A stretch of DNA of 64,000 bases from an uncultured Chthonomonadaceae bacterium (GTDB lineage: Bacteria; Armatimonadota; Chthonomonadetes; Chthonomonadales; Chthonomonadaceae): contig CAWFQB010000001.1 of the NCBI GenBank assembly GCA_963817895.1, forward strand, positions 704,001 to 768,000. Reading direction: 5' to 3'. A program made the translations under genes and the position numbers. The notes under the pieces were generated by a model. It worked only from the letters and a program-made list of their open reading frames with translations, did no database searches and was not told the DNA's origin. Position 1 is the stretch's first letter, and each line of letters begins with the position of its first letter. This document shows, piece after piece, positions 1 to 64,000 of the stretch.

Positions 1-142
1 CGCGATGTCCGCCTGTTTTTCCCCGGATGGCCGGCAGATTCTTGTCGGCTGCTACGATGGCACGTCCAAACTGTACCCGGCAACGCTGACCGCCTTCCTT
101 CACAAAGCCCACGAGATACTACAGCAAGTTCCCCCGCCGTAA
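1..142 (+). CDS. 3' end of a WD40-repeat protein (partial)
   Basis: Frame 2 reads AMSACFSPDGRQILVGCYDGTSKLY...PPP* with TAA at 140-142; FSPDG...DGT.KL is a WD40 blade signature. Confidence 0.7.
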   Translation, partial: AMSACFSPDGRQILVGCYDGTSKLYPATLTAFLHKAHEILQQVPPP

Positions 143-261
143 TAGAAACGAAACAGCGCTATCGGCTGCCCTGCCCCTTAACAGTCCGTCTCTACACACT
201 GAAAATGAGATTATTGAAAAAATTTTGCCTCGTCTTTACATTCTTACGGCTATGGGGTAAC

Positions 262-285
262 ATGCTTTTAGCATCTTATTAGATG
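262..285. promoter_or_regulatory. Tandem overlapping palindromes, likely TA autorepression operator
   Basis: ATGCT-TTT-AGCAT overlapping CATCT-TATT-AGATG just upstream of the AAGGAGG RBS of the antitoxin gene. Confidence 0.45.
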
Positions 286-303
286 TGTAAGGAGGCATCA
301 TCC

Positions 304-597
304 ATGATCAACCTGAGCCGAGACATACAATCGCTTACGGACTTCAAACGCAACACCAACGATTTTGTAAAGCAGATGCAGGAGACGAAAGCGCCTGTTG
401 TGCTGACCGTCAACGGCAAAGCTACGCTGGTTGTGCATGACGCGGAAAGCTACCAATCTTTGTTGGAGCGCGTAGCGCAAGCGGATGTTATTGAAGGCAT
501 CCGGCGCGGTTTGGAGCAAATGGAGCGCGGCGAAGGACGCCCCGCCGACGAAGTGTTTGCCGAGTTCCGCGCCAAACATGGTATTCCCAATGGCTAA
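304..597 (+). CDS. Type II antitoxin, Phd/YefM family
   Basis: MINLSRDIQSLTDFKRNT...PVVLTVNGKATLVV matches the Phd/YefM N-terminal pattern; AAGGAGG RBS; overlaps the toxin gene. Confidence 0.9.
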   Translation: MINLSRDIQSLTDFKRNTNDFVKQMQETKAPVVLTVNGKATLVVHDAESYQSLLERVAQADVIEGIRRGLEQMERGEGRPADEVFAEFRAKHGIPNG

Positions 598-930
598 AGA
601 ATACCGTATCATCCTGCAACCGGAGGCGTATGCCGGAATGGAAAGCGCGTATGAGTATTTGGAGCAATACTCTCCCGATAATGCTCACAAGTGGGCCGTC
701 GAGATCATGGAGGCCATTAACTCGCTGCAAACATTCCCCGGACGTTGCAGTCTTGCCCCGAAAGTGACTTCTTTGTTCAGGAGATTAGACAACTTCTTTA
801 CGGCAAAGGCAGAAACACGTACCGCATACTTTTCACCATCCAAGAGGAAGCGGTATCCGTTTTATACATCCGCCACAGCGCGCAAGATACCTTAAAGCCG
901 GACACTCAGGCAGATACGAATGAAGAGTAG
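590..930 (+). CDS. Type II toxin, RelE/ParE family (one frameshift near 760)
   Basis: MAKEYRIILQPEA...SLQTFPGRCSLAP continues in another frame as ESDFFVQEIRQLLYGKGRNTYRILFTIQEEAVSVLYIRHSAQ, a typical ParE-like C-terminus. Confidence 0.85.
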
Positions 931-1008
931 ATGAATACAAGCCTTCGCCTACTCACTCGTCCAATTGTAGCTATTGTGTGCTACAGGCAGGGAGGGTTTT
1001 GGTTGAAT

Positions 1009-1890
1009 ATGGAACTATCACCTGAAGCCCAAGCTTTCCTGAACAACTTGCAAAGGTTTCCTCCCGCCCTCAATGCGCCACAGTGTATCCTCAGACTCAA
1101 ACAGGCAAATTTGCCCGTATTCGAGTCAATAGTTGCGTTTCAAACCCGCTATGGTGGCTACCGTTTTCCATTTGGCTACACATGTTGGTTCTTTGAGTGC
1201 GGGATTATACCCACGTCGTCTACCTATTACTCTGATCCGTTGCTTTTAAGGCCACTCCTTTCTCTGCACAGGAAAGTAAACGCTCAATTGTTCCATGAGT
1301 ATTACACGCCCTACGGTTCGATTACGGCGATAAGGTTTCAAAAACAATGGTACTTTTCGTGTATGGGGCATGGATTTGAGGGAATGTGCTTTTATGTCAC
1401 TGAGTCTGGTGAGATTGGCTATTTTAATGATGGCAAGTGGCATGCGATAGTCGCATCCATGGATATGCTGGTGGAGCGAGCGGCTTTTATAAGCCAGAGA
1501 CGTGACCTTGGCTATGAACTTGTAGGGCGATATCCTGTCGAAAAATTCAATTGGGAGTATGCCGAAACAGTATTGGGCATGAAGTATAATCCCGAAATTT
1601 CCTATTCATCCATGAAATTTTGGCGTGGTGATAGCGCTTACGCCATTAATTCTCAAGGCTGTATTACCGTTTTTATCCTGTTTGTTCACATCCGCTCCAT
1701 GCTGCACCAGCAGTTGAACCGCTTTTATGTCGTCTTGCATGGCTGCTTCAATAAGCGGTGTTTTTCCACTGCGATTTTGCGCATTTACATCAGCCCCTGC
1801 GCACAACAGGCGTTCTGCAATTGCAATTTTATTCAATTTGCCTTCAGCTATGATGAGAATGAGTGGTGTTCTGCCGTATACATCGCGTGA
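1009..1890 (+). CDS. Hypothetical protein, SUKH/SMI1-KNR4-like N-terminal half; 3' part reads into the opposite-strand ankyrin gene
   Basis: LPVFESIVAFQTRYGGY motif and later FYVTESGEIGY...ASMDMLVE resemble SUKH immunity proteins; sequence after ~1655 is the antisense of ankyrin repeats. Confidence 0.45.
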   Translation: MELSPEAQAFLNNLQRFPPALNAPQCILRLKQANLPVFESIVAFQTRYGGYRFPFGYTCWFFECGIIPTSSTYYSDPLLLRPLLSLHRKVNAQLFHEYYTPYGSITAIRFQKQWYFSCMGHGFEGMCFYVTESGEIGYFNDGKWHAIVASMDMLVERAAFISQRRDLGYELVGRYPVEKFNWEYAETVLGMKYNPEISYSSMKFWRGDSAYAINSQGCITVFILFVHIRSMLHQQLNRFYVVLHGCFNKRCFSTAILRIYISPCAQQAFCNCNFIQFAFSYDENEWCSAVYIA

Positions 1891-1989
1891 CTTTACGTTT
1901 GCGCCACCGGCAAGCGCTTCTTCCACCTCCTGCACATCGCCTTTCAGAGTGGCTTTCAACAACTTGTCTTCGTAGTTACTCCAATTCAT
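1606..1989 (-). CDS. Ankyrin-repeat protein, probably C-terminally truncated
   Basis: GANVKSRDVYGRTPL, GADVNAQNRSGKTPLIEAA, GADVNKQDKNGNTAL; the last repeat breaks off after GNTAL. Confidence 0.85.
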   Translation of the reverse strand: MNWSNYEDKLLKATLKGDVQEVEEALAGGANVKSRDVYGRTPLILIIAEGKLNKIAIAERLLCAGADVNAQNRSGKTPLIEAAMQDDIKAVQLLVQHGADVNKQDKNGNTALRINGVSAITTPKFHG

Positions 1990-2035
1990 TTTTGTTTACC
2001 TGAGACTTTCTCGCGTAAGAGTACGGAGACGCTCA

Positions 2036-4900
2036 TCAGAGATTCTTTTCAAGCACAAAATCAAGAGAATGATTATTGACGATGGCTTGCGCTATCTCGT
2101 CACGCAGGGCGTTCTGGCGCAGTTGGGCGGCGCGGGTGGGCGTGGGTGAAAGCGTATTGGGCAGTTGGCGGTAGTAGGCGAGCGAGCAGACATGCGCTTT
2201 CAGGCCGCCCGCAAGCGTCTGCACATCCGGTTCGGGGGGCGTGTCGAGGATGCCGATGAGATTGAACACCTCGTCGGCCCAGTTGAACTGCCGATTGCGC
2301 CCGATGTTGCCGCATAAGACCAGATGTTCTCTCGCCCGCGTCATGGCGACGTACAGCAATCGCGCCGATTCTTTCTTGTCCGCCTCCTGCCGTTGCCGGT
2401 CAATGGTTTTGTACACCACGTTGGGCGTTCCGTTGAGTTTTGTGCCGAGCGCGAAATGCTGCGGGTCGCAGGCGAACAGGCCGCGTTCGGGGATGAGCAG
2501 GCCGCGCGCCATGTCCGCCAGAATGACAACCGGAAACTCCAGTCCTTTCGCGCCATGAATTGTCAGTATGCGTACCACATCCGCTGCTTCTTCTTCGGTT
2601 GGCGCGTCCCCCTCGCGTTCGGAAAGCGTGTTCATTTCGCGCAGTCGCCTAATAAAGTCGCGCACTCCCATAACAGGATCGGCGTTCGCCATTTGCAGCA
2701 GCTTGCGCACATTGGCAAGCCGCCTGCGCCCACCGGTTCGGCATAGTAGACGGGCGTCGTAGTGAGTGCGGGAAATCAGCCGTTCCAGCAGGTGTCCAAC
2801 CGGAAGTCGGTCCTCCTGCGCCCGCAGTTCATCCATTACATTGATAAAGTCGCGCAGTTTTTCTCGTTCTGTAATTGGCAGCGTATCCGTTTCGAGCAAT
2901 GAGGCAAGGGCGGGATACAGGGGAACGGCTTTGTCGCCCCTGCGTATAGATTTGCCCCGCGTTTGCGCTTCCTCTTCCGCCTGCTGTTGGGCGTATCGGC
3001 TGAGATGGTACAGCGTGTCTACATCCACGCCCACAACGGGAGAGCGCAGGGTTGCGGCTAAGGCCACATCATTTAACGGGGTGTCCAGAACGGTCAGGAC
3101 GTTGATAAGGTCGCGTATCTCGTGCCGCGCGTAATAGCCCCTTCCACCCCCCACCACAAAATAGGGTATGCCCCGTCGCGCAAAGGCTTCCTCGTACTTT
3201 TGCACGTCCGTCAGGCCGCGCAGCAATACGGCTATGTCGCGATACGCGACGGTTTGCCCCCGGCGCGGATCGTCCTGACGGGTAATGCGGAATTCTTCCC
3301 CCTCCACCATGCGCTGTATGCGTCCGGCAAGCGCTTCGGCCTCCATGCCAACGTATTCGCGCCGTCCCAAATCCTGTGTTGTTAAGACCTCCAGACTGGG
3401 ATGCGGTTTGGCATCGAAGTTCGCGCCCACTGTCAGCGGCACAAATGGCGTGGTTTCATTTCGCCAGACTTGCCGGAACACCATCTCGACGGTTTGCAGG
3501 ATTTCGGGGCGTGACCGGAAGTTTACCGACAGGGAGACGTGAACGCCCGCTTTATCCTCCCGAAACTGGCGTTCCAGATCGCGAAACAGGCGCGAGTCGG
3601 CATGGCGGAACCCGTAAATGCTCTGCTGCACGTCCCCAACTACAAACAGATGGTTGCGCGGTATGCCCGCTTCCTGACTTGATTTGACGTGCAGCAGATT
3701 GATGAGCCGCATTTGCAGCGGGTTCGTATCCTGAAACTCATCTACCATTAAATGCCGGAACAGACGCTGATAACGGGCGCGAACAACGGGGGATTTTGTA
3801 AGCAGGCGTACCCCTTCTTCCTGCAAATCTTCGGTGTCCAGACTGCCGCGCTTCTGTTTTGCGATCTCGTACTCTTTCCAGACGGCAACCGCCAGTTGCC
3901 ACAGCCGATGGCATTGCAGGGCGGCGTTTTCTTCGGTATCCGCCAGAGTGCCGAACAGGTCACGCGCTTCTTCGCACTGAATACGGATGCGCTGTAACAG
4001 TCGCGCCGTTTCCATGTCGGCGGGCGTCGCCACCTGACGCGGCGCGCTGCGGCTGACGCTTTTATACGCGGCTTCCAATGCGGACAGGGTTGGGAAAAGC
4101 GCGTCTGCGTCGGGATGTAAATACTCGGCGTGTTCCAGCAGGGCGTCACAGGCGATGCGAACCGTACCCATCAGATTATCGCGCAGCCCGGACAATGTTA
4201 CGAGCGCGGCGTTGATCTCGGTCAGAAGGGGCGTGAGCAGCATCCACACGGGTTCCAGCGAACGCGCGCCGGTTATGTCCTGCCCGTCCAGCGTGTGCTT
4301 TTCTACCGTGCGCAGGCTTTTCCCCGCGCCGCGCATTTTGGCGATCAGGTTTTCCGTCGCGCCGGACAGGACAAAAAGAGAGTCGCCGCTGGTGTCGTTA
4401 TACGCGCGTTCGCCCTGCGTGGCGGCTACCAACTCGGTAATGTCCGCGTTGTTAGCGGCGTAGGCGCGTGAAATGACGGTTTCAAACGATTGCCGCAATA
4501 ATCGCCGGGATTGCGTCTCGTCCAGAACGCGGAATTGTGGATCAACTCCGGCTTCAAAGGGGTTCTCTTGCAGCAGACGCGAACAGAAGCCGTGAATGGT
4601 GCTGATGTACGCGGTTTCCACCTGCCGCCGCTCCTCGACAAGATTGCGCCGCGACAATTCTGCCACAATCCGGGTTTTCATCTCTTTGGTGGCTTTTTCC
4701 GTGAAGGTGATTACCAGTATCTCGTCCACGCGGACGCGCTGTTCCGGGGAGATTCCCTCCTGTTGCCCGGACGTGACGAGCCGAACGAACCGCTCCACAA
4801 GAACACCGGTCTTGCCCGAACCCGCGCCCGCCGCCACGCAAATGTCGCTATGGTCGGTATTTATCGCCTGCCGCTGATTTTCTGTAAACTTTTCCTTCAC
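2036..4900 (-). CDS. addA: UvrD/AddA-like SF1A helicase with no evident C-terminal nuclease domain
   Basis: AGAGSGKT, ITFTEKATKEM, STIHGFC, VDEFQDTN, VGDVQQSIYGFR, NFRS, TIHGAKGLEF, YVAMTRARE. Confidence 0.85.
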   Translation of the reverse strand: MKEKFTENQRQAINTDHSDICVAAGAGSGKTGVLVERFVRLVTSGQQEGISPEQRVRVDEILVITFTEKATKEMKTRIVAELSRRNLVEERRQVETAYISTIHGFCSRLLQENPFEAGVDPQFRVLDETQSRRLLRQSFETVISRAYAANNADITELVAATQGERAYNDTSGDSLFVLSGATENLIAKMRGAGKSLRTVEKHTLDGQDITGARSLEPVWMLLTPLLTEINAALVTLSGLRDNLMGTVRIACDALLEHAEYLHPDADALFPTLSALEAAYKSVSRSAPRQVATPADMETARLLQRIRIQCEEARDLFGTLADTEENAALQCHRLWQLAVAVWKEYEIAKQKRGSLDTEDLQEEGVRLLTKSPVVRARYQRLFRHLMVDEFQDTNPLQMRLINLLHVKSSQEAGIPRNHLFVVGDVQQSIYGFRHADSRLFRDLERQFREDKAGVHVSLSVNFRSRPEILQTVEMVFRQVWRNETTPFVPLTVGANFDAKPHPSLEVLTTQDLGRREYVGMEAEALAGRIQRMVEGEEFRITRQDDPRRGQTVAYRDIAVLLRGLTDVQKYEEAFARRGIPYFVVGGGRGYYARHEIRDLINVLTVLDTPLNDVALAATLRSPVVGVDVDTLYHLSRYAQQQAEEEAQTRGKSIRRGDKAVPLYPALASLLETDTLPITEREKLRDFINVMDELRAQEDRLPVGHLLERLISRTHYDARLLCRTGGRRRLANVRKLLQMANADPVMGVRDFIRRLREMNTLSEREGDAPTEEEAADVVRILTIHGAKGLEFPVVILADMARGLLIPERGLFACDPQHFALGTKLNGTPNVVYKTIDRQRQEADKKESARLLYVAMTRAREHLVLCGNIGRNRQFNWADEVFNLIGILDTPPEPDVQTLAGGLKAHVCSLAYYRQLPNTLSPTPTRAAQLRQNALRDEIAQAIVNNHSLDFVLEKNL

Positions 4901-4940
4901 GGGCGTTCGTCTTGCTCCTGTTTCGTGCCAGAATAGTGTA

Positions 4941-5041
4941 GGTGTTCGGTGTTCGGTGTTCGGTTCACAGCCTTGTTACTCTAATTATGCAGCATCGCTT
5001 TTGCATTTTCCGAACACCGAACACCGAACACCGAACACCGA
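4941..5041. repeat. Inverted pair of heptamer arrays, (GGTGTTC)n and (CCGAACA)n
   Basis: About 3 units at 4941-4965 and about 4 complementary units at 5010-5041 in the divergent addA/parA intergenic region. Confidence 0.9.
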
Positions 5042-5083
5042 TGTATACGTTTTGGCCTTCGTGGCCCGGAAGGTGAAGCGGGT

Positions 5084-5845
5084 ATGGGTATTGTGTATGC
5101 GGTTGTAAACCAGAAGGGCGGCGTCGGCAAGACCACGACAGCGGTAAATCTGTCAGCGTACATGGCTATGGCCGGCGCGAAAGTGCTGCTGGTGGACCTG
5201 GACCCGCAGGGCAACGCCACCAGCGGGATGGGCGTGGATCGCGGCAGCCTGAAACTCTCCACATATGATGTGCTGCTGGACGGCCTTCCCGTTACGGAAG
5301 CAGTGGTACGCACCAAAGTGGAAAATCTTGCCCTCTTGCCTGCTACCATTGATCTGGCGGGCGCGGATATGGAACTGATGGCGAAAATCTCGCGCGAAAC
5401 GTTTCTGCGGCAGGCGCTGGAACCGGCGCGGGAGTATTTCGACGTGATCCTGATTGATTCGCCGCCCTCACTTGGCCTGCTGACTCTTAACGCTCTCGTC
5501 GCCTCAAACGGCGTGATTTTGCCGATACAAACCGAGTTTTACGCGCTGGAGGGTATCAGCCAGTTGCTCAAGACCATTGACCTTGTGAAGCGTCAGTTGA
5601 ATCCGTCTTTGTATGTCGCCAAAGTGATTCTAACGATGTATGACAACCGGACGCGGTTAGCTCAACAGGTAGAGGCGGATGTCAAGAATTTTTTCCGCGA
5701 CAAGGTTTCTCCCACTATTATACCGCGCAATGTGCGTCTATCGGAAGCGCCGAGTCACGGCCTTCCGATTGCGCTGTATGATCCTAAATCGCGGGGCGCG
5801 CTGGCGTACCAGAAAATCGCGCAGGAGGTATTGAAAAATGGGTAA
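5084..5845 (+). CDS. parA: Chromosome partitioning ATPase ParA/Soj
   Basis: NQKGGVGKTTTAVNL, DLDPQGNAT, DSPPSLGLLT, IPRNVRLSEAPSHG. Confidence 0.97.
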   Translation: MGIVYAVVNQKGGVGKTTTAVNLSAYMAMAGAKVLLVDLDPQGNATSGMGVDRGSLKLSTYDVLLDGLPVTEAVVRTKVENLALLPATIDLAGADMELMAKISRETFLRQALEPAREYFDVILIDSPPSLGLLTLNALVASNGVILPIQTEFYALEGISQLLKTIDLVKRQLNPSLYVAKVILTMYDNRTRLAQQVEADVKNFFRDKVSPTIIPRNVRLSEAPSHGLPIALYDPKSRGALAYQKIAQEVLKNG

Positions 5846-6764
5846 GCGAGGATTAGGCCGGGGGTTGGCCGCGCTGATTTCGGAAAATACGATGCGTGAC
5901 GGGGAAGCGCGGGTACAGGAAGTGCCGGTTTCGCAGGTGACACCCAATCCGTATCAGCCCCGTACCCTGTTCGACCCGATTAAAATGGAGGAGCTTGTCA
6001 CCTCCATTAAGGAACACGGCGTTTTGCAGCCAATTCTGTTGCGGGAAGTGGGACACGAGCGTTTTCAGATTGTGGCGGGCGAGCGCCGGTTCCGGGCCGC
6101 GCAGACAGCGGGACTGACGCAGGTTCCCGCGATTGTCAAGGAGTGTTCTGAGCGGGAACTGCTGGAAATGGCGGTTGTCGAAAATGTACAGCGCGAAGAC
6201 ATTGGCGCGATGGAAGCGGCGCGGGCCTATCGCCGCATGATTGACGAATTCCACATGACGCAGGAAACCGTCAGTCACCGCGTCGGAAAGAGCCGTTCGT
6301 CCGTCGCCAATCTGGTGCGCCTGCTCGACCTGCCGGACGTGGTGCAGGACAGCCTTGAACGTAACCAACTGTCGGAGGGACACGGCAAGGCGTTGCTCAA
6401 ACTGCGCGATCACCCCGAACTGCTGGAACGCGCCTGGCGGCGGGCGGCAACGGAACAGTTGTCGGTTCGGGCAACCGAACAGGTGATAGAATTGCTTTTA
6501 ACGCCTTCGCGCTCCTCTTCCGCCGGTTCCAGCGCGGAGGGGGACCGTACTCCCGCTTCCGCTGCTTCCAATGGCACAGCCTCATTTTCCGCTTCCGACC
6601 CGCATGAGGCCGCGCTTGCCGGCAATCTTCAGGATCGGTTGGGAACCAGGGTGTTTGTGCGGCGGGACGGCAAGGGTAGAGGGCGTATCGAAATCGAGTT
6701 TTATACGGAAGAGGATTTACAGCGCGTGTTCGATCTGCTGCTTGAAACCGGGCGGGGGAGATAA
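5838..6764 (+). CDS. parB: Chromosome partitioning protein ParB/Spo0J
   Basis: RGLGRGLAAL, PNPYQPR, AGERRFRAA, ENVQREDI, HTH GKSRSSVANLVRLL. Confidence 0.97.
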   Translation: MGKRGLGRGLAALISENTMRDGEARVQEVPVSQVTPNPYQPRTLFDPIKMEELVTSIKEHGVLQPILLREVGHERFQIVAGERRFRAAQTAGLTQVPAIVKECSERELLEMAVVENVQREDIGAMEAARAYRRMIDEFHMTQETVSHRVGKSRSSVANLVRLLDLPDVVQDSLERNQLSEGHGKALLKLRDHPELLERAWRRAATEQLSVRATEQVIELLLTPSRSSSAGSSAEGDRTPASAASNGTASFSASDPHEAALAGNLQDRLGTRVFVRRDGKGRGRIEIEFYTEEDLQRVFDLLLETGRGR

Positions 6765-6766
6765 AC

Positions 6767-7267
6767 ATGTCTGAGGAACCGCGCGAGTATCCTCCCGTAG
6801 AGCGTTTCTACTACGATGATGAGAATACTCCTGCTCCCAACAAGCCGCTGCATCCGGGCGTGGCGGCGGTTATCTTCGATGAAACGGGCCGCGTTCTGTT
6901 TATGAAGCGATCTCGCAGTGACCACTGGTGTTTGCCGGGGGGCCGCATGGATATGGACGAGTCGGCGCAGGCATGTTGTATCCGCGAGACATGGGAGGAG
7001 ACGGGCTATGAAACGGAGATTGTTCGTCTGATCTCTCTCAATACCAATCCCCGCAGCGTGGTTCACTACCCGGACGGCAACATCTACCGCAGTTTCGTCA
7101 TCTGTTTCGAGGCAAGGATTACGGGCGGGGAGTTGAAAGCCAGCGCGGAGTCGGAAGCGTTTCGGTGGGTAGGGAAGCACGAACTGGATACTATCAACCT
7201 CATTCCCGACAGCCGTCTGAACGCTCTGGACGCTTGGATCAATCAAGAGGCGGCTTTTATTCGGTAG
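6767..7267 (+). CDS. NUDIX hydrolase
   Basis: Nudix box GGRMDMDESAQACCIRETWEETG. Confidence 0.93.
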   Translation: MSEEPREYPPVERFYYDDENTPAPNKPLHPGVAAVIFDETGRVLFMKRSRSDHWCLPGGRMDMDESAQACCIRETWEETGYETEIVRLISLNTNPRSVVHYPDGNIYRSFVICFEARITGGELKASAESEAFRWVGKHELDTINLIPDSRLNALDAWINQEAAFIR

Positions 7268-7310
7268 CGATTAGCACCAAATTGTTCTACGGTCAACAAT
7301 TTGGCGCTTG

Positions 7311-8000
7311 TTAAGCGCGTTCCAGATCGGCAAGGAGGGGGCAGTGGTCGGAGGCAAGACTGTCTACCACCTCCATATATCGCAGGGTTAAATCGGGGGA
7401 AAAGAGGATGTAGTCAATCCGTTCTCTGGGGTTATCGGAGACAAATGTCGGCCGGTTTTGTCCTGTATCCGCATCCGTCAGGCCGGTCTTCTCCACAAGG
7501 GCTTTCACGGCGGGCGCGTCCGGCCCCTCATTCAAATCCCCGCAAAAGATCACGGGATGCCGCGCTTCCGCAATCAGCGGAACCAGAAATTCCGCCTGCT
7601 TTTCGCGCTCCTCGCCATCCAGTCCCCAGTGCGCGCAGAAAACCGTAAGACGGCCAATCCCGGCAACGTCGCGAAGCTGAAGTTCCAGCGCGCCACGCTG
7701 TTCGCGCAGGCTCGGCAGATGATGCTCCTTCGCTTCTACTATCGTGTCCCGCGCCGCAATCGCGATGCCGTAACTGCCCAATCCAATCCGCAGGTTGCGT
7801 TGAAACAAAACGGGACGCTGAAGGTTTCGCGCCAGAACGCCGGGCTGGTCTTCACCCCCGCTTTGCGGGGTGCGCTGATGAATCTCCTGAAAGCAGACGA
7901 CATCCGGGGACAGTCCGCGCACAACGGACGCGATGCGGCGCGTGGAGCGCAGCCCGTCCATGCCAAGACTGCCGCGCGTGTTGTAGGTAACAATTCTCAT
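7311..8000 (-). CDS. Endonuclease/exonuclease/phosphatase (EEP) family protein
   Basis: MRIVTYN, DVVCFQE, CGDLNE, RIDYIL, ASDH; start taken at ATG 8000. Confidence 0.92.
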   Translation of the reverse strand: MRIVTYNTRGSLGMDGLRSTRRIASVVRGLSPDVVCFQEIHQRTPQSGGEDQPGVLARNLQRPVLFQRNLRIGLGSYGIAIAARDTIVEAKEHHLPSLREQRGALELQLRDVAGIGRLTVFCAHWGLDGEEREKQAEFLVPLIAEARHPVIFCGDLNEGPDAPAVKALVEKTGLTDADTGQNRPTFVSDNPRERIDYILFSPDLTLRYMEVVDSLASDHCPLLADLERA

Positions 8001-8027
8001 GGCTTTCAGTATACTCGATACCAAACA

Positions 8028-8066
8028 TAAAATGTCGGGGATGCAGTTTCGCATCCCCGACAAAAT
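8028..8066 (-). terminator. Intrinsic terminator downstream of flgM
   Basis: 12-bp stem TGTCGGGGATGC/GCATCCCCGACA followed by TTTT on the minus strand. Confidence 0.8.
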
Positions 8067-8157
8067 TAAACACACATTGAACACTACAGGAAGCGACACG
8101 CAAAGCAAACAAGCCTCTTGTCTTAACGCTCGATGCCTGACGCTTCCTGCTCCTCTT

Positions 8158-8469
8158 TTACAGCGAGGTATTGTCCGCCAGAGTACGGCGAATAATCAAA
8201 TCCGCGATATCCTGACCACTCACATGGTACGTGCCACTTTCAACCTGAGCCTTCAGCGCCTGAACACGGTCTTCACGCACATCCGGCAACTGGCTGATCT
8301 GTTTTTTGATTTGCAGCACTTCCTGCGCCGCCGCCGAAACATCTACCTGCGCCGCCTGACGGCTCTGGATGCTGCGGCCCGACGTGGAAACAGCGGTGAG
8401 AGGCGCAGAAGAGCGCTCCCGCGTGGTGTCACTCAACAACCGGCTTACTTCTTCAGTGGATATTCTCAT
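8158..8469 (-). CDS. flgM: Anti-sigma-28 factor FlgM
   Basis: About 103 aa; C-terminus LPDVREDRVQALKAQVESGTYHVSGQDIADLI is the FlgM signature; GGAGG RBS. Confidence 0.88.
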   Translation of the reverse strand: MRISTEEVSRLLSDTTRERSSAPLTAVSTSGRSIQSRQAAQVDVSAAAQEVLQIKKQISQLPDVREDRVQALKAQVESGTYHVSGQDIADLIIRRTLADNTSL

Positions 8470-8521
8470 TGTTTTGCCTCCTGGTCGGTAAAAACAATAC
8501 ATTGCGTATTGGTTTACGTCG

Positions 8522-8650
8522 AGTACGGCAACCTGGCGACCATCAGGAGTCTGTTCCATGGCAGTCAGCGCGTATGCGCTATTCTACTTAACATCCTCTA
8601 AGGCCCATGGCTTTGCGTCCCCACATTTCTATGGGTTTGCCTTTGACATC
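8522..8650 (-). ncRNA. Cyclic di-GMP-I (GEMM) riboswitch with an extended P3
   Basis: Minus strand reads AAAGGCAAACCCAUA-GAAA-UGUGGGGACGCAAAGCCAUGGGCCUUA...AUGGUCGCCAGGUUGCCG, matching the c-di-GMP-I consensus; lies in the flgM 5' leader. Confidence 0.9.
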
Positions 8651-8664
8651 ATCTCTCACAAGTA

Positions 8665-8692
8665 TCATCGGCAGAATCTGCAACGGTCTTCA
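8665..8692 (-). promoter_or_regulatory. Sigma28/SigD-type promoter for flgM
   Basis: TGAA-N16-GCCGATGA on the minus strand (consensus TAAA-N15/16-GCCGATAW), just upstream of the riboswitch. Confidence 0.7.
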
Positions 8693-8845
8693 GGGTTATT
8701 TCTGCAAATTTTTCTGCTGCAAGACAATAGCACAATAATTGTTGCCACGTCAATAACTCTAACATACAAAATCGTAATAAACGAAAGAAGTATAAAATGG
8801 ATACGTAGCGATTTGGAGAAAAGGGCGGACGCCTTAGAGGAATTT

Positions 8846-10078
8846 TCACGAGGATAACAGAGGTGGCGGCGAGGCGGGACGCGCGAACAGGTAGCCCTGC
8901 GCGAAGTGAGCGCCATGCGCCCGCAGCCATTCCCATTCCGCCTCGGTTTCCACGCCTTCAGCAACGACCTGCATATCCAATTCGCAGGCGGTTTCCACCA
9001 ATTTACGCACAATCAGCGCCTTGCCCGCGTCCGCGTGAACGTTTCGTATCAACTCCCGGTCCAGTTTCACGAAATCCGGGCGTACTTCCAGCAGTACCGA
9101 CAGGGAAGAGTAACCGGAACCTACATCGTCCAGCGCAACGCCGAAGCCCTTTTCGCGATAAAAGGCGACGATGCGCTTCAAATGCGCTATTTCCGGCAGC
9201 CGTTCGCTTTCAACAATCTCGAACACGATCTGTTCGCGGCGGAATTTCAATTCATCCACCATCTGCACGGTGCTGTCCAGACAGGAATACGGGTTATATA
9301 TGGCGTTGGGAGAGAAATTGACGAAAATGCGCGTGGAAATACGATGCTCCGCCGCGCCCATCAGAGCCGCGCGCCGCGCCGCCAAATCCAATTGGAATAG
9401 CAAGTCCGCGCTTCTTGCCAGTTCAAACATCGCGCCGGGAAATATGACCTGTCCATCCACGCGCCCGCGCAGCAGGCACTCATAGGCGTAGACATTGGGC
9501 GCGCGCAACTCCTGTTCGCTTTGCGGACAGCGCACAATCGGCTGAAACACGCTGAAAAGCCTGTTCTCGCGGAGTACATCAAGAAGCCAATCACTTTGGG
9601 CCTGGCTGGCGAAATCCGGCAGAGCTTCGATCTCAAAATAGTCTGCGGCCTGCGGCAGTTCCCCGGCGGGCTGGAAAAAGGCGCGCGCGTCTCGTTGCTC
9701 CGTATAAGACAGTCGTTCCATAATCGGCGTCAGCAGGGGCGCAAGGCTGCCGACAGGCGCGTCAATGCGCAGGGTTCCATCCTGTTCCTGATGCTGCCAG
9801 GGCGAATCAGCGAGATAGCTGAGAATTTTGCCGAGCGAAAACGTGTGCGGCAGGCGCAAATGCAGCGTTCCCGGCCCGCGAATAGGTATGGGCAGCACTT
9901 CGCACCGCTGACAGCCGGGTTTGCCGACCAAAACATCTTCCCGATTAGGAAGCGTCATGCCGTGATGAATGCCCTCCAGCGCCTCCGCTTTCTGGTGTTC
10001 CTCGACCGGTTCGGGAGGCACATCGCCGTTGCGATACAAAATCTCATCCGCTTGCAGTTTAATGGAGGGTTCGCTCAT
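8846..10078 (-). CDS. EAL-domain c-di-GMP phosphodiesterase
   Basis: FQPIV, YECLLR, FVNFSP, FEIVES, ALDDVGSGYSSL, DFVKLD, AEGVET, QGYLFARP; N-terminal CQRC. Confidence 0.93.
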   Translation of the reverse strand: MSEPSIKLQADEILYRNGDVPPEPVEEHQKAEALEGIHHGMTLPNREDVLVGKPGCQRCEVLPIPIRGPGTLHLRLPHTFSLGKILSYLADSPWQHQEQDGTLRIDAPVGSLAPLLTPIMERLSYTEQRDARAFFQPAGELPQAADYFEIEALPDFASQAQSDWLLDVLRENRLFSVFQPIVRCPQSEQELRAPNVYAYECLLRGRVDGQVIFPGAMFELARSADLLFQLDLAARRAALMGAAEHRISTRIFVNFSPNAIYNPYSCLDSTVQMVDELKFRREQIVFEIVESERLPEIAHLKRIVAFYREKGFGVALDDVGSGYSSLSVLLEVRPDFVKLDRELIRNVHADAGKALIVRKLVETACELDMQVVAEGVETEAEWEWLRAHGAHFAQGYLFARPASPPPLLSS

Positions 10079-10292
10079 GGCTGAAAATCCTGTGCACAGG
10101 GATATAAGACACAGATGATAGCTTCTTCCCTGTCTCTTAACTGATGTACGAACGCCATTCCGTAAAAATGCGCGGTATATTCGTCTGCTTATTATCTCCC
10201 AATATCTTCAAATAATAAATAGGCTATTTGGCACTTGTGCTACTAGCCTTAAAGTTATAACGCTCGACATTAAGTGCGCTATGCGCATTTAT

Positions 10293-11222
10293 CTACTTTG
10301 GTTTGGAAGCAATCGCCATCAGCGACTCAAAATGGGGTGCTTCGAGGGCGCGATCCACGACGGATATAGCTATCTGCTGAAAACCGGCCTGCGTCAGCAG
10401 AGTCAGCAGTTCCACCTGTGAAAAGCCGGGCCAAACGTCGGCGTACAATTCCCGTGCCGCCTCGAAATCGTGTTTGAGCAGGTCCAGCAATGCGATACGC
10501 CCGCCCGGACGCAGAATACGATATGCTTCCGCAAGCGCCTGCTGTGGATGCAGGGCATGATGCAGCGACTGGTGCATCAGCGCCATATCCACTTCTCCAT
10601 CGGCAAGTGGCAGTTCTTCCATATCGCCAATCCGGTATTCCAGATTGGCAATACCGTTGCGCTCCGCCAGCCCACGCCCGTATTCGGCCATTTTTTCAGA
10701 ACTGTCTACGGCAATCACGCGCTCCGCTGTTTGCGCGAGGAGCAGGGCAAGCGTACCCTCCCCCGCGCCCAGATCGGCGATTACAAGGGGTGGCAACAGG
10801 CGCAGCAGCATTTCCGACAGCGCTTTCCAACTGCGTCCCGGCACGTAATCGCGCCCGAAACGTCCGGCCAGCGTATCGAAGTAGTTGCGCAAATGGTCTT
10901 TGCGGCGGTTAAGGACAAGGCGCAAACCGGCATCGTCGTGTTCGCTCTCCGCAATCTCGTCCGCGCTTTTCGCCAATGCTTCCTCAAGCAGAAGTTGCGC
11001 GCCGGGTGGCGGCGCAAGGCGGTACAGGCTTTTCTGGCCGACGCGGCGAACGTCCACGCAGCCCGCCTGTTTCAACTGCGAAAGCTGCATGGAGATACGG
11101 CTTTGCCCCATGCCCAGTATCTCCTGTAGTTCCGCCACGCTGAGTTCTTCCCGCGCCAGCAGCCGCAGTATCCGAAGACGCGCCGGGTCGCCAAGCGCGC
11201 GAAGCAGTTTCAAAATTTCCAT
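10293..11222 (-). CDS. sahR: ArsR-family regulator fused to a SAM-methyltransferase domain (SahR-type)
   Basis: ArsR HTH (ALGDPARLRILRLL...QSRISMQLSQLK) plus DLGAGEG motif I; divergent from ahcY. Confidence 0.88.
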   Translation of the reverse strand: MEILKLLRALGDPARLRILRLLAREELSVAELQEILGMGQSRISMQLSQLKQAGCVDVRRVGQKSLYRLAPPPGAQLLLEEALAKSADEIAESEHDDAGLRLVLNRRKDHLRNYFDTLAGRFGRDYVPGRSWKALSEMLLRLLPPLVIADLGAGEGTLALLLAQTAERVIAVDSSEKMAEYGRGLAERNGIANLEYRIGDMEELPLADGEVDMALMHQSLHHALHPQQALAEAYRILRPGGRIALLDLLKHDFEAARELYADVWPGFSQVELLTLLTQAGFQQIAISVVDRALEAPHFESLMAIASKPK

Positions 11223-11248
11223 GCCCCTATTATAGGCTGAAAAAAATA

Positions 11249-11280
11249 AAATATCAAGGTATACAGATTCCTTGATATTT
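11249..11280. promoter_or_regulatory. Palindromic operator between sahR and ahcY
   Basis: Perfect 11-bp inverted repeat AAATATCAAGG-N10-CCTTGATATTT between two divergent TATAAT boxes. Confidence 0.7.
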
Positions 11281-11312
11281 GTGATATAATAGTGTTTGGA
11301 GGAAAGTTAAAA

Positions 11313-12770
11313 ATGACAACGCTTGAAGTTCGACCCAATGCCAATTTGATTCACGAGATTGACGCCCTGCCCTACAAAGTGGCGGATATGACGCTGGCCG
11401 CCTGGGGCCGCAAAGAGATTTCCGTAGCCGAACACGAGATGCCCGGCCTGATGTCCATTCGCCGCAAGTACGCGCAGGAAAAACCGCTGCTCGGCGTTCG
11501 CATCACGGGTTCGCTGCACATGACTATTCAGACCGCCGTTCTCATCGAAACCCTTGTGGAACTCGGCGCGAACGTGCGCTGGGCATCCTGCAATATCTTC
11601 TCCACGCAGGACCACGCGGCTGCCGCCATTGCCGAAGCGGGCATTCCCGTGTTCGCGTGGAAGGGCGAGTCGCTGGAAGAATACTGGTGGTGTACCGACC
11701 AGGCGCTGACGTTCCCCGGCGGCAAAGGCCCGCAGTTGATTGTGGACGATGGCGGCGACGCGACCCTGCTCATCCACAAAGGCTACGATCTGGAAAATGG
11801 CGACACGAGCTGGGTCAACAGCCCCTCGGAAAGCCACGAAGAAAAGGTCATCAAAGACCTGCTCAACAACGTTCACGCGGAAACGCCGCAGCGTTGGCAC
11901 ACCGTTGTCGCCGACTGGCGGGGCGTGTCGGAAGAGACGACAACGGGCGTTCACCGGCTGTACAAGATGCAGGAAGTGGGAACCCTCCTCGTTCCGGCCA
12001 TCAACGTCAACGACAGCGTGACCAAATCCAAGTTCGACAACCTGTACGGCTGCCGCGAGTCGCTCGTGGACGGCATCAAGCGGGCAACGGACGTGATGAT
12101 TTCCGGCAAAGTGGCGGTTGTTTGCGGCTATGGCGATGTCGGTAAAGGCTCCGCGCAATCCCTGCGTCACAACGGGGCGCGCGTGATTGTCACCGAGGTT
12201 GATCCCATCAACGCGCTTCAGGCGGCGATGGAGGGCTACCAGGTCACGACGGTCGAAGACACGCTCGGTTGGGCCGACATCTATGTCACGACAACAGGCA
12301 ACGTGGACATCATTCGCCTGGAACATATCGAGAAGATGAAAGATCAGGCCATTGTCTGCAACATCGGCCACTTCGATAACGAAATCCAGATAGACAAACT
12401 CAACAACGCGCCGGGTGTGGTCAAACTCAACATCAAGCCGCAGGTGGACATGTACACGTTCCCGGCTGGCAACAGCATCTATATGCTGGCAGAAGGCCGA
12501 CTGGTAAACCTGGGTTGCGCGACGGGACACCCCTCGTTCGTCATGTCCAACAGCTTCGCCAACCAGACGCTGGCGCAAATTGACCTGTGGAACAACCGCG
12601 ACACGTATGCCGTAGGCGTGTACGTCCTGCCCAAGAAACTGGATGAGGAAGTGGCGCGGCTGCATCTGGAGAAAATCGGCGCGAAACTGACCGTTCTGAC
12701 GGACAAGCAGGCCGACTACATCGGCGTGTCCAAAGATGGCCCCTACAAGGCCGACACCTACCGCTACTAA
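11313..12770 (+). CDS. ahcY: S-adenosylhomocysteine hydrolase
   Basis: [64 protein letters not shown]. Confidence 0.99.
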
Positions 12771-12794
12771 ACTCTATAAAATAGAGCAAGCGTC

Positions 12795-12842
12795 AAAGCG
12801 CCCTGTATTTACCTCGGGTGAGGTTGAATACAGGGCGCTTTT
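12795..12842 (+). terminator. Intrinsic terminator after ahcY
   Basis: AAAGCGCCCTGTATT...AATACAGGGCGCTTTT hairpin. Confidence 0.85.
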
Positions 12843-12915
12843 CTATCAGGTTTGCAGGAGTATAGACGCGCAGGCGCGAACTATCACGCAGGAAGGACAG
12901 CCGGAGAACCGTTTT

Positions 12916-13476
12916 ATGCGGATTGACAATCCTGACGAGTTGCCGTACTATGTATTGGAGGGTGAGCGGCCTGTGCGGGTACGTTTTGCGCCGTTGGAGG
13001 CAGGCGATGAGAACTACATCAATGCTCAGTGGCATCTTTCCATCTTCTTTGATGTGTGGCAGCGCCTTGCGCAATACGAAATAGCGCAGCCAACTTCTTT
13101 GAAACTTGTTGCTGTTGAGAAACAAGATGATTCTATTTTGGGTCTGTTGCGTATGGGAGATAGCGCGTCTATACAGGTAACTTATGGCAAACTGAATACG
13201 CAATCCTTACTGGAAACCGCGCCGCACCTTCGGTATCAGAGCCGGGAGCGTGAATATCATGGTGTAGGCAAAGCGCTGATAGCGCGGTTAATTGCCGAAA
13301 GCATTTTGCGGGGGCAAGGCGGCAGCCTTGTAGTCTCTCCCAGACCGCAGGTTATCCCCTTTTACCGGCATCTCGGGTTTCAACCATTACGTAGAAACCC
13401 CAAACAGTTTTTCATTCGAGCCGAGGCCGGTCTGCTATTGCTGCAAAGCACTTTGATGGGAGACGAAGAGAAATGA
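12916..13476 (+). CDS. GNAT-family N-acetyltransferase
   Basis: LLETAP...EYHGVGKALIARL (acetyl-CoA motif A) and PFYRHLGF (motif B). Confidence 0.75.
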   Translation: MRIDNPDELPYYVLEGERPVRVRFAPLEAGDENYINAQWHLSIFFDVWQRLAQYEIAQPTSLKLVAVEKQDDSILGLLRMGDSASIQVTYGKLNTQSLLETAPHLRYQSREREYHGVGKALIARLIAESILRGQGGSLVVSPRPQVIPFYRHLGFQPLRRNPKQFFIRAEAGLLLLQSTLMGDEEK

Positions 13477-13778
13477 ATGCTGAAGAACGCGCTATTCTTG
13501 ACCGCACGAATCAATTAGTTCGGGAACTTCTGGACAGGGATTGGCTGGAAGCAGGAATGTCGCAGGAGGAATTGGATCAAAGTCGGCTGGTGACGCAACA
13601 GATGAACGCGGCATTGCGCGAAGGCTATTCTATGGATGAGGTTCTGGAGATGTTTGACTGCTTGCCTGATGAGGAAACATCAGAACAAAATCAGCCTGTC
13701 AACTGCTTTGCGAACCCGGCGCCAGCACAAACGAAACCGGGCAGGAACGGCGATGGGCATCCAGAAAGCCGACATTGA
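13473..13778 (+). CDS. Small acidic hypothetical protein, translationally coupled to the GNAT gene
   Basis: ATGA overlap at 13473-13476; 101 aa, D/E-rich. Confidence 0.7.
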   Translation: MNAEERAILDRTNQLVRELLDRDWLEAGMSQEELDQSRLVTQQMNAALREGYSMDEVLEMFDCLPDEETSEQNQPVNCFANPAPAQTKPGRNGDGHPESRH

Positions 13779-13867
13779 TTGACATGCCGACGATTATTGA
13801 AACGGCGGGCAACAAGCCCAAACGAAGATAAGCAATACAAAGGACGGGGAACTTGTTGGAATAGGCT

Positions 13868-15445
13868 CTAAATGCCTTTGGATAAGGACTGGCGGGCGAG
13901 TTCGCGCATTTCGGGGTCGTCAAGGGTCAGGACGCGCTGCCATTCCCAGCGGGCGTCGGCGCGGCGTCCGGCATGGGCGAGGGCTACGCCGAGATAATAG
14001 TGGGTTTGGGCATCATCGGCATCAATCACGAGGGCCTGCTTGAAAGCGGTGATGGCCTCCTCATACCGACCCGCATCATTCAGAAGATTCCCCAGATTGA
14101 ATCGTACATCAGTGTTGTTCGTGTCCAGTTTCGCGCCCTGTTGCAGGGCTTCAATGGCCTCCTCTTCCTCCCCCATTTCGCGCAGCATGTCGCCCAGGCT
14201 GCACCAGTAACGCGCATGTTCGGGCTGCAAACGGACGGCAGCGCGAAACGCTTCCAACGCCTCCTCCGGCTGATGGACATTGTCCAGCGAGATTGCCAGA
14301 TTATGATGCAGGCTGGCGCGATAAGGGTTGAGGTCCAGGGCCGTTTCGTACACGGCTATGGCTTCCTCATGCCGTTCCGCCAGATCGAGCGCGATGCCCA
14401 GATTGTCGAGAAAATCCGGGTCGTCGGGTTTCAGGGCAAGGGCGCGTTCGTGCGCGGCAATCGCTTCGTCGTACCGTTCCAACCGGGTGCAGCATAGCCC
14501 CGCGTTGAACCATGTATCGGGCAGGCTCTCCTTCAGGCGCAACGCCTCGCGGTACGCGGCAAGCGCGTCTTCATCGCGGTCAAGATCGCTCAACGCCGTG
14601 CCGATGTTGTTCCACGCCTGATCGGGGTTGTAATCGCAGCGAATAGCGTGTTGATACGCTTCGATGGCGTCCTCCCACTCTTCCCACTCGCTCAAAATGT
14701 TGCCCAATCGAAAAAACGCGCGTCCGTAATCCGGTCGGGCGCGAATCGCTTCCCGAAAAGCGTTGAACGCCTCCTTGAACTGCCCCTTTTCCTGCAAAAT
14801 GTCGCCGATGTTGAAATAGGCTCTGGCGTAGCCGGGGTTCAGGCGAATGGCCTCCTCGTATGCCTGCAACGCCGCATCCGTCCGTTCCAGATTGCGAAGC
14901 GCGACGCCCATGTTGTAGCACAGGCGGGCATCATCGGGCAGGCGGCTGCGCAGGTCCTCATACAGGGTGACGGCCTCTTCCGATTGCCCCGCTTCATCCA
15001 GAATAAACGCCATGTCTTGCAAGGCGGCATCGTCGTTGGAGTCGAGCCACAGCGCCTGCCGATAGGCCGAGATCGCTTCGGTTCGCTGTTCCAGTTCCGC
15101 GCAGGCGTATGCCAGCCGTTTCCAGTTATCCGCCGTCTGCGGCGCAAGGCGGGCGGCCTGCTCAAAAGCCTGCCGCGCTTCATCCAGCCGTCCCTGTGTG
15201 AGCAATGCGCCGCCCCACGCGCCCTGATAATCGGCGTTGTCCGGGGCCAGCCGAACGGCTTCCCGGTACGCCGCTTCCGCGTCTTCCCCGCGTTCCAGTT
15301 CCGTCAGCGCGTCGCCAAGATTGGCGTGACAGGCGGCATTGTCGGGAGTTTGCCGCGCCACTTCCGCCAGCATCGCCGCCGCGTCCGCGAACTGCTCCGC
15401 GTCCAGCGCTTCCAGCCCCCGTTTGTATAATTCGGCAGTGTCCAA
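13868..15445 (-). CDS. Tetratricopeptide-repeat protein
   Basis: Many 34-aa repeats such as AYFNIGDILQEKGQFKEAFNAFREAIRARPDY. Confidence 0.95.
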   Translation of the reverse strand: MDTAELYKRGLEALDAEQFADAAAMLAEVARQTPDNAACHANLGDALTELERGEDAEAAYREAVRLAPDNADYQGAWGGALLTQGRLDEARQAFEQAARLAPQTADNWKRLAYACAELEQRTEAISAYRQALWLDSNDDAALQDMAFILDEAGQSEEAVTLYEDLRSRLPDDARLCYNMGVALRNLERTDAALQAYEEAIRLNPGYARAYFNIGDILQEKGQFKEAFNAFREAIRARPDYGRAFFRLGNILSEWEEWEDAIEAYQHAIRCDYNPDQAWNNIGTALSDLDRDEDALAAYREALRLKESLPDTWFNAGLCCTRLERYDEAIAAHERALALKPDDPDFLDNLGIALDLAERHEEAIAVYETALDLNPYRASLHHNLAISLDNVHQPEEALEAFRAAVRLQPEHARYWCSLGDMLREMGEEEEAIEALQQGAKLDTNNTDVRFNLGNLLNDAGRYEEAITAFKQALVIDADDAQTHYYLGVALAHAGRRADARWEWQRVLTLDDPEMRELARQSLSKGI

Positions 15446-15503
15446 TGCAGGCTCCAGAACGAAGAAGGAAACAATTGTGGAAGGAAAGAATTGTGATGCG
15501 GCA

Positions 15504-16686
15504 TCAGGGAACCGGAGGCAAATTCAGCAGCGCAACCGCCTGTGCGCGAAACTCCTCCCCGGTCGGTTTCCGATGATGACGCTTTTGAAAATCCGCGATA
15601 TACTGCTGCGATTGCCGATAAAATCGCTGGTGCGTGTAATAGATAGGCTGCTTCTCATTATGATCGTCTATCAGCCAGAAGCCTTTTTGCTTGCCGTCTG
15701 CTGTGACTTCATTATTAAACAATTCCCAGTAGAGTATAAACGGACATCCCCATTTCAGCCCTGTTCGCATCACCTGACGCGAACGCTCTTCCTGCGCGGC
15801 GGGCGAACTTCCCAGAGCGGGAAAGCCGTATTCGCCGATGAAGACCCGCTTGCCCGAAATGCCCGATTTTCGCGGCAGACGCGCCTCGATATAATCCAGT
15901 GATTTGGGCAGATTGACAGCGATGTCGCCGTTGAGCGCGTCATAGGAGGAGTAGGAGACATAATCCACGTTTGTTTTCGGCAGCACAGCATTTGTCAGGC
16001 GGGTTTTCCCCTGCATGGCATCTACGACGCGGTTCACTTCCAGATAATAGTAAACCTCTACGGACTTGTGCGGGGTTGCCCGTTTCGCATCGTCTACGGC
16101 CTTCTGCCGGGTATTCACCCACGCAATCATATTCTGGACATCCTCGCCCGTCGGAATGTAGTTCGGGTCCGTGTGAGTGAGGTGCCAGTCTCCTTCCCAA
16201 TTGCCCAGATAAAAACGCTTTCCCGTCCCCGTATAGGTTTTCAGCAGGTAACAGGTCAGGTCATACATCTCCGCATATTCGCTTTTGAGCGAGGCCGGGA
16301 GGAAGCGATTGGCTTCAGTGGAGATCGGATAGACCCACAACAGATAGTGGGAAAAGGGCATTTCCAGAGTAGTTTTCACCGACATAGCGTTCTGAGCCGT
16401 TTCCGTCAGATTTTTGGGCTTGATGTTGTCGCTTTTGTTCGGGACGAGCGCGAACTTGATGGTGTTTGACCCCATGCCGAGAATAGCGCTGCGCCGCTTC
16501 CACCAGAGCCGGGGCAGTTGTAAACTGATAGCTTCCCCCTATAGCCTGCGTACCCAGAACATAGTTATAGTCATCCGCGCTCATCGCCGTCTGCTGTGCT
16601 TTGCGTTCACTTTGTCCCGGAGCCGATGCCTGCCATAGCGCCAGCAGAAACGCGCAGAGTATCGGCATTAGCAGATATTTCTTCAT
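15504..16686 (-). CDS. Secreted protein, possible TIM-barrel glycoside hydrolase (frameshift near 16490)
   Basis: Signal peptide MKKYLLMPILCAFLLALWQASA; frames join as LVEAAQ-AILGMGSNTIKF; GNWEGDW and FIGEYGF resemble GH-A catalytic glutamate contexts. Confidence 0.6.
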
Positions 16687-16736
16687 TATTCAGCTTTCAT
16701 CCTGCAATTCTGCTCTGTGATTCTGACCTATGAGGC

Positions 16737-17372
16737 TTATGAGGTAAGGAGAACGGCAAGGGTATCGAACTCGTTTGGGCGCGGGTCGTTCAAAATCCAC
16801 TCTGCCTGCAATGTCAAGCCACCCAAACTTTGGAAGGCGACAGTGCCAGAAGTAATGATCGTCTGGTCATAAACCGTTTCGTTCAGGCGTAACTGGCGTA
16901 TCTCGCCTTTCCGCAGATTAATAAAAACCAGTTCCGGTACGCCCATGCGCAGGTAATAGGCTTCAAGAGCGCGTAAATCGGAGGGGCGGTCATTCGAAAC
17001 AATCTCAATTACAAGGTCGGGCGCGCCGTAAACAGCCTTTTGCCGCATGATATGGCTGCGCTCTTGTCGCACAAACAACAAATCAGGCATCCGCCCGCCA
17101 AAGCCGTCAATCTGCACCATGATACGCGAACTCAGCATTTCGCCCAGGCCGCGCTGTTTGGCATACATGCCTGCAACATGATAAAGCCAGGCCATGCACC
17201 GTTCGTGATCCAGTTGTACCACTGCCTCTTTCTCCACAATCACGCCGTCCACGAGTTCAAGCCATTGCCCTTCAGCCATGTCAAGAAAGCGTTCAAACGG
17301 AATGGGACGATCCGCGACGTGAACCACGCGGCCTTCCACCATCTGCTCGGTTTCCATCAGAATGTCTGTCAT
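16737..17372 (-). CDS. Uma2-family (DUF820) PD-(D/E)xK protein
   Basis: ELVDGVIV, RMPDLLFV, APDLVIEIVS. Confidence 0.9.
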   Translation of the reverse strand: MTDILMETEQMVEGRVVHVADRPIPFERFLDMAEGQWLELVDGVIVEKEAVVQLDHERCMAWLYHVAGMYAKQRGLGEMLSSRIMVQIDGFGGRMPDLLFVRQERSHIMRQKAVYGAPDLVIEIVSNDRPSDLRALEAYYLRMGVPELVFINLRKGEIRQLRLNETVYDQTIITSGTVAFQSLGGLTLQAEWILNDPRPNEFDTLAVLLTS

Positions 17373-17414
17373 TGCAAACCTCCGATACTCTGCGCTTAAC
17401 ACTGCTATCAACCA

Positions 17415-17613
17415 TTATAGCACAGGGCCAGAATACTCCAACCCTTCGCCATAATAGTCGGCATTGCCCGGTTCCAGTTACGCGGCCTGCCAATACGCAC
17501 GTTCCGCCTTTTCCGTTCGCTCCAACTCGGCCAGTGTATCTCTCAGGTTCGCATGACACTCCGCGTTTTAGGGACTTTGCCGCGCCCTCCGCCAGCATCG
17601 CCGTCGCGTCTGT
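17415..17613 (-). pseudogene. Decayed TPR gene fragment paralogous to the N-terminus of 13868..15445
   Basis: Reads DATAMLAE/ARQSP*NAECHANLRDTLAELERTEKAERAYWQAA*LEPGNADY versus DAAAMLAEVARQTPDNAACHANLGDALTELERGEDAEAAYREAVRLAPDNADY; two stops and one frameshift. Confidence 0.8.
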
Positions 17614-17755
17614 GGGAGATAAATGAAAGTATATATGATAGAAAAACTCAGTCGGCAGGATTTAGAGATAGCCAGAGCGAAACTAATTTAGAAGCACATA
17701 ATGATCTACATTCCACCGCCAATCAAGAAGATTTAATTCAAGAAAGGAAATTACA

Positions 17756-19572
17756 ATGACCAATTTGGCCGACATTTCTTTGAAAGTTCGCAATTACAAG
17801 TGCTTTGCTTCTGAGGAACAAGGGTATGAGAGAATCCTGCCTATCAATTTGATCATTGGACGCAATAACACTGGAAAATCAGCTCTGCTGGAGATTGTTG
17901 GTCATGTTATTTCTAACGCCGATCTGCGGCGTTATAGCTTCAAAGGACAAGAACCTCAAATTCTATTATCTGCGCCTCTAAGGCAAATCGAAATAAATCA
18001 GGTAATAGACCATGTTCGTCAGGGCAATCTTGATGTGAATAATGAACATCAGTTCTTAACGGATATTCGTACTTCTCGCATCCAGTGGACATGCCGACTC
18101 CAAGATGCCATAAACGTTGTTTTTCAACCTTCCCTTAGCCATTACTTCAGATCACAGGAACAACATAGTAATCATCTGAATTTTTTTGTAAATCCAATTA
18201 AAAGACCTTTCGGAGGCTTAAAGTTCCGACGCCTCTCTCCTGATAGAGACATCAAGCCAGAAGTAGATGCAGACATCAATTACGATGCTGAAGTACCCGA
18301 CAAGTACCTGAATGCAAATGGCACTATGGCAACAACACTATTTCAGCAATTCCTTAATCGAGAGGACCTTCCACGTGAACTTGTGGAAAAAACGATTCTT
18401 GATAACTTGAATCTTATATTTTCTCCTGATGGTTATTTTACTCGGATTTTTGTACGTCAAATCGTCGTTACTTCTGACCACCGTAACAAGCAATGGGAGA
18501 TCGATTTAGAGGAAAAAGATAAGGGCAGTGTTCGTGTAACTGATTCCGGACACGGGTTGAAAACTATTTTATTAGTTTTAGCGAACCTCTTTCTGGTCCC
18601 AAGATTTTTAGGGCATCCACTTCATGAATTCATTTTTGGCTTCGAAGAATTAGAAAACAACATGCACCCAGCACTTTATCGCAGATTGCTGATGTATTTG
18701 CGAGACAAAGTTAAAGAAGAAGGTTGTCACATCATCCTAACTAGCCACTCGCACGTTGCCATTGACCTTTCCGTCCGAGAAAAGGATATAGCACAAATTC
18801 TACATGTCACTCACAATGGTGAGTATGCTGAGGTGCAAACGGTTACAGACTATATGCATCACCGCAAAATTCTGGATGAACTTGATGTACGTGCCAGTGA
18901 CCTACTTCAGTCAAACTGTGTAGTTTGGGTAGAAGGTCCCTCAGATAGATTGTACTTCAACCGATGGATGGAACTTTTCAGCGACGACAAGTTGAAGGAG
19001 GGCGTTCATTACCAATGTACCTTCTACGGCGGCAAGTTGCTATCTCAACTAGAGGCGATTGATCCCTGGCATGACACCGATGCTGAAGACGCCACAGATC
19101 TTGTGAACCTCATGAAAATAAATAAACATGCCATCGTGTTGATGGACTCAGATCAAAGGACAGCCGACTCCTTTATAAACACTACCAAGCAGCGAATAGT
19201 CGAGCAAATTACAGAAATGCAAGGTCTTGCCTGGGTAACAGAGGGGCGTGAAGTCGAAAACTACCTTCCCCAGGAGGCACTAGAGAAAATGTTTACTGGG
19301 CATTCACTTCAACCACTGGCGCAGTATGAAGATATAAAGGACTTTCTTGACAATAATGTTAAAGAAAGTCCTAAACGTAGTTCAGAAAAAATCCTGATAA
19401 ATTACCTGTCGGGGTAGGCAAGCGCTTCGAGGAGGACAAAGTAGGTTTTGCTCGCCGTATCTGCCCCCATCTCAATATGAAAAATCTTTCCACTCACTTG
19501 GACATAAAAACCCAGATGGAAGAGGTATGTGACCTGATTCGCAAATGGAACAAGGTAAGAGAAGGTTCATAG
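17756..19572 (+). CDS. OLD-family ATP-dependent nuclease (ABC ATPase + TOPRIM); frameshift near the A-run at ~19388
   Basis: NYKCF, GRNNTGKS, GHGLKT, FEELENNMHP, TSHS, VWVEGPSD, DSD; the C-terminus continues in another frame as KVGFARRICPHL...LIRKWNKVREGS*; visibly AT-richer than its flanks. Confidence 0.85.
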
Positions 19573-19652
19573 ATTGAGTTTACCGTTCATCCACACGAGC
19601 GCCACCGTTCTACCTCGCTTTCCTCAATTTGCCTCATGCCCATTGATCTAAA

Positions 19653-19743
19653 TTACTTGGGGCTGTAAATATACCTTTCTGAACATCAGGGCAAAACATG
19701 TTTTGCCCTGACAGCAAGCAATAGACTTACAGCCCCGAAGTAA
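19653..19743. repeat. Nested inverted repeat (long hairpin)
   Basis: Outer arms TTACTTGGGGCTGTAA / TTACAGCCCC-G-AAGTAA enclose a perfect 26-bp palindrome TCAGGGCAAAACATGTTTTGCCCTGA (19686-19711). Confidence 0.85.
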
Positions 19744-19825
19744 GCGCCTCATTCCTTTTTTCTCATAGCGCCAACAACTACAATTCAGAAAAATACAGAA
19801 AAATAGCCAGGCAGCGCAAAAAACA

Positions 19826-20082
19826 TGAAACCTGCGACCAATACATCTGTCTACATAAAACAACTGTCTTTTAATCAGCCAGGTGGCGGGATGTGGAGAG
19901 TTTAAAGTTCCTCTCGACAATCTAACCTGGAAGGGAGGTGCAAGATAATGCCTGTATATACGCGTCCGCCTTAATCCTTACGAGGTCACGACGCCTCTAC
20001 ACACAACCTGACACAACGAGACACTGGGCTGGAAGCGCTGTATTGCCATTATTTCGACGCTGTCTCTACATACTCTTTTTCC
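19826..20082 (+). other. Conserved non-coding element with 8-codon micro-ORF, copy 1
   Basis: ECF-like promoter, SD GAAGGGAGG, ORF MPVYTRPP (19948-19974), hairpins; homologous to 59413..59700. Confidence 0.75.
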
Positions 20083-20193
20083 AACGCGCTCCCCAATCTG
20101 TCGCAACAGCGTTCCTCTGAAAACTGCTCCCAACAGGCTTGGGATCGTGTCCGCAGGTCGCGTGTCATTTCCTGCCGGGAAAGACGCTTATAT

Positions 20194-22976
20194 TTAGAAA
20201 CTTCCTGACAGCGACAATAAAACTCTGCGCCCTTGCTGAAAGCGGGTTCCGCTGAAGCCGGATTGGAAGTTGATGACGGTACGGTCGTCGAAGAGGTTCT
20301 CCACGTCCAGATTCAGGCCGCCCCGGTTGTGGAAGGTTGAGGGGCCGAAACCGGCGTGAAGATTAACCTGTGTGCGGGGCGTTCGCAACGCGCTCGGCGG
20401 CACGACGCTGCTGGCAAGGCCGCTGCCGTGCTGGAGTTCCAGGCCCATCAGCGCGCCGTTGCGCCAGTGGTAGCCGAATCCGAAGCCCAATGTGTTGCGC
20501 TGGTCGTGGTCGTTGTAAGTCGGCACGATTGCGCCCGTGTTGTCCACGCCACTGGGCGCGGCGATGGAATACGTGTAGTTGAGATTGAGCGTCTATGCCC
20601 GAACGGGGCTTGCGATCCTTGCCCAGTCCGGGGACAAGATCGTAGGAGAACTCGATGCCGTGTACCCCCCCGTTCTGGAAGTTGAGCGCGGAATAGATGC
20701 CGATTTGACTGCCCGGTATCAACAATCCGGTATCCACCTGATTGCGAATGTTTTTGATGTAGTACGCGAGTGTCAGCGTCTGATTCGGCGCGAGTTGGCG
20801 CTGTATGCTGATGTCGTACTGATCCAGTGTTTCGGGTTCAATCGGCTGCCCGACAACCGCGCCCTGCGCAAGCGGCGGCGTGTTGAACAGGCGGTTGTAA
20901 CTCAGGCGCAGCGAGGTCAGGCCATCCAGCGTGTAGGAGAAGTTCAGGCGGGGCGAAAGCGTCATGGTGTCAATGATGGGCTGGCCCAAATCCTGCGACT
21001 GCCGATACCAGTCCAGACGCAGGCCGTAGTTGATGGTAAAGCGGCGCGAAGTTTTCCACGTATCCTGCGCATAAGCGGCCCGATACCAGCCGGCGCGATG
21101 CACGTTCAGCGTGGGCGACGTTGCCGGACGTGGGCGCGTATACCGAATTGCCGTTTACATCCTTCACATATACCGGATTGCCCTGATTGTCCTTCACCGG
21201 CGTTCCGCTCGCGTCCAACTGCGGCACGAATCCCCCCATCGGCGCAAGATTGGGCGCGAGGTTCGCCAGTTCGTCCAGCGCGAGACGGCTGCCGGGAACC
21301 AGATTGTACGACTCGTTGCCGTACTGGTCGTCCAGCAGAAACCCGGCCTTGAAGCGGTGCGCGGTTCTGTCCAGTGTCACGGCTCCGGTAAACTGTACAT
21401 GATGCGCGTTGCGTTTGGCGGTCGGGTTGTATTCGATGCTGTTGTCAACGGGCAGATTCATCACGTCCACAAGCGGGTTGTGGTTATTCACGTCCTGCCC
21501 GGAGTGGAGAAATGTCGCGGCAAGTTGGGCAGTATCGCGTGAGGATAGGCGATGCGTGTAGTTGAGAATGGCAAACTCGTTTAATTCGCGCTGCGTGATG
21601 TCCTGGGCGGATTGCTGCGAGGGAAGCGCCATTGTTTGCGCCCCAAGCAGGTTGGCGTTGTAATTGGGATTGGCCGGGTCGGTAACAACATCGGGGCGCG
21701 AGCCGTCGCGGTTGCGCAGTCCTAAAAAGCCAAATCCCTGCCCTGCCGAGGCGAAACTATCCGGCAGGCCCGTCCGGTTATTGATTTGAAGCGTACTTGG
21801 ATTGTTGCTCAGGGTGAGAGTCAGGGTGTCTTTACTGCTCGGCGCGTAGCGAAACTTGCCGAAGTAGCTCTGGTCCGAACCGGCATTGTGCGCGGTCTGA
21901 TTATCGGGCTGCTGCGGCTCGACGGCGTTGCGGGAACGGGTCGCGCCGACATTGAACACGTAACTGGCGCGTTTGCCCAGCGGCCCTTCCCACGTAAAGT
22001 TGCCGTTGGTCGTGTCGTAAGAGCCGCCGTCAAATTCTAAATCCGCATGGGGCTTGCGCGCGCCGGGGAGAGTGGTAATATCCAGAATGGCCGCTGTCTG
22101 CCCGCCGAATTCCGGCGCGTACGCGCCCGTCAGAAACGACAGGCTCTGGATGGTAGACGGCACAATGATGGAACCCTGCCGCCCCGAAAGCGTGTCGGGC
22201 AACTGAACGCCATCTATCACATACGCGATTTCGGCATGTTCGCCCCGGACGTGTTCCTGCCCCGCCGAGTCGGACGTAACGGAGGGCAAGCCCTCAATCA
22301 GTTTGTTGGGGCTGCTGCCCGCGCCCGTTTTTTCTTTAATCTGATTGGCGTTGACCGTAACAGCGGGGGTCGGCTGTTCCCGGCGCAGAAGCGTGGCGCG
22401 AACGATAATAGTAATATCCCGAACGGGAGGCTGCGCCTGTGTACCTGTTTGTGTTTGTTGATTCGGCTGCGCCTGCCCGCCCGCCTGCGTTGCGCCTGCC
22501 GCTGTTGTCGGCGGCTGCGCCTGCGTATGCAGAGTCAGGCTTGAACCCGCCACAAGGGTAATCACCACTTCAACCGGCTTCCCATTGCCTGTTCCGGCTT
22601 TTCCCGCCTGTGAAACTGTACTCCCGTCCGTCGCGCAAATATCCCACGCGGAAACGTCAAAAGTGGCTGTCGGGGCAGGCGTGAACACGCCCGTCAACAA
22701 TCGTTTTGTAATCCGCCTGCCGCTTGTATCCTCAATCGTTACCGACGCGCCCGCTATTGCCCGATGCGTAACCGGGTCCACCACGACGAAGCGCAAGCGG
22801 GGGGTGGCAAAGGATGAAGGATGAAGGATGAAGGATGAATCTTCACTGGCGTGAGCGGAGGCGGCAAAGAAACATACAGGCGCAAACAGCATCAGCGATT
22901 GAACGGCGCGTAGCCCTAACGCCAGTGACTTACGGATAATAATTGGGCTTGCAATGCGCGTAAATTCATCCTTCAT
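20194..22976 (-). CDS. TonB-dependent outer-membrane receptor (frameshifts near 21120 and 20588)
   Basis: Signal peptide, plug motif HVRGEHAEIAYVIDG, barrel motifs INYGLRLD, LSPRLNFSY, NLDVENLFD, terminal LSLSGSF; last gene of the exbB-exbD-tonB operon. Confidence 0.88.
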
Positions 22977-22997
22977 CCTTCATCCTTCATCCTTTGC
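22807..22997. repeat. Perfect 34-bp inverted repeats built from (AAGGATG)4
   Basis: 22807-22840 is the exact reverse complement of 22964-22997. Confidence 0.95.
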
Positions 22998-23003
22998 TAT
23001 CTC

Positions 23004-23861
23004 TCAACTCACCTGAAATTCGATGTGCAGGCGGACGCGGCTTTCAACCGGCTGGCCGTCCCGCGTGGCGGGCTTAAACTTCCATTTGCGGGCCGTGTCG
23101 AGCGCGATTTGATCCAGTTTGTCGTTGCCCGTCGGCTGCATCAGCCGGACACTCGTAGAATTGCCCCCGGCGTCTACCGTGATCTCGACCACAACCGTTT
23201 TGTCCAGCGCCGTACCCCGCAAATCATCCGGCAGGCTCGGCTGCGGCGCGAACGTTTGCGCGGCTTCGGTAAACACAGGCGCGCGCGGGGCAGGCATGGG
23301 TTCGGGCTTCGGCTCCGGTTTGGGTTCCGGCTTTGGCTCGATGACTTTGGCAATTTGCGCGGGCGACTTGGCCGCTTCGGTTTTAGGTTCCGTCTTCGGC
23401 TCGGCCTTTGGTTCAGCTTTGGGTTCCGGTTCGGTTGCTTTCACCGTTGGCTGCGTCACGTCGGCTTTGGGCGTGGGAATCTCGCCCGCTTTGCCTGTCC
23501 CCTGCTCCACGCCGCCACTCGCATCATCCCCGCCCCCACCCGTCGCAAGCGCCAGTTTCGGCTGATTGAGATTAGTTCGGACGGCTGCCCGCTGTTGATG
23601 CGGCGTTGTCGCGTTCGATTTTTTCGCGGTCTGCGCAGCCTTTTGCGGTTTGGCTTTGGCTTCCTTCTTTTGCGCTTCCGGCGGCTTCACCTGTGGCGGC
23701 GGGGGCAGATTGACAATCTTCACCTCGCCCACAATGAACTGCTGCTTGATCTTCTTGAACGCCCCGAAATGCGCCAGAACCGGCAGCAACAGGATGTGCG
23801 CCAGTATGGAGATGCCGATAATCCGCATCAAGAGCGGGTTGCTCTGTCTTCGTCGTCGCAT
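23004..23861 (-). CDS. tonB: Energy transducer TonB
   Basis: N-terminal TM with SxxxH (SILAH), EPK-rich linker, C-terminal LDQIALDTARKWKFKPATRDGQPV. Confidence 0.93.
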   Translation of the reverse strand: MRRRRQSNPLLMRIIGISILAHILLLPVLAHFGAFKKIKQQFIVGEVKIVNLPPPPQVKPPEAQKKEAKAKPQKAAQTAKKSNATTPHQQRAAVRTNLNQPKLALATGGGGDDASGGVEQGTGKAGEIPTPKADVTQPTVKATEPEPKAEPKAEPKTEPKTEAAKSPAQIAKVIEPKPEPKPEPKPEPMPAPRAPVFTEAAQTFAPQPSLPDDLRGTALDKTVVVEITVDAGGNSTSVRLMQPTGNDKLDQIALDTARKWKFKPATRDGQPVESRVRLHIEFQVS

Positions 23862-23979
23862 AAAACCTCCTGCGGAGGTAGGTTGTTAGTTGTCAGGTTG
23901 TTAGTTGTCAGGTAAAAACAGGCCTGTGCGCGAATTTCCTAACAACCTGATAACCTAACAACTAACAACTAACAACCTA
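23850..23979. repeat. Intergenic cassette of inverted (GTTGTTA)n/(TAACAAC)n arrays, copy A
   Basis: Near-duplicate of 24377-24506, including the RBS hairpin and first four codons of the downstream gene. Confidence 0.9.
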
Positions 23980-24387
23980 TTTCTCCGTCGCAAACGCAAA
24001 GCGCAGGATGCCGGTTTTGCGGGCGGCGTCCATTGCGGCGATGACCAGACCATGCTGTACGTGCTGGTCGGCGTTCAGAATAATCAGGTCTTTGTCGTTG
24101 AGATTGAGCGTTTTCAATTCCGCTTCCAGTGTTTCCAGCGTCACCACTTTGGTGTTCAGATAGATGGAATTGTCGGCGCGAATGGTAATCGTGACATTCT
24201 GCGCGGCGTGTTCGCTGCCCGTCGCGGCTTTGGGCAGATTGACCGGAATACCGGACTGCACCACCATCGCCAGCGAAGCGACCATAAAGAAGAACAGCAG
24301 AAACATCATCACGTCAATCATGGGAATGACAATGATTTCCGCCTCTTCCAGCGCTTTGCGCCTGCTGATTTTAACTCGTCGTCGCAT
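23977..24387 (-). CDS. exbD: Biopolymer transporter ExbD
   Basis: PMIDVMMFLLFFFMV, VNLPKA, ILNADQHVQHGLVIAAMD. Confidence 0.95.
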   Translation of the reverse strand: MRRRVKISRRKALEEAEIIVIPMIDVMMFLLFFFMVASLAMVVQSGIPVNLPKAATGSEHAAQNVTITIRADNSIYLNTKVVTLETLEAELKTLNLNDKDLIILNADQHVQHGLVIAAMDAARKTGILRFAFATEK

Positions 24388-24506
24388 AGAACCTCCTGCG
24401 GAGATAGGTTGTTAGGTTGTTAGTTATTAGGTTGTTAGGTAAACGCAAGCAGGCGCCTGAATTTCCTATCTACCTAACAACTAACAACTAACAACCTAAC
24501 AACCTA
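24377..24506. repeat. Intergenic cassette of inverted (GTTGTTA)n/(TAACAAC)n arrays, copy B
   Basis: See copy A. Confidence 0.9.
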
Positions 24507-25130
24507 ATCAATCCTTCCCGTCAGATAGTTGACGAGTTCCGCGCCGTAATACTCCATGTCTTCCACGATCTTGCGGGTCAGGTTGGAGTAGTAGTTGAAA
24601 AAGATGAAGCCGACAACGGCCAGCGTGATTCCGGTTGCGGTAGAAATCAGGGCTTCGGAAATGCCGCCCAAAACGGCTGTCGGATTGCTCAATCCCTGCT
24701 GCGAGGCGGCGCGGAAGGACGAAATCATGCCCGCAATCGTGCCAAGCAGTCCGAGCAGGGGCGCGATGTTGATGATGGTTTTGATGACAGGCAGGTTGGC
24801 TTCCAGTTGGGGCGTTTCGTTGGCGGCCTCCTGCTCCATTGCCATCTCAATCGCGTCGGCGTTGCGATGCGCGTTGCGCAGGCCGCGCGCGAACATGCGT
24901 CCGAGCGGCCCGCCCGTACTCTGGCATAATGCCATCGCTTTGGTATTGTCCGGTTCCGGTCCTGCCGGACGAACAGACTTGATTTCGTCCAGCAATGCGT
25001 CGCCATCTACGGACGCTTTGCGCAACGTAATCGCGCGCTCGACGATTAGCGCAATCATCACAATGGAGCAGAGGATGAGCGGATACATCATCACGCCGCC
25101 ATTGCGGATAAAGGTCAGCACCGAATTCAT
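24504..25130 (-). CDS. exbB: MotA/TolQ/ExbB proton channel
   Basis: GGVMMYPL, APLLGLLGTIAGMISSF, GGISEALISTATG. Confidence 0.95.
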   Translation of the reverse strand: MNSVLTFIRNGGVMMYPLILCSIVMIALIVERAITLRKASVDGDALLDEIKSVRPAGPEPDNTKAMALCQSTGGPLGRMFARGLRNAHRNADAIEMAMEQEAANETPQLEANLPVIKTIINIAPLLGLLGTIAGMISSFRAASQQGLSNPTAVLGGISEALISTATGITLAVVGFIFFNYYSNLTRKIVEDMEYYGAELVNYLTGRID

Positions 25131-25322
25131 AAGGCACTACTTTCTGAAATTATAACAACAAACGGACAATAGACGTTAGGTTCGACGGAACATTCGAGTG
25201 GCAAACGCAGACACGCCTTCACCGCCGGATAATCTCCTGCCGGGGCCGGGATTACGGGGTGATATGCGATTACAGCGCCAAACAAATTGGTTTCTGTCGA
25301 AAAGAGGCAAACGGAGAGTGAA

Positions 25323-25709
25323 TTAAACGATTGGAGGGGCGCGGGAACTGGAGCGAACCGAAAAAGCCCGCGTAACGGGCGTGGAATGGCGAACATAAGC
25401 GCAGGTGAATGTCAGGGGGGCGGCAAAACGCCAGAAGGCGACGACGCGCCCCTGACTGTCGGCCTGCCAGTCGCAAAAGGCGCAGTGAGACGGGGAGGCA
25501 AGCGTTTGCCTGCCGATCTTCGCCTGCGCCTGCTCATGCCCAACGGATGCCTGACGGAAACTATGAACCTCATTGCCGCTGCTATGAATATCACCGGGCG
25601 CGTGGGTATGCGTGACCATGCCGAACGTGCAAAGAAACACATACAGCAGAGCCACAAGAGCGGATTGCGCGCGGGCCGGTATGAAGTTGTGGAGCAGGCG
25701 TTGGCGCAA
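25323..25709 (-). CDS. DUF2946/CruR-like regulatory uORF with CxxC and C-terminal RAPP
   Basis: Hydrophobic segment, HTH/His-rich linker, HCAFCDW, ends SSSRAPPIV*; lies directly upstream of exbB. Confidence 0.8.
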   Translation of the reverse strand: MRQRLLHNFIPARAQSALVALLYVFLCTFGMVTHTHAPGDIHSSGNEVHSFRQASVGHEQAQAKIGRQTLASPSHCAFCDWQADSQGRVVAFWRFAAPLTFTCAYVRHSTPVTRAFSVRSSSRAPPIV

Positions 25710-25763
25710 AGTTAGGGTTTCTTGTGAAAAACAGAAAAGACACTTACCCTATTATATCACAAT

Positions 25764-26690
25764 TTACCGTTCCTTCAGCACGGGAATTTCAAAGCGCGGA
25801 ACGCCGCCGCGTCCGTATTCGCTCACCTGTTCCATGACGATATGCTGAAATTCATCGGCGCGTTCACTGTGCTTCGGGTACAGCGCGATCAGGTCACGGG
25901 CAAACTGCACCTGCGTGGCCTGTTCGCGAATGGTGAACAGCAGGGGAACACAATCCCGCAGCGCGGCGCGCTGCTGCGCTGCATCGCTCAAGTTGTAGCG
26001 GCCCAGCGCGGCAAGGAGGGATTGTTGATACTCCATCACGATCTGCGGGGTGTAGTGGTAGGGATCGGCATGGCGCAGCCAGCGCATGACGCGCCGCCAC
26101 CATCCCACCAGCCGCTTGCGGAATCCGGCTTCGGTAACTTCGCGCCGGGCATTAGCGCGGGTATTAACAACCGCTTCATTGCCGCGCGCGCCATGCAGGA
26201 CGCGGTGAAGTTCCAGCCGCTCCATGACCTGTCCCGCCAGCGTTTGCAGCCGATGAGTTTGAGCCGCGCTGAATTCGCGCGGCGCGTGGTCGAGTACACA
26301 GACAGTGCCGATGGAATAGCCGTCCGGCGTAACAAGCGACGCGCCCGCGTAAAATCGGATATGCGGAGCGTCCGTTACCAGAGGGTTGTCGGCAAAACGG
26401 GGGTCGCGCCGCGCATCCGGCACAATCAGGGGACTGCTTTCAAGAATCGTATGTCCACAAAAAGCGACATCGCGGGGGGTGCTGCGCGTTTCCAGTCCAA
26501 AATGAGATTTGAACCACTGTCGGTTGGTATCCACCAGACTGATGAGGCTCATGGGCATTCGCAATTGCGCGGCGGCGGCGCTCGTCAGGTTGTCGAACGC
26601 GGGTTCTTCGGGGGTATCCAGTATGTGGTAGCGATACAACGCCCGCAGGCGGTCATTCTCGTTTTGGGGCAGGGCGGCGCAAACAGTCAT
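25764..26690 (-). CDS. GAF-domain protein with no recognisable output domain
   Basis: NENDRLRALYRYHILDT, RQWFKS, AFCGHTI, IRFYAGASL, GTVCVLD. Confidence 0.88.
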   Translation of the reverse strand: MTVCAALPQNENDRLRALYRYHILDTPEEPAFDNLTSAAAAQLRMPMSLISLVDTNRQWFKSHFGLETRSTPRDVAFCGHTILESSPLIVPDARRDPRFADNPLVTDAPHIRFYAGASLVTPDGYSIGTVCVLDHAPREFSAAQTHRLQTLAGQVMERLELHRVLHGARGNEAVVNTRANARREVTEAGFRKRLVGWWRRVMRWLRHADPYHYTPQIVMEYQQSLLAALGRYNLSDAAQQRAALRDCVPLLFTIREQATQVQFARDLIALYPKHSERADEFQHIVMEQVSEYGRGGVPRFEIPVLKER

Positions 26691-26865
26691 AGCGACATTC
26701 CTTCAATTCGACTTACGGCTAAATATTAGCCAATGGGGAGAATGGAAATCTGCTTCCATTATACCCGCCCGCGAAGTGAAAAACACTGATAATAAGCCGA
26801 AAGTGATGTGCAAGTATACTGTACTATTCATCAGGATTCGCCTCTCCCCCTTGTGAAAGTGTCGG

Positions 26866-26910
26866 AATTAGCCCCTCTCCCAGAGTTGGGAGAGGGGTTA
26901 GGGTGAGGGC
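26866..26910. repeat. REP-like palindromic element
   Basis: AGCCCCTCTCCCA-GAGT-TGGGAGAGGGGTT-AGGGTGAGGG; 43/45 identical to 61903-61947. Confidence 0.9.
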
Positions 26911-26913
26911 CAT

Positions 26914-27159
26914 TCAGTTGTCCGTATTTTGAGGCGGCGGTTTGGCGGCAGGAACCGCGTCCGGGGGCGGGGGAACAATGCGGTTGTCAGCAGTCACCCA
27001 GACGTTCGGGTCCCACTTGCTCCGGCGCGGCCCGGTATAGTACCCCGCGCCGGGAGTGGTCGTCTGCTGTGACTGCCGGGAGAATATCACCAGCAGAATG
27101 GCGGCAAGGCACAACCCGCCAAGCAAAAGCGCTATCTGTCGAGAACGAGCCATGCTCAT
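26914..27159 (-). CDS. Small single-TM protein (GYYTGP motif)
   Basis: N-terminal TM, Pro-rich tail; third gene of the prepilin operon. Confidence 0.7.
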   Translation of the reverse strand: MSMARSRQIALLLGGLCLAAILLVIFSRQSQQTTTPGAGYYTGPRRSKWDPNVWVTADNRIVPPPPDAVPAAKPPPQNTDN

Positions 27160-27171
27160 ACCCTCATGTCG

Positions 27172-27363
27172 TCACTGTTCGGTGTTGCCTTTTGCCGCGC
27201 CGCCGGGCGGGGGCGTTTTTGCCGCTTTGGGACCGGTGTAGTAACCGGCAGCCGCAGGGGGCGTGTCATCTTTTTTGCCGCAGCCGGAAAGCGCAATGGA
27301 GAACGCGCCGAAGGTCAGGGGCAGCAGCAACAGGGTGGCAAGAGATTTGCGTGTCGTTTTCAT
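27172..27363 (-). CDS. Small lipoprotein (GYYTGP motif)
   Basis: Lipobox LSGC; 63 aa; follows the prepilin gene. Confidence 0.75.
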   Translation of the reverse strand: MKTTRKSLATLLLLPLTFGAFSIALSGCGKKDDTPPAAAGYYTGPKAAKTPPPGGAAKGNTEQ

Positions 27364-27381
27364 GGCGTTCGATCCCCCTGT

Positions 27382-28191
27382 TTAGAAGTCCACCGGGTAG
27401 GTGAAGTAACGCTCATAGTACATGCCATTCTTCACGGCAAGGTAGCGCTCGGCGTTCGCCACAATGCGTTTGGCATGGCCATCAAGAAAGACGAAGTTGC
27501 CGCCGCCCTGGTGCATGGCCGCCGACTCGCATCCGAATGCAATCGTGATGCCGGTGTTAGCCGCTGTCTTCGCCGTGATGCCATCGGCAATCAGAGCGGT
27601 TTCCGCCGGACGCGCAACGGCGGCCAGGAATACAACGACGGTGGAAGCGGCATCACTGATCAGGCCGCCGGGGTATTGCAGAAACGGATCGGACTGTGTG
27701 CCGGAACCTAGCATCGTCGGCATCTGGAAGGCAATGCCGTAATCGGCGTATTGTTCGTAGGGCTTGGGATCGAATGAGGAGTGGAGGCTGCCGGCGTCGC
27801 AGTCCGACTTGTCGGACGCTTCATACACTTTGTCCAGACTCCAGGAGGGGCATTTGAACACGCCGTTGGAACCGTAAAAACCGTTTGTTCCAATGGTGGC
27901 GCCGTTCTTTATATACGGCTGAAGCAGGGCGCACCAGGTTTTCTGGCCGACGGGCCGCGTGTCGCCCGACTTGCTGCTGATGTACCAGGGGACAATGGCC
28001 TCGTCAAAGTCCTGCGCGTACATCAGCATGGACGTGCCGATCTGCTTCTCGTTGGACAGGCAGGAGACAGCGCGGGCTTTTTCGCGCGCCTGAGCAAATA
28101 CGGGGAACAGAATGGCCGCAAGAATAGCAATAATAGCGATAACCACGAGCAGCTCGATGAGGGTAAAACCTCGTCTTTTCAAGGTCAACAT
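27382..28191 (-). CDS. Prepilin-type N-terminal cleavage/methylation protein with H-X9-DG C-terminus (DUF1559-like)
   Basis: [33 protein letters not shown]...[19 protein letters not shown]. Confidence 0.93.
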
Positions 28192-28688
28192 TTCTTCCCT
28201 TCCTATTTTCTTCTCTCCAAAAATGGCAGCGTCACGCGCCGACTGCAAATGAAAAACGACGCGGACATGCAGAGCCATTCCGAAAACAAACACAATGGTT
28301 TCGTTTCCTGTGTAGCGACAATGCAAACCCGCGTCTATGCGTAAGCCCATTATATCAGCAGTTTCGGCGTTTGTAAAGCGGCACAGACGCTAATTAGACC
28401 GGAATGTTATCTTTTTTGTCAAAATTTTCGCCTATTGTGACAAATATACGTCTACAAATAGGCACTAATCCGCTTGATTTTTATCATTTACGCCATTTTA
28501 AACCTGATTTGGGAAACGGGGAGGAAGTTTCGGCGGCGAGTGCAGAATTGCCATTGCAGGATGCGAGGGCGCTTCTTTACCTCTTCGGAACAGTTTCCAC
28601 AGGAAGTTTCACAGGAACGCCACGCCCGTATTTTGCAGCCTCGCAGCAATACAATTGACCAACAATCTATACAGCAAAGGATGAAACA

Positions 28689-29726
28689 ATGCCAGACAAG
28701 AAACTCCGCGTGGGCATTATCGGCAGCGGCAGCATCGCCACCCATCGCCACGCGCCCGAATACGCCCTCAACCCCGATGTGGAAATCGTCGCGTTCGTGG
28801 ATCGCGTGCCGGAGCGGGCGGAAAAACTCGCCAAAAAGTACGACGCCAAAGCGTTCAGCAAAGCCGAAGATATTCTGAACATCAAAGACATGGACGCGGT
28901 AAGCGTTTGTACCCCCAACGCCTTCCACGCGCCCCTGACCATTGCCGCGTTTCAGGCCGGCAAGCACGTTCTGTGCGAAAAGCCGATGGCGACCAGCGCG
29001 GAAGAGGCCAAATCCATGATCTCCGCGTCTCAGGCGGCAGGCAAATTCCTGATGATCGGGCATAATCAGCGGCTCGCGCCCCTGCACGTCAAGGCGAAAG
29101 AACTGATTTCCAACGGCACGATTGGCAAAGTAATCAGTTTCCGCACCAGTTTCTCGCACCCCGGCCCGGAAAGCTGGAGCATCGAGGGCGCGACCGGCTG
29201 GTTCTTCGACAAAAAGCAGGCATTTGTCGGCACGATGGGCGACCTGGGCGTTCACAAGGCCGATTTAGTCCGCTGGCTGCTCGGCGAGGAAATCGTAGAA
29301 GTGGCCTCGATGGTGGAGCATCTGGAAAAACCGATGGGCGACGTGGACGACAACGCCGTGTGCCTGCTGAAATCGCAGACGGGCGCTATCGGCACATTAA
29401 CGGCTTCGTGGACGCACTATCCGGGCGAGGACAACGCCACCTATCTCTTCGGCAGCAAGGGGCATATCCGCATAGGAGCCGACCCGAAGTTCAGCGTGAT
29501 GTGTTTCCTGAAAACGGGGGAAAAGCAGTATTTTGAAGTGGGCGCGATGCAGACCAACGAGGGCGGCGGGCAAAGCGATACGGGCGTTATCCTCGCCTTC
29601 GTAACCAGCATCCTGACCAACACGCCCCCGGCTATCAGCGGCGACGAGGGCCGCAAAGCCCTCGCCATCATCCTCGCCTGCCTGAAGTCCTCGGAAACCA
29701 AGCAGTTCGTCAAGGTAGAAATTTAG
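28689..29726 (+). CDS. Gfo/Idh/MocA oxidoreductase
   Basis: GIIGSGSIA, AGKHVLCEKP, DLGVH. Confidence 0.95.
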   Translation: MPDKKLRVGIIGSGSIATHRHAPEYALNPDVEIVAFVDRVPERAEKLAKKYDAKAFSKAEDILNIKDMDAVSVCTPNAFHAPLTIAAFQAGKHVLCEKPMATSAEEAKSMISASQAAGKFLMIGHNQRLAPLHVKAKELISNGTIGKVISFRTSFSHPGPESWSIEGATGWFFDKKQAFVGTMGDLGVHKADLVRWLLGEEIVEVASMVEHLEKPMGDVDDNAVCLLKSQTGAIGTLTASWTHYPGEDNATYLFGSKGHIRIGADPKFSVMCFLKTGEKQYFEVGAMQTNEGGGQSDTGVILAFVTSILTNTPPAISGDEGRKALAIILACLKSSETKQFVKVEI

Positions 29727-29811
29727 GAGAGAGGGGAACCGCAAAACTGTTCTTTTTCGTTTATTTCGTGTGTTTCGCGGTTCCCTCTTCTCCTCAATGG
29801 GGTTAATGATT

Positions 29812-30807
29812 ATGCCGTTTGCCAGTTTTACGCTTCGCAGGAAACCTGTTCGCTCAAAATTTTGCGCCGCTTTCTCAATGGGCGTTGCGCTTGCCGTTTG
29901 CGCCCTGCCTGCGCTGCTTGCCGGGTGTAGCAGCCCCGTTGGTTATTCGTCGGGCGGCGCGACACTGCCCGTTACGTCAGGAACGCGCCTGCTGTTCGAT
30001 ACGCAGGCGTTTGCCGACAATGCGTTCACATCGGGAATTGACACCATTGCGCCGGACGGCAGCAATTTTCAGCGGCTCGTCAGCGACGCTTCAGCCGCAA
30101 TGCCCCGTTTCAGCGCGGATGGAACCAAACTTATCTATGAAGCGGGGTCAGGAACTGCCTCGCTTCTTGTTTCCAGCGCCGATGGTTCCAGCACTCGCGG
30201 GCTTGGGCCAGGGGGCGATGTTTCATTTCCCGCGTTTCGGCCTGACGGCAAAGTCGTTGTCTACGTAGGCAATTCCAAAGAACTGGCTACTGTGAACAGC
30301 GACGGCTCATCGTATCGTAAAATATACGCGCCCCCGGCAGGCTACAGCCTGTCCCATCCCGTTTACATGCCGGACGGAAACCGCATCGTCTTTGAGGTGG
30401 ACCCGAACCCGGAAACCAGCGACGCGCCGAAAGTATACGTTATCAATGCCGATGGCAGCAGCCGTCGTCAGGTCGGCTCGGACTTCAGCATAACGCCCGC
30501 CGTGAGTCCCGACGGTAAGCGCATCGCATACGGCGCGGTTGCCGAGAACAGCAGTACGACAACAAACTTGTTTGTAACCAACAGCAACGGAACAGGGCAA
30601 ACGACCGGGCCGCTTGCGTCCGCCGCCTCACATCCTGTTTTCAGCCCGGACGGCGCGAAAATCGCGTACCTCAAACTCGTAGACAGCAGCGCGTTTATCA
30701 ATAGCAGTCCCACCTGTGAGATTCACATTATCAACGTGGACGGCACGGGCGATATGCGCGTTGGCGCGAAACTGGCTGTCGGGACAAACTCGCTTGACTG
30801 GCGCTAA
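29812..30807 (+). CDS. TolB-like (PD40) beta-propeller lipoprotein
   Basis: Lipobox LAGC; repeated P.FSPDG.KI.Y and INADGS motifs; start uncertain. Confidence 0.85.
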   Translation: MPFASFTLRRKPVRSKFCAAFSMGVALAVCALPALLAGCSSPVGYSSGGATLPVTSGTRLLFDTQAFADNAFTSGIDTIAPDGSNFQRLVSDASAAMPRFSADGTKLIYEAGSGTASLLVSSADGSSTRGLGPGGDVSFPAFRPDGKVVVYVGNSKELATVNSDGSSYRKIYAPPAGYSLSHPVYMPDGNRIVFEVDPNPETSDAPKVYVINADGSSRRQVGSDFSITPAVSPDGKRIAYGAVAENSSTTTNLFVTNSNGTGQTTGPLASAASHPVFSPDGAKIAYLKLVDSSAFINSSPTCEIHIINVDGTGDMRVGAKLAVGTNSLDWR

Positions 30808-30841
30808 ATTCCCGGCGAGTACAACATGTTGGAGGAGCATA

Positions 30842-31645
30842 ATGGGTGAGATAAACAGGATAGAGGAAGCAACCGAAGCAAGCGCGTCCAATATTGCCGA
30901 GGCAGGCTCGGTTGCGGAGGTGAATGTGCTGTTGAGGCAGATACCGTTGTTCACGGCGTTTTCCTCACAGGTCGCGTCCGACATGGCGCGGCGCATGACG
31001 GAGCGCGTGTTGCCGGCGGGCGAAAACATTTTCCATCAGGGCGAAGTGGGACAGGAACTGCTGATTATTCAGCGCGGCAGCGTGAAAATATTCCTGCCCG
31101 ATGCCGACAACCCGGAAGAGGCCGTCCTCGCCATTCTCAATGACGGCGAGTTTTTCGGGGAACTGTCCCTGCTGGACGGGCAGCCGCGCAGCGCGTCCGC
31201 CGTAACCTTGCGGGAAACAACTCTGCTGTCGCTACAAAGGGAAGCCTTTTACCGGGCGCTGCATACGGATTACAGGGCCGTCGCGCATGTGATTTCCGTG
31301 TTGTGCCAGCGGCTTCGCGCAACGGATACGCGCCTTGCCGAATCCGCCTTCCGCGACGTTCGGGAACGGGTGGCAAAGTATCTCTGGCATCTGACGGAAC
31401 ACGATACGGAACCCACCTCCATCGGCCTGCGCGTGAAAACGCCGGTTTCCGAAGCGGAACTGGCGCGGGGCGTGGGCGCTACTGTGGAACGAGTGTGCGC
31501 CGAACTGAACCGTCTCAGCCGTGAACTGGTGATCGCCTGGCAGGAGGGTGAACTGACAATCCTCAAGCCGCACGACCTGCGCGATATGGCGCATGGCGGA
31601 AGCGCCAGCGCCGCCATCACGGTTCCCGACTGGCTGCTCGGTTAA
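30842..31645 (+). CDS. Crp/Fnr-family transcriptional regulator
   Basis: cNMP-binding GEFFGELSLLDGQPRSASA; C-terminal HTH ELARGVGATVERV. Confidence 0.92.
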   Translation: MGEINRIEEATEASASNIAEAGSVAEVNVLLRQIPLFTAFSSQVASDMARRMTERVLPAGENIFHQGEVGQELLIIQRGSVKIFLPDADNPEEAVLAILNDGEFFGELSLLDGQPRSASAVTLRETTLLSLQREAFYRALHTDYRAVAHVISVLCQRLRATDTRLAESAFRDVRERVAKYLWHLTEHDTEPTSIGLRVKTPVSEAELARGVGATVERVCAELNRLSRELVIAWQEGELTILKPHDLRDMAHGGSASAAITVPDWLLG

Positions 31646-31658
31646 ACAATGTTGGTCA

Positions 31659-32636
31659 TCACTGTAGGTCGGGTTCGCGGCGGACGCGCACGGCGACTTC
31701 CATGTGGGAGGAGGGGCCGCGATACACGCCGCGCACGGGCAGCACATCGCCATAATCGCGGCCATAATGCGATTTGATGTAATACTCATTGGTGACAAGG
31801 TTGTTGGTGGGGTCGAAGCCGCGCCATTTGCCGTCCGGCATTAAACATTCCACCCAGGCGTGCATGGCGTTGCCGCCAACCAGTTCTTCCTCTTCGTCGT
31901 TGAGAGTGGGCAGCGTGTCCAACGCGACATTGCCGCCCCTGTCCTCCCGTTCCCACTCGGATTGGCTGAACCTGCCCGCTCCACCAAAGGAATTCACTTC
32001 GGCAGGCGCGGCTTCGCCCGTGAATAAATACCCGCTGACATACCGGGCGGGAATTCCCTGTCTACGGCACACGCTCAACATCAGGTGCGCGAAATCCTGA
32101 CACACGCCCTGCTTGTTTTCCAGAACTTCCATCAGGGATGTATGGATGGTTGTCGCGCCCGGCGCGAACGTGAACGCGCGGTGCAGCAGGCGTGTCAGGG
32201 CGATCAGGAAGGACGCGGTTCCCACGCCCGCCTGCTTGCGGGCCACTGCCGCGATACGGTCGGTTTCCGGGGGAAGCGGGACGCGCGCAGTGGGCTGAAG
32301 ATACTCGAACCAAGCTTGCCGAATGTCGGGGCGGGCGTAAAAGTCCCGATCGTCGGCAACTAATTGCAGGCCGGAAAATGGATTGGCGCGATGGGTGACA
32401 ACCAGCGCTTCCGCCCGGATCGTGAGTTCCCGATGCGGCGCGCGCAGGTTGAAATGGTGTACCCGACCCCACGCCGAGTCGTAGGCAAACACGCGGACAG
32501 GCGGCGTCACGCTCAGGCGAAAATCCAGACAGGTCTGATCGTCGTCACTGAGCGGCATCAGCCGAGCTTCATTGACGCTGTTGATCGCCGGGGAGGAGTA
32601 CAGATACCGGGTCGTATGGAGTACGCGCAGGCGCAA
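31659..32636 (-). CDS. Transglutaminase-family protein
   Basis: HTTRYLY N-domain, GVCQDFAH, ARYVSGY, HAWVE, FDPTN, GRDYGDV. Confidence 0.95.
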   Translation of the reverse strand: MRLRVLHTTRYLYSSPAINSVNEARLMPLSDDDQTCLDFRLSVTPPVRVFAYDSAWGRVHHFNLRAPHRELTIRAEALVVTHRANPFSGLQLVADDRDFYARPDIRQAWFEYLQPTARVPLPPETDRIAAVARKQAGVGTASFLIALTRLLHRAFTFAPGATTIHTSLMEVLENKQGVCQDFAHLMLSVCRRQGIPARYVSGYLFTGEAAPAEVNSFGGAGRFSQSEWEREDRGGNVALDTLPTLNDEEEELVGGNAMHAWVECLMPDGKWRGFDPTNNLVTNEYYIKSHYGRDYGDVLPVRGVYRGPSSHMEVAVRVRREPDLQ

Positions 32637-32650
32637 GAAAAGTCCCTTTT

Positions 32651-32743
32651 CAGGGAGCAGGGAGTAGGTTGTAGGGAGTAGGACACTGCGCTCGTTGCAT
32701 ACGGCTTTCCCTACTCCCTACTCCCTACAACCTACTCCCTGCT
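32651..32743. repeat. Inverted (GGGAGTA)-type heptamer arrays
   Basis: Perfect 27-bp inverted repeat 32656-32682 / 32717-32743 between the alpha-E and transglutaminase genes. Confidence 0.9.
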
Positions 32744-33797
32744 AATACGACAGATACGCGCGCGTAATGGCGTTGCCGATATTCGCGCAGCGTGTCTGAA
32801 CGTCTTCTAAAAACTCGTGCAGGCCGTCGCGAATGATCTCTTTGGGCTGCGAATAGGTCAAGTCGGCGCGAAGCCGTCCTAAGAGACGTTCCGGCTCCGT
32901 GGAAGGTTCCTGACTCTGATTGCCGCTGATACGATGCAGACACCCCTCCACGCGCCCGATGCCGTGCCGAACGGACGCGGGAAAGCGCGGGTTAAGAACC
33001 AGAAAATCCACGACATGTGAGGGCTTGATGCCGTCCTGATGCGTTTTGCGGTACATCTCGAACGCGCTGACGGATTTGAGAACCGCGATCCAGCCGTGCA
33101 TGTCCAAAGCCCCGCCCACGCCATACGCGCTCAGGGTCGGCGGTTCAGCGCGCGCTATCGTTCCCTCGATGCTGTCCGTTACCGCCTCGGTTCCGGGATT
33201 CTGGTAGGGCGGCAGCAGGTCGTGGTACTTCACGTCCAGCAGGCGGGCGGTCTGGTCAGCGCGTTCCAGAAAGCGGCCCGTGTCCAGCCAATCCCGCGCT
33301 TCGCTCATCAGCATGGTGCGATTGAGAATGCCCTGCAACAGATAGGAAGCGTCCTTGACGGTTTGAAAAAACTCGTGCGGCCCGGTCGCGAGGACGCGAT
33401 CCACGTCCCACTCGCGCAATTTCAGATACGAGATATTCAGGCTTTCCCACATTTCCGAGGCGATCTGTTCGCGGATACAGCGCGCGTTTTCCCGCGCCTT
33501 TTTCCACACGGTCAGAATGGCGTTGGAATGATCGGGGTCGAAGGCGAAATAGTACAAGACGTCGCGGTCGGTTTCCGTGTCGTAGCGTTGGCGGAACGAT
33601 TCGGCGCTGCTGGAAATCGCCAGAATGGACTGCCAGCGCAGGGTGCTGATTTCGCTGTCCGTATGCCCATCGCGATATGGCGAGAGGGGCGACTCCAGCG
33701 CGGCATGGTAATGCACATCCACCATGCGCGCGGTCGCTTCCGCCCGCTCCACATACCGCCCGATCCAATAACACGAATCCGCGTCTCGGCTCAACAT
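32742..33797 (-). CDS. Alpha-E domain protein (DUF403)
   Basis: MLSR...YWIGRYVERAE and GRFLERADQTARLLDVK ER motifs; alternative start at 33827. Confidence 0.95.
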   Translation of the reverse strand: MLSRDADSCYWIGRYVERAEATARMVDVHYHAALESPLSPYRDGHTDSEISTLRWQSILAISSSAESFRQRYDTETDRDVLYYFAFDPDHSNAILTVWKKARENARCIREQIASEMWESLNISYLKLREWDVDRVLATGPHEFFQTVKDASYLLQGILNRTMLMSEARDWLDTGRFLERADQTARLLDVKYHDLLPPYQNPGTEAVTDSIEGTIARAEPPTLSAYGVGGALDMHGWIAVLKSVSAFEMYRKTHQDGIKPSHVVDFLVLNPRFPASVRHGIGRVEGCLHRISGNQSQEPSTEPERLLGRLRADLTYSQPKEIIRDGLHEFLEDVQTRCANIGNAITRAYLSY

Positions 33798-33849
33798 GCC
33801 CTCATACTCCCAAAATATAGTTGTCATCTACTTACAACATCTGTTTCAA

Positions 33850-34022
33850 CTACTCGTTATTGCCGCTCAGAATTTGATGCTGTCCCTGCCCGAAGCCCTG
33901 CGACTGCAACATGCCGCCCATTGTCTGCGTTTGCGCCATTCCTGTCCCTTGTTCCCGGTTCCCCATGCTCTGTGATTGCGTCATGGCGTCGCGCGCGAGT
34001 ACCCATGTATCCTTGCTGCCGC
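33850..34022 (-). pseudogene. Orphan duplicate of the ATP-grasp gene 3' end
   Basis: In-frame [56 protein letters not shown], homologous to 34595-34743. Confidence 0.9.
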
Positions 34023-34427
34023 AGTCTGCGCTTCCTCTGTTTCTGTCGCTTCAATCACGCTGTCGCGCAGAGTGATCACAGGGGAATGAAAGTTGACGCG
34101 CTTCATAAGATTACGCAGTTCGGTGGCGACATCGGCAGGAGGGTTGCCAGCCAGTCCCGCAGCGGCCATGCGTTCCGCCTCGCGCGTTTCGCCGCAATCT
34201 AAAGCCAACAGCCCTGCGCTGCGGAACAAAATAGATCGTGTTGGCTCCATATCCCTGACGGCAAACAACGCTTCCGCAGCCAGTCGTTCGGCTTCAAAAG
34301 CGGCATGGAAATACTGAATTGCCGTCTGTGGATCATTATTACGCCGCGCAGCCAGCGCCGCATCGGTAAGCTCCATGGCTCGCAGATGATCCTGTTCAAC
34401 TTGTTGTTGTATGTCACGTTGCATCAC
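33981..34427 (-). CDS. Hypothetical alpha-helical protein (EPTRS.L.RSA motif); 3' end runs into the duplicated segment
   Basis: GGAGG RBS; HLRAMELTD...EPTRSILFRSAGLLALDCGETREAE...GNPPADVATELR. Confidence 0.7.
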   Translation of the reverse strand: MMQRDIQQQVEQDHLRAMELTDAALAARRNNDPQTAIQYFHAAFEAERLAAEALFAVRDMEPTRSILFRSAGLLALDCGETREAERMAAAGLAGNPPADVATELRNLMKRVNFHSPVITLRDSVIEATETEEAQTAAARIHGYSRATP

Positions 34428-34569
34428 GATACGTTACCTCCGCCATTGGCGTACTGAATTCCACTACGACAACAACTGCGGGAAGGTTTGTATTGTCGGA
34501 AACCGAAGTCTGCGCGACTTTTTGCCGGATGCGTCGCTTCACCTCCTGCTCATCTCCAGCGTTAATACT
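34414..34569 (-). pseudogene. Start-less 3' remnant of a partner gene
   Basis: Open frame SINAGDEQEVKRRIRQKVAQTSVSDNTNLPAVVVVVEFSTPMAEVTYRDAT* whose stop overlaps the start of 33981..34427. Confidence 0.55.
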
Positions 34570-34594
34570 AATTATACGAGTTCGGGATAGCCGC

Positions 34595-36154
34595 TCACTC
34601 GTTATTGCCGCTCAGGATTTGATGTTGGCCCTGCCCAAAGCCCTGCGACTGCGACATGCCGCCCATTGTCTGCGACTGCATACCCATACCCTGCGATTGC
34701 GTCATGGCGTCGTGGGCGAGAACCCATGTATCTTTGCTGCCGCCGCCCTGCGAGCTGTTGACGACATACGAACCTTTTTTCAGCGCTACGCGGGTCAGGC
34801 CGCCGGGAATAATGGTGATGTTGTCGTTTTTGCCATAGAGAATATAGGGGCGCAGGTCTATATGCCGCCCCTCGAAATGATCCTCCACAAAAGCGGGCGC
34901 GCGGGACAGGCCAATAAGCGGCTGCGCGATATAATTCCGCGGTTCGGCTTTTATCTTTTCGGCAAACTCGTCGCGCTCGGCCTGCGTCGCCTGCGGTCCC
35001 ATCAACATGCCGTAGCCGCCCGACTCGTTCGCCGCTTTCACCACCAGTTTATCCAGATTGGCAAGGATGTGCGACTGGTCGGACGGCTTCCACGCGAGAT
35101 ACGTTTCTACATTCGGCAAAATCGGGTCTTGCTGTAAATAGTATTTAATGATCTCCGGCACGTAAGCGTACATCACCTTGTCGTCGGCCACGCCCGTGCC
35201 GATGCTGTTGGCAAGCGCGACGTTGCCCGCCCGGTACGCATTGACCAGTCCCGGCGCGCCCAAAGCGCTATTAGGCCGGAACACGAGCGGGTCTAAAAAG
35301 TCGTCGTCCACGCGGCGATAAATCACGTCCACGCGCTGCGGGCCTCTGGTGGTTTTCATATAAACGATGTTGTCGTCTACAAATAAATCACGGCCCTCTA
35401 CGAGTTCCACGCCCAACTGCTGCGCGAGAAAAGCGTGTTCAAAGTACGCGCTGTTGTACACGCCCGGAGTCAGCAGCACGACGGTCGGCGCTTCATCGCG
35501 GTCATGGGGCGCGAGTTCGCGCAGGTTTTGCAGCAGTTGCGTGGTGTAGTGGCTGACGGGGCGAACGGGCAGGTCGCGAAACAGGGACGGCAAAATGCGC
35601 GTCAGAATCGAGCGGTTTTCCAGCACGTAGCTGACGCCGGAGGGGGTGCGCAAATTGTCTTCCAGAACGCGGTACGTGCCATGTTCATCACGTATCAAAT
35701 CCGTGCCGCAAATGTGGACATAGATGCCGCCGGGCGGGTCCGCGCCGATAAACTCGCGCCGAAAATTGGCCGCGCCCACAATCAGTTCGCGCGGGATGAT
35801 GTTATCCGCCGCGATTTTCTGGTCGTGGTAAACGTCATGCAGGAACATATTCAGCGCGGTCAGGCGTTGTTTGAGGCCGCGCTCAATGTGATCCCACTCA
35901 TCGGCAGGCACGATGCGGGGAATCAGATCGAATGGGAAGGGTTTTTCCACGCCCTTCTCGTCGCCGTACACGGCAAACGTAATGCCCTGATTGATGAGGG
36001 TTAAATCGGCAAGCGTGACGCGGCGCTTGTAATCTTCCAGCGACATTTGCTCTACGCGCTGAAACAGTTTGCGATAGTGCGGACGCGGCTGTCCGTCGGG
36101 CGCGAACATCTCGTCATAGAAACCGTCGTTTTGATAGTTATCGAACAGGGACAT
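34595..36154 (-). CDS. Circularly permuted type 2 ATP-grasp protein
   Basis: [55 protein letters not shown]; Gln/Gly/Met-rich tail. Confidence 0.96.
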
Positions 36155-36259
36155 AGGGGCTACCTGCTGCAAACGGTTGGATTTCGCGACAGGCACGGCA
36201 TTGTGCGCAAGAGGGATAGCGTATTATATCCTTTTGGGAGGCAGTTGTAAAGGGGAATG

Positions 36260-36847
36260 TTATCTGAGCCGCGCTCCCGCTTTTACAGCAGCCTGCACGA
36301 GGGCATCGGTTTGTGTTTCCGTGCCGACAAATTCTCCCAGATCGCCGCTGATGGTGCAGCCCTTGCACAACTCCTCCAGATCAACGTAAGCGCTTTTATC
36401 TCCGTGATGAAAATGACCTTTGTAAACCTGCGCGGAGAAATCCGGTCTCAGATCGAAAGTGGCGCCCTGCTGAAGCAGCATGGTGACAATATCAATATTG
36501 GGATAGTATTGCGGAGAAAAACTCGCGCCGGTGTGCAGGCTTAACTTGTTCAAAGCAATGGTAAGAGCGGATTTGGTTGCGGAATTAGAAGGCTTGCGAC
36601 TGAAGCGTTCGCGGAGAAATTTCCAGAGGGAAGGGGCGTCCGCACTGCCGGAACCGCGCGCGTTTGGGTTTGCGCCTTGCGCCAGCAATGCTGTGACAGC
36701 GGAGGTGTCATCGCGCCGAATGGCGGCAAGCAGTTGGCTGTTCCGCCATTGCTGCTGCAAGCCGGGAACAACGCGCCATGCGCTGAATAAACAGAGCGCG
36801 GCAGGCAATACAAAGCAAAGCAGCAAAAGGCGGCGTTTACGGTTCAT
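36260..36847 (-). CDS. Membrane-anchored protein with ankyrin-like repeats
   Basis: N-terminal TM; LLAAIRRDDTSAVTALLAQGANPNA; IVTMLLQQGA. Confidence 0.65.
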   Translation of the reverse strand: MNRKRRLLLLCFVLPAALCLFSAWRVVPGLQQQWRNSQLLAAIRRDDTSAVTALLAQGANPNARGSGSADAPSLWKFLRERFSRKPSNSATKSALTIALNKLSLHTGASFSPQYYPNIDIVTMLLQQGATFDLRPDFSAQVYKGHFHHGDKSAYVDLEELCKGCTISGDLGEFVGTETQTDALVQAAVKAGARLR

Positions 36848-36862
36848 GGTAGTAATTCCTGC

Positions 36863-37444
36863 TCAGGGCGTGGAAGCATTGTCGGGAAACAGCCGATGCA
36901 GAGGAAAAGTAAAACCGGGCAGAACGTCCTCACCTGTCAGCGTGTCGTTTATGCTCAACTGACGCGGTGTTTCGTTCGGGCGATAAATGGTCAGAATGCG
37001 AGTGGCAGGATTGAACTCCCATCCAAGCCGTACTCCCGCCCGTAACCAGCGGCGCATTTTACCTTCCGCTTCCGTTGCGGTGTCGCTTGGTGAGCGCACT
37101 TCAAGGACAATATCAGGAACAACGGCGGAAAATCCGGATAGGGCTTCGCCTATCAGTCGGCCACGGGCGGTAAATGCCCAATCCGGCCCCATTGTTGTGT
37201 CCGGGTTGCGTTGCACGATGAAGCGCGTTTCCGCCGCGTAGCATCTTCCGAGATTGTGTTCCAAAACGTAAACGGTGGCATACGCCCCTAATGTCATGGT
37301 TACAGCGCCGTGCTGTTCGCCGGGCATGGGAGGCATAGGCGTTAATTCTCCTTCAATCAAGTCCAAGCGCAAATCGCTGTCCATCCGCTCGAACTCTTCC
37401 ACTGTTACCAGTTTGCCTGTTTCTTTGATTGCAGTGGCTGCCAT
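36863..37444 (-). CDS. Uma2-family (DUF820) protein
   Basis: DLIEGEL, GPDWAF, VPDIVLEVRSPSD, GEDVLPGF. Confidence 0.92.
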   Translation of the reverse strand: MAATAIKETGKLVTVEEFERMDSDLRLDLIEGELTPMPPMPGEQHGAVTMTLGAYATVYVLEHNLGRCYAAETRFIVQRNPDTTMGPDWAFTARGRLIGEALSGFSAVVPDIVLEVRSPSDTATEAEGKMRRWLRAGVRLGWEFNPATRILTIYRPNETPRQLSINDTLTGEDVLPGFTFPLHRLFPDNASTP

Positions 37445-37508
37445 GTCACGCCTCACATTCTAATCGGAATATCTGTTAAAGCCCCTGTAAGGAACCTCGT
37501 TTTCATTA

Positions 37509-38570
37509 GATACTCCGACAAATAAGTTTGGATTTATTCTTGGCGCGGGTAGAATAGACGTATGAACCTTCACGAACTTGGCCGCTATCCCGAAAACAAA
37601 GTCCGTTCGCTCTTCGGACTACCCCACGCCGCCTTAGCTGAACTCTTCCTGGCAGCGCTTCCCGAAATCGAGCGCCGTCGCCAACAAGAACAGGCCAACA
37701 AGCCCACGCGCCGCCGCAAGGTGGGAGGCGGCCGCAAACGCCTGCTCAAGCCCTACCAGGAAGTGTTGCTGACGCTGCTGTACCTGCGCCACAACGTCGC
37801 CTTCTCTGTGGTGGGCATGCTGTTTGGCGTCAGCGCCGATGTGGCGGAGAACACCTTCCATGAGATTGTCGGCGTCCTCAAAGACGTGTGTCCGGCCAAC
37901 CGCTGGGAAGCGGAGAAACGCTGGACCAAGAAAGAACCCTCCTGGAAGCCCGAGGAGGTGGATCAGGTGATTGTGGATAGTTTCGAGACGCCGGTTCCGC
38001 GTCCCTCGATTGAACCCAAGCAACGCGCCTTCTACTCGGGCAAGAAGAAAGACCACACGCTCAAGACCGAGGTCATCACCAACCGCAATGGCGACATTCT
38101 TGATGTGGATGCGGGCTATCGCGGCCCGAAGTCGGACAAGAAAGTGCATGAGCAGAGTACGGTTGCCAAGCAGTTTCCCCATGCGACGGTCAAAGGCGAT
38201 CTGGCCTATCAAGGCTTACCCCACAGCGAAGTGCCGCACAAGAAGCCACGCGGAGGCGCGTTGAGCGCTGTGCAGAAAGAAGAGAACCGCGCCTTTTCCT
38301 CAGGGCGTGTGCGTGTCGAACATAGTATCCGGCGCGTCAAAGCGTTTCGGATGGTGCGTGATGAATATCGTCTGGCGACGGGATTGTTCCGTCGCACTTG
38401 CTTCTGTGTGGTGGGTCTGGTGCAATTGATCGCGCTGACACGCGAGCCGCAAGGCGCGTAAGCCGGGAAAAGTAAACGCGGAAAAAGGGTTTTCGACGGG
38501 TGGAGTGTGTCTGCTCCACCTGAGCGCTAGCCTGCCTCAAAACAGCCTATATACTATTTGTCGGAGTATC
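37509..38570 (+). mobile_element. IS5-family insertion sequence (ISL2-like), apparently intact
   Basis: Terminal inverted repeats GATACTCCGACAAATA / TATTTGTCGGAGTATC with TA on both sides (likely target duplication); single transposase. Confidence 0.93.
37562..38461 (+). CDS. DDE transposase (IS5/ISL2 type)
   Basis: GGGRKR, LLTLLYLRH, IVDSFE, YSGKKKDHTLK, GDLAYQG, RVRVEHSIRRVK. Confidence 0.95.
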   Translation: MNLHELGRYPENKVRSLFGLPHAALAELFLAALPEIERRRQQEQANKPTRRRKVGGGRKRLLKPYQEVLLTLLYLRHNVAFSVVGMLFGVSADVAENTFHEIVGVLKDVCPANRWEAEKRWTKKEPSWKPEEVDQVIVDSFETPVPRPSIEPKQRAFYSGKKKDHTLKTEVITNRNGDILDVDAGYRGPKSDKKVHEQSTVAKQFPHATVKGDLAYQGLPHSEVPHKKPRGGALSAVQKEENRAFSSGRVRVEHSIRRVKAFRMVRDEYRLATGLFRRTCFCVVGLVQLIALTREPQGA

Positions 38571-38587
38571 TATTATAGCAGAAGTGG

Positions 38588-39184
38588 TCAGAGCGTGGAA
38601 ACATCGTCACGAAACAGATTGCGCAGAGGAAATGTGAAACCGGGCAGAACATCCTCGCCTGTGAGCGTATCGTTCACGCCGAGTTGTTGGGGCGCTTCGC
38701 CGGGACGGTAGACAGTTAAAATTTGTGGTGTCGGATTGAGTTCCCAACCGAGACATACACCCGCCCGAATCCAGCGATTCATTTTCGCCTGTGATTTGGG
38801 AGTCGTGTCACCGGGCGAGCGTACTTCCAATACCAGATCAGGAACCAGTCGCCAATAGTTTTTAGGCAAGGGGTTGGGAACGCGGTCCGCGCGGATAAAC
38901 GCGAAGTCGGGCGCAATAGACGTGTCAGGGTTGTGCGCGATTACGAAGCGCGTTTCTGCGGCAAAACATCGCCCTAATCTGTGCTGCCGGACAAACCAAC
39001 CGACTTCCAGCGATAAATCCATTGTGATACTGCCGTGTTCGCCTCCGGGCATAGAAGTCACCTCCACTAATCTGCCTTCAATCAAGTCCATCCGTATGCC
39101 ACGAGCCTTGAACTGGCTCTCCATCTGTTCGTATTCATCCGCCGTTACCAGTTTGACGGCTTCCATCACCTGAGTCGCTGTCAT
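38588..39184 (-). CDS. Uma2-family (DUF820) protein, tandem paralog of 36863..37444
   Basis: APDFAF, VPDLVLEVRSPGD, NDTLTGEDVLPGFTFPL shared with the paralog. Confidence 0.92.
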   Translation of the reverse strand: MTATQVMEAVKLVTADEYEQMESQFKARGIRMDLIEGRLVEVTSMPGGEHGSITMDLSLEVGWFVRQHRLGRCFAAETRFVIAHNPDTSIAPDFAFIRADRVPNPLPKNYWRLVPDLVLEVRSPGDTTPKSQAKMNRWIRAGVCLGWELNPTPQILTVYRPGEAPQQLGVNDTLTGEDVLPGFTFPLRNLFRDDVSTL

Positions 39185-39322
39185 GTCTTACCTCGCTTTC
39201 ATTCAGAAATACGCATCGAAAACCATGAGGGAACGTTCTTTCTAGTATAGCACGTCCTACACATAGCGTATTATGCAAAATACAATGACACAGCAAAAAC
39301 CGGAAGAGGAGAAACAGCCCTT

Positions 39323-39580
39323 ATGAAAGCGCAAGTGGAAGGAATGAGGCCGGGGGAACCGAGAATCACGGATGATCAGGGGCGGCGTATCGCGCTCGTA
39401 TTACGGCTGGTTCCCGAAAGCCCCGAAGAGGTGGCGGAACTGAAACGCTTTTGCCGCCTGACGGACGCCTTCACATTCATCATTGACGAAGAGTACCGCA
39501 CAAATCAGGCGCATATCGCCCCGGTTTATGGTGAGCGCACGTTCAGCATCGTGCCGCGCCATGTGGAAGAGATGGAATAA
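39323..39580 (+). CDS. Hypothetical protein (85 aa)
   Basis: GAGGAG RBS; fills the gap between neighbours; no motif recognised. Confidence 0.6.
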   Translation: MKAQVEGMRPGEPRITDDQGRRIALVLRLVPESPEEVAELKRFCRLTDAFTFIIDEEYRTNQAHIAPVYGERTFSIVPRHVEEME

Positions 39581-39664
39581 ATCGCGGGGTAGCAGGAATC
39601 ACGCCTGCTGGCCGCGAACTCCATTTCAACACCTGCTCTTGTTGATTTTAAGAAGGGGATTACG

Positions 39665-41431
39665 ATGCTAAATGAGCCGCGCCGAACGATTCAAAACACA
39701 GGTCTGTGGAAACGATGCCTGACAAGTCTGCGCTTTTTGTGCGGCATGGCGTGTCTGAGCGCGTTGGCGGTGGGCGCGCGGGCGCAGGTCGTTGTCAAGG
39801 GCGAACTCGTGCCGCGCAAGGAGACCGATGAGATCGCCGCGCCCGACCCGATGAAACTCAGCGACATTGTGCGCGTCAAGGCCGAAGCGGACAGCAAATC
39901 GGGCATTGAGCGCATCACCTTTGAGGTGGACGATCAGTTCCGCGCCGAAGCCAAACAGCCGCCGTATCTGTTCGATTGGGACACGCTCAACGAAAACGAC
40001 GGGCAGCATACGATTGCCATCACCGCCTACAACGTCAACGGGCAGACCGGCATTCAGCGGCTCAAAATGACGGTAGAAAACAAACTCAGTCTTGGTATCA
40101 AGCACTGGGTCAAGGATGGGCTGGCCGCGTTCGGGCGCAACGACCTGCGAACGCTGGACAAGGACGCTCGTAAATCCTTCAAAATCAGCCGTATTGACGT
40201 GGACGCGGTCCGCCTGATGGCGCTCAATCTCGGCGCGAAGGGGGATATTGGCGGCGGACTGCGCCTGCTGGACGATCAGCAAATCGGGGTTCCCAAAGAA
40301 GAGCCGTTTACGCTGCGCATCCGGGGCTATCTGGCCCTGTTCCAGAGCGTCAATCAGGGCAACAACGTGCAGATGGTGCAGGAGATGGACAGGGGCTTCG
40401 ATCTCGTGCGCAGGCAGTTCAACGCGGAACTGGCGGACGTGACGAAAACCTATCCTGAATCCTCTACGGACTCCTCCGGGCAGATCGCGCGGGGCGACAT
40501 TCTTTTCCAGCAGCATGCGTATGAACCGGCCCTTGCCGCGTATGAGAAAGCCGCCGGACTGACGCAGAACCGCAGCGACAAACGGCGCGCTCAGTGCCGC
40601 GTGTGCATGAGCCTGCTGCGCCTGAGCCGCGTGGCCGAAGCGGAAAACTTGGCCCGGCGTGTGAACAACAGCGCGGACGCGACGGATACCACGCAGGCGA
40701 TGCTGGCCGCCGCCCTGTTCCAGAAGCGCAAATACGCCGAAGCCCGCGAAACCGCCCGCCCCGCCGCGCAATCCAAAAACATCGTCGGCCTTGTCGTGGC
40801 GTCCCTGTCCGATCTTGCCATGAACGATAAGCAGTTGGGCATGAAGGAGGCGCAGCAGGCGTTCGCGATTGTGGATATTCCCGAAACGCAGTACGCTCTG
40901 AGCGCGGCCCTTGCCGACAACGGCAATCAGGACGGAGCCAAGCGTGGTTTCCGCTCGGCCTTTCTCCGCGCCCCGTTTTTCAGCCAGACGCTGGTAGAGC
41001 GCGCGTGGGAGATTATGGCCTACGACAATTCTGACGAGCGATTCGCGCAGGCGGGCAACATTCTTGATCTTGTTTTGTCGGCGGAACCCGATAACGTTTG
41101 CGCCCTTGCCGCCCGCGCCGTTGCCCTGCTACAACTGAAGCGCTATCAGACGGCCTCGCCTTTAGTTGCCCGTCTTGCGGGAGCCGACCCGCTGGCCCCC
41201 GATACCATGCTGCTGAAAGCCATCACAACGGCGAAAGGCGACCCATCCCATGCCGCCATCAAGCCCGCGCTGGAATACGCGACTAAAACCGACCCGGCCA
41301 ACTATAAAGAGGCGTTTCTGCCGCCCATGCCAACGCTCGTTTCCCGTATTGCCCGCCTGCGCCGCGTCGTGCCGCTCACGCCCGACCTGCTCGACGCCTC
41401 CGACGGCCTGATACAGATAGCGAGTAATTGA
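39665..41431 (+). CDS. Secreted protein with a bacterial Ig-like domain and TPR-like repeats
   Basis: Signal peptide; GIERITFEVDD...PPYLFDWDT...DGQHTIAITAY; helical repeats downstream. Confidence 0.8.
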   Translation: MLNEPRRTIQNTGLWKRCLTSLRFLCGMACLSALAVGARAQVVVKGELVPRKETDEIAAPDPMKLSDIVRVKAEADSKSGIERITFEVDDQFRAEAKQPPYLFDWDTLNENDGQHTIAITAYNVNGQTGIQRLKMTVENKLSLGIKHWVKDGLAAFGRNDLRTLDKDARKSFKISRIDVDAVRLMALNLGAKGDIGGGLRLLDDQQIGVPKEEPFTLRIRGYLALFQSVNQGNNVQMVQEMDRGFDLVRRQFNAELADVTKTYPESSTDSSGQIARGDILFQQHAYEPALAAYEKAAGLTQNRSDKRRAQCRVCMSLLRLSRVAEAENLARRVNNSADATDTTQAMLAAALFQKRKYAEARETARPAAQSKNIVGLVVASLSDLAMNDKQLGMKEAQQAFAIVDIPETQYALSAALADNGNQDGAKRGFRSAFLRAPFFSQTLVERAWEIMAYDNSDERFAQAGNILDLVLSAEPDNVCALAARAVALLQLKRYQTASPLVARLAGADPLAPDTMLLKAITTAKGDPSHAAIKPALEYATKTDPANYKEAFLPPMPTLVSRIARLRRVVPLTPDLLDASDGLIQIASN

Positions 41432-41478
41432 GTTGTCAGGTTGTCAGGTTGTTAGTTGTTAGTTGTTAGTTGTTAGGT
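41432..41478. repeat. (GTTGTYA[G])n tandem array directly after a stop codon
   Basis: GTTGTCAGGTTGTCAGGTTGTTAGTTGTTAGTTGTTAGTTGTTAGGT. Confidence 0.9.
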
Positions 41479-41521
41479 TCGTGCCTGTTGAAATAAAACC
41501 CTGCCACTTCAAAAACAAGTC

Positions 41522-41612
41522 CGTAGGGACACAACTTGTTGTGTCCTCCTCCGGTTGAGGAGGGCGCGGACACAACCATGCTCATGCGGACACAACAAGT
41601 TGTGTCCCTACG
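41522..41612. repeat. GTAG-type REP doublet (REPIN-like)
   Basis: CGTAGGGACACAACTTGTTGTGTCC (41522-41546) and its exact reverse complement (41588-41612). Confidence 0.9.
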
Positions 41613-41660
41613 TAACGGTATGGGTAATAGGGTTTTGTTTTAGGGAGGGGCGCGTATAAC

Positions 41661-42902
41661 ATGCAAAAGCGTCGGGTTCTACAGGTGCTGGCGGCGGGGC
41701 TTCTGCTGACGCTTGCGGCGGAGGTTCTGATGCCGCGCGAACGACTGCTGAGTCATTCCTCCGTACAGGTTGCTTCCCTGAAAGATTGCGTGGCGACGGA
41801 CAGCGTCGTCGGCTCTGATTCAGAAGGTTACGCCTGGCTGTCCAACGACGAACTGCTGATTTTACGCGCCAAACCGCAACCAACCGGACTGGCGCAGGTG
41901 GAAGCGTTTCGGCACGATGTTCACACGCAGCGGGAAACACCGCTTGCTGACTTCAACCGTCGGCAGGCGAACGCGCTTGTCAGCACAAGCAGCTACCCTG
42001 CTGATCCCGGCAACCCCTACACGCGGGAGGGACTGGACAACGCACGCCTGTCCCCGGACCGGCAGCCATTGCTATGGTTTTATGGCCCATATCAGCATTG
42101 GAATTGGCATGTGGCGCGGCTGGATGGCACAACCGTCACCGACTTCAAAAACACTGACAAAAAGCCGAATTTCTCATGCGTCAACTGGCTGCCGGACAAC
42201 CGGCAATGGGTTTCTACAAATTCAATTCCGCTTTACTATCCGTCTAACTCCACTGCGCTTTTAGACCTGCGTTTCTATTCCACCGATCCTAAAAGCGGCA
42301 TTGTAAAGAAAACATTAGATTCTTTTCAAGCCTCGCGTCCCCTGGCATTTTTGCGCAATGGACACCTGTTGTCCACATGCGCGCCTGGTGGCTTGAGCGT
42401 GAAGTCTAAGAACGGGCCTGATGGTCTGCTTCTGAATATGGGCGAGGCGCTCTGTAAGCGCGACATAGACCCGCCCTGGCACTACAAACAGCTTGACAGC
42501 ATTTTTTACGACATCTTGCTGCCCGGCGTGGACAGCGTCAATGAAATCGTCGTTTCGTCGGATGAGACGCGTTTTGCCCTGTTCTGCCGCCTGTCGGAAT
42601 CCGCTTCCCTGTCGCCGCCCATGCAAAAATTGCGCCAATGGCTGCGTATGCCGGATCGTCATATATGGGCTATCTGTACATGCCGCATGGACGGCAGTGA
42701 CCTGCGCGAAATCGGGCATGTAGCGGAAAGCGCAAACCCTGCTTTGCCGGTGTTGCCCCCAACTGCCAGCCCGGTATTTTCTTCCATTGACATTTCCCCA
42801 CAACAGGCCGCCAAACTGCCGCACAACCTGAAATGGTCGCCCGATGACAAACACCTGACTTACTGCCAGAGCAATGCGCTTTACATGGTTCCTACCGAGT
42901 GA
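41661..42902 (+). CDS. Membrane-anchored beta-propeller-like hypothetical protein
   Basis: TM followed by PRERLL; LSPDRQ, MDGSDLREIGH, WSPDDK motifs. Confidence 0.7.
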   Translation: MQKRRVLQVLAAGLLLTLAAEVLMPRERLLSHSSVQVASLKDCVATDSVVGSDSEGYAWLSNDELLILRAKPQPTGLAQVEAFRHDVHTQRETPLADFNRRQANALVSTSSYPADPGNPYTREGLDNARLSPDRQPLLWFYGPYQHWNWHVARLDGTTVTDFKNTDKKPNFSCVNWLPDNRQWVSTNSIPLYYPSNSTALLDLRFYSTDPKSGIVKKTLDSFQASRPLAFLRNGHLLSTCAPGGLSVKSKNGPDGLLLNMGEALCKRDIDPPWHYKQLDSIFYDILLPGVDSVNEIVVSSDETRFALFCRLSESASLSPPMQKLRQWLRMPDRHIWAICTCRMDGSDLREIGHVAESANPALPVLPPTASPVFSSIDISPQQAAKLPHNLKWSPDDKHLTYCQSNALYMVPTE

Positions 42903-42915
42903 AGGAAATCTCCCA

Positions 42916-44106
42916 ATGTCCAAACCCCGCTCACCTCGAAAAAAATCTACCCGCGTCCTGTTCCTGTTTCTGGCGGTATCAGGTGCAATCGCATTGCTGT
43001 GTACCCTGTTGTGGCCGCGCGAACGCCTGCTGCTCACCATCGCGCATCCACTGCCGCTCTCCGCAGAGACTCTCTTTTCGCGGCATGACCAATCTGGTAT
43101 AGGACCGTGGCGCAACAATCGCGAGCAACTGCTGCTGCATCATACTCCGGGCGAAGACCATGATACCGTGTGGGTACGGGACGTATGGACAGAGCAGGAA
43201 ACACTTTTACAGCCGTTCAATGACCACTTCGCGTCCCAACTTAAACTCATTCCCCGGGCATCGGCGCAACGCAACGCGGCAGGCGGAAGTAAACCGCTGG
43301 ATTGCCTGCTGCCGACGCAGCAAGTTTCTCCCGATGGCAAATGGCTGCTGTGTCGGGACGGAAACATTTGGCGCGTGTTCGCAATGGATGGAAGCGCGCG
43401 ACGCGAATGGCCGCGCGACCCGCAGGAGAACAAATACCGCCGCTCTGTTAATTGGAGCTTCGGCGGGCAAGGCTGGTTTCAGCCGCGCTATGATTTCACG
43501 TTTCACATCAACGGCGCGATGCTGCATTCGCTGGAATTTAACGCGCCGGAGGGGGAACGCCTGTTCGCGCAATCCGGCGGAGGCTGGGTACTGGGCACAA
43601 CCCGCGAACGCCATCTGCTGACCTACAATCTTCAGTATGGCGCGACGTTTAATCCGTATACGCTGTATGACACGGATTTGGAAACCAACCACGCCCCCAC
43701 GCGCAAACTCAGTATTCCCCTGCCGCCGGGAACTTCGGGCGCGGACGTTCGGCTTTCGCCGGACGGGACGCGCCTGTTGTGGAACCTGCAAATCCGGCAG
43801 CAACCGCCTGGGTCGCCCCCCATACAAACCCTCCTGCGCCGGTTGGGCATGAAGACCCGGCTGCAAAACGCTTTGTGGGTCAGCAATACGGACGGAACCA
43901 ATCTGCGCGAAGTGGGACACATCACGGCGGACTTAATTCCCCCGCCCCCGCCCGCGAAATTCGCCGTGACAACTGTTCTCCGTATCCAGTTTCAGCAACA
44001 ACTACAGCAGCAGGCTGTGCGCCTTTACGGTATCCAGTGGCTTCCCGACAGCAAACACGCCCTGTTTTTACGCGGCAATGAGGTTTACACGGTGGATGTA
44101 GAATAA
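42916..44106 (+). CDS. Paralog of 41661..42902
   Basis: TM followed by PRERLL; VSPDGKWLL, TDGTNLREVGH, WLPDSK motifs. Confidence 0.7.
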   Translation: MSKPRSPRKKSTRVLFLFLAVSGAIALLCTLLWPRERLLLTIAHPLPLSAETLFSRHDQSGIGPWRNNREQLLLHHTPGEDHDTVWVRDVWTEQETLLQPFNDHFASQLKLIPRASAQRNAAGGSKPLDCLLPTQQVSPDGKWLLCRDGNIWRVFAMDGSARREWPRDPQENKYRRSVNWSFGGQGWFQPRYDFTFHINGAMLHSLEFNAPEGERLFAQSGGGWVLGTTRERHLLTYNLQYGATFNPYTLYDTDLETNHAPTRKLSIPLPPGTSGADVRLSPDGTRLLWNLQIRQQPPGSPPIQTLLRRLGMKTRLQNALWVSNTDGTNLREVGHITADLIPPPPPAKFAVTTVLRIQFQQQLQQQAVRLYGIQWLPDSKHALFLRGNEVYTVDVE

Positions 44107-44124
44107 TGGCGCTTTGAAAAGATT

Positions 44125-45963
44125 TTACTTTTCTGACTGTTGCGAAATGGCTCCCTGCTGAGACGGGAGGCGTGTGCCGCAGTGGGGACAAAAGAGAGCG
44201 CGAGTTTGTTGGCCTTCTGTATGCGCCCCGAACAAATGTAAGGGGAGAACGACCCTGTTTCCGCAGCCGGCGCACGTCACTGCTTGTGGTTGAGCCGCGC
44301 CGCACTGCTGACAGAAGGGAGCGTCCGGCACGATTCGGCCACAGGCTATGCAATGAATTTCGCCCCTGCCCGCCGGAATTGCCAGAGTTTGGAGGGCAGA
44401 GGCAAAAGAAGTGAGTTCCACGCGCAAATTCGTAATCTGCGATTCCAGGCGTTCCCGAAACGCATCCGCTTTGCGCTCGATGTCGTTGTACATCGCGCCG
44501 ACGCCCGACCTCTCCTGCTCGGGTATGTAGTCCAGTCGTTTTGCGACCTCCTCGTATTCCTTCAACAATCCGCTTACGGGTTCGCGGGCGCGTTTCAATC
44601 GGGCGCATATCGGAGCCTGTTCCGCTTCTTGCGCCGATTTCAGGTACTCGGCGGCCTGGGCATCGGCCTGAGCCAATTCCGCGATTTGCGCGCCCATGTC
44701 GGTTGTAATTTTTGTCGCGAGGGCGCGACGCCGGTTGGCATACGCGGTTTCCTGCTCTTGATGATGCCGCTCCCTGCCTCCCGCCCACGCCTGATACGAA
44801 AGCGTCAGGTACGCGATTACGGCAATCGCCGCTCCAATGAAAACGTAGTCTCGCCACCCTCCCCCGTACACGCCATTAACCACCAGTCCAAGCGTGAAAA
44901 CCGCGAGGGGAATCACCCGCGTAATCGCAAAGCGGCGGTTCAGAACGCGGGACACATGCAGGACCAGCAGGGGCAGCGAAAACACGGCCGCGACCAGCAT
45001 GGAAACCGGCGTTGCAAGCCTGCCATGAAATTCTAGAACGGCAAAAATAATGAAAAACAGGGAGTAGGTCAGGGTAAGAAGCAGAAAATGCCCCCAGCGA
45101 AAGCTATCCAGTTGCCCCGGCCTGGTCTGTTCGCTCAGATACCAGAAGCCGGCTCCAAACAGCAGCACGGCCAGGGCGACCAGGCGCGACAGCAGCAGTA
45201 CGTGCGCAAGAGGAGCCTGTTCGCCCGGTATCAGCACAGCGATTTGCCGGTCACTGACGAGGTTCTTGAACTCCCATCGTATCTGTTCCGGGCTGGACGC
45301 GCTGGGCTGGAGAGCGTCATCGGGAATGGCGCGGGCCTGTTCGCCCGGCAAGTTCAGAGTGATGGAAACCGACCGAAGCTGGCGGGCGGGCGGAAGCGGA
45401 TAATTCAACTGTTCGCGGCCCAGCGCGGTAAAACTTACGTCTGCGGTCAGCGCCTGCCCCCGCGCCATGTCGCAAACGCAGTAAATGCCCTTTTTTGAGT
45501 AAGCCACTTCGGTGAGCGAAATCGGCTGGGCGCTTCCACGCCGGAATACCTTCAATTGCACGTCGCGGGCTTCGAGGGCGTTGTCAGGAAAAGGGATGAG
45601 GAGCAACACGCGGTTATCCTTCGCCCCACCGGAGGCTTGAAACACAATCTGCCCCGCGCAGTCCAGACGATAGCGCGTAAATACGTCCATGCCGATGCGA
45701 TGGTAACTCGCGGTGAGGGTCATTTTCAGGTCAACGGTGTCCACAACAGGAAGCGCCCCGGATGGAAGAACGGTCCTGTCCGCTTCCCCCTGCAGGCGTA
45801 GCGGCTTCGACGCGGCCTGTTGCTCGGCGATCTGTCTGGCTTCGTCGCGCGCCTGAATGAACAGCGGGAAAAGCAGGCCGGAGAGTATGGCGACAATAGC
45901 GACCACGACGAGCAGTTCGATCAGCGTAAAAGCGCTTCGAGGAGTGAATTTATTTTTTGCCAC
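44125..45963 (-). CDS. Prepilin-leader multi-TM membrane protein with C-terminal zinc ribbons
   Basis: [17 protein letters not shown]; about six hydrophobic segments; coiled coil; CIAC, CQQC, CAGC, CPHC. Confidence 0.75.
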   Translation of the reverse strand: MAKNKFTPRSAFTLIELLVVVAIVAILSGLLFPLFIQARDEARQIAEQQAASKPLRLQGEADRTVLPSGALPVVDTVDLKMTLTASYHRIGMDVFTRYRLDCAGQIVFQASGGAKDNRVLLLIPFPDNALEARDVQLKVFRRGSAQPISLTEVAYSKKGIYCVCDMARGQALTADVSFTALGREQLNYPLPPARQLRSVSITLNLPGEQARAIPDDALQPSASSPEQIRWEFKNLVSDRQIAVLIPGEQAPLAHVLLLSRLVALAVLLFGAGFWYLSEQTRPGQLDSFRWGHFLLLTLTYSLFFIIFAVLEFHGRLATPVSMLVAAVFSLPLLVLHVSRVLNRRFAITRVIPLAVFTLGLVVNGVYGGGWRDYVFIGAAIAVIAYLTLSYQAWAGGRERHHQEQETAYANRRRALATKITTDMGAQIAELAQADAQAAEYLKSAQEAEQAPICARLKRAREPVSGLLKEYEEVAKRLDYIPEQERSGVGAMYNDIERKADAFRERLESQITNLRVELTSFASALQTLAIPAGRGEIHCIACGRIVPDAPFCQQCGAAQPQAVTCAGCGNRVVLPLHLFGAHTEGQQTRALFCPHCGTRLPSQQGAISQQSEK

Positions 45964-46265
45964 CGTAGTATCCCTTCGCGCCTTTCGGCGGGTCTTCCAA
46001 CCGCCGCCATTGCGCCTTCACACCGGTTTGTTTACGCCAGTTCCTCACGCCTGTGACAAAAACCTGCCGCGTTATAATGATCCTCGTCAATGTTTCGCGT
46101 CCATGTTCCCCATTCCAAGCTTTCAACCAACCGAGCCTTGACTTTTGGACGGCGGAAACGGTATGATACAACTACCTTTGTCTTAAAAACCGAGCCGTTC
46201 AACGCAGAACGCCGCTCATTTCTCTGTCCATCAACACGCAGTCAACACGATGCCGTAAATGCCCT

Positions 46266-49194
46266 ATGAACGACCTGAACATTTTTCATGGCCCCAACGC
46301 CGGATATGCCGAGGAACTCTACGACCGCTACCGGCAAGACCCCGCTTCAGTGGATGCCACAACCCGCGCCTTTTTTGACGCCTACGCTGCATCGTTGTTG
46401 CCACACGCCCGCAATGGAAACGGTCAGGGAAAAGGGAAAAGGGAAAAGGGAACAGAAGAGATACGAGATACGAGATACGAGATACGAGTAGAAGAGAATT
46501 CATCCCTCATCCCTCATCCCTCATCCTTGCCTTCAGAAGCCATGCGCCTTGCCGCCGCCTCACAACGATTGGCGCGGCTGATACGGCAGCGGGGGCATCT
46601 GCTTGCCAGCGTGGACCCGCTTGGGTTGGCGCGTCCCGAAGACCCGCGACTGGAATTGCAGTATCATGGGCTGACCGAGGCGGACCTGGCAACCCTCCCT
46701 GCCGACCTTGTTGTGGGCGGGCCGATTGCGCGCGAAACCACCAACGCGCTGGACGCCATCACCAAACTGCGTGAACGCTATTCCGGCAACATCGGCTACG
46801 ACGACGAACATATTCAGAATCAGCAGGAGCGCTACTGGTTGCGTGAAGCGGCGGAAAGCGGCGCGTATTTTCACCCTTTGAGCAATCAGGTGAAGCGCGA
46901 CCTGCTGCACCGCCTGACCGAAGTGGACGCTTTCGAGCAGTCCATCCACACACGCTATCCCTCCAAAAAACGGTTCTCCATCGAGGGTACGGACATGCTC
47001 GTGCCGATGCTGGATGAGATGATTCGGCTGGCGGGGCGGATGGGAACCCGCGAAGTGGTCATGGGCATGGCGCACCGGGGCCGCCTGAACGTGCTTTGCA
47101 ACGTGCTGGGCAAACCCTACGCGGCGATTTTCGAGGGCTTCAAAACGATGCAGAACGATGACAACGCTTCTGTGTCGGGGCGCAGTTCGCAGGGATTTTC
47201 GGGCGATGTGAAGTACCATCTTGGCTACCAGCGCGCGTTCAAGGAAGCGGGCATTGCCGAAATGCCCATTCGCCTGATTCCCAATCCGAGCCATCTGGAA
47301 TTTGTCAATCCCGTTGCCGAAGGCCACGCCCGCGCCGCGCAGGAACAGCGCAGCCTTGTCGGCCCGCCCGCGCAGGAGCCGCGCGCCTCGCTTCCCATTC
47401 TGATACACGGCGACGCCGCCTTTCCGGGGCAGGGCGTGGTTGCCGAAACCCTGAACATGTCGCGCCTGCCCGGTTACAGCACGGGCGGCACGATCCACAT
47501 CATTTCCAACAATCAGGTCGGTTTCACCACCTCACCGGGCGAAGGCCGCTCGACGATGTACGCCAGCGACCTTGCCAAAGGCTTTGAAATTCCCGTCGTG
47601 CATGTCAACGCGGACGATCCCATCGCCTGCCTTGCGGTATCGCGCATGGCGCACGATTACCGGACGCAGTTCGGCAAGGATTTTCTGATTGATTTAGTCG
47701 GTTATCGCCGTTACGGGCATAATGAAGCCGAAGAACCCCATCTCACGCAGCCGGAAATGTACGCCGAAATCGGCCCGCATAAGCGCGTCCGCGATCTGTG
47801 GGCGGATATGCTGGTGGCGCAGGGCGTGATAACGACCGGCGAGGTGGAGGCGATGTGGGATGAGGTCATGACCCGCATGGACGCCGCATGGAACACGCCC
47901 CATCAGGCGGACGCGCATCTGGAACTCGACATCATTGTGCCGCAAACCGATCCGCGCTACGCGGAAACCGCCGTACCCGCCGCCAAACTGACCGCGTACA
48001 ATGACGTTTTATATGCCATTCCCGAAGGCTTTACGCCCGACGAGAAATTCAATCGCCGCACCCTGCAAGGGCGGCGCGACGGCTTATCCAAAAAGAACGG
48101 CATTTTGTGGGGACACGCGGAAGCCCTCGCGTTCGCGTCCATTCTCGCGGACGGCACTCCCATCCGCCTGACCGGGCAGGACGTGGAGCGCGGCACGTTC
48201 AGCCATCGCCACGCGGTTCTGCACGACATCAACAACGACAGGCGCTGGACGGCATTGCAAACCCTGCCGCAGGCGCGGGCAAGTTTCGGCATCTATAACA
48301 GCCCGCTTTCGGAACAGGCCGCGCTTGGGTTCGAGTACGGTTACAGCGTTCATGTTCCCGAAGCCCTCGTTCTGTGGGAAGCGCAGTTCGGCGACTTCGG
48401 CAACGGGGCGCAGGTGATTATTGACCAGTTCCTCTCCGCCGGTCTTGCCAAATGGCAGATTTCGCCTTCGCTCGTCCTGCTGCTGCCGCACGGCTATCAC
48501 GGACAGGGGCCGGAACACAGCAGCGCGCGTCTGGAACGGTATCTGCAACTCGCCGCCGAGGACAACCTGCGCATCGCCAACTGCACCACGCCCGCGCAAT
48601 ATTTTCATCTGCTGCGCCGTCAGGCCGCCCTGCTGACGACCGATGCCCGCCCGCTGATTGTCATGACGCCCAAAGGCCTGCTGCGCGCTCCGGTTGCCAG
48701 TTCCTCGCTTGCCGACCTGACGACGGGAACCTTTCAGCCCGTGATTGACGACGAGCGGGCGCAAACCCGCGCCCAGAGCATCACGCGCCTGATACTTGTG
48801 CAGCGGTAAAATCTACCTTGACCTCGTGTACAAGGGCGATACGAACAAGGATTTGCGTCCCGAATGGGCGCAGGCCGAGGGCGTGGCGGCTGTTCGCGTC
48901 GAAGAACTGTACCCCTTCCCGCAGCGGGAATTGCGCGACATCATCGCGGGCTACCCGAACCTGCGCGAAATCGTCTGGTTACAGGAAGAGCCGCGCAACA
49001 TGGGCGCGTGGATGTATATGCAGTCCCGTTTGCGCGAACAGGCGGACTGGACGGGCGACCTGCTGTATCGCGGCAGAGCGGAAGCGGCCAGCCCCGCCGA
49101 AGGCTCGGAAATCTGGCACGGCATCGAACAGGCCCGCATCCTGAAGACCGCCCTGGACCCTGTGCCGGTGAGAGAAGCGGTAGGAACTAAGTAG
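46266..49194 (+). CDS. sucA: 2-oxoglutarate dehydrogenase E1 (frameshift near 48798)
   Basis: KRFSIEG, GMAHRGRLN, GDVKYHLG, NPSHLE, HGDAAF, WEAQFGDF, GPEHSSARLER, then CSGKIY...QEEPRNMGAW. Confidence 0.97.
46427..46527. repeat. Three consecutive heptamer arrays in frame inside sucA
   Basis: (GGGAAAA)n, (GAGATAC)4 and (TCATCCC)n encode GKGKREKGTEEIRDTRYEIRVEENSSLIPHPSS. Confidence 0.9.
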
Positions 49195-49323
49195 ATACGA
49201 GATACGAGATACGAGATACGAGGCATCAAAAGAATAGCTTTGTTTAGTTTCCAATAAGCGCGCTCAGGACATAAATGCCCTTTCGCGTTTGCCTCTTATC
49301 TCTTATCTCGTATCTCGTATCTA
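49192..49323. repeat. 34-bp inverted (GAGATAC)n arrays between sucA and sucB
   Basis: 49192-49225 versus 49290-49323 with two mismatches; starts at the sucA TAG. Confidence 0.9.
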
Positions 49324-49344
49324 ATATCTATTCTGGAGTGTGCA

Positions 49345-50706
49345 ATGGACGTAGAAATACGGGTACCCCGAAGCGGGGAATCGGTCGTGGAAGCAACGGT
49401 TGGACGCTGGCTCAAGCAGCCGGGCGACGCGGTAAAGGCCAACGAAGAGGTTGTGGAACTGGAAACCGACAAGGCCAACGAAACGGTGAAGTCGCCTGCC
49501 GCCGGTATCCTGCGAACCATCGCGCGGCAAACGGGTGAAGACGTTGCGGTGGATGATGTGCTGGGAACTATTACGCCGGGAGTGGCCGCGTCGAACGGCG
49601 CTTCCAATGGCGCAAACGGTGGAGTCTCCACGCCGCCCGCCCCAACTCCCACGAATACGGGCAACCAGCAGCCCACCACTTCGCCCACGCCCACGATAAC
49701 AACCGCCCCAATCGCCGCCACGCCGCCAATTACAGGAACAGCCGGGGAAGATCTGGGCGATGTCAACGCGCCCGCCACGCCCACCGCCGCCCGTATGCTG
49801 GAAAAGCACGGCCTGACAGCCGCCAATGTCCGGGGAACCGGCCCCAACGGCAAAGTAATGATCGCCGATGTGCAGAATCACGTCGCCACTATGAACATCA
49901 CCACAACCGGGCAGACAGGCACAAGTGCGCCCCCGACTCCACCATTACCAACGCCACCAACCACCAACCACCAACCACCAACCACCAATCCTCTCCTCTC
50001 CGAAGAGCGGCGCGAGATTGTGGAGCCGATGACGCGGATGCGCAGAACCATTGCCGACGCGCTGGTTCAGGCGCAGCAGACGGCGGCCATGCTCACCACG
50101 TTCAACGAGGTGGACATGACAGCCGTGATGGAGATACGGACGCGCCGCAAGGATGCGTTCAAGGAGAAGCACGGCGTCAACCTGGGCTTCATGTCCTTCT
50201 TTACCAAAGCGGTACTCGGCGCGCTGAAAGCCCATCCGTATCTCAATGCGGAGATTCGGGGTACCGACATCATCAAAAAACAGTATTACGACATCGCCAT
50301 CGCGGTCGGCACGGAGCGCGGACTCGTGGTTCCCGTCGTGCGCAACGCGGACAAGCTGACGTTCGCGGGCATCGAAAAAGAGATCGGTTCCCTTGCGTCG
50401 CGGGCGCGCGAGAATAAACTGGGCATCGCGGAAATGGCGGGCGGCACGTTCACCATCACGAACGGCGGCGTGTACGGCTCGCTGATGTCCACGCCGATTC
50501 TGAACGCGCCGCAGGTGGGCATTTTGGGGATGCACAAAATCGAGGAGCGCCCCATCGCCATAAAGGGGCAGGTTGTCATTCGCCCGATGATGTACCTCGC
50601 CCTCTCCTACGACCACCGGATTGTGGATGGCAGCGAGGCCGTGCGCTTCCTCGTAAAAGTGAAAGAACTGCTCGAAGACCCCGAAACCCTCCTGCTGGAG
50701 GGGTAA
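49345..50706 (+). CDS. sucB: Dihydrolipoyllysine succinyltransferase E2
   Basis: Lipoyl ELETDKA, E3-binding [29 protein letters not shown]; (CCACCAA)5 at 49954-49988 in the linker. Confidence 0.97.
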
Positions 50707-50763
50707 CAGGACAAAAAACACTTGTATTTGCGCTGTTTTTGTCCTGAATAGTGAAAATATCGC

Positions 50764-50880
50764 TTGCAATTTGTTGTGTTCGCTGTTATACTTACCTCAA
50801 TGGGGCAAGAAGATATGACAGCGAACACAATGGCGTGTTCATTCTGTTCGATTTTCCCGCTTGCCCCAGGCAATGTAGCC
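50764..50880 (+). promoter_or_regulatory. Sigma70-type promoter followed by ANTAR-like hexaloop hairpins
   Basis: TTGCAA-N17-TATACT; GAACAC-AATGGC-GTGTTC (50823-50840) and GGC-AATGTA-GCC (50869-50880). Confidence 0.5.
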
Positions 50881-51060
50881 CTCGTGTCATTTCCAACCCG
50901 ATTTGTACGTCGTCACCGTCAATCTTCTCAACACGCGTAAGCGAGATCAAGTTTATTGTATACATATAACAGACGGCTTGCATTTTCAACGTAAACACTG
51001 TTATACTTACATAAGAGCTTGAAGTTGACTTCTCGCATGGCGATATGAAAGGTTTGCAAC

Positions 51061-51276
51061 GTGAAACGCAGCAATATTTTAGCCTGTTTGTGCGGCATGG
51101 TTCTGGCATACGGCGCAATGCTGACAGGGTGTTCCAAACCGGCGGAAGAGGCCCCGCCTCCCCCGGCCGCTGCCGCGTCGCCCGCGAAAGAAGCCGGGTC
51201 TGCTCCCGCCACTCCGCCCTCACCCATGAGCGAAAAGGGGCAGTTCGGCCCGGTCACTGACGAAAAAGGCAAATAG
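51061..51276 (+). CDS. Small Pro/Ala-rich lipoprotein
   Basis: Lipobox LTGC; 71 aa; precedes a prepilin gene. Confidence 0.75.
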   Translation: MKRSNILACLCGMVLAYGAMLTGCSKPAEEAPPPPAAAASPAKEAGSAPATPPSPMSEKGQFGPVTDEKGK

Positions 51277-51376
51277 CCGCCCGTTTTCACGACTTGCCTC
51301 ACGCGAATTATCCTTCTGAATTGTTTACGTTAGTCCGCATTCATCATCCGTTCCTCTGTTGTTTTAAGGAGATACG

Positions 51377-52180
51377 TTGAAAAAGTATTCCGGTTTTACG
51401 CTGATTGAACTGCTCGTTGTGATCGCGATTATCGCGATACTCGCGGCCATTCTGTTCCCCGTCTTCGCGCAGGCGCGCGAAAAAGCGCGTTCCGTTTCCT
51501 GTTTGAGCAACAACAAACAGATCGGCACGGCACTTATCATGTACACGCAGGATTATGATGAGGGCCTGCCCACCTGGTCCGACTACTACTACAATCTTAG
51601 TAACGCGGTCACTCCCGCCGGTTCGGATACCAAAGACCGCTACTGGGATGCGAAACTGCTACCCTATGTTAAGAACGGCGCTCCCGCTTTAAGCGATTAC
51701 GGCGGCGCATGGCATTGCCCGTCCGGGGAGGCCAAAACCAACGTGCGCAGCATGGGCATCAACCAGGCGTTAATTTATGATTTCCATCCGAGTCCTTTCG
51801 GCTACCGGTGCATCTCCCTGGTACAAATCCAAAAGCCTGCCAACATTGTTTTTGCGGGTGACGGTGGCAGCAGCGGGCGCATTGCCCCGCCCTTCTACTA
51901 CCAGGGTTACTATGAGAAGTATATCACCGGCGTACCCTATACCCGCGATGCGCCCTGGCGTCATCAGGATGGCTCCAACTACGTCTACTGTGACGGCCAT
52001 GCCAAGTACCAGAAGGGCGACGTAATATTTCCGCACCCGGTTGCGCCGAGTCAGGTGTATACTCAGGCTGCCGGTGGGGCGTACTGCTCCTATGCGAACA
52101 ACTTCGCGCCAAGTTTGGATGAGGCGCAATGGGGCGCGACGACAGCAAAAACCTATGGCGGCAACTGCCCGCAGCAGTAG
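51377..52180 (+). CDS. Prepilin-type/H-X9-DG (DUF1559-like) protein
   Basis: [38 protein letters not shown] with TTG start. Confidence 0.93.
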
Positions 52181-52206
52181 CCTGACTGTTATATGAATAC
52201 GGTTTG

Positions 52207-52249
52207 TTGCCGAACACGAACAATTACCGTGTTCGGCAATGGGCTTTTT
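52207..52249 (+). terminator. Probable intrinsic terminator
   Basis: TTGCCGAACACG-N9-CGTGTTCGGCAA followed by a T-tract. Confidence 0.6.
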
Positions 52250-52502
52250 CAGGTCGTGCAAATGCGTCGCCTGTCAAATTTTTCGGCGGCGTCCGGCAGA
52301 TTGTTGTAAAAGGGCGCAGGGTATGTTATAATCATTCAGCCCCGCTCATTGTTGCGCGTGTTGCTTTTTCTCGTTGTTGTGCGCCGCGACAATCCCCGCT
52401 GATTGCTATCCCGCACTTATTTTCTTTTTCTTCATCAAAGGGGCGCATGCGCAATTGCCACGCAGCCCCGCCTTTCACCTGCATACAAGGAGAGACACCG
52501 CC

Positions 52503-53324
52503 ATGCAAAAACGCTCCGGTTTTACGCTGATCGAATTGCTCGTCGTGATCGCCATTATAGCGATTCTTGCCTCCATTCTGTTCCCTGTCTTCGCCCAGGC
52601 GAGAGAGAAGGCGCGGCAGGCGACCTGCGTTTCCAACCAGAAGCAGATTCTGCTCGCCATTATGCAGTACACGCAAGATTTCGATGAAATGTTGCCACGC
52701 GGGCAAGTGGGCGCAGTCGCTTGGAGCGGAAACATTCCTGCCGATGAAGCCGTCGGCATGGAAAATGAACTGGATCCTTACATCAAAGCGGGCAACACTT
52801 GGGGGCCTGAGCGCTCCTCCAGCGTTTGGAAGTGCCCTTCAGACACATATAAACGCGATGACTGCGCCGGTGGTCCGGGGGTCGCAACAGGCTACGACAT
52901 CAGCTACGCTTTCACCAACTATGATTCGACTAATCCGCGCAAGTTCGGCGTTTTTGCCTTTAGTGCTAGTGCGGCCGTGAACTCGCAAACCCTATCCGGT
53001 GTCGGCAGGTCCGGTGATACAATCATCATGTGGGATTGGTGGAATCCCCAGGCCTACTCGCGTTATGAGGCTGTGACGCGCACAAACATGGATCAACTAC
53101 TTCAGTTTCCTGCTTATCCCGACTCCGTTCAACTCACCAACTACTGTGGAGACGGATATGATTGGAACTTCTCCTTTGGATCGCATGGCGGAATGACCAA
53201 TTTCGGCTTCATGGATGGGCATGTCAAAGCATCCAAGCGCGAGCAACTCTGGAACGTTGATAGTAGTAAAGTATGGGATTACAAAGCGCCCAACAAGATG
53301 CACTGGAATGAGCAGTACCATTAG
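52503..53324 (+). CDS. Prepilin-type/H-X9-DG (DUF1559-like) protein
   Basis: [28 protein letters not shown]. Confidence 0.93.
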
Positions 53325-53371
53325 TAGGAGAACGCTCTTCTGGATAGCCTGTAAAACATCAGGGAGGCAGA

Positions 53372-53614
53372 ATGTCAGACCGTGACAAAAAGTTAGCCAT
53401 CGTGGGCGGAGTGTTGCTGATTTTAGCCGCATTGATTGCTTTCAAGACGATGGCCCCGCAACAGGTACATCCCATCAGCATCATTAACGCGACTGGGCAG
53501 AACCCGAAAGCGATATGGATGAAGGAACACAACAACGGCAAAACGCCCGACACGGAAACGCCGTCGGCACAAGAAGGGCCAAAACAGGACCCCAACTCAA
53601 TTGGTGATAAATAA
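53372..53614 (+). CDS. Small single-TM protein
   Basis: GGGAGG RBS; LAIVGGVLLILAALIAF; 80 aa. Confidence 0.75.
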   Translation: MSDRDKKLAIVGGVLLILAALIAFKTMAPQQVHPISIINATGQNPKAIWMKEHNNGKTPDTETPSAQEGPKQDPNSIGDK

Positions 53615-53630
53615 CTCTGCCGATTGTTTG

Positions 53631-53675
53631 AAGCCCGCTGGAGTGTATACTACATTTCAGCGGGTTTTGTCTTTT
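53631..53675 (+). terminator. Intrinsic terminator
   Basis: AAGCCCGCTG...CAGCGGGTTTTGTCTTTT. Confidence 0.75.
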
Positions 53676-53717
53676 ATCAGCCTTCTAATTTTTGTATTCT
53701 AAGGAAGATGTTTCGCT

Positions 53718-54788
53718 ATGCGTGAGGAGTCGTCTCAACAAAAAGATGCTTCCCCTTCTGTGCGCCACGTCCCGACACAACGGTACAGAGTAATCATTTT
53801 ACTTACTATCCTTGCTGTCGTTTCCGCTGTAAGCCTGAAATTCAATCAAAATCGTTCGCATGGGCGCGTAGATGAGTTGAGCGATCTGGAACAGCGCGCC
53901 CGGCAACATCCTGATAATGCAGATGCGTTGCTGAATTGGGCGAACGCATTGCAAAAAGCGGGTCAGCGCACACAGGCCATAGAGGTTTATTCCGACGCCG
54001 CACACCTTGCGCCAAACGATGCGCGGGCTTATGTTGGATTGGGCATTCTCGCGTTGCAGGAAAACCGCGAGGATGTTGCGCTCGTCAATTTTCGAGAGGC
54101 TGTAAAGTGCAATCCTAATGACGCAGACGTATGGAGCGCTCTTGCCCCGCTCGAAGTGAAGGCGCATGACTATCCGAAAGCCATTGACGCTTATCAACAC
54201 CTGACTAAATTGCAGCCCAGAAATGCGGATACCTGGCGACATCTAGGCGCTCTGCAAACCCACAGTCACAGGGTTGCGGAAGGGCATGAGGCTCTGCTGC
54301 AGGCTGTTACGCTCAACCCCGAAGATGCGGAAGCGCAAAACGCGCTGGGCGTCAACGCAATGGCGCTTTCACAACTGCCTGAAGCAAAGCAGGCTTTTGA
54401 AAAAGCGCTGACGAAGCGGCCCTATGATGATGAAGCTCTGACCGGACTGGCGCTGGCGACCCTGCAATTAGACCCCTCTCCTAACGGCTTAAAGTTAGCC
54501 GAGCAGCATGTTCGGCGCGCGCTTGCCCTGCGCCCGACCGCCGACGCGCATCTGGCGCTTGGACGGATTCATCTGCTGCGGCGCGAGTACGACAAAGCCA
54601 TTGCGGAGTTTAATACGACATTGCGCCTGGACAACGGGCAAACCACCGCTTATGTGTATCTTTCACAGGCATACGCGGCAAGCGGCAAGCCAGAACTGGC
54701 GCGTAAAGCCAGCGCGGATTACCAGCAGGCGACGGCAAAAGCAGCCCAAACGTCTGTGCAGGCGGGCAAGGCCGGTCCCGCAAAATGA
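53718..54788 (+). CDS. Membrane-anchored TPR protein
   Basis: N-terminal TM, then TPR repeats; ATGA overlap with the next gene. Confidence 0.9.
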   Translation: MREESSQQKDASPSVRHVPTQRYRVIILLTILAVVSAVSLKFNQNRSHGRVDELSDLEQRARQHPDNADALLNWANALQKAGQRTQAIEVYSDAAHLAPNDARAYVGLGILALQENREDVALVNFREAVKCNPNDADVWSALAPLEVKAHDYPKAIDAYQHLTKLQPRNADTWRHLGALQTHSHRVAEGHEALLQAVTLNPEDAEAQNALGVNAMALSQLPEAKQAFEKALTKRPYDDEALTGLALATLQLDPSPNGLKLAEQHVRRALALRPTADAHLALGRIHLLRREYDKAIAEFNTTLRLDNGQTTAYVYLSQAYAASGKPELARKASADYQQATAKAAQTSVQAGKAGPAK

Positions 54789-56518
54789 GATATTGCCAGT
54801 TCTGCCTGTGTCTGTCAGCGACATTTTTCCTGACGTTCTACCTTATTGGCTGTCGTCCACGTCCTTCTGCTCCGGTTTCCTCACCCTCCGCGTCCGGGCA
54901 GCCGCAAGCGCAATCGTCATCACAACCGCAAGCCCTGTTCCGCGATGTCGCGCAAGTAGTGGGATTGAACTTTCGTTGGGGACATGCCACCCGTGAACAC
55001 ATCAACATACTGGAAACTATCGGACACGGCTGCGCCTTTCTGGATTATGACGGCGACGGGAGAATGGATATACTGCTTGTGGGCAGCGCGCAGTGTCGGC
55101 TTTACCGTAATATGGGAAGCGGCAAGTTCACCGATGTTACCGCGCAGTCGCTTCCCCTTCCCCCGGACAAGGCACACTTTTTGGGTTGCTCGGTTGCCGA
55201 TTACGACAATGACGGCCACCCGGACATTCTGCTGACCGGCTATGGCAGCGTCGCGCTGTACCACAACCGGGGAAATGGAACGTTTGAAGATGTTACAAAA
55301 GGGAGCGGGTTGGCAGCCCGCAACGCCTCGGATTGGACTACAAGCGCGGCATGGGCGGATGTGGACGGAGATGAGCGGCTGGACGTGTATATCTGCCGTT
55401 ATGTGCAGTTTACGCCGCAATCTCGACAGTTATGCGGTTTCAAGGCGCTGGATGGCGCGAATGTTGACATGGCTTGCAGCCCGGTAGATTACCCGGCGCA
55501 GAAAGGTTCGCTGTACCGCAACGAGGGCAATGGTCATTTTCGGGACATTACCAGACAGGCCGGTTTGAGCAATACGCATGGCAATGGTTTGGGCGTCCAA
55601 TTTTGCGACTTTAACGGGGATGGCATGCCCGACCTGTATATCGCCAACGATACGCAAATATGCGACCTTTATCAGAACATGGGGCAGGGCCGCTTTCAGG
55701 AAGTCGGGGCGCAAACCGGCGTCGCCTATGGCGCAAGCGGATTAGTGCAGGCAGGTATGGGAGTGGATTGGGGCGATTACGACAACGATGGGCGTTTTGA
55801 TCTGCTCGTCGCCAATTATGCCAATCAGCCCAAAAGCCTTTACCACAATGAAGGCAGCGTTTTCGTCAATAACACCTATGCCAGCGGCCTTGCCGTGCCG
55901 ACACTGCGTTCGCTTTCGTTCGGCGCGGCCTTTGTGGATTATGATAATGACGGCCTGCTGGACATTGTTTTTACGAACGGTCACGTACAATCCGAAGTGG
56001 AAAAAGTAGATCGGACAACAACGTATTTACAGCCGTCGCAGCTATTCCATAATGCCGATAAGGGACACTTTACCGACGCAGGCGCCGAAGCCGGACCGGA
56101 CTTTGCGCGTCCGATTGCGGGAAGGGGCATGGCAGTGGGCGATTACGATGGCGACGGACGGCCCGACCTGCTTGTTGTAAATGATGAAGGCAGTCCCCTC
56201 CTGCTGCATAATGAGGAGCGTTCCGGCAACCACTGGCTCACCCTGCATTGCCTGCAAGGGCCGGGAAAGTGGGACTCCATTGGCGCGCAGGTAACGGTTA
56301 TAATAGGAAAACGCAAACAGATTGCCGAAGTACGCGCCGGAGGCAGTTACCTTTCCGCCAGTTCGCCCGAAGTTCATTTCGGGCTTGGCAAAGCGATGAT
56401 GGCAAACTCCATTCAAATACGCTGGCCGGATGGACGCAAAAGCCTGTTTCACGCTGCTGCCGCCGACCACATTTATCAGGCTATGTCGTCGAGTAACACC
56501 CTGATTCTCTTGAAATAG
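54785..56518 (+). CDS. CRTAC1-like protein (FG-GAP/VCBS repeats + ASPIC/UnbV domain), probable lipoprotein
   Basis: Repeated DYDNDGxxD motifs; C-terminal GGSYLSASSPEVHFGLG...IRWPDG; LIGC lipobox. Confidence 0.92.
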   Translation: MRYCQFCLCLSATFFLTFYLIGCRPRPSAPVSSPSASGQPQAQSSSQPQALFRDVAQVVGLNFRWGHATREHINILETIGHGCAFLDYDGDGRMDILLVGSAQCRLYRNMGSGKFTDVTAQSLPLPPDKAHFLGCSVADYDNDGHPDILLTGYGSVALYHNRGNGTFEDVTKGSGLAARNASDWTTSAAWADVDGDERLDVYICRYVQFTPQSRQLCGFKALDGANVDMACSPVDYPAQKGSLYRNEGNGHFRDITRQAGLSNTHGNGLGVQFCDFNGDGMPDLYIANDTQICDLYQNMGQGRFQEVGAQTGVAYGASGLVQAGMGVDWGDYDNDGRFDLLVANYANQPKSLYHNEGSVFVNNTYASGLAVPTLRSLSFGAAFVDYDNDGLLDIVFTNGHVQSEVEKVDRTTTYLQPSQLFHNADKGHFTDAGAEAGPDFARPIAGRGMAVGDYDGDGRPDLLVVNDEGSPLLLHNEERSGNHWLTLHCLQGPGKWDSIGAQVTVIIGKRKQIAEVRAGGSYLSASSPEVHFGLGKAMMANSIQIRWPDGRKSLFHAAAADHIYQAMSSSNTLILLK

Positions 56519-56537
56519 TCCTGCAAACAGTTTTCCA

Positions 56538-57822
56538 ATGAAACAACCCGAAATGACGTTTACTGCCGCGATACGCGCTCATACCCTATTTGTACTCGGT
56601 TCGCTTGGCCTGCTGCTGCTGTTGGCAGGCTGCGCCGGTCGAACCCCCTCCCCCGAAAACAAAAGCAACTCCAACGCCTCCGCCCTATCTACGCTGGGAC
56701 ACGAACTGCCGGGAACTGCCGCTTCCACTGATATTGCGGACACGCAGGGCTACGTCGGAAATGCGGCCTGCGCCGACTGTCACCAAAAGGAATTCAAAGA
56801 TCATGGCGACAGCAACCATGCCCACGCGCTGCATTTGATGACCCCGGATGATCTGGGAACGTCCGCGCCTCCCCCCGGCCCTCTGACCAATACGCCCACC
56901 ATGCTCAAACTCGCTGACAAAGCGTACTCTGTGGATACCGACCCGCCGCGAGGCAGAGGATTGCCGCTCCAATACGCGTTCGGGGCAGGCAAGTTCTGTT
57001 TTACCTTTGTCGGCGTACTGCCGGACAGCAAAAGTTTCGAGTTGCGCGCCAGTTATGTTCCCAAAACTCGGAAGTGGCAGAAGACACCGGGGCAGGAATT
57101 CCTCGGTCTTTCCAGCTTCGGTATCCGCCATAACACCCAGGTCAGCCGCAAATGTTTCGGCTGCCACGTCATCACGCTTTCCCCAACGGGATTGACGCCC
57201 GAAAAGCGGTTTATGGGTGTGGGGTGTAAATCCTGTCATGGGCCGGGAAACGCGCATATTACGGCGATGCGTTCAGGGCAAGCCGTAACAAGCGCTACCG
57301 ATTTACACATTGACCGGCCTGCAAACTGGGGCGCGAAACGTCAGAACGAGATGTGCGGGCGCTGCCATCGCACCGGGGCGGATGTCAATACGAAGCAGCC
57401 CGATACGGCAGTCACGGCGCGTTTTCAACCCTATGGCCTGATGCTTTCCCGCTGCTTCAAAGAGAGCAATGACACGCTTTCCTGCTCCACCTGCCACAAC
57501 CCCCACCAGAACACCTCCCACGACATTCGCGCCTACGAAGCCGCCTGCCTGAATTGCCACAGAGGAAACAGGGAAGAAAAGGAGAAAAGGAGAAAAGGAG
57601 AAAAGGAGAAGGGGAATTCACAATCGGCAATCGGCAATCAGCAATCGGCAATGCCTTCATCCTTCATCCTTCATCCTTCATCCTTTGCCAAAGCCTGCCC
57701 GGTCAACCCACAGAGTCGGATGTATCGGCTGCCACATGCCCAAACGTAAAATGCTGCCGGATTCCACGCTCGGCACATCCGCCGCCGACCACTATATTCG
57801 AGTTAATCGCGTCAGCCCATAA
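56538..57822 (+). CDS. Multiheme c-type cytochrome lipoprotein, 7 CxxCH (frameshift near 57717)
   Basis: LAGC lipobox; CADCH, CFGCH, CKSCH, CGRCH, CSTCH, CLNCH and, after the shift, CIGCHMP...DHYIR. Confidence 0.88.
57576..57688. repeat. Three consecutive short tandem arrays in frame inside the cytochrome gene
   Basis: (GAAAAGGA)4, (CAATCRG)4, (TTCATCC)4. Confidence 0.9.
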
Positions 57823-57846
57823 CGCTTCATTCCTTCCGGCAGAATC

Positions 57847-57923
57847 TTGTATTTTATACCGTTCACCTGCTATACTAACGCCTGTAATCTTTTAGACCTT
57901 TGCAATCGAACACAACGGCGTGT
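57847..57923 (+). promoter_or_regulatory. Sigma70-type promoter followed by an ANTAR-like hairpin
   Basis: TTGTAT-N18-TATACT; CGAACACAACGGCGTGT at 57907-57923, 16/17 identical to 50822-50838. Confidence 0.5.
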
Positions 57924-58058
57924 AGGCAGGGCTTTTCTCCTTTTGGCGCTGCTGCCAATGTCTCAACGCTGATAGCGTTTTCAATGTTTGGCTAATCTAC
58001 CATCCTACTGCCGCAGGTAAAAAGGCTTTTGGCAGCAACCGTAAAGGAGTTTGCACGT

Positions 58059-58925
58059 ATGCAGCATCACCCATCCCCGCGCAGGCAATCCGCTTTCACG
58101 CTCATTGAACTGCTTGTCGTGATCGCCATTATCGCGATTCTGGCCGCTATTCTGTTTCCCGTCTTTGCGCAGGCCCGCGAAAAAGCCCGCGCTATCTCCT
58201 GCATTTCCAACATCAAGCAGATAACTCTCGCGCACCAACAGTATATCCAGGATTACGATGAAACCCTGGGGGATCTGGAGGAGGGAGCCATTACCGGACA
58301 GGCGACTACCGCGCACGGCGGCACTCCCGGCTACATTTGGACGGGCTATATGCAGCCCTACATGAAAGGCATACAGGTTGCCTACTGCCCCTCGGCAGGA
58401 ACCAGAATCGTGAAAAGCTATGGCGGCTTCAACTTCACCGGACTTTTATATACTCGCGTAGACCGCAGCCAACTGAACATCGGCATCAACATTGACGGCA
58501 CGATTGGCTGGAACGGCTGGGGCTGCTACAAAAATTACACCGGCAGCAATCCGTACTGTAGTTCACAGTTTTTCACCCTGTCTACCTTCCAGTATCCCTC
58601 GCAAAGCGTGATGTTCGGGGACAGCGTTCCGGTTGATCCCAACGTCGCCAGCGGCAAAAGCTGGTTCATTGACCCGCAGCGCAACCCCGCCATCAACGAA
58701 ATCGGCGCAACCGCCTCGCGGCATCAGGGTGGAACCAACATCGGCTTTTTGGACGGTCACACCAAGTTCTATCCGCGCGCCAATACCCTGATTGTCACAG
58801 ACCAACTCTACAGCTCCGGTGGAACAGGCGAGTGCGTCAACTACAATACGGCCCATGTTTACTGGGACCCGCTGGCGGATGATCCGCAGTTGCTGACGCA
58901 ATGCGCGGGACAGGGATACCGGTGA
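58059..58925 (+). CDS. Prepilin-type/H-X9-DG (DUF1559-like) protein
   Basis: [38 protein letters not shown]. Confidence 0.93.
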
Positions 58926-59167
58926 TGAAAAAAGACGTTAATCCCATGGTCTTGATCGGCATTGGCATCGTTGGTGTCCTTGTGCTGATTGTACTCGCTA
59001 TGCGTATCCTTGCGCCGCATCCGCCGGAAGCCACCATTCCCCCGCCGAACATGATGAATGAGGGCGCCATCAAACGCGCCAACATTGAGAAGCAGGCCGC
59101 TGGACAGACTGCGCCGACCGACCCGGCAGCCAGCAAAGGCATCGGCAGCGACCGAACAGGCGACTGA
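58925..59167 (+). CDS. Small single-TM protein
   Basis: TGATG overlap with the prepilin gene; [25 protein letters not shown]. Confidence 0.8.
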   Translation: MKKDVNPMVLIGIGIVGVLVLIVLAMRILAPHPPEATIPPPNMMNEGAIKRANIEKQAAGQTAPTDPAASKGIGSDRTGD

Positions 59168-59218
59168 TACCCGCCCGTCGAATAACCCCGCTTAAACCGG
59201 CAGAAACTCGCTCTGCTA

Positions 59219-59256
59219 ACCGCCTCTCGAAATGCGCAAACGTTTCGAGAGGCGGT
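59219..59256 (+). terminator. Strong hairpin, probable terminator
   Basis: ACCGCCTCTCGAAA...TTTCGAGAGGCGGT. Confidence 0.65.
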
Positions 59257-59412
59257 ATTGCGTTTGCAGGGCGAACACATCTAAAATACTCGACACCTGT
59301 TACATCCTGGCACATTCGCCCCATGCTGCGCCATCGACCTCCTCCTGATTTCCAACGCCAGAAAGAATGCCTGAAAATAGTAGAAAAACATCTGGTAAAA
59401 TAGCAAAAAAAA

Positions 59413-59700
59413 CGAACTCGTGCTGCATCCGCCTCGTCTAACTACGCAATATACATCTACTTAATAGAGTCTGCTAACTAACTAGGCGACGAGACGCTGC
59501 AAATTCGCAATTCCTGACAACTAACAACTAACAACCTAAACTGAAGGGAGGCGCAAGAAGATGCCTGGTCACACCCGTTCGCCGTAACCATACGGAGGTC
59601 ACGACGCCTCCACTGTAAAATTTGACATAACGAGACACTGGGCTGAAAGCGCTGCATTGCCAATATTTCGACGCTGTCTCTACATACTCTTTTCTCTTTT
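59413..59700 (+). other. Conserved non-coding element with 8-codon micro-ORF, copy 2
   Basis: ECF-like promoter, SD GAAGGGAGG, ORF MPGHTRSP (59561-59587), hairpins; homologous to 19826..20082. Confidence 0.75.
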
Positions 59701-59823
59701 TCATTCAAAGGTGTTCGCTCTGGCTGCGTTTGCATGCCTGCTGCAAGCCGCGCCGAAAGTGCAGTATAATGAGACACGGATTTGCAAACGTTTGCAGAGG
59801 AAAGAAGTTTCGGAGGAACCGCT

Positions 59824-60282
59824 ATGACCGCTGTTACCGAACACCCCCGGCCTGTTGCGTTGCCGGAAGACGCGAAAATGACGATCACGCTGGAAGTATC
59901 GCCCGATCTGGCGATTCGCCTGACGAACGTGGCGGCGCGTCACGGCATCCCTTTGCGCGACTATGTGAACTGCCTGCTGGAAAAGGCCGCGTCCGAGGAG
60001 ATTCCCGCCCCGCCGCCTTCAACGCATGTCCCCGGCGAAGTCGCGGCGCGCGGCAAAGAGTGGTACGAGCGCGACATTCGCCACAAAGTCAACACGCCGG
60101 AAAACAAGGGCAAAGCCCTGGTCATCAACGTTGAAAACGGCGAATATGAAATGGATGCCGATGGTAATTTAGCGTTGGATCGCGCCCGCGCCAAACACCC
60201 CGACGCGCTATTTCTGCGTATGCGGATAGGTTACAGGGCTTACGGCAAAATGGGCGGCAGTTGGAGGAGCATGGAGGAATGA
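59824..60282 (+). CDS. Hypothetical protein with an RHH-like N-terminus (antitoxin-like)
   Basis: ITLEVSPDLAIRLTNVAARHGIPLRDYVNCLL; C-domain ARGKEWYERDIR...GKALVINVENGEYE...RIG. Confidence 0.65.
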   Translation: MTAVTEHPRPVALPEDAKMTITLEVSPDLAIRLTNVAARHGIPLRDYVNCLLEKAASEEIPAPPPSTHVPGEVAARGKEWYERDIRHKVNTPENKGKALVINVENGEYEMDADGNLALDRARAKHPDALFLRMRIGYRAYGKMGGSWRSMEE

Positions 60283-60383
60283 TCCCCGGAGTTGTCAACA
60301 TAGACTCTGACGTTGACGTACAATCCATGAGGAATTTTAGCCGCAAATATACGCGAATACACGCAAATGAGGAAAGATGCAGT

Positions 60384-61172
60384 ATGAGGAACACGGCGAA
60401 TAATGCGCGTACATGGCTTTGGACGGCGCGAATGGGGTGGTTGCTGTGCCTGTGCCTGCTGGCTTGTGGGCGGAGTGGGGCGCAGGCGAAAGGGGAATTG
60501 CGGGTTGCCGCTGCCGCCGATTTGTCCCGCGCGTTTACCGAAGTGGGGCAGGCGTTCGAAAAGCGGACGGGGCAGAAAGTGACGCTCGTTTTTGGGTCGA
60601 GCGGGCAGTTGACGCAGCAGATCGAAAACGGCGCTCCCTATGACGTGTTCGCGTCCGCCAACGAAGATTACATTGCGCGTCTGGATACGAAACGTCTAAT
60701 ATTGTCCGACACGCGCCACGTTTACGCGATGGGCAAACTGGTGTTGTGGACGCGCAAGGGAGGGCCATCACTGCCCGCCACGCTTGCCGAACTCGCCAAC
60801 CCGCGCTATGCCCGCATCGCCATCGCCAATCCCCGAACCGCGCCGTATGGCATGGCCGCGAAACAGGCGTTGGAAAAAGCGGGCGTATGGGACAAAATCC
60901 AGGCCAAACTGGTGACGGGCGAAAACATTCAGCAGGCGTTCCAGTTCGCGGCCAGCGGCAACGCGGACGTTGCCCTTGTTTCCCATTCGCTGACAGTGGA
61001 GAGTGGCGGCAACGCCCTGCCCGTTCCGCTCGCGCTGTACACGCCCCTGCGCCAGACCGTTGCCGTCCTCCAATCCTCGGCCCATGCCCCCCTTGCCCGC
61101 CGCTTTGTTGAGTTCGTTATCGGAAAGGACGGACAGGCAATATTGAAGAAGTACGGCTTTTCCCCGCCATGA
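60384..61172 (+). CDS. modA: Molybdate ABC transporter substrate-binding protein
   Basis: VAAAADL, FGSSGQL.QQIENGAP.DVFASA, IANPRTAPYG.AA. Confidence 0.95.
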   Translation: MRNTANNARTWLWTARMGWLLCLCLLACGRSGAQAKGELRVAAAADLSRAFTEVGQAFEKRTGQKVTLVFGSSGQLTQQIENGAPYDVFASANEDYIARLDTKRLILSDTRHVYAMGKLVLWTRKGGPSLPATLAELANPRYARIAIANPRTAPYGMAAKQALEKAGVWDKIQAKLVTGENIQQAFQFAASGNADVALVSHSLTVESGGNALPVPLALYTPLRQTVAVLQSSAHAPLARRFVEFVIGKDGQAILKKYGFSPP

Positions 61173-61837
61173 GCGATGATGTTGCTATTGCCCTCTGGCT
61201 GTCCCTGCGCATTGCCGGTTGCGCCACCCTGCTGTCGGTTCTGATTGGACTGCCTCTCGCGTGGATTCTGTCGCGCCGCCGCGTTCCCGTTCGCGCGCTG
61301 TGGGAAAGCCTTGTCCTGCTGCCGCTGATTTTGCCGCCGACCGTATTAGGCTACTTTCTGCTGACCACACTTGGGGCGCAGTCCCGCGTCGCGCAATGGT
61401 TTCACGCCCTGACCGGGCGCGACCTGCATCTTGTTTTCACCTGGCAGGGCGCGACCCTTGCGGCCTGCATTGTGAGTCTGCCCCTGTTCGTCCGCTCCGC
61501 TCAGGCCGGGTTTGCCGACATTGACGCCGACTTGCTGGACGCCGCCCGCATCTTCGGCGCGAACGAGTCGCAGGTGTTCCGGCTGATTGCCCTCCCGCTT
61601 GCCCGTTCCGGCCTGATGGCGGGAATCGGACTGGCCTTTGCCCGCGCCCTCGGCGATTTCGGCGCGACCCTGATGATCGGCGGCAGCATCCCCGGCCAGA
61701 CCCGCACCCTGTCGCTGATGATCTACGACGCCTACAACGCGGGCAACGAGCGGCTTGCCGGACTGCTGGTTCTGGTTCTATCCGGCGTGTGCCTCGTTTT
61801 CGCCCTGTTCGCCTCCACCTTCGCAAGAAAAAACTGA
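61169..61837 (+). CDS. modB: Molybdate ABC transporter permease
   Basis: LPLILPPTVLGY, FARALGDFGATLMIGGSIPGQTRT. Confidence 0.95.
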   Translation: MSDDVAIALWLSLRIAGCATLLSVLIGLPLAWILSRRRVPVRALWESLVLLPLILPPTVLGYFLLTTLGAQSRVAQWFHALTGRDLHLVFTWQGATLAACIVSLPLFVRSAQAGFADIDADLLDAARIFGANESQVFRLIALPLARSGLMAGIGLAFARALGDFGATLMIGGSIPGQTRTLSLMIYDAYNAGNERLAGLLVLVLSGVCLVFALFASTFARKN

Positions 61838-61839
61838 TT

Positions 61840-61947
61840 GCCCTCAACCCCCGGCCCCTTCTCCCAAAAAAAGCTTGGGAGAAGGGGAGTCGTTTAAGAT
61901 TAAATTAGCCCCTCTCCCAAAGTTGGGAGAGGGGTTGGGGTGAGGGC
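61840..61947. repeat. Pair of REP-like palindromes in inverted orientation
   Basis: GCCCTCAACCCCCGGCCCCTTCTCCCAA...TTGGGAGAAGGGG followed by a copy of the 26866-26910 element. Confidence 0.85.
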
Positions 61948-62037
61948 TTGAACATCAATCTCCCAGATTTGCAACCCAAAAGCCTGCGTCTGCGTAGCAT
62001 AACCAAACAAACTGTGTCTTTGTGAAGGAGAAGCGCG

Positions 62038-63144
62038 ATGAGTCTTTTTGGGAATTTTGCGGAACCGTCGCCTGCGGAACCACCCATGCACACGCCGGAC
62101 ATTGTGGAAACCCGAACCTATACCAACCCCCTGTATAATGGCTATTTTGCCGACCCGTTTATCTGGCAGCACAAGGGCGAGTATTACGCGATTGGAACGG
62201 GGCCACTGGAAGCCAACGGGCAGGTGACGCGGGCGAATGAGATGTCATCCTCCCTGCAAGCGCAGCTTCGCGTGTTTCCTCTGTTGCGCTCCGATGATTT
62301 TGTCACCTGGCATCCGGTGGGCGGGGCATTAATTCGGCCCGATGTCGCGCTTGGCGAAACATTCTGGGCGCCCGAAGTGGCGTATAACGACGGCAGCTTT
62401 TATATGTACTACTCGGTTGGCTTCGAGGACAAGAATCATCAGGTGCGCGTCGCGGCCAGCAATCACCCGATGGGGCCGTATACGGATTTGGGCAAAACGC
62501 TCGTCAATCCGCATACCACGCCGTTTGCCATTGACGCGCACCCGTTTCAGGACGATGACGGAACCTGGTATCTGTTCTGGGCGCAGGATTTTCTGGATAA
62601 CCGGGAGGGCGCGCGACCGGGAACCGCGCTGATGGTGGATCGGATGCTGGACATGACCACGCTTGCCGGAGAAGCCCGCCCGGTTTTGCGGGCGCGTTCC
62701 GAGTGGCAGCGGTTTCTAAAGGATCGTCCCATGTACGGCGGCATCTGGGACTGGCACACGCTGGAAGGCCCCTCCGTTCTCAAGCACGAGGGGCGCTACT
62801 ACTGCTTTTACAGCGGCGGGCGGTGGGAAAACGACAGCTACGGCGTGGATTACGGCGTGGCCGATCACCCGATGGGGCCGTATTCGGACGCGGGCAACGA
62901 GGCGGGCGCGCGGGTTCTGCGCACGGCTCCCGGTCACGCCATCGGGCCGGGGCATAACTCGTTCATCATCGGCCCGGACAGGCAGACGGAATACATCGTG
63001 TACCACGCCTGGGACGCGGGCATGATGCAGCGCCGCCTGTGTCTGGACAAACTGCTCTGGACGCCCGATGGCCCCCGCGCCGACGGCCCCACCTGGACGC
63101 CACAAACGGTTACAGCAATCAAAGATTGGCAGTCTACGTTGTAG
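62038..63144 (+). CDS. Glycoside hydrolase family 43
   Basis: FADPF, WAPE, AIDAHPF, TLEGP, GPGHNS. Confidence 0.92.
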   Translation: MSLFGNFAEPSPAEPPMHTPDIVETRTYTNPLYNGYFADPFIWQHKGEYYAIGTGPLEANGQVTRANEMSSSLQAQLRVFPLLRSDDFVTWHPVGGALIRPDVALGETFWAPEVAYNDGSFYMYYSVGFEDKNHQVRVAASNHPMGPYTDLGKTLVNPHTTPFAIDAHPFQDDDGTWYLFWAQDFLDNREGARPGTALMVDRMLDMTTLAGEARPVLRARSEWQRFLKDRPMYGGIWDWHTLEGPSVLKHEGRYYCFYSGGRWENDSYGVDYGVADHPMGPYSDAGNEAGARVLRTAPGHAIGPGHNSFIIGPDRQTEYIVYHAWDAGMMQRRLCLDKLLWTPDGPRADGPTWTPQTVTAIKDWQSTL

Positions 63145-63415
63145 GAGCGGATTTATCGCCGAGAAGTTTGCCGCCATCGGCATTCATGGCCTGCAATTGC
63201 TGCGCGATGCGATCAAAATTTTGATTGGCGGTTTCGAGAGAGGTATATTCGGCGACCTGCTGACCGTCTAGTTCATGTCGGACATGTCCCGGCTCCGCGT
63301 AGCGGACAATGCGATAGTAGTTGCCCTGATGTATCAGGGCAACCTCCGCGCCGGTCTCCAGATTCGCGAGTAAACGTTCGTATGCCGGACGTTCGACGTT
63401 GGAAAGTATCCACAT
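63134..63415 (-). CDS. Hypothetical protein (93 aa)
   Basis: GGAGG RBS; directly downstream of the TolC-like gene. Confidence 0.65.
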   Translation of the reverse strand: MWILSNVERPAYERLLANLETGAEVALIHQGNYYRIVRYAEPGHVRHELDGQQVAEYTSLETANQNFDRIAQQLQAMNADGGKLLGDKSAPTT

Positions 63416-63432
63416 AGCTGTTTCTGCCTCCT

Positions 63433-64000
63433 CTATTTACGGGCAATCCCAAGCACATTGGGGGCGGGAACGCGGGCATAGCCCGGACCGTTCGGAACAT
63501 ACGAGAACCGCCCGATGGCGCGATCTAATTGTGCGCGGCTCTGATTGTAATCGTAGATGGCGTTGACCTGATTGGTTTCCGCCTGCGTGAGCGCGGCCTG
63601 CGCGTCGCTGACTTCGAGCAGGGGCGAAATTCCCACCCGCGCCACCCCTGCCGTATAGCGGACACGCGCCAGTTGAAACGACGCCCGCGCCTGCGACAAT
63701 GCCTGATTCGCGACCGCCACCTGATCCCGCGCCTGCACTAAATTGAGATACGCCTGCTGCACGTCCAGCGTTACACTGTCAATCGCCTGCCGCTTGTTGG
63801 TAATGGCCGTCGCCTCGTCCGCCCGCGCCTGCTGTCTTCGCGCCCGCGCCAATCCGCCATCATAAAGCGGCAGGGTCAGGGCAATTCCCGCTTCCGGCTC
63901 ATTGATGCGGCGGTTGCCCGTCGAGTTGCGTACGTCGTAGTAGCCGAATGTCAGCGCCACACCCGGCAACAGGCTGCGATTCGCGTACTGTATACCCCGG
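63433..64000 (-). CDS. TolC-family outer-membrane efflux protein (3' part)
   Basis: LTLPLYDGG, VQQAYLNL, RYTAG...LLEVSDAQ, AQLDRAIG; runs off the window end. Confidence 0.9.
   Translation of the reverse strand, partial: RGIQYANRSLLPGVALTFGYYDVRNSTGNRRINEPEAGIALTLPLYDGGLARARRQQARADEATAITNKRQAIDSVTLDVQQAYLNLVQARDQVAVANQALSQARASFQLARVRYTAGVARVGISPLLEVSDAQAALTQAETNQVNAIYDYNQSRAQLDRAIGRFSYVPNGPGYARVPAPNVLGIARK

Follow-up and report, generated by a model that had tools for sequence, protein, structure and literature searches.

Dispersed repeats of bacterial genomes are usually regarded as neutral passengers, and the selected multicopy small RNAs that we know of number under ten copies. Several described systems lie close to the element presented here. 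MICs and MITEs are classes mobilised by insertion sequences (IS), as set out in PMC3281130. Short ORFs can arrest the ribosome at their own stop codon, as described in PMC11890864, and stalled ribosomes have been reported to act as 5' roadblocks that stabilise the RNA downstream (PMC3997798). In the account given in PMC12992588, an R-A-P register in the P site arrests ribosomes, RSPP being partly permissive, and the RAPP-type arrest requires an N-terminal region and, in the A site, a codon for Pro or Gly. Here, we describe a bacterial cassette family that can be set beside these systems.

Results

The stretch of DNA analysed (hereafter the window) comprises 64,000 nucleotides of the genome of an uncultured Chthonomonadaceae bacterium (G000, 7.48 Mb), which we compared with two genus-mates (G001 and G002). 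A first-pass annotation had described two look-alike stretches of the window as a duplicated element, and a sequence check found all the features it listed in both copies, including a shared 65-nt block that is 62/65 identical. The resemblance proved to be far beyond chance, but it does not reflect a single duplication: at convergence, nhmmer returned 48 hits in G000, of which 46 are close to full length (E 2e-48 to 3e-32) and two have the 3' block only. The two stretches are members of a family of mobile mini-gene cassettes, of which G002 holds 161 matches to the 20-nt core and G001 holds 13 copies found with a covariance model. Among the 68 genomes of the class searched with that model, the cassette was absent from 65 and present only in the three of this genus, to which the blastn matches in 41 genomes were also confined. 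In a core-pattern search of genome contigs, the named records with the element were, among the matches listed, Chthonomonadaceae; at least 12 core-pattern loci outside the family (80 of 92 stretches listed) were short, chance-like matches, and 22 metagenome matches and one viral match scored on the loop alone and are not full elements, the three best of these, inspected by eye, being without ORF and hairpin. As the first-pass annotation had proposed to check, Rfam was consulted and gave nothing above gathering threshold at the cassette; ARAGORN called no tRNA at either window copy, and a literature search turned up no description of the element, though supplementary tables of repeats or ncRNAs may mention it. 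For the counts given below, family A comprises 155 copies (46 from G000, 103 of the 161 from G002 and 6 from G001) and family B the seven divergent copies, all from G001.

In 121/155 copies, the upstream region holds an ECF-type pair (GAAMY, 17-18 nt, GTCTA). At window copy 1, the putative promoter (-35 and -10) spans 19826..19853 (+) and is preceded by A-tracts; at copy 2, its putative counterpart, with the motif conserved in the family, spans 59414..59441 (+). In G000, this motif is also found ahead of an ECF sigma gene and of an anti-sigma-like gene, and the occurrence upstream of the sigma gene, together with that in the 121 copies, supports the ECF-type promoter of the first-pass annotation. 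Since the loose motif is not clearly above controls genome-wide (117 occurrences versus 61-110 in spacing controls), the support for the promoter lies in its positional conservation in the cassette. Thirteen G000 copies have a different upstream type with an extended -10-like box. In most copies, the GTCTA of the -10 box recurs once or twice 13-20 nt downstream (window 19850 and 19868; 59437, 59456 and 59470), possibly as an operator or as tandem start sites. Heptamer repeats of the CTAACAA / CTATCAA type in the leader (window 59510-59540) expand and contract, and such repeats are also common genome-wide outside the cassette, often as inverted pairs. Five G001 copies (L006, L009, L012, L015 and L018) have a longer structured leader, CTG/TTG/GTG starts and 15-codon ORFs, and carry upstream a ACAACATATAGT box, which we take to resemble an NrdR site.

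Downstream genes were called with a simple gene caller of our own. A co-oriented gene follows 26/46 G000 copies, against 59% expected (p 0.76), and the other 20 face a convergent gene, with the ORF equally intact. Because the downstream genes are unrelated to each other and show no orientation bias, the unit is best read as a free-standing small transcript, in keeping with the independent transcription unit that had been suggested from the two window copies; a leader of the downstream gene was excluded on the same grounds. The upstream neighbours, judged by eye, are in many cases accessory genes, among them small ones of toxin-antitoxin-like type; upstream of window copy 1 lies an ATPase/nuclease-like gene (17756-19417, +) with a weak match to the retron Eco8 effector (E 7.5e-11, below cut-off). 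Elsewhere in the window, a c-di-GMP-I-GGC riboswitch (8523-8650, -) scores above the Rfam gathering score. The terminator scan called no canonical terminator at either window copy. The T-tract that had been noted after the stem is present, but it begins several bases past it; at copy 1, the conserved ACATA and the C/T-rich tail that follows (20067..20082, +) form the probable 3' end, which is not a canonical terminator.

The Shine-Dalgarno sequence (SD) lies 9 nt before ATG in both window copies, at 19930..19938 (+), where it is complementary to the 16S 3' end of G000, and at 59543..59551 (+). It is followed by the micro-ORFs MPVYTRPP-stop (19948..19974, +) and MPGHTRSP-stop (59561..59587, +) and, 7 nt past the stop, by hairpin 1 (19982..19997 and 59595..59610, both +). 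Further copies retain this arrangement: SD, start and open frame are kept in 150/155 family-A copies, the five exceptions being one 5'-truncated copy, two with an ATT start, one with a premature stop and one with a frameshift, and one further copy is counted as intact only through an upstream GTG. The distance from the stop to hairpin 1 could be taken in all 155 and is 7 nt in 152 and 8 nt in three. The last residue before the stop is Pro in 153/155 copies, compared with 7.6% of 4865 predicted genes; R-x-P-stop occurs in 146 copies, with x mostly Ser or Pro, and P-P-stop in six more, the two endings together accounting for 152/155 versus 0.8% of predicted genes. Family B ends in L-P-P-stop, without Arg. 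All four Pro codons are used, and AGA or AGG does not occur in the last eight codons of the 46 G000 ORFs.

Codon changes were counted by parsimony on a tree of 150 copies, five of the 155 having been left out by the anchoring pattern. At the last Pro codon, 27/29 changes are synonymous (21/23 on terminal branches, binomial p 1e-8), at the Arg codon 25/29 (13/16 on terminal branches, p 1e-4), and all eight changes at the stop codon are stop-to-stop; the changes scored as terminal include homoplasy, because the tree was built from a short alignment. The micro-ORF is, given this codon-level selection across the family, very probably translated and selected. Its length, on the other hand, is 8, 9, 15 or 16 codons, always in frame, and the N-termini differ wholly between subfamilies (PVH, FHP, LCLL, PTRTP), with some residue preference at positions 2-5. 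This variation in length and the drift of the N-terminus indicate that the act of translation, not the peptide, would matter; hence, of the micropeptide proposed earlier, the translated reading frame stands, whereas a free peptide is not the likely product. As far as can be read from the sequences, conservation concerns no particular peptide; it concerns the Pro that would occupy the P site, the stop that would then stand in the A site, and how far the hairpin lies from them. A pause of the ribosome at the Pro-stop pair is, we believe, probable, with less assurance than translation itself.

The 3' stem-loop spans 20018..20066 (+) in window copy 1, with a near-invariant apical loop at 20034-20048, and 59632..59680 (+) in copy 2, with the loop at 59648-59662. 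Covariation of hairpin 1 and of the two helices of the 3' stem-loop was assessed on a 37-sequence alignment, in which 89% of stem cells are paired (slid registers 37-54%) and 24 cells are altered on both sides, a number as high being reached in 0/500 shuffles; independent compensatory events are few, since most double changes separate family A from family B. For the whole RNA of the two window copies, the predicted fold is no more stable than that of shuffled sequences (z -0.26 and +0.44), so that the support for the structure is covariation and not energy. Hairpin 1 has only 5 bp. In the two-state fold that had been put forward, one hairpin arm would pair with the SD instead; its predicted probability in family A is 0.10-0.19, against 0.58-0.67 for the local hairpin, and in family B, where the hairpin has changed on both sides and the SD is unchanged, it is 0.00. 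As a conserved feature, this switch was therefore rejected.

The apical loop (AGCGCUGYAUUGCCA) is without variation in the 37-sequence alignment, and the 46 G000 copies, found by an HMM without reference to the loop, show a single deviation across 690 sites; the copy that carries it is the one that has lost promoter and SD. The loop count was restricted to G000, because the G002 copies had been picked by a core match. Target duplications, in contrast, differ at 7/100 sites, and the median identity between nearest copies is 89%; with 10 target duplications, eight of them from G002, as a clock, the neutral expectation for the loop is about 24 deviations. The near-invariance of the loop relative to the decay of the target duplications argues for selection on the copies after their insertion. 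A complement of the loop with at most one mismatch was not found in G000, and a duplex scan of the loop against the region from 16S onward gave candidate matches that are all GC-rich. The loop matches the D-stem/anticodon stretch of the G000 tRNA-Gly(GCC) at 13/15 positions with the anticodon in register, a likeness noticed post hoc that 9/2000 shuffles equal and for which the genome frequency gives an expectation of 0.018. The anticodon stem is not kept in the cassette, the whole-domain alignment is not significant (92/500 shuffles), and neither ARAGORN nor Rfam calls a tRNA at the element.

The cassette is mobile. We compared 68 G002 copies with G000; both flanks are adjacent in G000 for 17 of them (51 unpaired), and 16 of these 17 syntenic sites are empty and one is filled. 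At the filled site, a G001 copy also lies upstream of the same gene, which makes it the sole shared locus among the 11 G001 loci compared; at this locus (G000 C14:377203-378501, with L064 and L003), possibly a founder locus or an insertion hot spot, the gene is preceded by a copy in all three species, belonging to three different subfamilies. Clean empty sites delimit an insert of ~430-480 bp with a 19-bp inverted repeat starting CAGGG and direct repeats of 10-11 bp outside. The ISAs1-ended cassette contains no transposase; its 19-mer end is common to 1.25-kb G000 elements that encode an ISAs1 transposase (C4:225500 and C9:136907; NF033564, E 1.6e-120), and beyond these 19 bp the autonomous ISAs1 and the cassette share nothing. 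A search with the ISAs1 DNA gave no match in G001 and one of only 45 bp in G002. A 134-bp minimal ISAs1 derivative (L084, G000 C9:64631-64764), consisting of both ends and the 3' tail of the transposase, lies 600 bp from a cassette copy, and in G002 a 1.1-kb tandem duplication (L042, C30) holds two cassette copies, with ATT in place of ATG, another promoter and a divergent small gene.

A pair of terminal inverted repeats (TIRs) occurs in 14/155 or 17/155 copies, depending on the scoring rule, and a 10-11 bp duplication (at least 70% identity) flanks 9/14 pairs, compared with 1/166 in a cross-paired control. Window copy 2 is such a complete ISAs1-ended unit (59257-59732): its left TIR (59267..59285, +) has four mismatches to the IS end, its right TIR (59704..59722, -) matches the left one at 15/19 positions, and the target duplications (59257..59266 and 59723..59732, both +) agree at 8/10. 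The left duplication is abutted by a 16-pair REP-like hairpin (59219-59256), and REP-like repeats adjoin 12/149 cassette copies. The subfamily to which copy 2 belongs is an ISAs1-type MITE, with TIRs, target duplications and empty sites. The family as a whole is not bounded by ISAs1 repeats: an ISAs1 end of any kind accompanies 15/46 G000, 25/103 G002 and 0/13 G001 copies, and any IS end 20/46, 44/103 and 0/13, respectively. A second type of end, carried by other copies, is that of an ISAzo13 element; an IS630 end and an attC site, both considered from the sequence, were dropped. Window copy 1 has no ISAs1 end and shows a weak remnant of a decayed ISAzo13-type end with the shared upstream flank (19712..19783, +; nhmmer E 3.6e-5 with a profile of seven upstream flanks). 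The simplest account of how copies without IS ends spread is that they once had such ends, which have since eroded. The first-pass annotation had offered a mobile-element end as its alternative, which holds in that the element moves and is in part delimited by IS ends, but these are inverted repeats of ISAs1 that lie beyond the stretch marked there. Its other version, a GTAG-headed REP-like unit, does not hold. GTAG REP/REPIN elements carry a GTAG head on a short palindrome and occur as inverted doublets, whereas in the cassette the GTAG that follows hairpin 1 is not constant from copy to copy and the two motifs have the same orientation.

Discussion

Our results describe a cassette that is real, mobile and, judging by its substitution patterns, selected, and for whose function we can offer a proposal. 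We tentatively put forward, as a possibility somewhat short of probable, that the unit encodes an ECF-driven RNA whose 3' domain is protected by a ribosome paused at the Pro-stop pair and whose loop would be a stoichiometric effector. Under stress, an ECF sigma factor would transcribe an RNA of ~170-250 nt from the cassette, and the strong SD would load a ribosome, for which termination at R-x-P-stop or P-P-stop would be slow. Termination is slow at Pro-stop, and position +14 from the P site is approximately where mRNA enters the ribosome; hairpin 1, whose start is at +14 when counted from the first nucleotide of the codon in the P site, would lie roughly at that entry. The paused ribosome would block 5'-to-3' decay, so that the 3' domain accumulates, and the 3' loop would bind one conserved partner stoichiometrically. 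Because of this stoichiometric binding, each extra copy would add dose and be kept intact while the IS ends erode. G000 has matches above cut-offs to RNase J and EF-P; the RNase J match (C1:247611-249176, -) contains one internal TGA. A pause of the RAPP kind is argued against by the chain of 8-9 residues, the stop codon in the A site and the lack of Arg in family B. We also entertain, as a rather doubtful extension, a bacterial counterpart of the SINE RNAs that are induced by stress: an RNA gene that serves the host and whose product binds ribosomes, more than 100 copies of which would hitch-hike between unrelated IS ends and each be kept for dose, the ribosome parking at the Pro-stop pair and the loop, resembling the anticodon arm of tRNA-Gly(GCC), engaging a translation factor or acting as a decoy for a tRNA-targeting enzyme, so that an ECF signal would lead to translation being throttled or protected.

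Other explanations have to be weighed against the paused-ribosome proposal. The mini-ORF and hairpin could form an RNA toxin or dormancy device similar to CreT or TnaC, trapping ribosomes and tRNA-Pro so that many copies slow growth under ECF stress, with the 3' domain as a stability or control element. The anatomy is that given for CreT in PMC8501985 (strong SD, AUG, mini-ORF, stem-loop downstream), tRNA-Pro is reported to be depleted by TnaC overexpression (PMC11890864), and a stoichiometric trap would fit the high copy number. We nevertheless regard such a toxin as somewhat unlikely, given that fixed rare codons are absent and all four Pro codons are used, that neither an antitoxin nor an antisense promoter is seen, that cas5 has no match in the 81%-complete genome, and that the greater conservation of the 3' loop than of the ORF would be left unexplained. 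An unlikely reading, in our judgement, is that of a selfish element devoid of host function, whose ORF, hairpin and loop would be needed for its own spread, e.g., as an RNA or DNA site bound by a transposase or recombinase. Positions are indeed nearly all species-specific (16/17 empty; only 1/11 G001 loci shares its downstream neighbour with a G000 copy), and since IS ends are found in only 64/149 G000/G002 and 0/13 G001 copies, another route of spread may exist. Still, the constraint persists on terminal branches as well as in those copies that have no ends, the cassette shares with the autonomous ISAs1 its 19-bp end only, and the promoter, upstream of the predicted start, moves with the unit, a point against copying by way of RNA.

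That a released Pro/Arg-rich peptide of 8-16 residues is the product, as a signal or as a binder of the ribosome tunnel in trans, with the RNA structure for its control, would agree with the clear coding signature and with the residue preference at positions 2-5, but seems very unlikely for a peptide that lacks an export signal and has wholly different N-termini (PVH, FHP, LCLL, PTRTP) in the subfamilies; moreover, a free peptide needs no fixed spacing from stop to hairpin. We consider it quite improbable that the cassette is a portable ECF promoter with an attenuator regulating whichever gene is downstream: its anatomy is like that of a leader peptide and the downstream gene is co-oriented in 26/46 cases, but chance alone would give 59% (p 0.76), the ORF is equally intact in the 20/46 convergent cases, the neighbours are unrelated and the SD switch is not conserved. 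Finally, a neutral MITE, in which ORF and structure would be frozen accidents of the founder, can draw on the true TIRs and target-site duplications of one subfamily, on the restriction to one genus and on the weak folding energy, and is nonetheless hardly tenable, being already largely refuted by the wobble-only variation in the last codons, the stop-to-stop changes, the compensatory pairs and a loop decay near zero against a measurable decay of the target duplications.

Between 13 and ~160 copies per genome, ~10% apart, still share the Pro-stop pair, the 7-nt spacing and the 15-nt loop. These natural variants amount to a mutational scan of how a very short peptide and an mRNA hairpin might pause termination. 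Should the benefit to the host be true, it would show that an RNA gene can be amplified for dosage by IS ends, and that ORF callers and Rfam overlook such genes even at this copy number.

Type I toxin-antitoxin systems consist of a hydrophobic toxin peptide of ~16 residues or more and an antisense RNA; this class was set aside, the cassette ORF being, in most copies, Pro-rich and of 8-9 residues, and no conserved antisense promoter being seen. In its carrier, the cassette resembles a MITE or MIC derived from ISAs1, being non-autonomous and ~430-480 bp long, with 19-bp ISAs1 ends, 10-11 bp duplications and empty sites in a relative. Unlike in such elements, its interior is unrelated to the IS and more constrained than the ends, and most copies are without a recognisable ISAs1 end, some having an ISAzo13-type end and the G001 copies neither. 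With the CreT RNA toxins of CreTA, as described in PMC8501985, it shares a strong SD, a start codon, a mini-ORF, a stop and a stem-loop downstream, but the two consecutive rare Arg or Ile codons of CreT are absent, the constraint being at the amino-acid level (Pro). Furthermore, the copies are dispersed among unrelated genes, 13-161 per genome, outside any type I CRISPR-Cas/creA context (no cas5 match in the 81%-complete genome), and have an additional conserved 3' domain and an ECF-type promoter. The R-x-P in P-site register recalls the RAPP class as presented in PMC12992588 (ApdA, ApdP, SecM); in the cassette, however, a stop replaces the A-site Pro (R-x-P then stop in 146/155), family B is without Arg, and both a localisation signal and a conserved downstream regulated gene are lacking. 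Closer to the stop-codon arrest class of PMC11890864 (TnaC, PepNL, NanCL) is the short ORF that ends with Pro as its last residue at the presumed pause; an arrest at the cassette stop codon may occur, as the Pro-stop constraint suggests. Unlike in that class, a conserved downstream gene is absent. The sibling sRNAs LhrC of Listeria (PMC4132741) are, as proposed for the cassette, multicopy small RNAs under stress control, from which the latter differs in its much higher copy number, its mobile copies, its selected ORF and the lack of a base-pairing target among those searched for. The cargo, which would work like CreT or a stop-codon arrest leader, lacks defining features of CreT, departs from the described stop-codon arrest leaders and falls within no Rfam family, and it is borne by a carrier, the ISAs1-type MITE/MIC, that belongs to an already-known class.
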